Shown here: positions 1-64,000 of the stretch, piece by piece
Layout of the letters: each line of letters opens with the position of its first letter
Numbering within the stretch: position 1 is the stretch's first letter
Source of the DNA: Macrostomum lignano
Lineage: Eukaryota
Assembly: GCA_002269645.1 (NCBI GenBank)
Contig: NIVC01003047.1
Span: 18,129 to 82,128 of the forward strand
Direction: 5' to 3'
DNA: 64,000 nucleotides
Position numbers and translations under genes: made by a program
Notes under the pieces: generated by a model
The model's input: only the letters and a program-made list of their open reading frames with translations
What the model was told of the DNA's origin: nothing
Database searches by the model: none

Positions 1-1548
1 CTTGGAAGGGCTAACCTATGCCGAACCAGGCAGAGGAAGTAATGCTAATCAATAAGGCGAACATTGCTGATTAGCTGCTCTTGAGCTATTAGGAATATCT
101 TCATGCTTGGATGGCCAAACGTATGTTTTCCATCCCTCAACTCCTAATTGATGGGGACAATCAAAAGGCTGGTAAAAAATCGACAGGTCGAAGCAATCTG
201 ATTTGCCTGGACTTGAGACTGGAAATTTCTCTCTGGTACTCGCTCACGGCCTGGCTCCCAGAACATCGAGTGCAGTGGTAAAAACTGGCATGGGATTTAC
301 AAAATTCGCTAAAGTTCAAGATGGCTAAATGCAATATCGACTTTCCTCCAATTCCTAGTGCACACAGTCTTTATCGATGCAGCAGCTATGATGGCAACTT
401 GTAACTGCTTTTTGGCTAACTACAACCGAAAATATATATCACGATAAGCGGGAAATGCCAGCTGTAATTTTGGCATTTTTGCAACTAAATGTGCCATCCC
501 CTCCATACTAAATGTCTAAATATTTACTAGATGCCATAGCACAAGCCAGCGTAAACACAAGCACTCAGGGATGTGAGCCAAGATTAATTCCGGACGAACA
601 CGACTGTCTCTGTCTTTTGCACCGCTCCATTTTCTGTGCCAATTAGAAGGAAAATTGACTGGACAAATTAAATCAAGGCCCTTCGGTGGCGGACGGAGGC
701 TGCAGCTGTGCAGGATACAAATCCCCTTGGCGGTCTCAATTTGACCTCGGAAGAGACATTTTAGACAAATGTTGGGCACTAAAACAAATTGGATTAGGGC
801 TGGTCTGGCCGGATGGAACCAATCTGAATGTCTCAAGGATATGCAGTGAGAGCATTGATGTGTTATTTTGGCTGCATGCTTTCAGTCTCTTAGTGGTTGA
901 TTTATATATTTTCCTTTTTAACTTTAAATTAAAAAAAGTTATATTACTATGTAAATAGTTGATGAATAAAACTTTGAGCTGCATGGAGTACAACAATTCG
1001 TAGTGTGGCTACGAGCTACTATGCTCAATTTTGCATTCCGAATGCCAGCAGCTATTCTCTCTCCTTCTCGCTCCCCTCTCTTACCCTGCCTCCGTGCACA
1101 TTAGGCATGCAAAAGTGGACTGAGAAGCATCGGCAACTAAGCCACTCCTAGTAGACTGCCACCGCCCCAATGAGCACTCTGAGGCTTGAGTCAACCTACC
1201 CCCAAACGGAGTCAACGAGGTTTTGGTCGGTTAATTGAGGGCCATTTTTAGGGGCAGTCAGCCCGGCAGAGACTCAGGCGCACAATGGTTGGGCTGTACA
1301 ATAAGCCTTCCCTATGCACTTGCTTCTCCACTCTTCTCTTCTTTTGTTGCCATGCCAACCAGATGCATCTTCCAACCTCCCAATTGGCGCGCTTTTTTCA
1401 ATCTCTCTCTCTCTCTTTTTAGTTTTAATAGCTGTGCAAGAGCCATATTCTCTTTTAAAAGAAATTCATCTTTGAACTGAGTGTCTAACTGCAATTTCTG
1501 TCAGCTGAAATAGTTCGCTCACTCCAGGAGAGCACAGACTGAGCAGCC

Positions 1549-3740
1549 ATGCAGCGCGAAGCAACAGGCGTTCTATTCAGCTACTTCAACAAGAGGTAAG
1601 CGATGCTGTTTGGCAGATATGCCGCGACATTAGCCGTGCGGTCCCGTTTATCACAGGCTCTGATCGGTCGGGAACTGCTACTATAAACCGTGCAGCCAGG
1701 CCAGAACCAGTCGAAAGCACTAGAAAAATAACCTTAAAAATCGGCGTTTTCGCCGGGGTAAGAAAAAACATTTCCGCCAGCGAAGTCTCCCAGGCTTGCG
1801 CGGCCGCCTGCAAAGTTGGCCTATAAAGAGCGACTAGGGGGTTGATTCATATTTTCCTTTAAATGATCCACTTGACCTTTTTCCAATTCTAGCCTGCTTG
1901 TTGGCTCTGGATTATAGCCTCGCAGGGGGAATAGCAGGGAGCAGTGGTCAGCGAAAGTGGGCCCGCTAATCCAAACTTTGATCAGGCGAAACCTGCCGAC
2001 CAAAGACATGCTCCAGTAATCCCTGCTCGGCACTGCAGGCGAGTGTCGCAACCGGAATTCGGTACTTTAAATGGGAATGGTGGTCACGATTAAGAAAAAA
2101 CATCTAACGATTGATCCAACCTAGCGAATCTACGAATGACATATGACAGTTTAGCGGCAACATTTTTTTGATAGCATATTCAATGGAACTCTTGGCATGA
2201 TAACTAGCCCGGTCCCTTTCCAGCCAGTACCATGAGCGTTGCGTGCCAGCTCAGTCAACTCAGGCGGCGGCCGCGGCGGCTGAGAAGCCGCTGACCAGCG
2301 CCGAGCTGCGAAAAATGGACGCCGTCGGTCAGGACAAAGTCTGGCGTCAGTACGTGGAGAACGAGAGCCGGCACAACAAGCAGTGGTGAGAGTCCGTTTT
2401 AGGTGGCATTCACGCATCCTTGATTACCACAGCCTACATCATCCATATCACTATGATTTGCGATTCCGCAAGGCTTTGTACAGCCTTGACTCTGAGCTTT
2501 GGTTTTACCTGAAGTTAGTTGGCCTAATATCAAGTCTTGGACGCACGTAGAGGTGTCCGAAAATCCAATCACCCAGGTCACTCAACCATAGACGAGTATT
2601 GTGACCCAAGGGCGCAGCCAGGATTTTTTATTTTATTGGAGAGGCCAATTTAGTTGTCGGGGAACTGCAAAAATTGGAAATAGAAATGCAAAACCTGCTT
2701 TAAAAGGCGCCAAATCAGCGGGTTTCCATACTTTTTTACCCCCCCCCTCTTGGCTACATGTACGTCTCTGTTCCAAGCACACATGGAATCGAACTTTGGC
2801 CCACAAGATCGTGATAACCTACCCTTATTTCAAATCTAACCATCCATCAATTATTTTGTTCGAATTTCAGGGAGCAAAACTGGGGCTTCATGGCGGAGTT
2901 CGATCAAAAGGTAAGAAATCTCAAAGCATCTCAGATTCTCAATAGTTCAATGTTTTAGTTGCGAGAGTGAGGTTCTAGGAATTCACTTCTCTGAGCACGG
3001 AGTCCTGAGCAGTTTAGTCTCTAAGCATGGGGTCCTGAGCACGTAGTCTCTGAGCATGGGATCTTGAGCATTTTAGTCTCTGAGCATGGGATCCTGAGCA
3101 GTTTAGTCCCTGAGCATGAAATCCTGAGCATTTTAGTCTCTGAGCACGGAGTCCTGAGCAGTTTAGTCTCTGAGCATGGGGTCCTGAGCACTTTAGTCTC
3201 TGAGCATGGGATCCTGAGCATTTTAGTCTCTAAGCATGGGATCCTGAGCAGTTTAGTCCCTGAGCATGGAATCCTGAGCATTTTAGTCTCTGAGCATGGG
3301 GTCCTGAGCATTTTAGTCTCTGAGCATGGGATCCTGAGCAGTTTAGTCCCTGAGCATGGAATCCTGAGCATTTTGGTCTCTGAGCATGGGGTCCTGAGCA
3401 TGTTAAATATAAAAGAATACATGTTGTGACTTTGGATGATATAAAAGTCAATATAAGTTGAGCGAGTCAATGGAATTTTTAAAAAGCTATTGTAAAAGGA
3501 TAAAATTAGCACAATCAGACTTCGAATCCCATTAAACTCAACCCGCAGGGTAACAAGAAGGAGCGCAAGGTGCTGGCAGAGGAGTCCACCGTGTTCTCAA
3601 CCAGCTTCCCGAACACGGACGCCGGGAACTACGGGCACCGGGTGAACACGGCCACTGGCCAGCGGTTGATGGACATGCAGAGAAAATTTGACGCCGCCAA
3701 CAAGAGGTCCAAGCCGGACAAGGATATTGTGTGCTACTGA
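1549..3740 (+). CDS. C2orf50: C2orf50 (CIMIP5)-like ciliary microtubule inner protein, about 146 aa. Exons: 1549-1595 (tentative), 2224-2385, 2871-2910, 3549-3740
   Basis: The spliced translation ...KMDAVGQDKVWRQYVENESRHNKQW|EQNWGFMAEFDQK|GNKKERKVLAEESTVFSTSFPNTDAGNYGHRVNTATGQRLMDMQRKFDAANKRSKPDKDIVCY* parallels the C2orf50 pattern QDQLWRE..EAE...QQRW.QNWSFLKDYDPMGNKKE.... All junctions are GT-AG and phase-compatible. Exon 1 was chosen only for its GCCATG context, its AG|gtaagc donor and the phase match. Confidence 0.75.
2990..3400. repeat. 30-bp tandem minisatellite (TGAGCATGGGATCCTGAGCATTTTAGTCTC-like) in an intron of the C2orf50-like gene
   Basis: Directly visible tandem copies; they explain ORFs 3021..3512 and 3064..3429. 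Confidence 0.95.
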
Positions 3741-4054
3741 GCGGCCCAGAGCCCTAAACAATTGAGCCTGTTTTTTGTAAAATCTAACGATTTTTTATCG
3801 CGCGAATATACTGTAACATATTATTTTTAACTGCATTATTATTTTAAACATATCGTCTCATGGCCGAAGAGGCTTCGTGACCGAAAGTTTTAAACTGGTT
3901 TTGATTGTTTTTTTATTATTTTTGTCTCCAAGCGTATATACTAACTGATCACGTGAAATTTTTTTAGTGAGCAAGAAGAGTTGGGGGGGAAGTGAGTGTG
4001 CAAAGCAATGGATGGGTCAGCCTTCTACGAGACCTAAAAGAGGGGTCTATGAGA

Positions 4055-4697
4055 ATTTCCCGCAGGAAGTTTTCCCACCGTGGTTTTCCCGTGAGAGTTT
4101 TTCCCGCCGAGCTTTTCCCGCCGGGTTTTTCCTGTCGGAATTTCAAGTTAAATCCAATCGGATTTGAAATATAGTCTAGTCTAGTTCTAATATAGTCTGT
4201 TTTTAATCTAGTCTGTTTTTAATCTAGTCTAGTTTATGTCTAGTCTAGTCTAGTCTAGGCTATTTCTAATCTAGTCCAGCATTGTCTATAGATTGGATTT
4301 GACATGAGATTCCGACTGTAAAAACCCTGCGGGAAAACCTCGGCGGGAAAACCTCGGCGGGAAAACCTCGGCGGGAAAATCGGCGGGAAAACCTCGGCGG
4401 GAAAACCTCGGCGGGAAAATCTCGGCGGGAAAACCTCGGCGGGAAAACCTCGGCGGGAAAATCTCGGCGTAAAAAGCTCGGCGGGAAAACCTCGGCGGGA
4501 AAATCTCGGCGTAAAAAGCTCGGCGGGAAAACCTCGGCGGGAAAATCTCGGCGTAAAAAGCTCGGCGGGAAAACCTGGCTGCGGGAAAACCTCGGCGGGA
4601 AAACCTCGGCGGGAAAACCTCGGCGGGAAAACCCCGGCGGGAAAATCTCGGCGTAAAAAGCTCGGCGGGAAAACCTGGCTGCGGGAAAAGCTCGGCG
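4055..4697. mobile_element. Foldback-like element: inverted arms built from a 14-bp GGGAAAACCTCGGC repeat around a (TCTAG)n spacer
   Basis: The left arm cccgccgggtttttcctgtcggaatttcaagttaaatccaatc (about 4119-4161) matches the reverse complement of gattggatttgacatgagattccgactgtaaaaaccctgcggg (about 4291-4333). Beyond these junctions both arms continue as the 14-bp repeat in opposite orientation. Confidence 0.65.
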
Positions 4698-4830
4698 CGC
4701 TTGTTATGTTGCTCAGGATTCAGCGGAATGGGCAGAATTGCCTCAGGGCTGGTTGCGGGATCGGGACGATGTCGCTTAAGGTGTTGCGCCAAGGTGCCCC
4801 ACAGCCCTCCTGCGGATGTTTATTTTTAGG
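4694..4830. repeat. Dispersed repeat of about 135 bp, copy 1 (copy 2 at about 11842-11970)
   Basis: Shared blocks in the same order: ggcgcgcttgt...gctcagg...agcggaatgggcag...aattgcctca...ggacgatgtcgc...aagg...gcgc.a.ggtgccc. Confidence 0.75.
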
Positions 4831-5351
4831 GTCATCCAAAACGAAATAAATCATAAATTCATACTTAAAATTTCCTCTGAAAAGTCAACTATATACGAGA
4901 TTCCATATATTTTTGCGCTTTTTCGATACAGCCTACCACAAGTAGCATAATGGGAATATATCGTCTCGTTTGGCTTTGCTTCTTCACTGAGTTTTCCAAA
5001 ACGGAATATAAAATGTATTGCTTGATGAATTTCTACACTCGCACTACATGCACGATAACATTCAATATTGCATGCAGCGATTCAAAGGTTCCATTGCAAA
5101 GTAACAGTTTGGCGGATTCCCGTTACAGTTTCGCTCACATTACCACACAAGTGTCGATCGCGTCATGCATATGGCATTAAAGGCTTACAAAAAGCATACA
5201 TGTAAGCGTAGGAACGGGGGCAGTAATGGTATCTGGCCCCTCCACATTTTAAATGCAAAATGTAGGCTTTTTGCTTGTTTCTTACTCTTATTTCTGGTTT
5301 TTGCTGCTTTTCATGAATGCACTTTGCTGCAGGACGACAAAACATATAGCG

Positions 5352-5540
5352 CCTACGGCGCGAAAATGAGTGCCTGCGGCGCCAAAATGAGTGCCTGCGG
5401 CGCCAAAACGAGTGCCTGCGGCGCGAAAATGAGTGCCTGCGGCGCCAAAATGAGTGCCTGTGGCGCCAAAATGAGTGCCTGTGGCGCCAAAATGAGTGCC
5501 TGCGGCGCCAAAATGAGTGCCTGTGGCACAAAAAATGAGT
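5352..5540. repeat. 21-bp tandem repeat (GCGCCAAAATGAGTGCCTGCG), possibly inside a MITE of about 5200-5697
   Basis: The tandem copies are visible. Imperfect terminal inverted repeats are taagcgtaggaacg (about 5204) and cgttcctccgccta (about 5681-5694). Confidence 0.85.
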
Positions 5541-6806
5541 GCTGACAACACCGATTCTGAAAATAATCGGTACATGATAATGTGCATTTCCGATATACAA
5601 ATTAAAAAAATCTAAGTTGACGGGGGCCGCCCTGTGCGCCCCCCCCCCTAAATCCGCCACTAAACCCCCACTTTTTGAAACGTTCCTCCGCCTATGATAA
5701 AAAGAACTATTTTGTAAAAGAAATCCAGCCAACACAGTACTTTTATTAAATACAATTTTCCGGTTAGCACACATCCACCAAACGTGTGTCACATGGAGCC
5801 AATAGACTAATCCTTGTCAGGTTGTCACGCTCCGATGCAGATTTTAAGCAAGACTGTCAGGCTGCCGCAAAGCAACTGTACTACGAGTAGTAGGTAGGCT
5901 TTATATTAATGTTGCCGTGGCTAGCTAACAGATTGTACTTTAATAATCCATTATGTCAATTTTGATCCTTAGTGAAATGCAGACGGACGGAAGCTCGGCA
6001 TCCAGCGACGTGTGTTTTATAAAGTGAAATTTTGCTTTCCATAATTCGCGCTTGATCAGCTTGACTTCCGAAAGTTTCAGAAGCTTTAATGGTCGATACG
6101 TAAAATTAAAAAATCTCAAGTTCATAATTTACCGAAGCTTCAATCGAACCGTGAAGAATTCTGAAATTTTAAGTCCGAGCTTTAAACTTCCGAAACTTCA
6201 CTGAATCCAAGGACTACTATAGATTATAACCTTCCAGTGGTCCTTGACCGTGTCATCAAGATGCCGAAACTTCACAGTTCGTAAGCATCAAACTCAAAGC
6301 GTGATATTGTAATATATTGAAAAAATTTCCACTTCTCAAAATTCTAAATCTAAACACATTTGTGACACGACCTAGCTATTTGTCTCTTTCACAATTAAAG
6401 ACTCTGTGTGATATACTCGTACCTAAGGTACTCTCTGCAATCAGTAGAAGGATTTGAACTGGCTCTGTTACTGCCACGTCCATGAAATGAAAATACACAT
6501 CCTACATGCATATATGGAGACATAATGCATTACTACAGAATTGGACAGAAAAACGAACGATCGGCTCCCTGATGCCCTCAAATAGGGGGTCACAATTTAG
6601 TTTAAAACCCTTATTGCGCAGGACTGTAAGTACAGTGCTAAATATATATATATATATCTCCAAAATGATGTACAGTGCCTAAAGAATGCCACCGGGAGCA
6701 TTTCTGAAGATAAAAGTCGACGGCATTTAAGAGTCGGACGCCAGGCAGTTCCATAAAGCATCGCGCGAGTTTGTTTTAATACTATTGAACGGATTATAAA
6801 GTCAGA

Positions 6807-7109
6807 ATGAAGCGAGAAACGATTGCCTTGACTAGAATATTCGGACTTCTTCTGTTCTCAGTGGCCGCCTTGTCTGCCCCAACGCAGCTCAGCGAGGACC
6901 TGCGGGCGTACAACACAGAGGAGGAGCCGGCAATGGACAGCCTGGACCAGGAGGACGACCTGTCAGAAGCCCCGTAGGACGAAGACAATGAGCCACCGGC
7001 AGGCCAGGAAGAGGCCGACGACAGCGAAGAGAATAATTCGGAGAAGTATAGAGGGTACAGCTTCAGGAAGAACCGACTGGCACGCTTCAAGGGCTACTCG
7101 CCTTCCTGA
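6807..7109 (+). pseudogene. Secreted acidic prepropeptide gene of 100 codons, interrupted by an in-frame TAG at 6975-6977
   Basis: MKRETIALTRIFGLLLFSVAALSAPTQLSEDLRAYNTEEEPAMDSLDQEDDLSEAP*DEDNEPPAGQEEADDSEENNSEKYRGYSFRKNRLARFKGYSPS*. It has a signal peptide, an acidic spacer that continues in the same composition across the stop, and a basic tail. Confidence 0.6.
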
Positions 7110-8309
7110 GCAGGGACATCCTTACAAAGGTTGAAACTTTGACATTTTATTACTTTAGCGTACAAAAATGGTGTGTCACGAATATGCAGAACAACCGAAT
7201 AAGTTAAAATGCCCGCTTCTATGAATAGTACTGTTGCTATATTAACGTACTTTTCAAAACTCAACCAGCAACTACAATTTCTGCACATGCTCAGTAGTAG
7301 TATGTACCTAGTGATGAAGCACATACGGGCTAATTCTAAGAGTATGAGTAATGCATACTGATCAATAAAACAAATTTACTTTATTTTGTCAAGCTAATTA
7401 ATATCATAGATATAATATACCATTCTTTATACAACCAAAACGCTCATAAGGAGCAGTTATTCGTTAAACTTCGATTCGAATTCCAATCTGATATTAAATG
7501 TACTTTTAAACGAATAACCATAAGGAAAATTTTTGCGTCATCAAACACCTATGTACATTATTTTCTCTCCGCTGTATACATGTACAATTGTACATCAGTT
7601 GTGCCATCGGCATCAATCCGTCATGCCCTGCCGGCGCAGTGCGATTTTTTGCTCAAATTGAAGACGGCTTGGTCCTCTCTGCAAAGCAAAACAAAATGGC
7701 ACTGTTTCCAGATAGTTGTGAAACTTGTGTCTAGTGAACTGCTTCCTTGCCTTTGCCTTCGTGCGCACTGTACGTACAATTTGCAACAGAATATAGTAAC
7801 AATTTAGCTTTAGCCTACCCCACAGGCCCACAGTACAACAACACATACATAGCTCGCAACTTCGGCAATACTGAAGCCCACGAAGCCGCTTGTTTTGCAT
7901 TTGCTCTGTCTTGCGCTGGTCCGTGGATCCGGTTGAAATTGAAATGCAAAAACCGCATAGATTCAGGGCTTTGGGCTGGGCACCTCCAGGCAACGTACCA
8001 GAGTTGGAAAGTGGAATTGGAACTAAACTGCATGTCCAAGGGCATTTCGGGGGGTCGGGGGTTGGAAAGTCTCGGCTCCTGCAATGTACAGTGACAATGT
8101 ACATTAGCCGAGTAAAAAATTGGAAGCTGTTTGTCCCTTTCTCTCCCCCGCCAGTCCCGCCGGGGCCCAAATCCAAACATTAACCAACCCCACAGTAAAT
8201 TTAAAGCGTTCGTTCACCTTGCCCAGTGAAGAGGGTTTGTTTTCCCGCGCCGCTCATTGAACTGGGGGAGGGGGTGGTGTTACCCAAGTTGGGTACCCCA
8301 TTCCCCCTG

Positions 8310-8316
8310 TATAAAA
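8310..8316 (+). promoter_or_regulatory. Candidate TATA box for the Ly6/Quiver-like gene
   Basis: TATAAAA about 140 nt upstream of the ATG at 8455. Confidence 0.3.
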
Positions 8317-8454
8317 CTATTTGCCAAAAGCTTCCTTTCGTATATGCAAGCCGGTCCTCTGCTCTCTTTTGTCTAAATTCTTTTCTGGCGTTATTAAAAA
8401 CGATTTAATTTGCACTAAGGTCGCTTTTAATAGTAAACTCAATAATATTACACT

Positions 8455-9162
8455 ATGGCTGTACAAAGGTTTGCAATCTTGATTGCACTGATGGCCTGCT
8501 TTTGCTATTATGGTGAGAAAACTGACTTATTCGTTTGAAAAGTCTAAATCTGAAGAGCCCCATGCAAATCCCCATAGTCAATTTTTTGGTTTTTGGCTAG
8601 GCTAATTATTAAGGCGATCCTTAAATTATTGGAATTGTAATTTTATTAATATTTTACAGCTAGCGGCCTGCGTTGCTACATCTGCAATAGCCTGAACGAC
8701 AAAGCATGTGATGGCGATAGTCTGGATAAGAAATTCCTCATCAACTGCAGTCTGGGCCGCAACGACGGCAGCGGGCCCAGCGCATTCAAGCCGGTGCCAA
8801 ACGCCAAAGTCTGCTGGAAGCAGAGGCAAGACGGTAAGGCTGTGTCGTACACAGAAAGATACAAAATACATTGTGTGTACGACATTGTGTGGATTGCTAA
8901 CACTTGCTTTTTGATTTTTATATACTTTTTCTTCAACTTTCCAGTGGAAGGCCGGATCATTGTGGATCGAATGTGTGGCCAAGAGTTGGAGAGCGGCAAC
9001 GTCAACACCTGCTACGACCGGGTTGGCACCAAGAAGGTCAAGGTGCGCTACTGCGTCTGCGACAAAGACGAGTGCAACGGTTCGGGCTCGGTCGGCGGCT
9101 CTTCGATCGGAGTTGCGCTGGCTCTGCTTGCAGCCTTCCTGGCCGCGCCTTGGGGCCTCTGA
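8455..9162 (+). CDS. Quiver/Sleepless-type Ly6/uPAR three-finger GPI-anchored protein. Exons: 8455-8512, 8660-8833, 8945-9162
   Basis: Signal peptide MAVQRFAILIALMACFCYYASG, then LRCYICN, 10 Cys ending in YCVCDKDECN, then a small-residue omega region and a hydrophobic GPI tail (SSIGVALALLAAFLAAPWGL*). The two phase-1 introns are compatible. Confidence 0.9.
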
Positions 9163-11073
9163 GCATGAGCTGCTGCGCTAGCATTGAAGGTTTCAACTTG
9201 ATTCTTGAAGCAATTCAAGTTCCAGTAGTAGTGCACATCAATTCTTAACTACGTTTACGAATTGCAATCTTAGTTTATTGGCTATTTATATTGTGCTACT
9301 ATTATAGTTTATTACTATACAATTTATACCTTATAGCAATAGCAAGGCTTCTGTTTCATTTTCCAAAATCGTCACATTTGCATCATTTAGCGTGAGAATA
9401 CATACTAGTGTAATACACAGCTTGATCCATCTAGTTATAAAGCTTTGGCGAATTCTCATCTCATACCCTCCCTAGCCCGCGCTGTGTACATCTAGAGCAA
9501 AGTACATTTCCTTATCGCCCACTTGTGTGTACATTAAGGAAACAACCACCCCATTCGCACCCAAAGATAATCAATAAGTACACAACCTTTATCTTAGCTT
9601 AGCAATTCATAACTCCATTCAACTAATTATAGTTAAAAAAATATTGAATATAAAAACCTTAGCACTCATTAAGCAGGCCATAAATTGAAAATAAATGTTC
9701 CGTTTTTAACCATTTTAAGTGAATTTGTTCGCTTGCAGAGCAGTGTCTGCATTTAACAGCTTTTTGAAAAATGAAATTGAAAAAATAAATTTAATTATCG
9801 AAATCAACCTCAATGAAACTGAGAGACAATTCGAACTAATGTTTTCTTATATCCCTGCTATAAAATCTTTGGTCATTAGCATTGTGTTTGTTTATTGTAC
9901 TTGTACAGATAACATATAAACTGAATTGAGTCATCATTGAAAAAAAACTATATCAGAAGTTTGTAAAATCAAACCAATAGACTAATGCAGTGCAAGCAGA
10001 TTATAACATGTGTATAATTAGCCAGTACAGGCAATGCAGATTAATTCACAGCAATTATGCCTAATCGATAAATTAAATTGAATCAACAATACTTAGGAAT
10101 ACCTTATCTGCAACCCGATATACAATTATGTTTGTTAATAAAGCTTAGTTCTGTGTGTGCTTGGTCCAGTCACTAATCAACAGCAATAGGTTTTTACTGT
10201 TCATACTGTAAGACCATCCATTGCTCTATAATGTAAAAATGGATTGGTTAAAACAAAAGTATCTTAATCCTTGAAGCCCCTTGTTTTGAATTTTTTGGGT
10301 TACTAGTAGTTGTTAAAGCAAAAAAATCTAGTTTGCTTAAAGAGTGTCCACGATTTGATAATCTGAATTTCCAGTCTTCATATAGATACACTTTTTAAAA
10401 ACGATATGAAAAATAGAGTAGAGGTATATAAACATATACAAGGCATTTGAAAGTAAAATTTATTCATTGGAAGACTTCTAAGTGAATTATTGATTCGCAG
10501 CCACTTGGCAAGTTTGTTATTTTGAAGTTTCACTATGAGATAAATAAATCCTATTTATCACGGAAGAGACATTCAGGCAAAAGGCTGCGCACATTGCACA
10601 AATTTAAAATAGCCGCTCTTAAGAAATGAATAAATCAAACTTTAAATAATTAGCTATATATACTCCTTAGAGAACAAGGGAAAATATCACTTCTACAAAA
10701 AAGATGTATAAAACATACTGGCCCTGATAGTGCAGGATTAACATGTTTGGAGTCATTGGGAAAGTCTCTTGGATCATGCACAGGCATAAAACGTGGTTCA
10801 TCATTTTCTGTTGACAATCTGAACTACGGCCACTTATACCTGGACAATGCTTAATTTAGCAGTTTACTTCACTATGTGATTCATATTTCACCTGGTTACT
10901 GAAGGGACTGCCATCTACTGACGGTACACGTATTGATTACTTGCTCAAAAGTTAACACACCGCTAGATCGAATAATTATTAAAGACGCCAACTCAGTCAA
11001 CATGAGAAGATTTTAAATATTGTTCTGGGCCATTCTCCTGCGTATCCACCACCAGTGAGCTGATGACGAGAGT

Positions 11074-14000
11074 CTAACTGGTCTGGAGGCTGGCGGCGGC
11101 CTGGGCAGAAAGTTGCATCAGGCACCTGGACAGGTACTCAATGGGATCGCTGGGTCGCTTGTTGGCCACCTCCGTCAGGGCTGTCGTCAGGATGTCGTCT
11201 GGAGTGCCGGCACAATTTGCGATCAATAATGATTTTGGGTGTTTGCAGGGTGCGTATGGGGTCGGGTTTTGGTATATATGAATATTAATACCAGAATAAG
11301 AAAAAAATTATTGGTTCGATTGTTCAGGTTGAAGTTCTTGTATAGCTAGCTCTGATATACATGTGCAGTATAAGACAAAATGCAAATAGGACTCACTGAG
11401 TCGCCGTAGGTAGTCGGCATCGGTTGCGGTGGCGGCTTCACCGTCCGCAAGCTTGGCCGTGCCTACTGACTGGTCAGCAGTCAGCCGGGCCAGCGTGTCC
11501 TTTGCCGACGCGGATCCTGGCGGGATGCGGTACAGCTGGACCGGGTGGTAGCGCAGCAGGATGGCCATGTACTTGGCCGACGGCACCAGCAGCATGAAGG
11601 GCTCAGTCTCGAACAGATAATTGAACACCTGCTGGCCATCCGCTACCCGATAGGCCTGTAAAATATTTTTGTGCAGCTGAAGGCTAGGCTGAACGCGAAT
11701 CATTTAGCAATACAACTTTTACCATGTCTATACGATGAGGGCCAACCCCCAAGGCACCCAGAGTGTACATGCCTGACGATTAGAAAGTCTGGGTCGCTGT
11801 ACACCCTGCGTGTGTACGAGTGCGTGCCTGTGTACAGTACTGGCGCGCTTGTGTGCGCTCAGGTAAGCGGAATGGGCAGTAGAATTGCCTCACCGCTGCT
11901 TGTAGGACGATGTCGCCGAAGGCTTTGCGCAAGGGTGCCCGCAATCCTCCAGCGAATATTTATATATTTTAATGTACACCAAACTTACGGTTGAGGTTTA
12001 TTAAGGCATATCATTTCAATAGAATATTATTACGATTGGCTTTCCAAATCGATAACCCGGATCCAAATTCGATTGCTTCAGCGAAAAAAAACTCAGCGTA
12101 CCTGCACAGTTTTTGGTGGGTCAACAAACTCGTCCAGGCCGGAATTGTCCCCGGATGTGATTTTGATCCTGCGAGCTGGCTTGTACAGCTTGCCCACCAG
12201 CAGCTCGCTGTCCGGACTCAGCACCATCTCATACAGGATGATGGATTGGTCCGGCTTCAGATCTTTGACAAGCAGCCCTGTTTCAATGTTGAAGATCTTC
12301 AACCGATAGGTGACGCAGTGCATGCCATCGGGCAGAAGATAGAGCACCCCGGCGTCGAATGTTCGACTAAGCGACAGAGTCTTGTAGCTGGACGCATCGA
12401 CCACCATGAGGCGTCCCGGCCAGGCCATGCAGTTGCGCCGAAAGGCCTCGCGGTAAGTGTTCACTGAGCCGCTCATGAGCTGCAGCACCAGTTGTCCCGG
12501 CCTGCCAGGTCGCATATGAAGCAGCCGCGGCCTGCAGGTGTGCGAGCTCTCGATGACGACGCTGATGGACAAGTCGACGTCCAGCTCGTGGAGCAGCGAC
12601 TCCGCCGACATGTCCTCACCCAGGTAGGACTCGAGTTCGCGCAGGATCGCACCGTTCGACATGTGAAAAGCAACTGAAGCGCGGCAGCGGGCTGTCAGTG
12701 TTTCGATGAACTGCTGCAGTATTGGCAAGTACTGATAAACCTTTTCTTTGCCGCTATTCACCAGGTACTGACACACCTGCCTGGCCTCTGCGAAAACCTG
12801 CGCAATAAAATACTTGCGAGTGGAATCATGGAACTTAAAAAACGATGGTTCGGACTACCTTGTAATTTCACAGAACTGAAAAAATAACACCTATTTGTAG
12901 CAGTTTGCCACTGATCTACAGTTATATCGAAGCTCTTAAATAAATGTATGGACGCCCCTTATAAGTTTGCTGCATTGCAAAAAAATGCACTTTTCTCTCT
13001 TACCTGCAATGCGACCTCGCGCCGAGCCTGGCCAACAAACTCATCTCCAACAGTTGGTACAGGCCACGTTTTAATCCGCTGGACCTTCCGACCTAGCAGA
13101 TCCAGGCAGAGTAGATAGTCCGACAGGTCAGGTGACTCGGTTGACCGTCCGTCAAGCACGTCAGAAAGGCGGGGTGCCTGCAAATTGCCGGGGCCTCGAA
13201 CCAGAAGGTGCATTCGCGGTCCGTCTATTGCGGCGCTGACCGAAGGCGGTGTGGCCGGTAGCCAAGGCTGGTCACAGCCGTGCATGAAGTAGCCGACAGG
13301 GAAGGGGCGAACAGCAGGATGCGAGACAATGGCAAGGTGCAAGTCAGGATTCCCTAACAGATCCCTCAGGGTGCGCATTGAGCGACTGCGATCCTTTTCA
13401 GGTGGCAACTGCAGCGACTCCGGCACCTCAAAGCTGACGGGCGCCGTCGGTTGGGAAGCCAGGCGCATGACAAAAAGAAGATAGCGCGGAAGCAGTCGCA
13501 AAAACAGGCCGTGCTGCTGCAGATCCGGGAAGTTGCACAGCTGGTTGAGCTTAGAGTTCCAGGCCTCCTTAAATCGCGACATTGCGGCTAAAACTTCGGC
13601 ATCATATCCATCAACTTTGCCGTCCGGAAGAGGCTCGCGGAGCTTGGCATCTCTAGCGCCTGTGCCACCAAGGTCGGTGCAGTACATAACGCCTCCTTGA
13701 AGCCGCTTGTCGAAGTAGCCACTCCACAATGCCTGCTCGCGTGGGTCGAAAACAAAATCTGCTCGCCTCTCCTCTTTCTTTGTCACGAAATTGCTTTCGA
13801 ATTCGGACAGCTGGCCGGCCAGCTTGTTGAGGTTGAAAACCTTCAGCTGGACAGTAGACGCGTTGGCGCCGGCCTCTGGCATTGTGTTAATCACTAGATA
13901 GTCCGTGCCGTATGGCTGTCCCAGCATGATGTAGTCCGAAACGCCTCGCAAAGCCAGCAGAAAGCTGCCATCCTTGGCAGACCAGACGTTAAACGTAAAG

Positions 14001-17000
14001 TAGGCCTTGGCCTTCACCAGCAGCAGCGAGCCATCGTCGCTAATGTGCACCGGGCAATTCAGCACCGTGTGAATCTCTGCGTTTGTATCCAGTTCGTAAG
14101 ACTTGTCCAGCACACGATGATAAGCGACTGGAACCGTCTGTGGAAAATTATAATTTTATATGTTTTCAAATTTGTAAATACGCTTCTCAGTTAGCAATTA
14201 AACTCACCCGCGCAGCCTCCGGATACCACAAGAATCCAACACAGTCACCGAGCGGCTCCGACAGCATGACAACAGCAACAGAAGCCGTCCTCGATAGGCT
14301 AGTCATGAACGGCTTGTTGACGGCCGCCTCCAACTCCAGCTCGTGTCGAGCTCGACGCTCAACCTTGGGATCCAGATCAAATAGGTAGAAAGTGAACAGC
14401 GCACCTCCTGGACTCAAGGTCACCAAGAAGAGGCACTCTCCATCGTCAAAGAAACTGGTGTTCTCGCTGGTCAGCTCGTGGGCCGCCAGACCTTGCCCGG
14501 AGCAATCTAGTTCGGTTTCTTCGAATGTGTCCAGGTCCACCACCCTTGGCGTCAGTGGTTCGTCCGAAGTTTCTTCGCCCTCCGAGATGCGGTGGCCTAT
14601 GTAGAACAGGCACCGATCATTGATGAGGCTTTGCCCCAGCTGCATCGGCCAGGAGCGGAACAGGAAGTGGCGAAGCGGCTCCGATTTTAGCAAGCAATAC
14701 GTGATTGGCATAGTGGCGTAGAAAGTCTTTGCAAAGATCATGTGCCCCTCGGTGGCTTCCAAGCAGCCGCTGCCCGACTTGGCGAAGTACTGCAGCGGCA
14801 GCGAATCAGGCAGGCTAGGCATGAGAACCTTCCAGGCACCGGTGCGCATGTTTGCCCGCAACAGCTGGAACTGCCCGGGCGCAACCTCCTCGACTGTGCA
14901 GAAGCAGCCGCTTGTGGGCAGAACAGCCACGAATCGAATGTGCGATGCTGCAGGCCGCTCGGAAACCACAGTCTTTAGCTCGGACCCCTCATGGTCGTAC
15001 CAAGTGACGGTGTTGTTTTGCAGAGACACTGCGTATATCTTGCCATCTTCACACAGGTTGCCAATGGACAGGCGTACCTTCAGAATGAATTAAGTTGACA
15101 AGTTACATAGCCAGCGAGGTTTTCCCTCAAATGATATCTACGTGCGCCTTAAGATAGTGACGGCCTGACTTACCTGCACAGTGCAGTGCGTGTATCCACT
15201 ACCAGTGTCCAGGCAATTATTAACAGGCAGTAGCAGGGGACTGTCCTTCTTGCATGCCTCAAGCAGGTCGCTAATGCGTCTGGATCTAGCAGCGAATGGC
15301 TGCAAGCGGCCGCAGAGGTCCACAGGCAAACTCAGCGGACTGTGGCTCAGGCTGTACGCTGAGATGCGCAACGCGTTGTAGATCCGAGTGAGGTCGAGCT
15401 CATTCTGTTCACTGCCGCGCTCCTTCTTCTTGAGGTCGAAGAACAGATGCAAGTCCATTAGCAGCTGATGGCGCCGGCTGGAGGCCAACTTGGACTGCAG
15501 ATGATCCAGGTTAAAGGCAACGTGCTCGAGAAAGTCCACAACTCGGCCACTCCTGATGAAGTGCCTCGGTAGCTGGTTGATGCGGCGCAGGTTGTAGTAC
15601 GGCTTGTCACTCTCGACTCGAAGAACAAACGGCTGCGCTGGGACCTGCCTATCTGCGGCCATTGGCACGGGTAGGCCCTGTAGTAAATGAAATAGTTCGT
15701 CTTTACTAATTCTGTCTCACTATAAATAAACACAAAAATATTTTTGAGAATGTTTCCTACTCTGGTGATACTACGAGTAGTACGTTCGTACGGGGGTATT
15801 CTAAGTTATTTCTAGTCTAGTTATAGCTAAAATAAAGCTTTTGCATTACAAGTGAAACAAAGTTTAACATCGAAAAAGCTGAAAATTAACGAGGATTGAC
15901 ACAGCGCTCACATCTCGCTCCAATTTGGCCTTGACCCTTTCCGGACATTCAAACGGCTTCTCCCGACCGGCGGCCCACTCTCCAAAAAAGTAGTCGGCCA
16001 TTCGCGAATGAATAATCCTGTTGTGCTCTGGATCGCTGAGGTAGAGCTTTTGAGCCACCTCCCAGAATTGTCTGTGGTACCAGAATAGCACAGTGACACC
16101 GTCGGCTTCGCGCTCAACCAGGTAGTCGTCGATCTGTTGTCGAATGCGGGTCCAAGCCAACGGTGGCACGCGAATGAACGGCGGCAAGTGGTGCGTGAAC
16201 ACCTCTCGCAGGACGTCGTCATCTAGCGACAGGAGGTCCTCAATCTCTGCCTCGCTCAGACCGGTTCGGGATGCTGTCACGTAGGATAGCGCGTTTCGTA
16301 CAAGCACCTCGCCGTACCGAGTGCCAAGTTGGCTAAGCAACAGCCGAATCGCTCCTTCAACAGTCGGTTCCAGCACTGTTTTGTCTAGCGGGGTGTACGA
16401 ACTCCATCGTCGCGCCTGACGGAACACCAGGCCAATGTAGATAGGCAAAGAGCAGCTTGCAAATGCCGTTCGAAGCGCGTCCCACTGAGGCTCCGTAAGA
16501 CGGCGCTTTGACTTTTCCAGCCGCGCCCTGGTGATTTCCTCGCACAATGCTGGCTCCAGCGGTGGAACATCCATTACTCGGTCCGGTAGCAGCTGAAGAA
16601 AATTCTCCCTAATACCGTGCAGAGTTGGCAGGCAGCTTAGTATCATCTTGCAGCCTGGAGGCAGCTCGGACCTAAGCCAAGTGAGCTGGTAGGCGTAGTC
16701 GGAAGCATCAAGTTGATCGAGGGAGTCCAGCACAATGATAACACGGCGCGATTTTCCCAGCTGTTGCAGAAAATCGTAAAACGTGCTGACCAGCTCTTGG
16801 AAGCTGTCCATTCCTGCAACTTGCTGTGCCTCTGTAGAGCCAAGGAACACTGCTAACTGCTGACACAATTGCTTCACAGTCTGACGAATGCTGCTTGTGG
16901 AGGGACTGGTTCCCAAGAAGCGCAGCAATAGTAGAGCCGACGGCTGGTTATCCGGCGGTAGCCAAGAGCGAGCACTCTTGGCAGCCTTGGCCATGATGGA

Positions 17001-18998
17001 GGTCTTGCCGCAGCCGGAGCTGCCGCACAGCAGCAGCGGCTGCCTGGAGTCGCCCGTTGTGTAGTCGCGCAGCTGGTCAAGAAACTCCTTCCTGCCCTGA
17101 AAGTTGGTCACGTAGCGAACGCAGTGATGCGCGTGCTGCAAAACCTCGGCGTACAACGGGTCTGCTTGCAGCTCCGACCTGCGCTGTCTGAATGTGTCTA
17201 CGAGACGCCGGACCTGCGGGTGGGTTTTGGTAGGTTTTCATTGTTTATGGGATTAGAATGCCACAAGTTTATATTACTGGATAAGTAGATCAAACCCTCT
17301 TCTAACCGTTGAATCGTCAGCATATTTTCTCGGAATCCCCTATGGGAGCTATAGAGATCGAGATAGAGATAGAGAAATAGAGATCGGTAGAGAAATTTGA
17401 TTCAGCAACTAATCAAAGCCAAGTGTTTTACAGTCAGTACGATTTTGACTCATAACCATACACAAGCAAGGAATCGACTCATACCTGCGTCTCAAAGTCC
17501 TTAACTACGCTGTCCAGGTAATCAGCATGAACCTCGGGGCTGATACCTTTTGGAGGCTGCCATGTCAAAGAGTATTCCGTGACGCCTTTAGGCAGCAGGT
17601 CCCGCAGTCGCGATCGCAGTCCGTCCAACGCCTCGGCTGCCTCGGGATCGGCGAATCTTTGCGCCGCTTTGTCGCCCTCGTCGAGACGCTGCTGAATGTC
17701 AGTTATGTCGCGGAAGATGGCAAAGGCAAATGGCTTCAGCTCAGGATGGGCGTCCAGCACGCCCATTTGAATCTCTTGGTGCGTAATTGACGTACAGAAC
17801 CGGATAGCCCCGGCCGACGTCATTGAGCCTTTTGCAACCGCCGCATTTGCAGCGACCTTCAGCGCCTTCTGCAGCGCGGGACCATCGTGCGGCCAATCGG
17901 TCTGTTCGGCCTCGGACTCCAGTGGGCGCAGATTGTACACCGGCGGCCGGCCGTTCTCATCGCGCAGGTACCATCGATGCAGCAGGGCCAAGTCATCCGG
18001 CCTGTCGGACATGGCAGCCTCGAGTATGCCGGCCTCCTCCTCGGTGAGCCGGTTGGGCGCCTCTTTGCCGCCGTAGCGATGGCTCAGGATTGTCTATGGG
18101 GATCCCGGGGGTGTATTTTGCATCTGTTGCGCTAGTGCTAGCGCTAATCTAGACCATAGCTATTCCTTAAATTGGTCGCTCGGCCATTAGAGGGCAAAAA
18201 ATCGAAAATAAAAACTGTTGCGTTCGCAGTTAGGGAAATCATGAAATATCTGAGTGGACGGCAGGTACGAGCTATTAGACGTTTAAATTCGAACTCAACT
18301 TCGAGTACAAAGGCTGCATGGTTCGCACTTAGGAATTTCAGATGTATTGATACAACCTCGAAAATATGGAGCTATGCTAATCCTCACCATAAAATGCGGC
18401 CCACTAGAGAGGCGCTGACAGTTGAGAATCTCGTTGAAGCACATCTCCGAGGCCTTGTGATCGGAGGACGCCGCGTCCTGGATGCCCCAGCGCATGTCCA
18501 CGATCTGAAAGAATCCGTGGTCAAATTATTCTGCTTTGACTGTTTCAATAGGGAAAAAATAAATTCTTATGATTTCAATTACGCTTTTACCTGGAATTCT
18601 AGGCCATACTGATCACGGTAGAACTCCTTCATCTTGGAGTAAACAGTCTTCATCAGCGCGTTCCGTTCAACCGCCATGTCTGAAGAAAAGTTAAGAATGC
18701 GCTTTGGTCTTGGGTGCTCAAGATACATGATTACCCTCTCTACTCTGCCATTATAGATTCAATCACCTGAGAAAGTAGAGCTAATGAAAATTCTAATCGA
18801 TTTTGTGTCCTTCTTTGGCAGCTCATCCAAGTTGCCGCACAGCAAGCGCCGATAGAGATTCTCCCTGCTCTGCTCCTCGCTGATGAACATGGGCGCCATG
18901 ACCGCCGCGGCTTTAAATCGGCGAGCCGGATTGCCGTTGGGAGAACGCAGTTGAGGCGCCTTGGGGTTCGTTTTTGGAGGTCTCGCTAACCGCTTCAT
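11074..18998 (-). CDS. NWD1/NWD2-like NACHT (STAND) NTPase with an N-terminal DUF4062-like domain, a degenerate beta-propeller region and a C-terminal Dpy-30 motif, about 1978 aa. Exons: 18998-18767, 18679-18591, 18504-18388, 18093-17485, 17213-15912, 15677-15174, 15077-14208, 14137-13004, 12797-12102, 11655-11397, 11198-11074
   Basis: N-terminus IRIFISSTFSDMAVERNALM...YGLEFQIVDMRWGI; Walker A LLLCGSSGCGKTSIMAK; Walker B VIIVLDSLDQL; NWD-type winged-helix segment LSYVTASRTGLSEAEIEDLLSLDDDVL...LFWYHRQFWEVA. All 10 introns are GT-AG and the exons sum to 5937 nt in frame. Confidence 0.88.
11842..11970. repeat. Dispersed repeat of about 135 bp, copy 2, inside intron 9 of the NACHT gene
   Basis: Alignable by eye with 4694-4830. 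Confidence 0.75.
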
Positions 18999-20605
18999 AA
19001 TAGGTTTGGCAGTAAATAATTGTTATAATTATATCAACGATTAGGTGATGATTTCTCAGGCACGAATGTAACAAAATTATTGAAGAAAAAGAAAGTTTTC
19101 AAATAAGTTTCCACATGATTTGCGGAATTTGTCATCTTTTATGTAAAAAAGTAGAACTTCTCTTGGCTGCAAATATTTCTACATTTAAGATAAATTTTCA
19201 ACTTAATTCAATAAATATAAATAAAACCTAATGTACAGAAAAATGCTATTTAGAAAATAACCTAGGTCCAAAGTTAAGCAAAGTCTAGTAGTAGTAATAC
19301 AGAGTCTTATCTTGTCTGAAATGATTTTAATGTGCTATCTTGGTTAGGAAATATTTCAATAATTCATAAAAAAATTACCTAAATGTATCGAAAAGAAAAA
19401 AACAGAAATTTTTATGTAATTTTTTAGTGACAATGCAATTTTTAGTATTTATACAAAAATGCATGCATCGATTGTCTTTTAATTTCTTTTTCACTTACAC
19501 AATTATTCAAAGCAGTGCAAAATTCTAATGTAAAGAAAATTGCAGACTAAATTCAATAAGATTATTTCTCTCTAAGCCGTTAAACCTATTGTGGAGATGG
19601 GAATGGAAATGGAGATGCTTGATTCATTTAAAAATACGGCATAAATGCATATCGCGTGATATCGGTCTCGAACTATCGAATTAAAAAACTCGAATAGTAG
19701 CGAAATCAAGTTTGCTTCTAAAGGTAGACGCTTAGTTTGTATTGAGAAGAATTTTAGTGTAATCCTTAAATGGGTTTATATTTTTAACTTAATTTTACAA
19801 AGAGCAGAACAATAATATTTTGCTGCCAGGTGAAAACTTTTAAGGTTATCTTTGCTTTAATTGATAGAAAGAATTTACGACATACGAAATAAAAACTGTC
19901 TAACTTAAATGTCCATATACTGATTTTTATGGATAAGAATCACGTACTTTATTCAAATGCTTTGCTTACTAAATTAATTAAATAATTCCTTACGATTTTT
20001 TAGGACTGTTGCTCACAGCAAAAAAATTGTCCAGCACCTTTACTGCATGCATACACTCATACATCTAAGGTACATCCTTCTTAATTACTTTAATACTGTT
20101 GCATGTCCAGTCAGTATGTTCATGCTTTTTCATGTTATTACACTTACATGTGATTAAAAGGTTGTATGCAAGCAATTCGCCAATTATTATTGTTTTACAG
20201 TTTACCTTTTGGTTAGCAAAAATTTCTTTAAAGGACAAGGACATAACTTAAATAAGTTAATTACAGTGTGGAGAGGTAGTTTAGTTTTCCTTTATAAATG
20301 CACCTTGTCAATTTAATATGAGTATTTAATATGAGTTACTTCATTTGAAACTGTAATACATGTCTTGTCAAATTAATGTATACATGTAAATGAAGCTTTT
20401 TAGGCACGCATCCTGGCCCTTAGACCGATATATGTTAAGGGAAACAACAGAAAATTATCATTGCGTCTTCATCGAATTTAGAATGAATATATAAGCGTAT
20501 ATGTACATTGTGCATGCCGTTTTGCAAAACAAATTATTGCATTTTTACTAATGCGTGAAATCTAAAATTAACCCCTCGACTCGCATGCACTAGCAGCTAT
20601 TCTAG

Positions 20606-20938
20606 ACCAAACAACAGGCACGCGCGTATTACGCGCATAAAACGCGCGTTTTCGTTTGCGTTTTACGCGCATTTTTTATAAATTCAGTACGCGCGTAAGC
20701 GAACGCACAAAATACGCGCCTTTGGTAACACAGAAAATACGCAGCAATAACGCGATGCTGCAGACGGGTACAGGAACAGGACTAACCATACATGTATCTA
20801 TAGGTTTCACGGATTCGTTTATGCTTTGAGCAAAGTATCGCGTCTAAAACGCACTAAATATGCTCGTATAATAACGCGATATGTGTGTGACATTACGCTC
20901 TAAATATGCGCGTTTTACGCGCGTACCTGTTGCTTGGG
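20606..20938. mobile_element. MITE of about 330 bp with terminal inverted repeats of about 33 bp and ACGCGCGT-rich subterminal repeats
   Basis: The left end ccaaacaacaggcacgcgcgtattacgcgcata matches the reverse complement of the right end, cccaagcaacaggtacgcgcgtaaaacgcgcata. There is no ORF. Confidence 0.75.
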
Positions 20939-21751
20939 GAGGCTCAAGACCCATTGTGCTCTGTAGAAATGCTGCTGATAACTAACTGTGCATACGTGCG
21001 AGCTGCTGTAGAGGCCCCCCACCCGAACCTCACAATTAAATAGCTAGTAGATATCATAGTGCGAGGACAGCAGAGCTTTCTCTGCCTCTATATTTATACA
21101 TACCTACCTTCGAATTGTTCTTGTAAGACTTGTGCCAATCTATTTTGACTGGCTACGGGACAGCAATTAGCATTCACAATGTAACTGCTTAGTCTCTTTT
21201 GCATCACAGATGGATAGAGTTTATATAGCCAAGAAACTGTTTATTCCGCCCATCTTGCCCTAAAAACCAAGGCATACCCACAATAACGGCCAAAAAAGCT
21301 TGCACCGTAGCAGGTAAGTTTCGTTTTTGAGGCACACGTAATAATCGATAGAATGTATTGCGGCGACTTAATCTATCTACGCTCGCATTGTTGCTTTTTC
21401 TCTAATTTGAATATTGTCTGCGATTTGCACTTTTATAGTACATAGTTTTGCGGTAGATTTGGAAATTAAGATGGATTATTATCTCCATTTCCCTCATTAT
21501 CACTCTGGTCGTTTGAGTAGAGAGAAAGAGGTTTTCGATGGCACCACAAGGGTTACCTGAAAAGTTTTTGGACTCGACCATTTTAAGTTTTTTAAAAATC
21601 AAATTTAGTGATACTTTCATTCAAGAAAGTACATTCTTTCCTTTGTCATTTCGTAAGTTTTTAGCTTTTCAACTCAAATTTTATTGACTCTGAGAGCACC
21701 CTAAGTGCAGCATTGTCCAGAAGACACAGCCTGGCGTAATGACAAACTCAA

Positions 21752-21971
21752 CTGGCCATTATTTCAGCTTTAACAGACGTTTGAACCATAGACGATTAGT
21801 TAAAGTATTCATATATTAACTTATATCAGCTTATTCATTTATAGTCTATGGCCCAACAGCTTTTTTATTTATAGTCTATGGCCCAACCACCGCCCTCTTT
21901 ACGCAGTCGCACGCACGCAGACTCTTACCCTGAAATAATGACCGCCTCCGGCACGCTGAAATAATGGCCAG
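21752..21971. mobile_element. MITE-like element of about 220 bp bounded by a perfect 17-bp inverted repeat
   Basis: ctggccattatttcagc (21752) and gctgaaataatggccag (21955-21971), with an internal duplication of ttatagtctatggcccaac. Confidence 0.55.
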
Positions 21972-21994
21972 GCTGTGTCTTATAGACAATGACG

Positions 21995-22100
21995 TTGCGT
22001 AGTAGGTAAGGGGCTGAAATAATGGCCATAGACACTCGTGCGCTACGCGCTACGCGCACTCGTGTTTGGCCATTATTTCAGCCCCTTACCTACTACGCAA
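21995..22100. repeat. Perfect 34-bp inverted repeat (hairpin) with a 38-nt spacer
   Basis: ttgcgtagtaggtaaggggctgaaataatggcca (21995-22028) and tggccattatttcagccccttacctactacgcaa (22067-22100). Confidence 0.95.
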
Positions 22101-22558
22101 TCTACCATTACGTTTAGAGATGGGAGTACTTTGAGAAGATGTGAAGTTTTGGTGCGCTGCTGCCTGTCCTACAGTGGGTTCCTACCCAGAAGCCGTCGCG
22201 CTATGGTTAGCTGCTTGTACTTTTGGGATAAGTTTGCGACACCTTTTCTGGGTTCCAAGGTCGATTAGCTATCATCCCCAGCTCCTCAGTTCGATGCAAG
22301 ATCAGATTCTTCACATTTTCACTCTAGAATCTTTACTGAGACTTTTTCGGAAATTTAAATGCCAAACACGGTCGAGTCCGCATTGAATCTGATGTTGGGT
22401 TTCCTGTTCATAGTCAGCCAGGGGATTTCCCCATGGGTGGCTCTGCCGTTGAATGAATCCTCCGCAATTACACTATAGCAACAGTATTACTCTCCCCAAA
22501 CCTTGATTGAGCAGAAAAGCAGGTCTATCAAGTATCCAAGCCCATCAGGAGAGCACAG

Positions 22559-25500
22559 ATGACTGAGAAAGTGCGTATTCGTCAGGCAGTTAACAGAGGC
22601 GATATCGAGGCAAGGACCGAGGAGTAGTCCGTGTATCGAGGCCGTTAGGGATCACCTGCAGACGCTTCCGTCGTACCGCCACAAAGACGAATTTTGTCAT
22701 GACAGCGCGCGAACAGCAGCGCATAGTCGGCAGTGGGAAATGGTGCAGTTTCTTGCGCAGAGCATTAATGACGGGAGAAAGAGAGATACGTGCTGCTTTG
22801 AGACAGCTCAAACTGCTACAATGTGCAAGCAGTGGCCTTGGCTGAATGTTTTCGTGCAGGCAATTTCTAACCGAGAGACAAGAGATCTCTGCTGCCAGAA
22901 GATCGCACCGGATGCCGCACGCAATGAGCAGTGGGAATTAGTGAGATTTCTAGTCCAGGAAGCTGCCAATCCAACTGTGAAGGATCAGCTAAGAGCTGCT
23001 GGATCGGAATCGGCTTCAAAATTCGGCCAGTGGGATGTGGCGGAATCTCTGCTACGAGAAATCGCCAACCAGGATATTCGAGACGAATGTTGCAGCAAGG
23101 TGTTGAGAACCGCTGCAGCCAAGCATCAGTGGGATTTTGTAAGACTTGTTGCACAGTTAATTCAATGCGAACGGAAGCGAGACAGAAGCTGCGTGGAAAC
23201 AGCAAAATCTGCTGCAAAAGACGGTCAGCAGGAACTCGTTCGATTTCTAGTGCAACAAATCGGAGACCAGAGTTTGAGGGACAGGTGCTGCATGGAGGCA
23301 TCGGAAGCTGCTTCAAATGCGAAACGTTGGCCATTGGTGAGACTTCTTGTTGAACTGTTCGTCGACAGTGGCATGAGAGATCGGATCTGTGTGCATGCCG
23401 CTAAGGCCGCTTTGAGATCTGGCCAGTTGGAGGAACTGATGTTTTTCGTTGAGACAGTTGCTGATCAAAGTTTAAAGGATCAATTCTGCATTGAGGCGGC
23501 GAAATCTGCTGCCAAAGAGCGCCTCTGGCGAGCGGTCGAAGTTTTGGTGATGACAGTGGTCGATCAGCGTTTAAGAGACCAGTGCTGCAAGGATGCCGTG
23601 AAATCAGCTGCGAGTGAGTGCAAATGGGAACTTGTGAGGTTGCTCGTGAGTGCTATTTCCGATCCGAATATCAGTGATCAGTGCTGCATAGAGGCAGCCA
23701 AGTGGTCCGCAAGTGTTGGAAAACAGGAGATCGTTGAATTCCTATTTCACGCTCTAAAAAATCCCGATTCGCAAATCGCCTTCCGCCGAGAATGCGCCGT
23801 GGCGGCTTGCTGTCGTTTGCGCGAAGAATTTGTGGCTTTTCTCGGCGTTGAGCCCGATTGGCTCTTCGAATTTAGCCATGTCCTCAGCTTCACAGCTTCG
23901 ATGGCCATCGAGGGCCGAAATTCCGTTCTGAAGTCGACTCTGTCGAAGATGAATCCCGATCGAATCACCCAGCTGCTCTGTCTCTCAATCTCACACTGCC
24001 ATGTCTCACTGGCTCTAACGCTTATGGACGACGAGAGATTCAGCAAAGAGCATGTTGATGTGCCCGACAGCTCAGGAGCAACTGCGCTCATGCTAGCGGC
24101 TGATTCTGGTCACCACGAGCTCATAGATAAGCTGTTGGATCTGGGAGCGTCAGTGAGAGCTCAAGATCATCAGGGTAGAACGGCATTGACGCGAGCCTGC
24201 GAGGCGGGTCACATTAGAACTGCAAAGCTTCTGAAAGACAGGGGAGCGAAAGCGGACCATCAAGACGGCCAAGGCCTGACGTGTACGCAGCTGGCAGAGA
24301 GGCTTGGACACTCGCAGCTGCTGCGGCTGCTGTGTCCCGAGAAAGTGAGGTCAGTTCATGCACAAATATTTTCTAAGTTCGTTGCGCTCAACAGAAGTTT
24401 TATCATTCAAACTTAGGATTGACAGAAAATTTGCAAACCTTTCAGCTGTCCGCCCATCAAGAAGCCGGTCGCTCTTTCCAGAAAACCTTCAAGTTCTTTG
24501 CCTTCGTAAGTTTTTTCCGCAAGCAGCTTTTCCATGTCTTTTACTTGCCGTCGGCATAGATGTCTACGAGCGTAGAACTTCAATAGCCACAATGGCTTTA
24601 AGTGTATAGATTTAAATGATTGCCTAATATATAAAAAAGAACTTTTTCCCCATTCCAGATTCAAAGACGATGTTCAGCAGGACGAGCAGCTCAGCGAAGA
24701 GCTGCATCAACTGCTCAGCAAAGCTGGCTTCACATCTGAGAGAGCGGAGTGCCAGCAGAGAATGGCCTGCCTGCTGGAAGGAGTCGCCAAAACTCTGACT
24801 GAATATTCCCGAAAGATGACTGGCAGCTATGCGGAGGGTTGGGCTAACAGTCTGATGCAAGTCAACGGCAGGACAGCGGCTGACTCGGACATTGACTGGA
24901 CTGTGCTTGTTCGCGGACAAACGTTTCATCTTGAAGACGGATGCGGAAAATTTCGCGAATGCAATAATGTCGAAAAACTGAAGGTTGCAGAGGGTCACGC
25001 ACAGGTGACAGTAGGATCTGGTAAGAGGAACAGGGTAATGTGTAACTTTTTAGTTTTCTTGTCAAAAAGTATTGCTCCGGCCCACTTGATTCGCAGTTGA
25101 ACTTTCGCATTAGTCGCAAGTTTACCCTATCTTATTCAATCCATAGGCAGCCAGCCTGCTGTGACAGTTGGTGCATCCGGGGTGCGGCCTGCACTGGACA
25201 CGTGCCACGCCATTGAGTGCTGCAGCTCGTTCTGCGAGGACAGAATTGAAAAATTAATTAAAAACTACGGCTGGGTTCACCTCGTCAGGGCTACTCGACC
25301 GAGCTCAACCAACGAGCTCAGGGTAAGTTTCAGCTTCCAAGAGAGGGAGATCATGCGACAACTGAACACAATTCAGGGACAGCTGTTCACAATTATCAAG
25401 TTCATCTTCAAAAGGCACCTGCCGCTTAATCTCAGCACGCCCGGGCTCAAGAGCTATCACGCGAAAACGCTGCTATTTTTCATGCTGGAAAAGCACGGCA

Positions 25501-26546
25501 TGGAGAATGGAGAAGCTTGGAAACCTCAGAAACTAATCTCGCTGATCAAGGAGTCACTCAGCATGCTCCTGAGCTTCATCGATAAGAGCAATTCAGCCGA
25601 TGTGTGCATGCCGCATTTCTTCATGCCCGGCGCTCCGCTCTACTTCAAAAATGCTGGAATCGGTGGCGACTTTGACAACACGAAGGCGAGAATTCGAAGC
25701 CGACTCAGCGAACTTAGGGGCGACATTAGCGGAGTGCTTAAGCAGCTTAAGGTGCTAGTGAGACCTCTGGAATCGGAGAATTTCTACTTTCACCCCTTCA
25801 CGCTGTTGCCTCTGACGGCTTCGCCGGCCGAAATCGAGATAAGAAGCGGAATGGCCTTGCAGGAGCAGCATTCAAGGCTTGCGCGAGTGTACCAGGTGCT
25901 TCACCAGTGCTTGGACGAGCTGCAGTCGGAATCGAGCGACAGGGACACTCTGACTGGGCAACTCGGTCAGCTGGACCAGCTTCCGTCTTGCAAATACGCC
26001 GCCATGTGCCTGGCCGCCATTGTCAGCTTGCGGTTTGGAGAGACAGCCGAGTCGGAGAGAATCTTGATGGAGCTTCAAAAGCGAAGAGTCAAAAGTGGAC
26101 TTAGCCCGAGAGAGGTTCAAACGTTGGACACAGACTGGGCTTGGCGGTTCTGCCTCCCGTGTCACAATCCGCCCCACTTCCCGTTCCTGCCCGGCTTCAC
26201 GCAGTCTCTGTTCACAGCCAGACTGTCGCAGCCGAGCTCCTCTCACCTGTACGTGAACTTCCGCTGCCTGAGCTGGAGCCTCCAAGCCGAGCTGCTCCAT
26301 GATCGCAGCCCAATAGTGTTCGGTGAGTGGCTGGAAGATCTGCAAGAAGACCCGGACTTGGAGGAGCTGCTCACCCTAGCCCACTACAGCGACTGCCGTG
26401 AGCATGTGATGTTCTGCCTAGAGCAAATGGAGATTATCAGAGACGAGAGACGCGTCGCCATGGATACCCAGGACCACGAAAAGATTCGCTGCGTGACTGA
26501 GAAGCTTCAACGGCTAAGCAAGTCTCCGCAGGCACGGCGCTCTTAA
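22559..26546 (+). CDS. Mab-21/cGAS-like receptor (cGLR) nucleotidyltransferase with N-terminal 33-aa helical repeats plus ankyrin repeats and a C-terminal helical extension, about 1170 aa. Exons: 22559-22609 (requires a 31-nt GC-AG intron; otherwise the start is 22740), 22641-24349, 24659-25020, 25147-26546
   Basis: Canonical ankyrins DSSGATALMLAADSGHHELIDKLLDLGA and DHQGRTALTRACEAGHIRTAKLLKDRGA. NTase motif TGSYAEG...SDIDW and third catalytic acid DTCHAIEC. Mab-21 motifs HLV...LRVSFSFQE, LKSYHAKTLLFF and CMPHFFMPG. An alternative junction (donor 24344 with an extra exon 24426-24505) is also in phase. Confidence 0.88.
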
Positions 26547-29500
26547 ACATGGAATTGACCTCTTATAATTCTATGCTTCAGATAGAAGGACCAGTGAGCA
26601 TAAATTTTTATCTAAGCACAGTAGGCATATAGGTTGTAGTGTAGTGTTAATACAGACGATAATACTTTGCTTCCAACTTTCTCACACGGTAGAGTAGCGC
26701 AGTCTGTTTGTCCTGTTCGTGTGTAAGTTGCTTTTTTGCTTCAATGTCATTGACTTATGAGTATTATCTACACCGCACGAGGGTCACTCCGAAAGTTTTT
26801 TAGAATGTAACGGATATAGTGCTAATAACAAAACAAAACTCTAAACTTTTTTTAAGTAACTCCCTCCAGCAGCAAAACAAAAAGTTCTATTCCTTCCCTT
26901 CCATTCTAAAGACTTTCGGGGTTGACCCTCGTAAAGCCAATTTCTATACAGAGCGAGGTAAAGCTCCCTTTTGGATTAAATTTTTCTATTTGCTGTTCTG
27001 TTCTGTTTAATCCTCTTTGTATGTTCATTAGCTTTTGCTGAGAAACGACAGCTCTGCGAGGGATTAAAGATTATAGTTTAAGTAGCTTTGATTCTTCTAT
27101 AGATTTACATGTATAAGTCAGCTTGTTGAGCAAGAACGTCAAGAGTTGCTTTTATATATTTGTGCTCCAATTGCTGGGACACACATGCCCTGCCTCTGGT
27201 CGCCTACGCGTACGCTGGAACCCGCTGGACAAAATTCTAACATCCAACTGACCGAATTAGCCATGTAAGTTTAAGCCATTGAAAATAGCTATCAGTTTTT
27301 ATATGGATTCTGCAGTTGGCTCATCTGGTCCCAGAATCGCGAGAACAGACAAAACTGCCCCCCTTTCCCGAATTGTGCGTACAACCATGCAGGATCCGGG
27401 AAAGGGAAAGGGGGGACAATTTTTTTATCTCATCGAATCGATCGATCGCTTGGCAATTTAATTGCGATCGTCAGTTCCCTCTGTCCAGCCTCGTGAACAA
27501 CAAGCCTACAGCGGAGAGCGTACAGTAAATGTACATGTAAATCGGGGTTTTCAGGATGTTATAAAACAAGGAATCAACTCATAGATTTGAGCGATACTTC
27601 AAATAGGGAAGTTGCCAACTGCCCTAGCTCTGTAGTATATTTTTCTATCTATCAATTTCGCTACTGGATACTTTCGTATAAGCAATGAGCCTAAAAGTTT
27701 ACTAAATACGCCAGTGTAACGTCTAATATCAATAATTATGGATGTCGAAATTCTAAGCGGCGAGTCTCGAAGATGGCGACAGTTTGTGGCAAAGAAACGG
27801 CACAACTTTCCCGAGGGGTGAGTTTTAAGTGCATGTACCAGCATTAGGATCATAATTGGTGAAAATTTTAAGCTTCAGCTTCTGCGCTAGCGGTTCTTGA
27901 AATAGCTGTCGATGCATGTATATAGAAAAACGATGTTAATTCTGTGATTTTACGAGTAATTAATGTAATGTCATATGGTAGTACCGTAATTTCACAACGT
28001 CCAATACAACAACTGCCGATGATTTTAATAAAGCAACCTTACGCATGTTGCATCGTAAATGTACAATTGTTGTCCTGGATATGCTTTAAGCCCTACATTA
28101 TTGTCAGGTTCCCCTGTCGAAATCTAAACACTGCAATGGACTCCCTTTGTGCATGAAAATAATTCGTTCTCAAATTTTAACAAATTATTGGTGTAGTGTC
28201 GATATTAATGTATCAATGACAAATTTTAACAGTGAACTAACATTTTATACTGATCAACAAGCTATACATGTACATTTCCAGTAGAGCTAGTGTTATCGTT
28301 AACAAATTTAGCTGTGCACCATTCCGACGATGCACCGTATACACGTATACACGTTCGTATACGTAAATATACTCTTCATTTCCGGCGTACAAACGCTAGC
28401 TTGAAGGACGACTAGTGTACTACATAAAAGTACTTTAACATGTACCTTTAAATAAAAGTTTAAATAAAATTACATATTTCATTTGGGTAACAGTAATTAG
28501 CTTTTTATATTTGGCCAGCTCACGTAGCTTAATGGAAAAAAGAGATAGTGACTTTTTTATGCGATGGCTTGCAGAAAATGTACAGTTTTTGGCTACACGA
28601 GGCTTAAAGACTTCAGGTTAAGTTATCACGAATTAAATTGACAATATCGCTACGTTTAAACAAAGATATATACCATTTATTAGTCCTGGCAAAATATTGC
28701 TTTGATAAAGTTGGTCTAAATTATAAAATGTTGTTAAACTCGAATATTAGCAACAGGGCCCATATTACGAATGCTGTGTTAGAAAGTGATAGAGTTTAAA
28801 TGTAAAATTTTCCTGGAAGTACTGTCGTTTGCCCACGTAAACAGTTTCGAACTGGTGGCACTGGTACTGGTAGCAGACTGCAGAGGCATATGTCTTAATC
28901 AACAACTATTTAAGCGGGTTAAGTGTTAGTTTAGAGCCCGAAAACTTATATACATTAAAATTTCTCGGCAGTACGCAAAGTTTTTAAAATTGAAACACTG
29001 GTAGAAAAATATCCGCGTTAGACACTTAACAATGTTTGCAAGGGAGATTGAGTCGTAAGTTTCTTTTTGAATTTAATGCTGGTTGTACATTATCTCTTTT
29101 ATTTCACATGAATCTAGAACTTTCAGGTCTATTGGCGGGTCAAATTTCAGGTCAAATGGCAATTGTTTCTTAGATGTTGAACTTTTTGTGCAAACATTGT
29201 ACAGTTTGAACTTCTGGTTGATCTTTGTCCTAAGACATGATTTACTTCTTACATATAACCAGCCTACCAGTATTAGTTTAACAGTTTGCTCAAGCACCTC
29301 ATCCAATAAAAAAATTATACTATATTTTTTAGGTTTTTTATGTGCCTGAATTCCTAATGCTTAAAAACCTTCAAATTTAATATCACATATATCTTCTTTT
29401 GAAAATTGATAATTCAAAAAATGTTTTATAGTATATAGTAACGCTAGTATTAAATATAAATATAACAGATGCAGTTTAATTATTGTAAATCTTATTATTA

Positions 29501-30007
29501 TGGAATAGCTGTTTAATTCTTTGGACTACTCTTGTTTTTAAATTAAATACCTTTATTATAATATATAATGTTAAGCTAATAATTCATATTTATTAGCATT
29601 TGATTTTAGTTTATTGCTTTTATTAAGAAATATTTATTTACCATTTATATTTCATAGCTATAAACCCAAAATCATATTGCTAAACTGAATGCTTAAATAT
29701 TACTAGTTTACTTTTATCTGTTCTTTATTTTTATATTTAAACAACTAGACTTATTTTTATTTAACTCTTTCTTTTATATCCATAAAAGCAGACTTCAGCT
29801 TTCATCATATCTATTTGAAGCATTTACAATATTTACAAGTTTATTTAAGTTTCTCAGCAATTTTTTTATAAATAACATTGAAACAAATATTATATTAAAA
29901 TAATTATACTATAAAATACCAATGAAATGCAACCTGTTCATAAATAAACTGTAAATATTGTGTCTAGTCCAATAACCAGGCTCATTTCTACACTGTCTAC
30001 CAACCAG

Positions 30008-33000
30008 GTCGGTGCAGATGCGGCTGTACACACTTAGCAAGCGCAGCTTTGTATTGGTCTTCCTAGTCTTCTTTGCCTGCTTTGGCCTGGCAGTGTTTGT
30101 TGGCCTGCTGGGACCACCAATCATCCAGCAGTCGGTGCAGAATGCCAGCAGCTTGAAGCCAGCGCCAACTCCATCAGTCATGCGGCGGGGTCCATTCAAT
30201 CTGCTGAGCCCGCCGCTTAACCTGCTGCACCAGCAGCTCTGGCTGGTGGCCAAGTTCTTTGTTGATGAGTCGCAGTGTGAGTTGGTCGCAGTCTGATAAT
30301 TATTGATTCAATAATTTTATAGCGTGTAACATAACAGCAGGTGTGGGGGTAACTGACTCGGCAATAAAACTTGCACACACAGACGACCGAAAGCTGGAGT
30401 ACGGCCTGACCGTCAGCGTCAACTTGACAAGAGGCCGCGGCGCCAGGTGCGGCAGCTTCTTCAGCGGGCCGCACAGCCGGATGAGGCGGCTGCGGTGCGA
30501 CCGCAGGGTGAGGAGTGGATGCTGGGCTATGTGCTGTACTTTATGCTGTAGGTGTGCTGTAGTTTATGCTGTAGGTGTGCTGTAGTTTATGCTGTAGTTG
30601 TGCTGTAGGTGTGCTGTAGTTTATGCTGTAGGTGTGCTGTAGTTTATGCTGTAGGTATGCTGTAGTTTATGCTGTAGGTGTGCTGTAGTTTTATGCTGTA
30701 GGTGTGCTGTATTTATGCTGTAGGTGTGCTGTAGTTTATGCTGTAGGTGTGCTGTAGTTTATGCTGTAGTTTATGCTGTAGTTGTGCTGTAGGTGTGCTG
30801 TAGTTTATGCTGTAGTTGTGCTGTAGGTGTGCTGTAGTTTATGCTGTAGGTGTGCTGTAGTTTTATGCTGTAGGTGTGCTGTAGTTTATGCTGTAATTTA
30901 TACTGTAGTTGTGCTGTAGTTGTGCTGTATTTATGCTGTAGGTGTGCTGTAGTTTATGCTGTAGGTGTGCTGTAGTTTATGCTGTAGGTGTGCTGTAGTT
31001 TATGCTGTAGTTTATGCTGTAGTTTATGCTGTAGTTGTGCTGTAGGTGTGCTGTAGTTTATGCTGTAGTTTATGCTGTAAGTTTAGTTGTGATGTAGGTG
31101 TGCTGTAGTTTATGCTGTAGGTGTGCTGTAGTTTATGCTGTAGGTGTGCTGTAGTTTATGCTGTAGGTGTGCTGTAGTTTATGCTGTAGGTGTGCTGTAG
31201 TTTATGCTGTAATTTATACTGTAGTTGTGCTGTAGTTGTGCTGTTTTTATGCTGTAGGTGTGCTGTAGTTTATGCTGTAGGTGTGCTGTAGTTTATGCTG
31301 TAGTTTATGCTGTAGTTGTGCTGTAGTTGTGCTGTAGGTGTGCTGTAGTTTATGCTGTAGTTGTGCTGTAGGTGTGCTGTAGTTTATGCTGTAGGTGTGC
31401 TGTAGTTTTATGCTGTAGGTGTGCTGTAGTTTATGCTGTAATTTATACTGTAGTTGTGCTGTAGTTGTGCTGTATTTATGCTGTAGGTGTGCTGTAGTTT
31501 ATGCTGTAGGTGTGCTGTAGTTGTGCTGTAGTTTTATGCTGTAGGTGTGCTGTAGTTTATGCTGTAGTTTATGCTGTAGTTTATGCTGTAGGTGTGCTGT
31601 AGGTGTGCTGTAGTTTATGCTGTAGGTATGCTGTAGTTTATGCTGTAGTTGTGCTGTAGGTGTGCTGTAGTTGTGCTGTAGGTGTGCTGTAGTTTATGCT
31701 GTAGGTGTGCTGTAGTTTATGCTGTAGGTGTGCTGTAGTTTATGCTGTAGGTGTGCTGTAGTTTTATGCTGTAGGTGTGCTGTAGTTTATGCTGTAATTT
31801 ATACTGTAGTTGTGCTGTAGTTGTGCTGTATTTATGCTGTAGGTGTACTGTAGTTTATGCTGTAGGTGTGCTGTAGTTTATGCTGTAGTTTATGCTGTAG
31901 GTGTGCTGTAGGTGTGCTGTAGTTTATGCTGTAGGTATGCTGTAGGTGTGCTGTAGTTTATGCTGTAGGTGTGCTGTAGTTTATGCTGTAGGTGTGCTGT
32001 AGTTTATGCTGTAGGTGTGCTGTAGTTTATGCTGTAGGTGTGCTGTAGTTTTATGCTGTAGTTGTGCTGTAGTTTTATGCTGTAGGTGTGCTGTAGTTTA
32101 TGCTGTAGGTGTGCTGTAGTTTTTTTTGCTGTAGGTGTGCTGTAGTTTATGCTGTAGTTTATGCTGTAGGTGTGCTGTATAAAACTAAGTGATAGGCCTA
32201 GGACTGCAGCAATATTTCCCATATCTCTCGCGCAGGCCTGCTCCCAGATGACCCTGTTCCACCTGAGCTACATCAACTGCAGCCGATACTCGGTGCAGGT
32301 GGGCTTCTCAGGCCTGGAGAATGTGTCCGGCGAGATGCTGTCGGTGCGCGATGTGCAGTTCGGCTTCGTCACCTACAGTCCGGCCTTCACGCAGGAGGAG
32401 ATCTGGCTGAGATTCCTCCTCCTGCTCGCCTCCTTCGTGGCCGTGGTGAGTTCAGTCTCCCCTCTGTTCTCTCATCCACCATCTGTCCTCTCACCCCTCC
32501 GTCTCTTCTCTCACCCCACCATCTCTTCTCTCACCCCACCATCTGTTCTCTCACCCCACCATCTCTTCTCTCCCCCTCCATCTGTTCTCTCGCCCACCAT
32601 CTGTTCTCTCATCCACCATCTGTCCTCTCACCCCTCCGTCTCTTCTCTCACCCCACCATCTCTTCTCTCACCCTCCATCTGTTCTCTCACCCCATCTGGT
32701 CTGTCACCCCATCTGTTCTCTCGCCCACCATCTGTTCTCTCACCCCACCATCTGTTCTCTCCCCCTCCGTCTCTTCTCTCACCCCACCATCTCTTCTCTC
32801 ACCCCACCATCTCTTCTCTCACCCCATCTGTTCTCTCACCCCATCTGTTCTCTCGCCCACCATCTGTTCTCTCACCCCACCATCTCTTCTCCCCCCTCCA
32901 TCTGTTCTCTCACCCCATCTGTTCTCTCACTCTCCATCTCTTCTCTCACCCACCATCTCTTCTCTCACCCCACCATCTGATCTCTCACCCCACCATCTCT

Positions 33001-36000
33001 TCTCTCACCCCAACATCTGATCTCTCACCCCACCATCTCTTCTCTCACCCCACCATCTCTTCTCTCACCCTCCATCTGTTCTCTCACCCCATCTGGTCTG
33101 TCACCCCATCTGTTCTCTCGCCCACCATCTGTTCTCTCACCCCACCATCTGTTCTCTCCCCTCCGTCTCTTCTCTCACCCCACCATCTCTTCTCTCACCC
33201 CACCATCTCTTCTCTCACCCCATCTGTTCTCTCACCCCATCTGTTCTCTCGCCCACCATCTGTTCTCTCACCCCACCATCTGTTCTCTCCCCCTCCATCT
33301 GTTCTCTCACCCCATCTGTTCTCTCACTCTCCATCTCTTCTCTCACCCACCATCTCTTCTCTCACCCCACCATCTGATCTCTCACCCCACCATCTCTTCT
33401 CTCACCCCAACATCTGATCTCTCACCCCACCATCTCTTCTCTCACCCCAACATCTCTTCTCTCACCCCACCATCTCTTCTCTCACCCCACCATCTGTTCT
33501 CTCACCCACCATCTCTTCTCTCACCCAACCATCTGTTCTCTCACCCACCATCTCTTCTCTCACCCAACCATCTCTTCTCTCACCCCCACCATCTGTTCTC
33601 TCGCCCCACCATCTGTTCTCTCACCCCACCATCTCTTCTCTCACCTCTCCATCTCTTCTCTCATCCTTCCATCTCTTCTCTCACCCACCATCTCTTCTCT
33701 CACCCCTTTCTTCCACCTCCCCTCTATCTCATCTTTCATCCCACCAAGCAAAAGCTCCCGCCCCCGCACCGCCACCAGTGCCTGTTCATGCACTCGCTGA
33801 GGAGATTTCTGTTGCGCGACTGGAGCATCGAGCAGCGCTGGATGGCCCTCCTGCTGCCCCTGCTGCTGCTGTACAACGGTAAGCCGCCTTTATTTTTTAA
33901 AGTCTCAATTGCCTATTATAAGTAGCCTAGGCTGAATTGCTTGCGGTATTGCAGATCCGCTGCTGCCGCTAACGTTTTTGGTGAATCACTGGCTGCCGAG
34001 CATGCTGGACACCGTGTTCCAGGCCACCTTCCTGTGCGCCCTGCTCATGTTCTGGCTGTGCATCTATCACAGCGTGCGCGAGGTGAGGGCGCTTGTGATC
34101 GGCTGTTTGTGGGGTCATGCTCTATATGTACACTTAGCAGGATCATTTTCAAGTATGTATGCTAGCTGGGTGATGTTCAAAGTATGTACACTAGCTGAGT
34201 CATGTTCAAGTATGTATGTACTACCAGGATCATGTTCAAGTATGTACATGTGCTAGCAGGATCATGTTCAATTATGTACATGTGTTAGCAGAATCATGTT
34301 AAATCATGTAAATGTGTTAGCATGATCATGTTCAATAATGTACATGTGTTAGCAGGATCATGTTCAATTATGTACTAGCAGGATCATGTTTAAGTATGTA
34401 AATGTGTTAGCAGGATCATGTTCAATTATGTACTAGCAGGATCATGTTTAAGTATGTAAATGTGTTAGCAGGATCATGTTCAAGTATGTACATGTGCTAG
34501 CAGGATCATGTTTAAGTATGTAAATGTGTTAGCAGGATCATGTTCAAGTATGTACATGTGCTAGCAGGATCATGTTCAAGTATTGTAGGATTTGTAGGTA
34601 CATCTGCAAGCAAAATCATACTCAGGCAGACATAACTAGCATATTAGCGGAATCCTCTTTAAGCATGCACTATTAGTACCGTGTTCGATTGCTCCAACTT
34701 ACCTACGAGTACTTAAGTAGCATAATTGCGATGTTTAGAACGAGCGGCACTTCTGCCGGTTTTACCTGCCCAAGCTGGTTATTGTGGCCGCGATGTGGCT
34801 CTTTGCTCTGGTCATCTCGGGCTGGCAGACCGCTCACGAACTGCGGGATCCGACCTATTTTTATCGACTGGACACCGGCAATTTTATGGTGAGAACCGGG
34901 CAGGCATGGGTCTAGCAATCCTCGGATTTTGACGCTTCCATTTTGTCACCCTAAATTCGCAGGCGCTTAAAGTGACTTTTCTGACCATTTGCGGACTTTA
35001 CGTGCTTTACCTGGTCTACTTGGTGGTTCGGGCGTTTGCCGAGCTGAGATCTATGCCCTACTTTGGTGAGCTTTCAACCTGCAGATTTTATTTTCGATAC
35101 ATATCGGCTCCGAGGTTATTTTTGTATTTTCTGTGCATATCGGCTTCTAGCCTACTTTGTATTTTCTATACATATCGGCTCCGAGGCTATTTTTTAATTT
35201 TCTATACATATCCGCTCCGAGGCTATTTTGTATTTTCGATACATATCGGCTCCGAGGACATTTTGTATTTTCGATACATATCGGCTCCGAGGCTATTTTT
35301 ATTTTCTATGCATATCGGTTCCAAGGCTATTTTGTATTTTCTATACATATCGGCTGCCGTAATTTTATTTAAATCCTTTTGATGCATATCGGTTGAGATG
35401 CTACTGTTTTTGATACATATCACTTTCTCCTTCCTTCGAACGCTCAGATCTTCGCCTGAAGTTTAGCACCTTCCTGATGCTGATAGTCATCGGGGTGACC
35501 ATTGCCATTGCCGCCATGCGCTGGGGCTCCGGCGTGTTGGATGACAGCTTCGTCGCCGAGGTGTCCGCCCGCTACGACAATTCGGCTGAGTTCGTGTCAT
35601 TCTACTGCCTGCTCAATTTCTACCTGTTCGCCATGGCCTTCGTGTACAGCCCGAGTAGGAACGCTGCTCACGGTGAGGCATATGGCTGGCTACTTAAAAT
35701 CAGAATTTTTTAATACTACTGATCAGTGTCAGTAGTCAGTAGTATCATTGGCACATTCACCGAATTTCTTTACAGAAACTCAATTCAAAGACGATCCCGG
35801 GGTCAGCATGGTCACTGATAGCGATGAGGATGCGGTGTACGAGTGAGTCGCTTTTAATTCTGGCAATTTCTGCAGCCTCTTTGACCTGCTCTGTCATGCA
35901 CAGCTTTTTTGGAAAATCTGTTTGAAACTGTACTATCGCTTCCAATAAAATATGAGCATTCTCTTGCTCCCTGTCTTATTCAGTGTCTCACTCACTGCCT

Positions 36001-36721
36001 TCACCCACTGCTTCACTCACTCACTGCCTCACTCACTGCCTCACTCACTGCCTCACTCACTGCCTCACTCACTGTCTCACTCACTGCCTCACCCACTGCT
36101 TCACTCACTGCCTCACTCCCTGCCTCACCCACTGCTTCACTCACTCACTGCCTCACTCACTGCCTCACTCACTGCCTCACCCACTACCTCACCCACTGCT
36201 TCACTCACTCACTGCCTCACTCACTGCCTCACCCACTGCCTCACCCACTGCCTCACTCGCGCACCCCACAGTCTAAGCGTGGGCATCCTGCGCCCCAACC
36301 GGCAGAGGCGGTCCGCCTCAGCGCTGCTCATGTGGGTATCGCAGCTGCGGAGCTGCATTTACAAGAATAAAATCAATTTTCTATTAGCCTCACTTAATGT
36401 TCTCAACACTTTTCCACAGTGATTTGGTTTTCGGATAATCTTAAAAAAGTTGCGAAAGAAAACTTAAATTTGCACCCCTGATTCTTGTGTTGTGATTGCT
36501 AATGACCTTTGTCTACTATCATTATTAGCTAAACAGCCGTCGCTCTGAAAGGAGCTTTGACTCCTCCTGATTGCGTTCCTGATAAATTAGTTATTAATTC
36601 ACTTTGATTTTCATTTTCGCTCACTCTGTTCGTCACTTCATCAACCTGCAGGTCTGACGTCACCGAGAATTCCTTCATGCTGAAGCCGGGAGGCAGAGCG
36701 GCTGGCCTGGGCGCGCGCTAA
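30008..36721 (+). CDS. TMEM181: TMEM181 (Wntless-like multipass membrane protein). Exons: 30008-30276, 30323/30341-30507, 32236-32445, 33779-33878, 33955-34082, 34739-34888, 34963-35065, 35448-35672, 35776-35842, 36652-36721. A possible upstream exon is 28564-28616
   Basis: SVQMRLYTLSKRSFVLVFLVFFACFGL; CLFMHSLRRFLLRDWSIEQRWMALLLPLLLLYNDP; FYLPKLVIV; DPTYFYRLDTGNF; NSAEFVSFYCLLNFYL..AFVYSPS; QFKDDPGVSMVTDSDED. These all match my recollection of TMEM181, and the splice phases are consistent. Confidence 0.93.
30525..32180. repeat. 11-12-bp satellite (GTAGTTTATGCT / GTAGGTGTGCT) filling a TMEM181 intron
   Basis: Directly visible. Confidence 0.97.
32455..33710. repeat. Pyrimidine-rich satellite of about 20 bp (CTCACCCCACCATCTCTTCT) in a TMEM181 intron
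   Basis: Directly visible; explains the low-complexity tail of ORF 32170..33417. Confidence 0.97.
34140..34585. repeat. Minisatellite of about 32 bp (GCAGGATCATGTTCAAGTATGTACATGTGTTA) in a TMEM181 intron
   Basis: Directly visible. Confidence 0.92.
35085..35420. repeat. Minisatellite of about 35 bp (TATTTTGTATTTTCGATACATATCGGCTCCGAGGC) in a TMEM181 intron
   Basis: Directly visible. Confidence 0.9.
35985..36260. repeat. 12-bp repeat (TCACTGCCTCAC) in a TMEM181 intron
   Basis: Directly visible. Confidence 0.93.
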
Positions 36722-36749
36722 GGCGGGCAATGGATCTCCGGGTCTCTCA

Positions 36750-37310
36750 GTCACTGTCTCTAAGTCCCTCATCCACTGTCCCCAAGTCCCTCATCCACTG
36801 TCCCCAAGTCCCTCACCCACTGTCCCCAAGTTCCTCACCCACTGTCCCCAAGTCCCTCACCCACTGTCCCCAAGTCCCTCACCCACTGTCCCCAAGTTCC
36901 TCACCCACTGTCTCCAAGTCCTTTACCCACTGTCCCCAAGTCCCTCACCCACTGTCTCCAAGTCCCTCACCCACTGTCCCTAAGTCCCTCACCCACTGTC
37001 CCCAAGTCCCTAACCCAGTGTCCCCAAGTCCCTCACCCACTGTCCCCAAGTCCCTCACCCACTGTCCCCAAGTCCCTCACCTATTGTCCCCAAGTCCCTT
37101 ACCCACTGTCCTTAAGTCCCTAACCCAGTGTCTCCAAGTCCCTTACCCACTGTCCTTAAGTCCCTCACCCACTGTCCTTAAGTCCCTCACCCACTGTCCT
37201 TAAGTCCCTCACCCACTGTCCCCAAGTCCCTCACCCACTGTCTCCAAATTCCTCATTCTGTCCCCAAGTCCCCACCCACTGTCCTTAAGTCCCTCACCCT
37301 GTCCCCAATC
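36750..37310. repeat. 22-bp repeat (CACTGTCCCCAAGTCCCTCACC) immediately after the TMEM181 stop codon
   Basis: Directly visible. Confidence 0.93.
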
Positions 37311-37939
37311 AACCTACATAAAAAGTCAATAACAACAGTTTTTAATTTAATTTTCATATTTTATGCATGCACAATATCGTTGTGCCCAAAACTGAGTATT
37401 TAAAAGGAAAAGTAAATTTTTTGAGTCACAGTCATTTGTGTCGTTTTTGACTTCCCAAGTTGCCCTTGTCAGTTTAAGCTTGTTGTCCATTTCCATGCGC
37501 AAATATTTGTATTAATAAGTGCTTCCCATTTTTATCTCGTTGGTCTCGGCTTCTCTGGTCACGTGACCTGGTGATGGAGATATTTTTTCTAATCCGGGCT
37601 CCGAGTTCTGTTGTCTACGCCAGCTCTGCCCAAGCCTTGTGTGATGCCGTTTGTTTGTACAGACTTCCCAAACATTTTTTCATTTTTTTGCCGTGTTCTT
37701 GAGGAGCCGGCTCTTCCCGTGCTCTGACAATATTTTTTTCCGCACGCGGTTTGTTGCTTCCAAACTTTACTTATAAGCAGTTTATTAAAGTGCACCTTTT
37801 GGTTGGTTTTTGACAATTTTTGTTTATTTTTATTCTGTGCAACCCGTTCACTGGGGCTTCCTGCATTCAGAGCTGTGTACGTCTGACCGCTGCTTTTGAG
37901 CTGCCTGCATCCGCCTCTGACTGCTCTTGTGATCTGGCG

Positions 37940-38575
37940 TCTCCCTCTCACTCTCCCCCTCTCCCTCTCACTCTCCCCCTCTCCCTCTCCCTCTCACTCT
38001 CCCCCTCTCCCTCTCACTCTCCCCCTCTCACTCTCACTCTCATCCTCTCCCTCCCCCTCTCACTCTCCCCCCTCCCTCTCACTCTCCCCTCTCCCTCTCA
38101 CTCTCCCCTCTCCCTCTCTCTCTCACTCTCCCCCTCTCCCCTCACTCTCTCTCTCTTCCTCTCCCTCCCCCTCTCACTCTCCCCCCCTCCCTCTCACTCT
38201 CCCCCTCTCCCTCTCACTCTCCCCTCTCCCTCTCCCTCTCACTCTCCCCCTCTCCCTCTCACTCTCCCCCTCTCACTCTCTCTCATCCTCTCCCTCCCCC
38301 TCTCACTCTCCCCCCCTCCCTCTCACTCTCCCCCTCCCTCTCACTCTCCCCCTCTCCCTCTCTCTCTCACTCTCCCCCTCTCCCCTCACTCTCTCTCTCT
38401 CTTCCTCTCCCTCCCCCTCTCACTCTCCCCCCTCCCTCTCACTCTCCCCCTCTCCCTCTCACTCTCCCCCCTCCCTCTCACTCTCCCCCTCCCTCTCCCT
38501 CTCACTCTCCCCTCCCTCTCCCTCTCCCTTTCCATCTTCCTCTCTCCCTCTCCCTCTCTCCCTCAATCTCCTTCT
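37940..38575. repeat. CT-rich simple repeat (CTCTCACTCTCCCC)n
   Basis: Directly visible polypyrimidine tract. Confidence 0.95.
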
Positions 38576-39419
38576 CTAGAGAGCTCACGTATTTATTTCT
38601 CTCCGACTCTCCCTTCCTCAGTTTCTGCTCCCCTTCTCGTTTACTTCCCATTACCAATGACTGTTCGTGTCTCCATTCCTTCATCGCTGCAGCAGCCCAG
38701 ATTAAACGGAATACTGACATGCCGCAGATCCGGCCATAAAATCTTCCAATGACCGTTTTTTCGCACTATCCTTATTCGGTAAAGTTTTGTGATCCCTTCT
38801 GTCCCCCACCCCGCCTCTATGCACTGCTGACGCTGAACTTCTGGCTTGAGCACCTGCTCAAATATAATGAAATTCGGCCCAGGCTGTGGTGTAACAACAG
38901 CAGATCTGTTAAAATGTTCTTTTTTTGAAATGAGCAAAACTAACCCTTTGAATTTGTATTTACAAACGCATTCCTATTGTTTTAACTGTGTTTTAATCAG
39001 AATTTAAGCAAGATCCCAGACTAAGCCGCTGCCGTGATGAGGGCTTCAGGCGCTTCAAGGACCCTGAGCTCGCGCACACGCTCAAATCTGATTAAATATC
39101 GCTCGATTTCTACAAAGTCAAGGAAGCGAAACTTTAAAGTTCACGTCAAGTTAAATTTCTACCACTTTAACTTGTCTTACTTTTAGAGCTATTAGATTTG
39201 AGAACTTGAAAAGGCGTCTCAAAGGAACAAGATGAGCGCGAAAGTGCAACAGCAAGGAAGCAAGTATAGTTGAACATGGCAAACAATTGTCTGAAAGTTC
39301 ACCACATTGACGGTATAAATGTAGCCTCTCTATCCAGCCCTCGGGGTCCTTTGCAACTTTACAATAGCAATCCGATCCGCTCAAGGTTTGTCTCTTCTCA
39401 GCTCTCCTCTCTAATCGCG

Positions 39420-39780
39420 TCTTCTCTTTTCTCTTCTCTCTCCTCTCCTCTCCTCTCCTCTCCTCCCCTCTCCTTTCTCGCACTTATTTTTTCTCCTTTT
39501 TCCTCTCCTCTCCCCTCTCTCCTTTCCTCTCATCTCCTCTCCTTTCCTCTCATCTCCTCTCCTCTCCTTTCCTCTCCTCTCCTCTCCTCTCCTCTTCTTT
39601 CCTCTCCTCTCCTCTCCTTTCCTCTCCTCTCCTCTCCTTTCCTCTCCTCTCCTTTCCTCTCCTTTCCTCTCCTTTCCTCTCCTTTCCTCTCCTCTCCTTT
39701 CCTCTCCTTTCCTCTCCTCTCCTCTCCTCTTCTCTCCTCTCTTTTCTCTCTTTTCTATTTGATTTCCCTCTCCCCTCCTC
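39420..39780. repeat. (CCTCT/CCTTT)n microsatellite
   Basis: Directly visible. Confidence 0.95.
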
Positions 39781-40356
39781 AGGCCCGCAGTCATGCTTTA
39801 GGTTCTCTATCTGGTCCTGGAGGCAAAAAGTTTGCTCACCCCTGATGTAGATAGTCACTCCTGTGGAATAATAACAATATTTTTCTCTTCATTTGCTACA
39901 ATCTTTAGTGTATCTTCTTGGATGGTCTTGGATCGGTTTAAGGGCAAGAAATGCTTTGGTTTCTCCTTGCAAAACTACGTTCTTTAGTTCCTTTATTTGC
40001 CTAGTCACTTAGCGTATCAGTTTTTTATTTGATTAAATATCAAAGACAGTCAAAGAATCGTGGACCATTTGCTAGACTGTTGGACTTTAGCTAGTTGGGC
40101 CAAATTAAATGCTGCTGTTGCCAACCTTGCTACCATAGACAAAAGCTGCATTATTTTAATAAACATATTTTCGATTAAATTCCATTCGTGTAAGCACAAT
40201 TGTTAGGAAATATTTCTAAATAATAGAAACCCCTTTTGAGTACGTAAAATGGACTTCTATTGAACCATTCGATCACAGAAATTCTATTCGATTAAAACAA
40301 TTGATTAGGTACCATCATCGGTCGTTCCAAAACTATAGTCAATTTTTTTTCAAAAG

Positions 40357-43300
40357 ACATTCGACTGCCAGAATTTGCTGTGCGTCATGAACGATGACCA
40401 GCCAATGCGGGAGCCCCGAAGTATGCTGCGCGTCTGCTTGTGGGAGGAAGAGCTGCGGGAGCTCGGGGTCAGTGAGCAGTGCTCCAAACTGCTCGACTTC
40501 ACCTGCAGGAGCCTCGTTGTGACGCCGTTCCACTTCTCTGAGTCCACCGTCAAGGTAGGGATGAGGTAGGGATGGAGTAGGGATGGGGTAGGGATGGAGT
40601 ATAGGGATGTGGTATAGGGATGGGGTATAGGGATGGGGTATAGGGATGGGGTAGGGACGGGGTAGGGATGGGGTATAGGGATGTGGTATAGGGATGGGGT
40701 ATAGGGATGGGGTATAGGGATGGGGTATAGGGATGGGGTATAGGGATGGGGTAGGGATGGGGTAGGGATGGGTTAGGGATTGAGTAGGGATGGGTTGGGG
40801 TAGGGATGGGTTGGGGTAGGGATGGGCCCTGCGGGTTGCGGGTTCCACCATGGGGTTGACTGCTTGCCTTTGTATGCTTTTAGAAGCCACGAGGCTTCGA
40901 AGGCAGCAGTGAGCGATTCCGTGAGCACGGTCGCTAGGTAGTGATGGAGACTGGTATGCTAGTGCTCCAGTGGGTGTGGTAGCTAAGTGACACTGGTAGC
41001 TAAGTGCTTCCCCTGAGCGTCCAGCTTTCCTGGATAAGGATGGTCCCCCTTAGGGTGTTCAGGACAATGTGCTGCAGGTTAGCCTTGCAAGACAGTCATG
41101 TTTGCTGTCTAGGGATCAGCTTCAGCTTCAGCTTCATTGAGCTGAATGAAGAGCAGCTCATTCTCAGCGTCATCGGTGAGGGTTGAGCTGTCTTCGTCCA
41201 TTGGCTCAGGCTCAGCCGCTTTCCCAGCCGCAGAGGCGGACGCTGCGTCTGTGGCAGGTGGTGCACCTGACCGCTCTGCGCCGCCTTCCTCCTCGGCGAC
41301 TGGTGTACGGCTGCTGGCCTCGCCTTGCGCCTCGCCGTCGGGAATCTGGACTCTGTCGGCAGCAGTCTCCTTGGTAGCAGCCCCACCTGTTGAACGATCG
41401 AGCTATATCTTCTTCCAGTTCCTTTGGCTGGTGGCATGCCAGCAGGAATACACCCTCATTGAGTTTCCGAGGATACGGTGGTTCCTGACGGCCCAGCCGC
41501 GTCACCAGACTTATCCCATCGCCTCATCATCTCATTTCCTCATCATCTCATTTCCTCATCATCTCATCGCCTCATCATCTCATCGCCTCATCATCTCATC
41601 GCCTCATCATCTCATCGCCTCATCATCTCATTTCCTCATCATCTCATTTCCTCATCATCTCATTTCCTCATCATCTCATCGCCTCATCATCTCATCGCCT
41701 CATCATCTCATCGCCTCATCATCTCATCGCCTCATCATCTCATCGCCTCATCATCTCATCGCCTCATCATCTCATCGCCTCATCATCTCATCGCCTCATC
41801 ATCTCATTTCCTCATCATCTCATTTCCTCATCATCTCATCGCCTCATCATCTCATCGCCTCATCATCTCATCGCCTCATCATCTCATTTCCTCATCATCT
41901 CATTTCCTCATCATCTCATTTCCTCATCATCTCATTTCCTCATCATCTCATTTCCTCATCATCTCATCGCCTCATCATCTCATTTCCTCATCATCTCATT
42001 TCCTCATCATCTCATTTCCTCATCATCTCATTTCCTCATCATCTCATTTCCTCATCATCTCATTTCCTCATCATCTCATTTCCTCATCATCTCATTTCCT
42101 CATCATCTCATTTCCTCATCATCTCATTTCCTCATCATCTCATTTCCTCATCATCTCATTTCCTCATCATCTCATTTCCTCATCATCTCATTTCCTCATC
42201 ATCTCATTTCCTCATCATCTCATTACCTCATTATCTCATCGCCTCGCTGCATTTCCAACTGCCATTTTTTAATCTTCCCAGACACCGGCGGCTCTGGTGC
42301 TTCTGATGCTGGCTCTGTCCGTGACCTTCTATCGCAGATTTGTCGGTGACCCCAATGTTGAAAACGACCATCCAGATGGAGCTAGTGAGAGACTCAGAGT
42401 TGCTCAAAGTTTTGCTTAAAATTAGTTTTTTTTATCTGGTTCTTCCTGTACGCTCGTATAGTCTATGAATCGCATACAGAAAACAGCAAACCTGTAGCCT
42501 GTAGATACAGAAAACAGCAAACCTGTAGCCTGTAGATACAGAAAACAGCAAACCTGTAGTCTGTAAATACAGAAAACAGCAAACCTGTAGCCTGTAGATA
42601 CAGAAAACAGCAAACCTGTAGCCTGTAGATACAGAAAACAGCAAACCTGTAGCCTGTAGATACAGAAAACAGCAAACCTGTAGCCTGTAGATACAGAAAA
42701 CAGCAAACCTGTAGCCTGTAGATACAGAAAACAGCAAACCTGTAGCCTGTAAATACAGTAAACAGCAAACCTGTAGCCTGTAAATACAGAAAACAGCAAA
42801 TCTGTAGCCTGTAGATACAGAAAACAGCAAACCTGTAGCCTGTAAATACAGAAAACAGCAAACCTGTAGCCTGTAAATACAGTAAACAGCAAACCTGTAG
42901 CCTGTAAATACAGAAAACAGCAAACCTGTAGCCTGTAGATACAGAAAACAGCAAACCTGTAGCCTGTAGATACAGAAAACAGCAAACCTGTAGCCTGTAA
43001 ATACAGTAAACAGCAAACCTGTAGCCTGTAAATACAGAAAACAGCAAATCTGTAGCCTGTAGATACAGAAAACAGCAAACCTGTAGCCTGTAAATACAGA
43101 AAACAGCAAACCTGTAGCCTGTAGATACAGTAAACAGCAAACCTGTAGCCTGTAGATACAGTAAACAGCAAACCTGTAGCCTGTAGATACAGAAAACAGC
43201 AAACCTGTAGCCTGTAGATACAGTAAACAGCAAACCTGTAGCCTGTAAATACAGAAAACAGCAAGCCTGTAGCCTGTAAATACAGAAAACAGCAAACCTG

Positions 43301-45540
43301 TAGCCTGTAGATACAGTAAACAGCAAACCTGTAGCCTGTAGATACAGTAAACAGCAAACCTGTAGCCTGTAGATACAGTAAACAGCAAACCTGTAGCCTG
43401 TAGATACAGAAAACAGCAAACCTGTAGCCTGTAGATACAGTAAACAGCAAACCTGTAGCCTGTAAATACAGAAAACAGCAAGCCTGTAGCCTGTAGATAC
43501 AGAAAACAGCAAACCTGTAGCCTGTAAATACAGAAAACAGCAAACCTGTAGCCTGTAAATACAGAAAACAGCAAACCTGTAGCCTGTAGATACAGAAAAC
43601 AGCAAATCTGTAGCCTGTAAATACAGAAAACAGCAAACCTGTAGCCTGTAGATACAGAAAACAGCAAATCTGTAGCCTGTAGATACAAAAATCAGCAAAC
43701 CTGTAGCCTGTAGATACAGAAAACAGCAAATCCGTAGCCTGTAGATACAGAAAACAGCAAACCTGTAGCCTGTAAATACAGAAAACAGCAAACCTGTAGC
43801 CTGTAAATACAGAAAACAGCAAACCTGTAGCCTGTAAATACAGAAAACAGCAAACCTGTAGCCTGTAGATACAGAAAACAGCAAACCTGTAGCCTGTAAA
43901 TACAGAAAACAGCAAACCTGTAGCCTGTAAATACAGAAAACAGCAAACCTGTAGCCTGTAGATACAGAAAACAGCAAATCTGTAGCCTGTAGATACAGTA
44001 AACAGCAAACCTGTAGCCTGTAGATACAGAAAACAGCAAACCTGTAGCCTGTAAATACAGAAAACAGCAAACCTGTAGCCTGTAAATACAGAAAACAGCA
44101 AACCTGTAGCCTGTAGATACAGAAAACAGCAAATCTGTAGCCTGTAAATACAGAAAACAGCAAACCTGTAGCCTGTAGATACAGAAAACAGCAAATCTGT
44201 AGCCTGTAGATACAAAAATCAGCAAACCTGTAGCCTGTAGATACAGAAAACAGCAAATCCGTAGCCTGTAGATACAGAAAACAGCAAACCTGTAGCCTGT
44301 AAATACAGAAAACAGCAAACCTGTAGCCTGTAAATACAGAAAACAGCAAACCTGTAGCCTGTAGATACAGAAAACAGCAAATCTGTAGCCTGTAGATACA
44401 GAAAACAGCAAAACCTGTAGCCTGTAGATACAGAAAACAGCAAATCCGTAGCCTGTAGATACAGAAAACAGCGAAACCTGTAGCCTGTAGATACAGAAAA
44501 CAGCAAAACCTGTAGCCTGTAGATACAGAAAACAGCAAATCCGTAGCCTGTAGATACAGAAAACAGCAAAACCTGTAGCCTTTAGAAAACAGCAAAACCT
44601 GTAGCCTTTAGAAAACAGCAAAACCTTGTTGCTAGGGAAGTTCTTGGTGCTGCACAAGGCCAGCCGGGAGTGCCTGGACAAGCAGGCAGTGGAGACGGTC
44701 TGCCGCACCCTGGAGGAGATGGTCAGCGACTCCATGAAGGGCCTGTCCAGCAGGGAGATCTGGGCCTACGAGGTTGTGCATCTGCAGAAGCTGCGCGAAC
44801 TCGGATACAAGTGAGCCAATCTCCATCTGGATTATGAAGCTGCCTAATGCTGACTCTTGCATACCGTCCTCACCCTCCGTCACCCTCTCACCCTCCGTCA
44901 CCCTCTCACCCTCCGTCACCCTCTCACCCTCCGTCACCCTCTCACCCTCCGTCACCCTCTCACCCTCCGTCACCCTCTCACCCTCCGTCACCCTCTCACC
45001 CTTCGTCACCCTCTCACCCTCCGTCACCCTCCGTCACCCTCTCACCCTCCGTCACCCTCTCACCCTTCGTCACCCTCTCACCCTCCGTCACCCTCCGTCA
45101 CCCTCTCACCCTCCGTCACCCTCTCACCCTCCGTCACCCTCCGTCACCCTCTCACCCTCCGTCACCCTCTCACCCTCCGTCACCCTCTCACCCTCCGTCA
45201 CCCTCTCACCCTCCGTCACCCTCTCACCCTCTCACCCTCCGTCACCCTCTCATTCTCTGTCACCCTCCGTTACCTCCGTCGCCCCCGCAGGCTGCTGGAG
45301 TTCCTGGACGATTTGAAACGCGACACGCGCGACTCGCACAACCTGGCGCCCACGCAGGTGCTGACGGACGTCGCCATGACGCTGGTGCTGGAACGCGAGG
45401 TCCGCTGCCTCACCAACCGTGACAAGGAAGTGCCGGTGCACGCCTTCTCGGCATTCAGCCAGAGCGTCGCCGACCAGGTTGACAACAAAGCTATCGAGGG
45501 CATGCACGACCTGCTTGAGCACACCAGGATGGCCGCCTGA
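40357..45540 (+). CDS. Unidentified multi-exon, probably single-pass membrane protein (5' end not resolved). Exons: 40357-40554, 40884-40908/40920, 41113-41175, 41210-41373, 42282-42345, 44636-44810, 45291-45540
   Basis: GC-rich, codon-like exons bounded by GT-AG that join in phase: TFDCQNLLC...SESTVK / ISFSFSFIELNEEQLILSVI / ...TPAALVLLMLALSVTFYRRFV / GKFLVLHKASRECLDK...LRELGYK / LLEFLDDLKRDTRDSHN...EHTRMAA*. The first and last two exons are well supported; the middle ones are tentative. Confidence 0.55.
40555..40825. repeat. 13-bp G-rich repeat (GGGGTATAGGGAT) starting at a splice donor
   Basis: Directly visible. Confidence 0.93.
41512..42245. repeat. 16-bp satellite (CATCATCTCATTTCCT / CATCATCTCATCGCCT)
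   Basis: Directly visible. Confidence 0.97.
42475..44625. repeat. 31-bp minisatellite (TACAGAAAACAGCAAACCTGTAGCCTGTAGA), about 2.1 kb
   Basis: Directly visible; the 31-aa periodicity of the long minus-strand ORFs equals 3 units. Confidence 0.98.
44865..45280. repeat. 18-bp repeat (TCACCCTCCGTCACCCTC) running into the acceptor at 45290
   Basis: Directly visible. Confidence 0.95.
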
Positions 45541-45619
45541 GCAGCCCAAGCCGCCAAAACATGAGTCAAACATTGACTGACAGTCTGATGGAGAGAATGA
45601 GGCTGGAGTGCTCATCGAA

Positions 45620-46165
45620 TTAGACCCTCTACAGATGCTTACAGACCCTCTACAGATGCTTACAGACCCTCTACAGATGCTTACAGACCCTCTACAGATG
45701 CTTACAGACCCTCTACAGATGCTTACAGACCCTCTACAGATGCTTACAGACCCTCTACAGATGCTTACAGACCCTCTACAGATGCTTACAGACCCTCTAC
45801 AGATGCTTACAGACCCTCTACAGATGCTTACAGACCCTCTACAGATGCTTACAGACCCTCTACAGATGCTTACAGACCCTCTACAGATGCTTACAGACCC
45901 TCTACAGATGCTTACAGACCCTCTACAGATGCTTACAGACCCTCTACAGATGCTTACAGACCCTCTACAGATGCTTACAGACCCTCTACAGATGCTTACA
46001 GACCCTCTACAGATGCTTACAGACCCTCTACAGATGCTTACAGACCCTCTACAGATGCTTACAGACCCTCTACAGATGCTTACAGACCCTCTACAGATGC
46101 TTACAGACCCTCTACAGATGTTCTACAGACCTCTACAGATACTTTTTACAGATATTTTATAGGTG
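45620..46165. repeat. Near-perfect 21-bp repeat (AGACCCTCTACAGATGCTTAC) between two convergent 3' ends
   Basis: Directly visible; produces the artefactual (DPLQMLT)n ORF. Confidence 0.97.
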
Positions 46166-46436
46166 CTCTACAGAAAATCTACAGATAGTCTACAGGACTT
46201 CTAACTTCCGATGGCCGCAAATCCTCAATAAATTATCAGTCACCCTGAGCGTGGCTATTTTGAATATCCTCCCAAATTTCCAGATGTAGTGTTTCAATAA
46301 TAAAATCACAAAGTTTGATTAAACATTTGCAAAACAACATTCTAACTGGCTTGTTATAATAGTTCTAAATCATTTTCAATCTGCCTACTCGAAAGTAGTA
46401 AAAATTTATGTTAGTTGGCGACAAATTCTGCCGCAG

Positions 46437-50477
<4,041 letters not shown>

Positions 50478-50752
50478 CCTGTGAGCAGTGCTTGGGGATT
50501 GAGACTCGGCAGCAACGCAGAGTTGATGAGCTTCGGTAAGTTTCCCGCGCTTGGCTGGCCGGTCGGAGCAGATAAACTAACTGACTGTTGAAGTCAGAGA
50601 TAAAGCTGCCACTCTGCCGTTCTTAGTAGCATTGGTTGACCTTCGCACCTGCTGAGCTGCTGATAACAGCGCTGTACAGTCAGCAACAGAGAGTGGATGA
50701 GTGAACGCGCCTTTCATGTGTTCTTCAAGGTGTGCTTTGCCTTGGTCTGAGG

Positions 50753-51532
<780 letters not shown>

Positions 51533-51874
51533 GGGTGCAATCTTTGTCTTTGCATGCTTGACACCCCAGCAGGACTTTGGCACAAAGTTTTCAAGAGAAA
51601 CGATGGTATGAAATCCATGGTATTCTCTAAATCTCAGTTTCAGACGAAAATGAAACTCTCTGAGTTGGACCGTTTATATATATAGTGGTCTAAATTTAGC
51701 AACAGTTGTTTCGAAGCTCGCTTTACATCTAGGCACAATTTTACCTGAAGTTTTTTCTACAGTAGAAGACGCAAACAAATAAATGCTTGCTTATAAACTT
51801 CAGGTGATTTATAAAATCGACAAGCATATAATTTTGTATTAAGTTCCTTTTCTTCATAATAATGTCGACGGGTA

Positions 51875-52210
51875 AATATCGGCAGGTAAATGTCGGCAGG
51901 TAAATTTCGGCAGGTAAATTTCGGCGTGTCGGCGGGTAAATGTCGGTGGGTAAATGTCAGTGGGTAAATGTCGGTGGGTAAATGTCGGTGGGTAAATGTC
52001 GGTGGTAAATGTCGGTGGGTAAATGTCGGTGAGTAAATGTCGGTGGGTAAATGTCGGTGAGTAAATGTCGGTGGGTAAATGTCGGTGGGTAAATGTCGGT
52101 GGGTAAATGTCGGTGGGTAAATGTCGGTGAGTAAATGTCGGTGGGTAAATGTCGGTGGGTAAATGTCGGTGGGTAAATGTCGGTGGGTAAATGTCGGTGG
52201 GTGAATGTCG
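51875..52210. repeat. 14-bp repeat (GTAAATGTCGGTGG)
   Basis: Directly visible. Confidence 0.95.
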
Positions 52211-52679
52211 ATGGGAAAACTGTTCCAGAAACATATAAGCATGAGTTTGGATTCCATCGGGTCGAGAGACTAAAAAGCTCACATTCTCATTATTTACTGA
52301 ATTTTCTTAGCACTCGTTCTGCTCTCTTTCTCAGTCTCAAGTTCCACTAGGGCGAAATTCGCCGCCTCAACGCTGGCTAAATTTGGCAACAACAGAAAAT
52401 TTTTCTTTCGCTTTGAGACCCCGTGCAGAGTGAGTGCAGTTTGACTAAAGCAACTACCCGATGAGTCACACAGCTGCCCAGTCTGCTGCATCCTGAGTGC
52501 TGCGAGGCTTAAGCAAAAATTTATTTAAATTGCGGATGTATAAATATATCTTTGCACATAAAGATGCTGCTTAAGTGCCACTAAGCTGACGAAAACAGGT
52601 GAGGGGAACCTCAGCTTTGGGGAACTTCAGCCTGGCCTGGTTGTACTGCTTTCCAATTCCTTCATTTGAATTTGGGATT

Positions 52680-53600
52680 GTGAAGCTTGGGGATTGTAAA
52701 GCTGGGGATTGTGAAGATTGTGGATTGTGAAGATTGGGGATTGGGGATTGGTGAAGATTGGGGATTGTGAATAGAGGATTGTGAAGATTGAGGATTGTGA
52801 AGCTGGGGATTGTGAAGATTGGGGATTGTGAAGATTGGGGATTGTGAAGATTGGGGATTGTGAAGATTGGGGATTGTGAAGATTGGGGATCGTGAAGATT
52901 GAGGATTGTGAAGATTGGGGATTGTAAAGCTAGGGATTGTGAAGCTGGGGATTGTGAAGATTGGGGATTGTGAAGATTGGGGATTGTGAAGATTGGGGAT
53001 TGTGAAGCTGGGGATTGTGAAGATTGGGATTGTGAAGATTTAGGATTGTGAAGATTGGGGATTGTGAAGTTTGGGGATTGTTAAGGTTGGGGATTGTGAA
53101 GATTGGGATTGTGAAGATTTAGGATTGTGAAGGTTGGGGATTGTGAAGTTTGGGGATTGTGAAGGTTGGGGATTGTGAAGGTTGGGGATTGTGAAGTTTG
53201 GGGATTGTTAAGGTTGGGGATTGTGAAGATTGGGATTGTGAAGATTTAGGATTGTGAAGGTTGGGGATTGTGAAGTTTGGGGATTGTGAAGGTTGGGGAT
53301 TGTGAAGTTTGGGGATTGTTAAGGTTGGGGATTGTGAAGTTTGGGGATTGTTAAGGTTGGCGATTGTGAAGTTTGGGGATTGTGAAGGTTGATGATTGTG
53401 AAGGTTGGGGATTGTGAAGTTTGGGGATTGTGAAGGTTGGGGACTGTGAAGTTTGGGGATTGTGAAGGTTGGCGATTGTGAAGGTTGGGAATTGTTAAGG
53501 TTGGGGATTGTTGAGGTTGGGGATTGTGAAGGTTGGGGATTGTGAAGGTTGGGGATTGTTAAGGTTGGGGATTGTGAAGATTGGGATTGTGAAGACTAGA
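52680..53600. repeat. 16-bp G-rich satellite (GGGGATTGTGAAGATT and variants) upstream of actin
   Basis: Directly visible. Confidence 0.96.
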
Positions 53601-54160
53601 GATTAGAAAAGATCAAAGATTAGATGAACCAATAAAATAGCCATCTTTGCTTTAGTTAGTTCGGTATCAGCTGCCAGAAGTTCCCCAAATAGGTGTCAAT
53701 CGTTGCCGAACTTTGCTCCAAGAAAAGAACCGCTTTTCGAAAACGAAGTTCGAGTTTGCAATTTTCGTAATTAAGCAATTTCAGCAGCAATAAATTATAT
53801 TTCCGAGTCGCGAAGCAATTCTCTCCATTTATGGCCCCCAGCTGAGAATGATGGCTACGCTCGGTGCTGGAGGCGGCTGGCCTGGAGACCTCTGGAGGCT
53901 GTTTTTTCGGAGGGGTTTCGTCGGGGTGGGCGGTCGAAAATAAATAAAGCTGGCCAGAGAGAAGCGGCTGGCGTGAGCGAGCTGGGGCCGGCGGGCACCG
54001 GCGGGAACGGGGCTGTTGGCCCCCACCCGCCGCCCTGCCACGTCAGCTTGCAGCCGAGGTCTCGACCAGTTGGCCTGGAGGGGTGGGGGGGGGGTAAAAG
54101 ACAGAAGTTGAGCACAATAGTAAGACAACATCGGGCACAATGAGGCAAGCATCTCAATGC

Positions 54161-54215
54161 CCAAATTTGGCAATGGAAGCGAAGCCCATCAAAATTGCGC
54201 CAAGTCCAAATATGG
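54161..54215 (+). promoter_or_regulatory. Two CArG boxes (SRF-binding consensus CC[A/T]6GG) in the actin proximal promoter
   Basis: CCAAATTTGG at 54161-54170 and CCAAATATGG at 54206-54215, 140-190 nt upstream of the actin ATG. CArG/SRF control of actin genes is established. Confidence 0.75.
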
Positions 54216-54334
54216 CAATGGACCGCCGGGCCGGCGCGGCCTACAAATAGGCGCTACTCGGAGCAGCCGAGCCACTCCTCACTGCCACAGCCACCTGCGC
54301 TAAATCTATCAGTTTCTATAAGCCAACTCGCTAA

Positions 54335-55585
<1,251 letters not shown>

Positions 55586-56461
55586 ACTCCCCGCCTGCGC
55601 GTGACTTTAAATGAAATTAATTTACATTCATGTTGCATCTCGTCTTACTCGGAATCAGACGCACTTTTGCACTAAATCAATAAACAGACTTTGACAGCCG
55701 TCAGCTGGCCAATTAGCTCGGTTTTTTTGTAATGCCACGCTTAAAAACAATTTTTGTATAATAAGCAACGCACTGACTTGGTTTCGTGGTTCCTACTGTT
55801 TTTATAAACTATACTCAGCGACATAAAAAAGTCGCCATCACAGAAGATTCCGTCTGTGGTCGCCACTTTTGAGAGTGCAGGTAAAGCCTCTCAATCTTTG
55901 CGAGTGACGCAACTTAGCTACGCCGCGGTAGACTTGACGCCGCGTTGGACGGATTAATGCTACCTCGATCAGTTTTCTCATACTTCAGTTATCTTTTATT
56001 TCAGAATAGTCCAAGAGAAGTTGCTCGCTGGCGCATATAGTGGCGATTTTTCGATGTTGCTGAGTATATATCTGATATTACAACAATATGAGCTCAATTT
56101 TACAAATTGAGAGGGCAACTACTATAGGACGGCTAACGTATTTAGTAAGTTTAGCCCTCTAAGTCCTAAGTAGCAACCAGTTCAAGCAGATTAATACAGA
56201 ACTATCGCCGACATGCACACCTGCTATTCACGCCGAGTTCCTACAGCGCACGCTATATCTACAACCTGTACTGAGCTGAGCAGACTTAACCTCTAGCATA
56301 GTTGGGTCAAAACTGATACGGCGGGTTGAGTACACGCTTGTAGAGGCGCACGCAGCGCTCATTCGATCTTAAATATGCGTGCGTAAAGGTTAGAAGCCAA
56401 CTCTGCACTGTGACTGGAATCTGCAGCCGCTGATCTAAACTTTTAGCTGCAGTTGGCAAAA

Positions 56462-57346
56462 ATGTCGCTTAACTGGAAAGACTGGATTACGCCCAGATAT
56501 TCCACCGATGCCATCGTGCAGAAGGTGGCCGAAGAATTTGAATACTTTGACGATGACATTGTGGTGTCCACCTACCATAAGTCTGGGACGACACTAACGC
56601 AGGAGATGATCTCCTGTCTGATTCTGGGGCCGGAGAAGACTAAGAACACGGCACTCCTGCGCAGGTCGCCCTTCATCGATTTCTACAAGCACCTGCCCAG
56701 AGACCCCATGGAAGAGGCGCGAACGCTTCCCAGGCCGCGGGTGCTCAAAACCCACCTGCCGCCGGCCTTCCACATGCGTCATTTGAGCGACCGTTCTCCC
56801 GACGTGGGACCTAAGAACGTCATTGTCATTCGCAACCCCAAAGACGTTGTTGTGTCGGCCTTTCACCACTTCACCGGGACGAAACTGTTCGACGGCAAGC
56901 CGATTCCGGACAAGTTTTCCGAGTACTGGCGCAGCGCCATCTTCCAGCCGGGGAACGTCTCGCACCACGACATTTTCGACTTCAACCGGTCCTGGTGGTC
57001 GTTTAAGGACCACCCGAGGGTCTTCGTGCTGTTCTACGAAGACATCGTGCGGAACAAAGCAGATCAAGTCCGAAAACTGGCCAAGTTTTTGGGAGTCGAG
57101 CTCACCGACGAGCTGCTCGAGGCCACCCTGGACCTCACCAGTTTCCAGACTATGCGGGAGAACCCTAACGTGAACTACTCCATTGCCGAGAGGGCCAAGG
57201 ATGATTGGAAGCCGGGCAGCAACTTCATTCGCAAGGGCGAGATCGGCGACTGGAAGAATCACTTTACAGTAGCCGAGAACGAGGAGTTCGACCGGTACAT
57301 CGCGGAGCGGATGCGCGGCTGCGACTTGAAGTTCACGTTTGAATGA
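56462..57346 (+). CDS. Cytosolic sulfotransferase (SULT1-like, Sulfotransfer_1), 294 aa, intronless
   Basis: 5'-PSB loop STYHKSGTT; RSPFIDF; catalytic KTHL; 3'-PB motif IRNPKDVVVSAFH; FYEDI; C-terminal FIRKGEIGDWKNHFTVAENE.FD. Confidence 0.95.
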   Translation: MSLNWKDWITPRYSTDAIVQKVAEEFEYFDDDIVVSTYHKSGTTLTQEMISCLILGPEKTKNTALLRRSPFIDFYKHLPRDPMEEARTLPRPRVLKTHLPPAFHMRHLSDRSPDVGPKNVIVIRNPKDVVVSAFHHFTGTKLFDGKPIPDKFSEYWRSAIFQPGNVSHHDIFDFNRSWWSFKDHPRVFVLFYEDIVRNKADQVRKLAKFLGVELTDELLEATLDLTSFQTMRENPNVNYSIAERAKDDWKPGSNFIRKGEIGDWKNHFTVAENEEFDRYIAERMRGCDLKFTFE

Positions 57347-58059
57347 GTTTACATGTATGTGGAGCAGCAGAAAACTTTTTATATTTCTGGGTGCCTGGCT
57401 ATCATAGAGCATTGCTACATTTTGATATCTTGATTTGATTTGCTGACACTTATTGCAATTGACAGCATCGGACAGCATCCGATTCAAAAAAGACTCAAAC
57501 TGCACGAGTGATGAATGGAGTCTGAAGCTGTATGAAAATAAATGGAAAAATGAAAAAAACCGAAACTGCCGTGTTTATTAATTTGCGTTTCGAATGGTTT
57601 GGAACTTTAATAGTTCTTTTTGGTTTTGACTACTAAGCATAAAACTGAATCCATCAAGCGTAGGCGATGAGTCCAATTTTACAATTGCGAATTATAGACA
57701 CCAAACTGATTCGCATTGAGCATTCAGCCATCATTGGAAGTCGCACGTATAGAGCCAACAAAACTTTATATGCTGAGTATGATCTCAGCTTCCGCGCAGC
57801 AGTTGCGGCATACAAAAGGCCAGCAAGTGCAGTCATCATCTACCATGTTCGCACCTTTTGTTCACCTTTCAGTGAATGTAGATGCTGCAGAATGAACTCT
57901 CTAGCATAAAATCAGCTCACTTAGCCCAGTCACCTACAACGTAACTCTGGAGATCTCTCGAAAAGGCTGAGACATCTCATGAAGGAGCGCCTGTTCAGTA
58001 TAATTGTTATGGCAGCACTGCTTTTAGCTAGTGATTGACAGCGGCGGGCTCAGCCAGTC

Positions 58060-59595
58060 TATCTGACTCCCAGATCACCTAATTTATCTGACTCTCAACC
58101 AATCTATCGGACTCTCACCCAAACTATCAGACTCTCACCCAATCCATCAGACTCTCATCCAATCTATCGGACTCTCATCCAATCTATCTGACTCTCACCC
58201 AAACTATCTGACTCTCATCCAATCTATCTGACTCTCACCCAATCTATCGGACTCTCATCCAATCTATCTGACTCTCACCCAAACTATCGGACTCTCATCC
58301 AATCTATCTGACTCTCACCCAATCTATCGGACTCTCAACCAATCTATCGGACTCTCACCCAATCTATCTGACTCTCACCCAATCTATCGAACTCTCATCC
58401 AATCTATCGAACTCTCACCCAATCTATCGGACTCTCACCCAATCTATCGGACTCTCACGGAATCTATCTGACTCTCACCCAATCTATCAGACTCTCACAG
58501 AATTTATCTGACTCTCACCCAATCTATCAGACTCTCACCCAATCTATCGGACTCTCACCCAAACTATCAGACTCTCATCCAATCTATCAGACTCTCACCG
58601 AAACTATCGGACTCTCATCCAATCTATCTGACTCTCACCCAATCTATCGGACTCTCAACCAATCTATCGGACTCTCACCCAATCTATCGAACTCTCATCC
58701 AATCTATCGAACTCTCACCCAATCTATCGGACTCTCACCCAATCTATCGAACTCTCAACCAATCTATCGAACTCTCATCCAATCTATCGGACTCTCACCC
58801 AATCTATCGGACTCTCATCCAATCTATCTGACTCTCACCCAATCTATCCGACTCTCACCCAATCTATCGGACTCTCACCCAAACTATCAGACTCTCACCC
58901 AATCTATCAGACTCTCATCCAATCTATCGGACTCTCACCCAATCTATCGGACTCTCACGTAAACTATCAGACTCTCACCAAATCTATCAGAATCTCACCC
59001 AATCTATCTGACTCTCATCCAATCTACCAGACTCTCATCCAATCTGACTCTCACCCAATCTATCAGACACTCACACCCAAACTATCGGACTCTAACCCAA
59101 TCTATCGGACTCTCAACCAAACTATCAGACTCTCACCCAATCTATCAGACTCTCACCCAATCTATCAGACTCTCACCCAAACTATCGGACTCTCACCCAA
59201 TCTATCGGACTCTCACCCAATCTATCAGACACTCACACCCAATCTATCTGACTCTCACCCAATCTACCAGACTCTCATCCAATCTGTCTGACTCTCACCC
59301 AATCTATCAGACTCTCACCCAAACTATCGGACTCTCACCCAATCTATCGGACTCTCACCCAATCTATCGGACTCTCACCCAATCTATCAGACACTCACCC
59401 AATCTATCTGACTCTCACCCAATCTACCAGACTCTCATCCAATCTGTCTGACTCTCACCCAATCTACCAGACTCTCATCCAATCTGTCTGACTCTCACCC
59501 AATCTATCAGACTCTCACACAATCTATCGGACTCTCACCCAAACTATCGGACTCTCACCCAATCTATCGGACTCACACCCAATCTATCGGACTTT
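58060..59595. repeat. 20-bp satellite (ACTCTCACCCAATCTATCGG and variants), about 1.5 kb
   Basis: Directly visible; contiguous units with no spacers. Confidence 0.97.
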
Positions 59596-60041
59596 GTATT
59601 AAGCATGAAAATCAGATTCTAGTGTGCGACCATTTCGAGTTTGAAATGACTCAAACAAAAAATAATGCAATAACAAACTAAAATCATGTTTTACTTGAAC
59701 AAACGAGCGAAATAGCACTAAGCCTTTAATTATTAATCATTTCTTATATTTCCATTTTAGACAGTACAGAACAGTCGGTTTAAGATTACAAAGACGGCAA
59801 ATAAGAAAGTAAACACAAGTACTTGCTTTATCGCTGGATAGCCACATAGTTTCATTAGCGTTTTAAAGCCTAAAGGGGCAAACTAGATTACTAGTAGTAG
59901 TATTTTTTATCAGACGTTAGCGGGCGCTGAGACGCAGGAAAACCTTCTAGTTGGGCTGAATAAGTAAATTGGGATAAACTAAAGCATAGCATAGAACAAT
60001 ATTGATGCTTCAGACAAGAGTTCCGCCGGGCTCCGTCCCGG

Positions 60042-61147
60042 TCACTCAGCAGCCACCGGGTTGTACTGATAGTGCAGATTGGCCGTGTCGTAATTGCCGA
60101 TGAACTTCCAGCCGTCGGGTTTCACCAGGTACAGGTTGTTGCTGTTGCCGCTGCCGATGTCGCGGTAGGTGGCATGGTAGATGGCCCGCCTGCCCAGCTC
60201 CAGGGCCTCATCGTCGGTCATGTCCCAGCGGTAGCAGGTGTCCAACACTCCGTAGGCGTAGGTGGATCCGGAGCCCACGGCGAACAGGTTGCCGGAGTGT
60301 CTGGTGCCGTCATCGTCAACATAGTAGAGGCCTGGGCCTTTCTTGTCCCAGCCGACAATCATGGTGCCGATGCTGAGGCCGTAGCCTTTGTAGTTGTACA
60401 GAATATTCGCCAGCAGCTTGGAGGCGGCGGCAACGCTGATGCGCTCCTGCGTGCGTGGGAGAGGTGCAAAATATGCTCGATGAAGACGGTACTTGGGAAA
60501 GAATCATCCCTGAGGCGCTACAGGTGACATACGTAAAATTGGAAAGAAGAAGCTTGAGATGACTTTAAAACCACGAGATGTCACGGTAAAAGTCGCCAAA
60601 AATCGTCAAAGAGTCGCCTAAGAGTCACTTTGTTATTGCCTGCGACTTTGGAAAAACACAATGGGTAGCGTATTTGAACGGTATTCTCAACTGAGGTATT
60701 TTCGGTTAGCTAAATTTAACTATCAACCCCGCAACAAGTGCGCAACCTATTTTGCTCTCACTTAGAAGAAATTCAATTCAAATTCTGTCATGGCTACTCT
60801 TCAGTAGACGAGTGGCTGCAACTTACAGATCTAGCACAGGTGAAAGATCTGGGTGCCCAAGCTGCTCACCTTATTTCGCAGCTCATACAGCCAGCACTCC
60901 TGGCTGAGCACTCGCTGCCAGAACTGGCAGTCCGCAGCGCCACCAGCCATTGTGCCCAGCAAGAACGGGTTGATCTCGATCACTTTCTTCACAGTGCCTG
61001 AGGCGATGTAGGCACCAGCTGAGGCGCGACTGTCAACAGACACCACAATGCCATTGGAGTATTTGAAGGCCAGACAGGTGGTGCCGTGGTTGAAGTTGAT
61101 GCGCAAGTTGCCACTCTGCAGTCCGTGCTTGACTGGCTGAGGCAGCT
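60042..61147 (-). CDS. PSMB5: Proteasome subunit beta type-5 (chymotrypsin-like). Exons: 61147/61136-60870 and 60446-60042; the propeptide exon was not located
   Basis: NHG|TTCLAFKY...DSRASAG...[28 protein letters not shown]; [14 protein letters not shown]; [13 protein letters not shown]; FAVGSGS; YRD.GSG. Counting from Thr1 places D17, K33 and M45 correctly. Confidence 0.93.
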
Positions 61148-61959
61148 CTGTTGGTAATTGATAGCAAATTAATTCATCAATTTTAAATCAACAAAACTAC
61201 TATAAGTACTGAGTTTCTTTTGGTATTGAACAGTACCATATGTCAGTTGGTACAGTGTCAAGAAATATGTTAACCAGTGCAATATCTTTGGTTTTTCAAT
61301 TCACTTAGCAGATCAATAGAACTTTATTATGGGTAGTCCTGCATTCAGTCATTAACAAATTAATTATATAGTTTGGGCTTATTTATCAAAAAATGAATTA
61401 GATTTAGGGTTATTAATGAATAAATTAATTCTAAACTTGGGCTTGGGCAAATTAGTTATGGTCATAGACTTGGTTCATAGATTTTTACTTGCATTTATGC
61501 AACAATTTATTGTGAAAGTTAATGAAGATTATATTTAGGCTCTAATCAATTTTTTTAATGCATTTTATTTTTTTTAGGTATATAGATGACTTAGATGCAA
61601 GTTGTTTGTCTAATTTCTCAGTAATATGCTAAAAAAGTAATCAACCACTTATTAAAAAGCTCAGAGCATTTAGACTAAAAACCCTATACTAATTAGATAC
61701 TCTAAGAATAAAAAACCAACAATTAACATTTGTAAGTCGACGTGTTTCGCACTCCATTGTGCATCTTCAGGTTTATTCTATTAGAATGAAAAAAACTGAG
61801 GCTAACGATGATAAATATTTGTGTGATGCAGAAAAATTGATGAGTAATTAATTATTCTATACAATAAATTTGTCTAAACATCAATAGGCAGGTCAGGGGA
61901 AGAATTTTTGGCAGAACAGTGCAGTCCATAGTTGGCATTCTCTCTCAAAACTTAAAAAA

Positions 61960-63580
61960 ACACAGAGAACATGGCCCACGCCACCATGTTGGAGCTGAGT
62001 GTTGAGGTTGGGGGACAAAGCTTTTGTGTGCATGGCCTCAAGAATCTTAAGTTAATAATCAGATGTACATTGGTCAATAATTATAAAGCATTCATTAGGA
62101 ATGCTATTGGAGCAGCTATTGCATTCTAAGAGGTAGGCTTGAATGGCCAATGGTTTGAGCCAGTGCTCTCTGGTTCTGGTATGCAAGTGTCTTTTTGTTT
62201 TCCCCACATAGGAGACACTCTGGTTACCAAAGCAGTTGAAACAGTAGACAACACCTGCATGCAGAGCACATGGCATATGTGACTTCAAATGGCCAACAAA
62301 ATCACTAATTTTGGATGAACAAAAGATGATACAGATTTTAATTTTCTATTCAGCATGTTGTTTAAAATGTTGCTGATTTTGCTTTTAAAGATAAGAGATG
62401 GATAACCAAAGAAAGGAAAAAGTTCGGTTCATTGGGGTTGATGTTTTCAGCTTTAGTGGTTTGTTGTGGTTGACTTTTTTGGTAATGAATTTATTGATGT
62501 TGTAATGGATGAAGACAAGTGGGTAGCTATTTTGTTTGAGGTTTTGGTTAAGGTTTTGACTTCTTAGTTGAAGTTGATCCAGGTGTTGCAGACAGTAAAA
62601 GCTCTGTGAAGCAAACATCTGATCCAACCGGATTTCCACTGTCTACCCTATAGGAAAAGTTGTAAAACTGCCGACAGTGTCCAGCACACTTTTGAAACTT
62701 TTCTAAAGTGCAGTGCACACACAGGCGTGCAGCGCCTGCGCGCGCGGTGCCCCTCCCCGCTGGCTGCTGCTCAAGCAAATAAATATACATGGAAGGGGGC
62801 CTAATACCTCTGTAGAAGGAGCCTATACACTTGCCATTTATAATACCTAGCGATGCTCCAAAATTTCAATTTCAATTTTCCAAAATTTGAAATTTTTAAG
62901 AGCAAATTTCTATTTTGAAAAAAAATCGGAAGTCAAAATTTTGAAAGTGTCTAAGTGGCTAAAAATAAACAGCGAGTAATTTCTGCTACATATACATGTA
63001 TTTTGTTTTGCATAAGCAGTAAATCAAAACATAAAAAGTAAGTGTTAGTCATATTAAACTTTGTTTTTCTGAATTTTGATTTTGGAAAATTTCAAGTTCA
63101 ATTTCAATTTCGGAAAGTTATCGAATTTTGATTTCGACAAATTGAAATGGACAATTTTGTCAATTGCAATGGAACATCTCTAATAATGCTAAAGCGCAGT
63201 AAAATAATTTGACTCTACTCTAAAGCGCGCGTCCGCGGGTTTTAAACTTTTATTCCAATAGGGACTGTCTAGGGCACAATGCTTGATAGTTGAGAATGAG
63301 ATTGGTAGTAGAGAGATTACCATTGTTGAAATCAATTTCGATGTCAAGGAATAGAAGTTTTTGGTCAGGAGTGGTCTCAATGGGAAATTTGATGTTTTCA
63401 TGTCTGGAGTTAAGAGTATCAAAGAAACAGTCTAGTTTGTTTTTGCAATCAAGGATGGCAAAAGTGTTATTGACATTATGTCTATAGAATTTTGGGGCAG
63501 TTGAGGGATCACCAGGGTTGGTTTCCAAATGGGTCATGTAAACATTAGCAAGAGTAGGGCAAATGGACTTCAAACTCAAA
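61960..63580 (-). mobile_element. Decayed Penelope-like retroelement (RT C-terminal part at about 63580-63190, linker, GIY-YIG endonuclease at about 62330-61960), interrupted by AT-rich insertions
   Basis: RT remnant PTLANVYMTHLE...PKFYRHNVNNTFAI...FFDTLNSRHENIKFPIE...LLFLDIEI, with the YVDD motif degraded. Linker LKQNSYPLVFI. GIY-YIG GVVYCFNC...YVGKTKRHLHTRTREH...FIIIDQC...EA....LSPNLNTQ. The two domains are on the same strand in the expected order. Confidence 0.85.
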
Positions 63581-64000
63581 TTTGTAACTTGTAATTTGTA
63601 AATCGTAGTCCAATGGAATTAGAAACCATAAATAAAATGAAAAAGACAAAAGCAAATTAACTTTTACTTTTTTAGAGATGGAAATCTTTAAATAAATAAA
63701 TAGTAAGTGGTGTATAATGTTTCTTGTTTTTTATTTTGTTTTAACATTTCTTTCAAAAAACTTAATTTTTAATAGTTCTTACCTGTTCAACAGATAAATA
63801 TTGTCCATGCCAAACATCTATGCCAGACACCAATACGCCGGCACAGTGGTGCACAATTGGCGTAGCTGTTGTTACGCCGGACATTATACACCAAGCACAT
63901 TTTCAGGTCTGTTGTACATCAGAATTTTTTGGCATATATGTAAGATTCGAGAGTAGGGCTCGCAATAATTGTTTTGAACATGAGAATTCCTAAGGTTGCT

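What the first reader, a model, noticed from the sequence alone, without database searches (positions are those of the whole stretch)
22559..26546. cGAS-like receptor (Mab-21 NTase) fused to a long repeat solenoid, with catalytic residues intact
Seen in the sequence: the spliced ORF joins about 560 aa of helical repeats to a Mab-21 domain. That domain keeps the GS(xAEG) loop, the DxD (SDID) and the third acid (DTCHAI), and shows no cGAS zinc-ribbon motif. About 240 aa of helical, possibly TPR-like sequence follow. The GS-to-DxD spacer is about 20 aa, longer than the usual 9-13. Established: cGLRs make cyclic dinucleotides to signal through STING, and most are stand-alone nucleic-acid sensors. 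Inference: the repeat module may be a protein-ligand sensor or an autoinhibitory domain, which would make this a modular NLR-like cyclic-dinucleotide synthase. ANK-Mab-21 fusions may already exist in invertebrate annotations; I could not check.
Basis: partly seen in the sequence, partly recalled or inferred. Interest (0 to 1): 0.85.

Follow-up and report, generated by a model that had tools for sequence, protein, structure and literature searches.

The report
Ankyrin-fused cGAS-like enzyme gene, flatworm
This is a four-exon flatworm (Macrostomum-type) gene for a cGAS-like nucleotidyltransferase fused to a long ankyrin-repeat arm; it looks catalytically competent, but it belongs to a large family already listed in the 2023 survey of animal cGAS-like receptors, so it is a new member rather than a new kind.

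Summary
A + strand gene at 22559-26546 has four GT-AG exons. They encode about 1,190 aa in four modules:
- eleven exact 33-residue ankyrin-like repeats, each with a D-x-C-C signature;
- three canonical ankyrin repeats;
- a Mab-21/cGAS-fold nucleotidyltransferase with MTGS-X20-DIDW-X56-LDT;
- a 242-aa C-terminal domain with no detectable relatives.

Profile comparisons, an AlphaFold model of a 69%-identical paralogue and Foldseek all place it among cGAS-like receptors (cGLRs). There is no cGAS zinc thumb.

The four-exon structure, mini-exon included, recurs in a Macrostomum lignano paralogue, so the fusion is one gene.

It is not new. Li et al. 2023 catalogued ANK-cGLR fusions and cloned five M. 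lignano proteins of this family for their screen. None is marked among their 15 selected active enzymes.

The repeat arm is ankyrin, and the C-terminal domain gave no TPR match.

A 31-nt insert breaks the frame after codon 17. Either it is spliced out as a tiny GC-AG intron, or translation starts at ATG 22740, or this copy is decaying.

Enzyme activity, ligand, product and receptor are all untested. In passing: some paralogues carry a C-terminal caspase domain, and a NACHT gene lies upstream.

The parts
22559..22609 (+). Putative start codon and first 17 codons (MTEKVRIRQAVNRGDIE..). They are colinear with the N-termini of paralogues P0021 and P0041 (..GDIQALQHHL..).
22610..22640 (+). 31-nt frame-breaking piece: 22 unique nt plus one copy of the 9-nt direct repeat TATCGAGGC, with GC..AG ends. 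It is either a small insertion or transposon footprint that disrupts the 5' end, or an unusually small GC-AG intron.
   Evidence: The paralogues read straight across this point.
22641..24349 (+). Remainder of exon 1, containing the main ORF. The first in-frame ATG after the frame break is at 22740.
22683..23771 (+). Eleven tandem 33-residue ankyrin-like repeats (aa 32-394) with consensus [RK]D-x-C-C-x-E-A-A-K-S-A-A-x-x-G-Q-W-E-x-V-R-F-L-V. They are diverged (mean 31% identity) and not repetitive at the DNA level.
23772..24053 (+). Helical linker and capping region between the two repeat types (aa 395-488; conserved motif LEPDWLF..SFTA.MAIEG.NS).
24054..24341 (+). Three canonical ankyrin repeats (aa 489-584).
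   Evidence: Ank_2 1.3e-23, Ank 6.7e-20
24446..24505 (+). 60-nt mini-exon encoding part of the linker. It is in frame whether included or skipped. A mini-exon sits at the same place in the M. lignano paralogue.
24659..25020 (+). Exon 3: spine helices and the N-lobe of the nucleotidyltransferase. It holds G662-S663 (24822-24827) and D684/D686 (24888-24896), with a family-specific 20-residue loop between them.
25147..26546 (+). Exon 4: third catalytic Asp D745 (25197-25199), the Mab-21_C helical lobe (about 25419-25637), the C-terminal domain and the stop codon.
25818..26543 (+). C-terminal 242-aa domain specific to this family. It is mostly helical with small strands and carries the conserved motifs DWAWRFC, LYVNFRCLSWSLQAELL and DPDLEELLTLAHYSD. 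No relative was found outside the family.
15864..17156 (-). Neighbouring gene, not part of the protein. This ORF has NACHT / AAA_16 / NWD1-like winged-helix matches and belongs to a run of minus-strand ORFs across 12.0-18.0 kb.

Best explanation
The locus encodes one member of a large expansion of ankyrin-fused cGAS-like receptors (cGLRs), known so far from the free-living flatworm Macrostomum lignano.

Shown:
- It is a single four-exon gene.
- It has an N-terminal ankyrin-type solenoid of 11 divergent plus 3 canonical repeats.
- It has a cGAS-fold nucleotidyltransferase with a complete GS / DxD / D active-site set and no zinc thumb.
- It has a rigidly attached C-terminal domain found only in this family.

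Inferred:
- The NTase is an active, ligand-gated synthase of a nucleotide second messenger, most likely a cyclic dinucleotide.
- The ankyrin arm recognises a ligand or partner, or holds the enzyme off. Its repeat number varies from 3 to 11 between paralogues, and some paralogues carry freshly duplicated, identical units.
- The 20-residue loop between GS and DxD (the position of cGAS's activation loop) and the C-terminal domain pass that event to the active site.
- The trigger is more likely a protein or small ligand than nucleic acid. The NTase plus C-terminal unit is not basic (pI 6.3). In addition, NTase-only constructs of five relatives are not marked among the 15 active enzymes selected from a screen that used nucleic-acid ligands.
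- The downstream receptor is unknown.

This copy may be N-terminally truncated or decaying because of the 31-nt frame break.
For: Gene model and fusion:
- In-frame GT-AG splicing.
- M. lignano paralogue P0001 has the same four-exon layout, with a mini-exon and an intron inside the codon before SQPAV.
- The 39 word-search hits, all but one named as M. lignano, are colinear, and most carry both Ank and Mab-21_C domains.

cGLR identity:
- Pfam Mab-21_C is above its cut-off.
- The family profile hits cGLR1 8gjy at 1.7e-8, cGAS at about 2e-6 and MAB21L1 at only 3e-3.
- hhalign against bivalve cGLRs gives E=1.5e-19 for the C-lobe and aligns D745 with their third acid.
- For the N-lobe, E=3e-5 and score 35.1, against a maximum of 14.8 in 30 column shuffles. 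MTGSYAEGW aligns with MTGSKSEGF and SDIDW with SDMDM.
- The AlphaFold model of the 69%-identical paralogue has pLDDT 87.9 and pTM 0.89. It shows strand, GS, short helix, loop, then a strand starting at the DID residues, and a later strand starting at the third Asp. Foldseek's top hits are cGAS (E 2.4e-7, TM 0.5-0.59) and MB21D2.
- The motif fits the published cGLR definition h[QT]GS-X8-20-[DE]h[DE]h-X50-90-h[DE]h.
- The catalytic set is intact in 80 of about 97 family domains.

Ankyrin arm:
- Exact 33-residue period.
- The model of the window's own exon 1 has pLDDT 92.3.
- Foldseek's top hits are DARPins, ankyrin-B and ankyrin-1, with more than 500 aligned columns.
- Repeat number and freshness vary between paralogues.

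Link to immunity or cell death:
- Paralogues P0045, P0180 and P0062 carry a C-terminal caspase domain.
- Li et al. 2023 list these proteins among curated cGLRs.
Against: - No biochemical evidence exists for any member. The five relatives cloned by Li et al. carry no 'active' note in Table S3.
- The Pfam model of the Mab-21 NTase lobe (PF03281) does not match.
- Direct profile alignment of the N-lobe to vertebrate cGAS is not significant and mis-registers. Active-site placement therefore rests on the bivalve cGLR alignment and on a model of a paralogue, not on the window protein itself.
- The 20-residue spacer sits at the very edge of the accepted range.
- The 31-nt frame break could mean that this copy is a young pseudogene.
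- cGAS and STING are reported lost in Schistosoma mansoni, the one flatworm sampled. Whether Macrostomum has a receptor was not tested here.
Confidence: 0.6

Rival explanations
1. It is a scaffold that has the Mab-21 fold but does not work as an enzyme (as proposed for MAB21L1, or like the nucleotide-binding MiD51). The ankyrin arm and C-terminal domain mediate protein-protein assembly, for instance with the caspase-bearing paralogues, and the acidic residues bind a nucleotide or metal without catalysis.
For: No member is marked among the selected active enzymes in the published screen. The GS-DxD loop is unusually long. The Pfam NTase-lobe model is not matched. About 15% of family domains have lost one or more catalytic residues, for example P0029 with SNVN.
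Against: The full GS/D/D/D set is kept in 80 of about 97 domains, across paralogues that share only 26-35% identity. That conservation is hard to explain without selection on catalysis. The profile is closer to the active enzymes cGLR1 and cGAS than to MAB21L1, and MAB21L1 lacks most of these residues (Wu 2014).
Confidence: 0.2
2. This particular copy is a recently disabled or 5'-truncated paralogue, that is, a young pseudogene or a gene now translated from Met at 22740, in a family that turns over quickly.
For: The ATG-22559 frame stops at 22625 unless a 31-nt piece flanked by a 9-nt direct repeat is removed. Paralogues have no extra residues there. The other introns are 96-153 nt, so a 31-nt GC-AG intron would be atypical. 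No protein in the database is more than 69% identical.
Against: The remaining 1,143 codons across four exons are open and all splice sites are intact. All conserved family motifs are present. Loss of the first 60 residues would remove fewer than two of 14 repeats.
Confidence: 0.25
3. The repeat region and the Mab-21 region are two adjacent genes that were wrongly joined.
For: The only support is the 96-153-nt gaps between ORFs and the absence of RNA data for this window.
Against: Splice phases match at all three junctions. The same exon layout is annotated in M. lignano. Dozens of paralogues have the same domain order. There is no stop codon between the modules.
Confidence: 0.03

Closest known systems
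Macrostomum lignano ANK-cGLR proteins in the cGLR catalogue of Li et al. 2023 (PAA93208.1/Mlig001946g3, PAA68676.1/Mlig016402g1, PAA45980.1, PAA86972.1, PAA57558.1)
   Same: Same family and domain order: CC-type and canonical ankyrin repeats, an NTase with the 20-residue GS-DxD spacer, and the same C-terminal domain. They are 58-69% identical to the window protein for the closest members. The exon structure is the same.
   Different: The window protein has the largest number of CC-type repeats among the eleven family members examined (11, all diverged). No database protein exceeds 69% identity, so it is a different paralogue or species. It also has the 31-nt 5' frame break.
Vertebrate cGAS (e.g. 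PDB 4k9b, 4ley)
   Same: Same overall fold (Foldseek E about 1e-7). It shares the GS / acidic pair / third acid arrangement and the C-lobe motifs (WRLSFS/LRVSFS, SYH.KT).
   Different: The window protein has no zinc thumb, no basic N-terminal tail and no strongly basic surface (pI 6.3-8.0). It has a 20-residue rather than 11-residue GS-to-acid spacer, an extra C-terminal domain and an ankyrin arm.
[quoted passage not shown] 2023)
   Same: The GS-x-x-EG and SD-h-D active-site motifs align residue for residue. Fusion to protein-interaction repeats is a known minority architecture: 87% of cGLRs are stand-alone.
   Different: Different clade. The 10-residue loop insertion and the C-terminal domain were seen here only in the Macrostomum family.
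Human MB21D2 (PDB 7lt1) and MAB21L1 (5eog)
   Same: Mab-21 fold.
   Different: MAB21L1 lacks most catalytic residues and is only a weak sequence match (E 3e-3). Neither carries an ankyrin arm.

Membership tests
cGAS-like receptors (criteria of Li et al. 2023) | Active-site motif h[QT]GS-X8-20-[DE]h[DE]h-X50-90-h[DE]h | tested here: met
   The protein has MTGS-X20-DIDW-X56-LDT. The motif definition was read. The spacer is at the upper limit of the allowed range.
cGAS-like receptors (criteria of Li et al. 2023) | Sequence homology across both the NTase core and the C-terminal helix bundle | tested here: met
   For the C-lobe: hhalign E=1.5e-19 against bivalve cGLRs, cGLR1 8gjy at 1.7e-8, and Pfam Mab-21_C above its cut-off. 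For the N-lobe: hhalign E=3e-5, well above shuffled controls. The N-lobe match to cGAS alone is not significant.
cGAS-like receptors (criteria of Li et al. 2023) | Predicted structural homology to cGAS/CD-NTase | tested here: met
   The AlphaFold model has pLDDT 87.9 and pTM 0.89, and Foldseek's top hits are cGAS and MB21D2. Caveat: the modelled chain is the 69%-identical paralogue P0001, with the window exons included only as alignment rows.
cGAS-like receptors | Ligand-dependent synthesis of a nucleotide second messenger | not testable with these tools
   This needs biochemistry. The relatives cloned by Li et al. carry no 'active' note in their table.
Vertebrate-type cGAS | Zinc-ribbon thumb H(X5)CC(X6)C in the C-lobe | tested here: not met
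   A regular-expression search finds none. The profile alignment skips the cGAS thumb.
Pfam Mab-21 NTase domain (PF03281) | Match to the N-terminal NTase-lobe model | tested here: not met
   No hit at E<=1 for the full protein, nor at E<=10 for exon 3.
Ankyrin repeat proteins | 33-residue helix-turn-helix repeats that stack into an ankyrin-type solenoid | tested here: met
   Three repeats match Pfam. The eleven CC-type units have an exact 33-residue period. hhalign against canonical units gives E=8e-5. The window's own model has pLDDT 92.3. All top Foldseek hits are ankyrin proteins, with more than 500 aligned columns. Ank_2 hits in the same region of a paralogue are listed in Li et al. Table S2. 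Pfam itself does not score the window's CC units.
TPR proteins (for the C-terminal domain) | Match to TPR repeat models | tested here: not met
   No Pfam family at E<=10 and no PDB sequence match.
NLR / STAND receptors | Central NACHT or NB-ARC NTPase | tested here: not met
   The protein has none. A separate NACHT gene lies upstream on the other strand.

The most novel reading that the evidence does not exclude
The Macrostomum family could be a cGLR system that does not work through nucleic-acid sensing or STING. In this reading the ankyrin arm detects a protein or small-molecule cue. The extended activation loop and the orphan C-terminal domain gate catalysis. The output is coupled to cell death, in some paralogues directly, through a caspase fused to the same chain. 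That would be an animal counterpart of bacterial CBASS enzymes with attached effectors.
Probability: 0.15. Interest if true: 0.75.

Novelty: new member of a known kind. Interest (0 to 1): 0.35.

Why it matters
Most flatworms are reported to lack immune cGLRs, and cGAS and STING are reported lost in the one flatworm sampled (Schistosoma mansoni). Macrostomum nevertheless carries a large expansion of repeat-fused cGLRs: 92 clusters at 50% identity reach E<=1e-30, and all nine named proteins among the ten examined are from M. lignano.

If these enzymes are active, they are a tractable case for three questions: what a cGLR does with a protein-recognition arm, what ligands other than nucleic acids activate cGLRs, and what receives the signal where STING may be missing. 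M. lignano is suited to such work because transgenesis has been established for it.

For this window alone the gain is modest. It adds one more, possibly 5'-damaged, paralogue of a family that is already catalogued but not characterised.

Tried and rejected
I did not work around this. I modelled the closest paralogue for the NTase part, and the window's own contiguous exon 1 for the repeat part.
- Profile alignment of the family to vertebrate cGAS over the N-lobe was not significant. In global mode it paired the family's GS/DID with cGAS's GSPAV/VDI strand. I rejected that register because the bivalve cGLR profile aligns D745 with the third acid at E=1.5e-19 and GS/DID with GS/DMD.
- Tandem Repeats Finder sees no DNA-level repeat in exon 1. 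The repeats are old.
- Pfam gives nothing for the C-terminal domain. Foldseek's listed hits are all to the NTase part, so the fold of the C-terminal domain remains unassigned.
- There is no second family copy and no caspase exon in the window.
- The 22-nt insert sequence occurs only once in the window.
- Literature searches for STING or cGAS in Macrostomum found nothing specific. I ran no further search on STING, because the word-based search would be swamped by vertebrate sequences.
- Caspase-fused members were not found in the readable part of the Li et al. supplements. One of those files was cut when stored.
- The species of the window could not be determined.
Full report
**What is in the sequence**

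The window is eukaryotic. On the + strand, a long ORF (22740-24416) and a second one (25161-26546) are linked by two short coding pieces. With GT-AG introns of 96, 153 and 126 nt, the exons 22740-24349, 24446-24505, 24659-25020 and 25147-26546 join in frame. They give 1,143 codons and a TAA stop at 26544-26546.

It reaches the main frame only if 31 nt are removed. This piece consists of 22 unique nt plus one copy of a 9-nt direct repeat TATCGAGGC, and its ends are GC..AG. With that removal the protein has 1,193 aa. Its N-terminus (..AVNRGDIEAVRDHLQ..) is then colinear with paralogues (..SVKAGDIQALQHHLQ..), which have no extra residues at that point.

So the piece is either a small insertion that damages the 5' end or an atypically small intron. 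In the first case translation would have to start at Met 22740. RNA data are needed to decide.

**The solenoid**

Residues 32-394 are eleven units of exactly 33 residues, each beginning [RK]D-x-C-C. They are diverged (mean 31% identity) and invisible to Tandem Repeats Finder at the DNA level. Pfam does not score them, but it does find three canonical ankyrin repeats at aa 489-584.

Several results show that the whole arm is ankyrin-type:
- The 33-residue period.
- A profile alignment to canonical ankyrin units of the same family, in register (AA..G.WE.V..LV = AA..GH.EVV.LL), with E=8e-5.
- An AlphaFold model of the window's own exon 1, with pLDDT 92.3 and regular helix pairs.
- Foldseek hits that are all ankyrin proteins (DARPins, ankyrin-B, ankyrin-1), with 500-740 aligned columns.
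- Ank_2 hits over the equivalent region of the paralogue PAA68676.1, listed in Li et al. Table S2.

Paralogues carry 3 to 11 such units, and some units are 100% identical to each other. Unit number therefore changes quickly in this family.

**The enzyme domain**

Pfam finds Mab-21_C above its curated cut-off (29.6 bits, and 30.8 for exon 4 alone, against 24.1). It does not find the Mab-21 NTase-lobe model.

A profile of 17 family members matches solved structures as follows: Drosophila-type cGLR1 (8gjy) at 1.7e-8, cGAS at about 2e-6 and MAB21L1 at only 3e-3. All of these matches lie over the C-lobe.

For the N-lobe, direct comparison with cGAS fails and mis-registers. I therefore compared the family with eight bivalve cGLRs whose sequences are printed in Li et al. 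Table S3:
- The C-lobe plus third-acid strand aligns at E=1.5e-19, with window D745 (LDT) opposite their catalytic EIDIAF.
- The N-lobe alone aligns at E=3e-5. Its score is 35.1, against a maximum of 14.8 in 30 column shuffles.
- In that N-lobe alignment MTGSYAEGW pairs with MTGSKSEGF, a 10-residue insertion follows, and SDIDW pairs with SDMDM.

The motif MTGS-X20-DIDW-X56-LDT satisfies the published cGLR definition. There is no zinc thumb.

The spliced window protein could not be submitted for modelling. The NTase plus C-terminal region of the closest paralogue (P0001, 69% identical, with the window exons in the alignment) was modelled instead, giving pLDDT 87.9 and pTM 0.89. Its secondary structure is strand, GS, short helix, loop, a strand starting at DID, and a later strand starting at the third Asp. 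Foldseek ranks cGAS structures first (E 2.4e-7, TM 0.5-0.59 on the target), and MB21D2 is also listed.

In the family alignment, G, S and the first two acids are invariant or nearly so. Across 224 domain hits, 80 of about 97 with all five positions aligned read GS-D-D-D.

**The C-terminal domain**

The last 242 residues are conserved throughout the family (DWAWRFC, LYVNFRCLSWSLQAELL, DPDLEELLTLAHYSD). The high pTM suggests they pack rigidly on the NTase. They have no Pfam match at E<=10 and no PDB sequence match. 'TPR-like' is therefore not supported, and the role of this domain is unknown.

**One gene or two**

The M. lignano gene for P0001 (locus L001) has the same four exons:
- a repeat/ankyrin exon;
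- a mini-exon of about 51 nt;
- an N-lobe exon of about 369 nt;
- a last exon that starts inside the codon before SQPAV.

Its introns are 94, 78 and 64 nt. Together with the many colinear paralogues, this settles the fusion.

**What is already known**

Li et al. 2023 (PMC9980059) curated 3,020 animal cGLRs. They state that 87% are stand-alone and that some are fused to TPR or ankyrin repeats. [quoted passage not shown]

Their screen table lists five M. lignano constructs of exactly this family (rows 89-93). Row 93 is my hit P0009, and row 92 is nearly identical to P0002. All five start just before the NTase domain, and none has an entry in the column that marks the 15 selected active enzymes. 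Their domain table lists Ank_2 hits for these proteins.

The architecture is therefore catalogued but functionally uncharacterised. Wu et al. 2014 report loss of cGAS and STING in Schistosoma mansoni, the one flatworm they sampled. I found nothing on STING in Macrostomum.

**Family size and source**

The word-based search gave 39 hits, all but one named as M. lignano, with a best identity of 69%. The exhaustive profile search gave 1,845 hits at E<=1e-3. Of these, 92 clusters at 50% identity reach E<=1e-30 and span the NTase and C-terminal domains. Of ten proteins examined, nine are M. lignano and one is from a metagenome contig. No protein exceeds 69% identity to the window product. The window is therefore probably from another Macrostomum species or an unannotated paralogue. 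This was not resolved.

**How it most likely works**

Shown: the fold, the motif, its conservation, the fusion and the variability of the arm.

Inferred: it is a ligand-gated nucleotide-second-messenger synthase in which the ankyrin arm senses or autoinhibits. The trigger is probably not nucleic acid, for two reasons. The NTase plus C-terminal unit has pI 6.3 and the core alone 8.0, whereas Li et al. link nucleic-acid responders to a high pI. In addition, the arm-less relatives are not marked among the 15 active enzymes selected from a nucleic-acid-based screen.

A non-catalytic scaffold and a decaying copy are the main rivals.

**Context noticed**

- Three M. lignano paralogues (P0045, P0180, P0062) continue after the C-terminal domain into more ankyrin repeats and a caspase domain. 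The P0045 gene is compact, with introns under 105 nt. The window gene has no such extension.
- About 4.5 kb upstream, on the other strand, lies a NACHT/NWD1-like STAND NTPase gene. The P0001 locus has no such neighbour.

**Verdict**

This is a real and correctly described feature. It is an ankyrin-fused cGLR of a known, uncharacterised, lineage-specific family, so it is a new member of a known kind. Its interest is moderate to low for this locus alone and higher for the family as a whole.

Noticed in passing
M. lignano proteins P0045 (PAA59752.1), P0180 (PAA80948.1), P0062 (PAA93319.1); locus L002:3001-6651: Paralogues of the same family continue past the C-terminal domain into ankyrin repeats and a caspase (Peptidase_C14) domain. 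That puts a cGAS-like enzyme and a caspase on one chain. The P0045 gene is compact: five exons with introns under 105 nt. I found no mention of this architecture in the papers and supplements I could read.
   Followed up: partly
window 12000-18050, minus strand (NACHT ORF 15864-17156): A run of long minus-strand ORFs about 4.5 kb upstream of the cGLR gene, in divergent orientation. One ORF matches NACHT, AAA_16 and the NWD1-like winged helix, so this is a STAND/NLR-type NTPase gene. The other ORFs have no Pfam match. The adjacency is not seen at the M. lignano P0001 locus.
   Followed up: partly
window 22610-22640: A 31-nt piece flanked by a 9-nt direct repeat (TATCGAGGC) interrupts the ORF after codon 17. 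It could be a transposon excision footprint or small insertion, or a GC-AG micro-intron. Its 22-nt core is unique in the window.
   Followed up: partly
window 30530-59593: A patchwork of more than 20 unrelated tandem-repeat arrays (periods 4-46 nt, up to 2.1 kb each) with strong strand-composition skew. This fits the reported 15% simple and tandem repeat content of the M. lignano genome.
   Followed up: no
window 54506-55585, + strand: An ORF with a full-length actin match (Pfam Actin, 5e-131) lies between the tandem-repeat arrays.
   Followed up: no
window 21995-22100: A 39-nt inverted repeat (95% complementary, 28 nt between the arms) lies about 460 nt upstream of the start codon, with further copies of its core GCTGAAATAATGGCCA nearby. 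It looks like a small MITE-like element.
   Followed up: no
M. lignano proteins P0040 and P0042: P0040 has two complete NTase plus C-terminal units in tandem, separated by ankyrin repeats (comparable to OAS2/3). P0042 joins a WSC domain, ankyrin repeats, the NTase and a distant RING finger, and may be a merged gene model.
   Followed up: no
window 25197-25235 (aa 745-757, LDTCHAIECCSSFC): A Cys/His-rich stretch directly follows the third catalytic Asp. The CC pair is conserved across the family, while the other Cys and His residues are not. It is not the cGAS zinc thumb, and its meaning is unknown.
   Followed up: no
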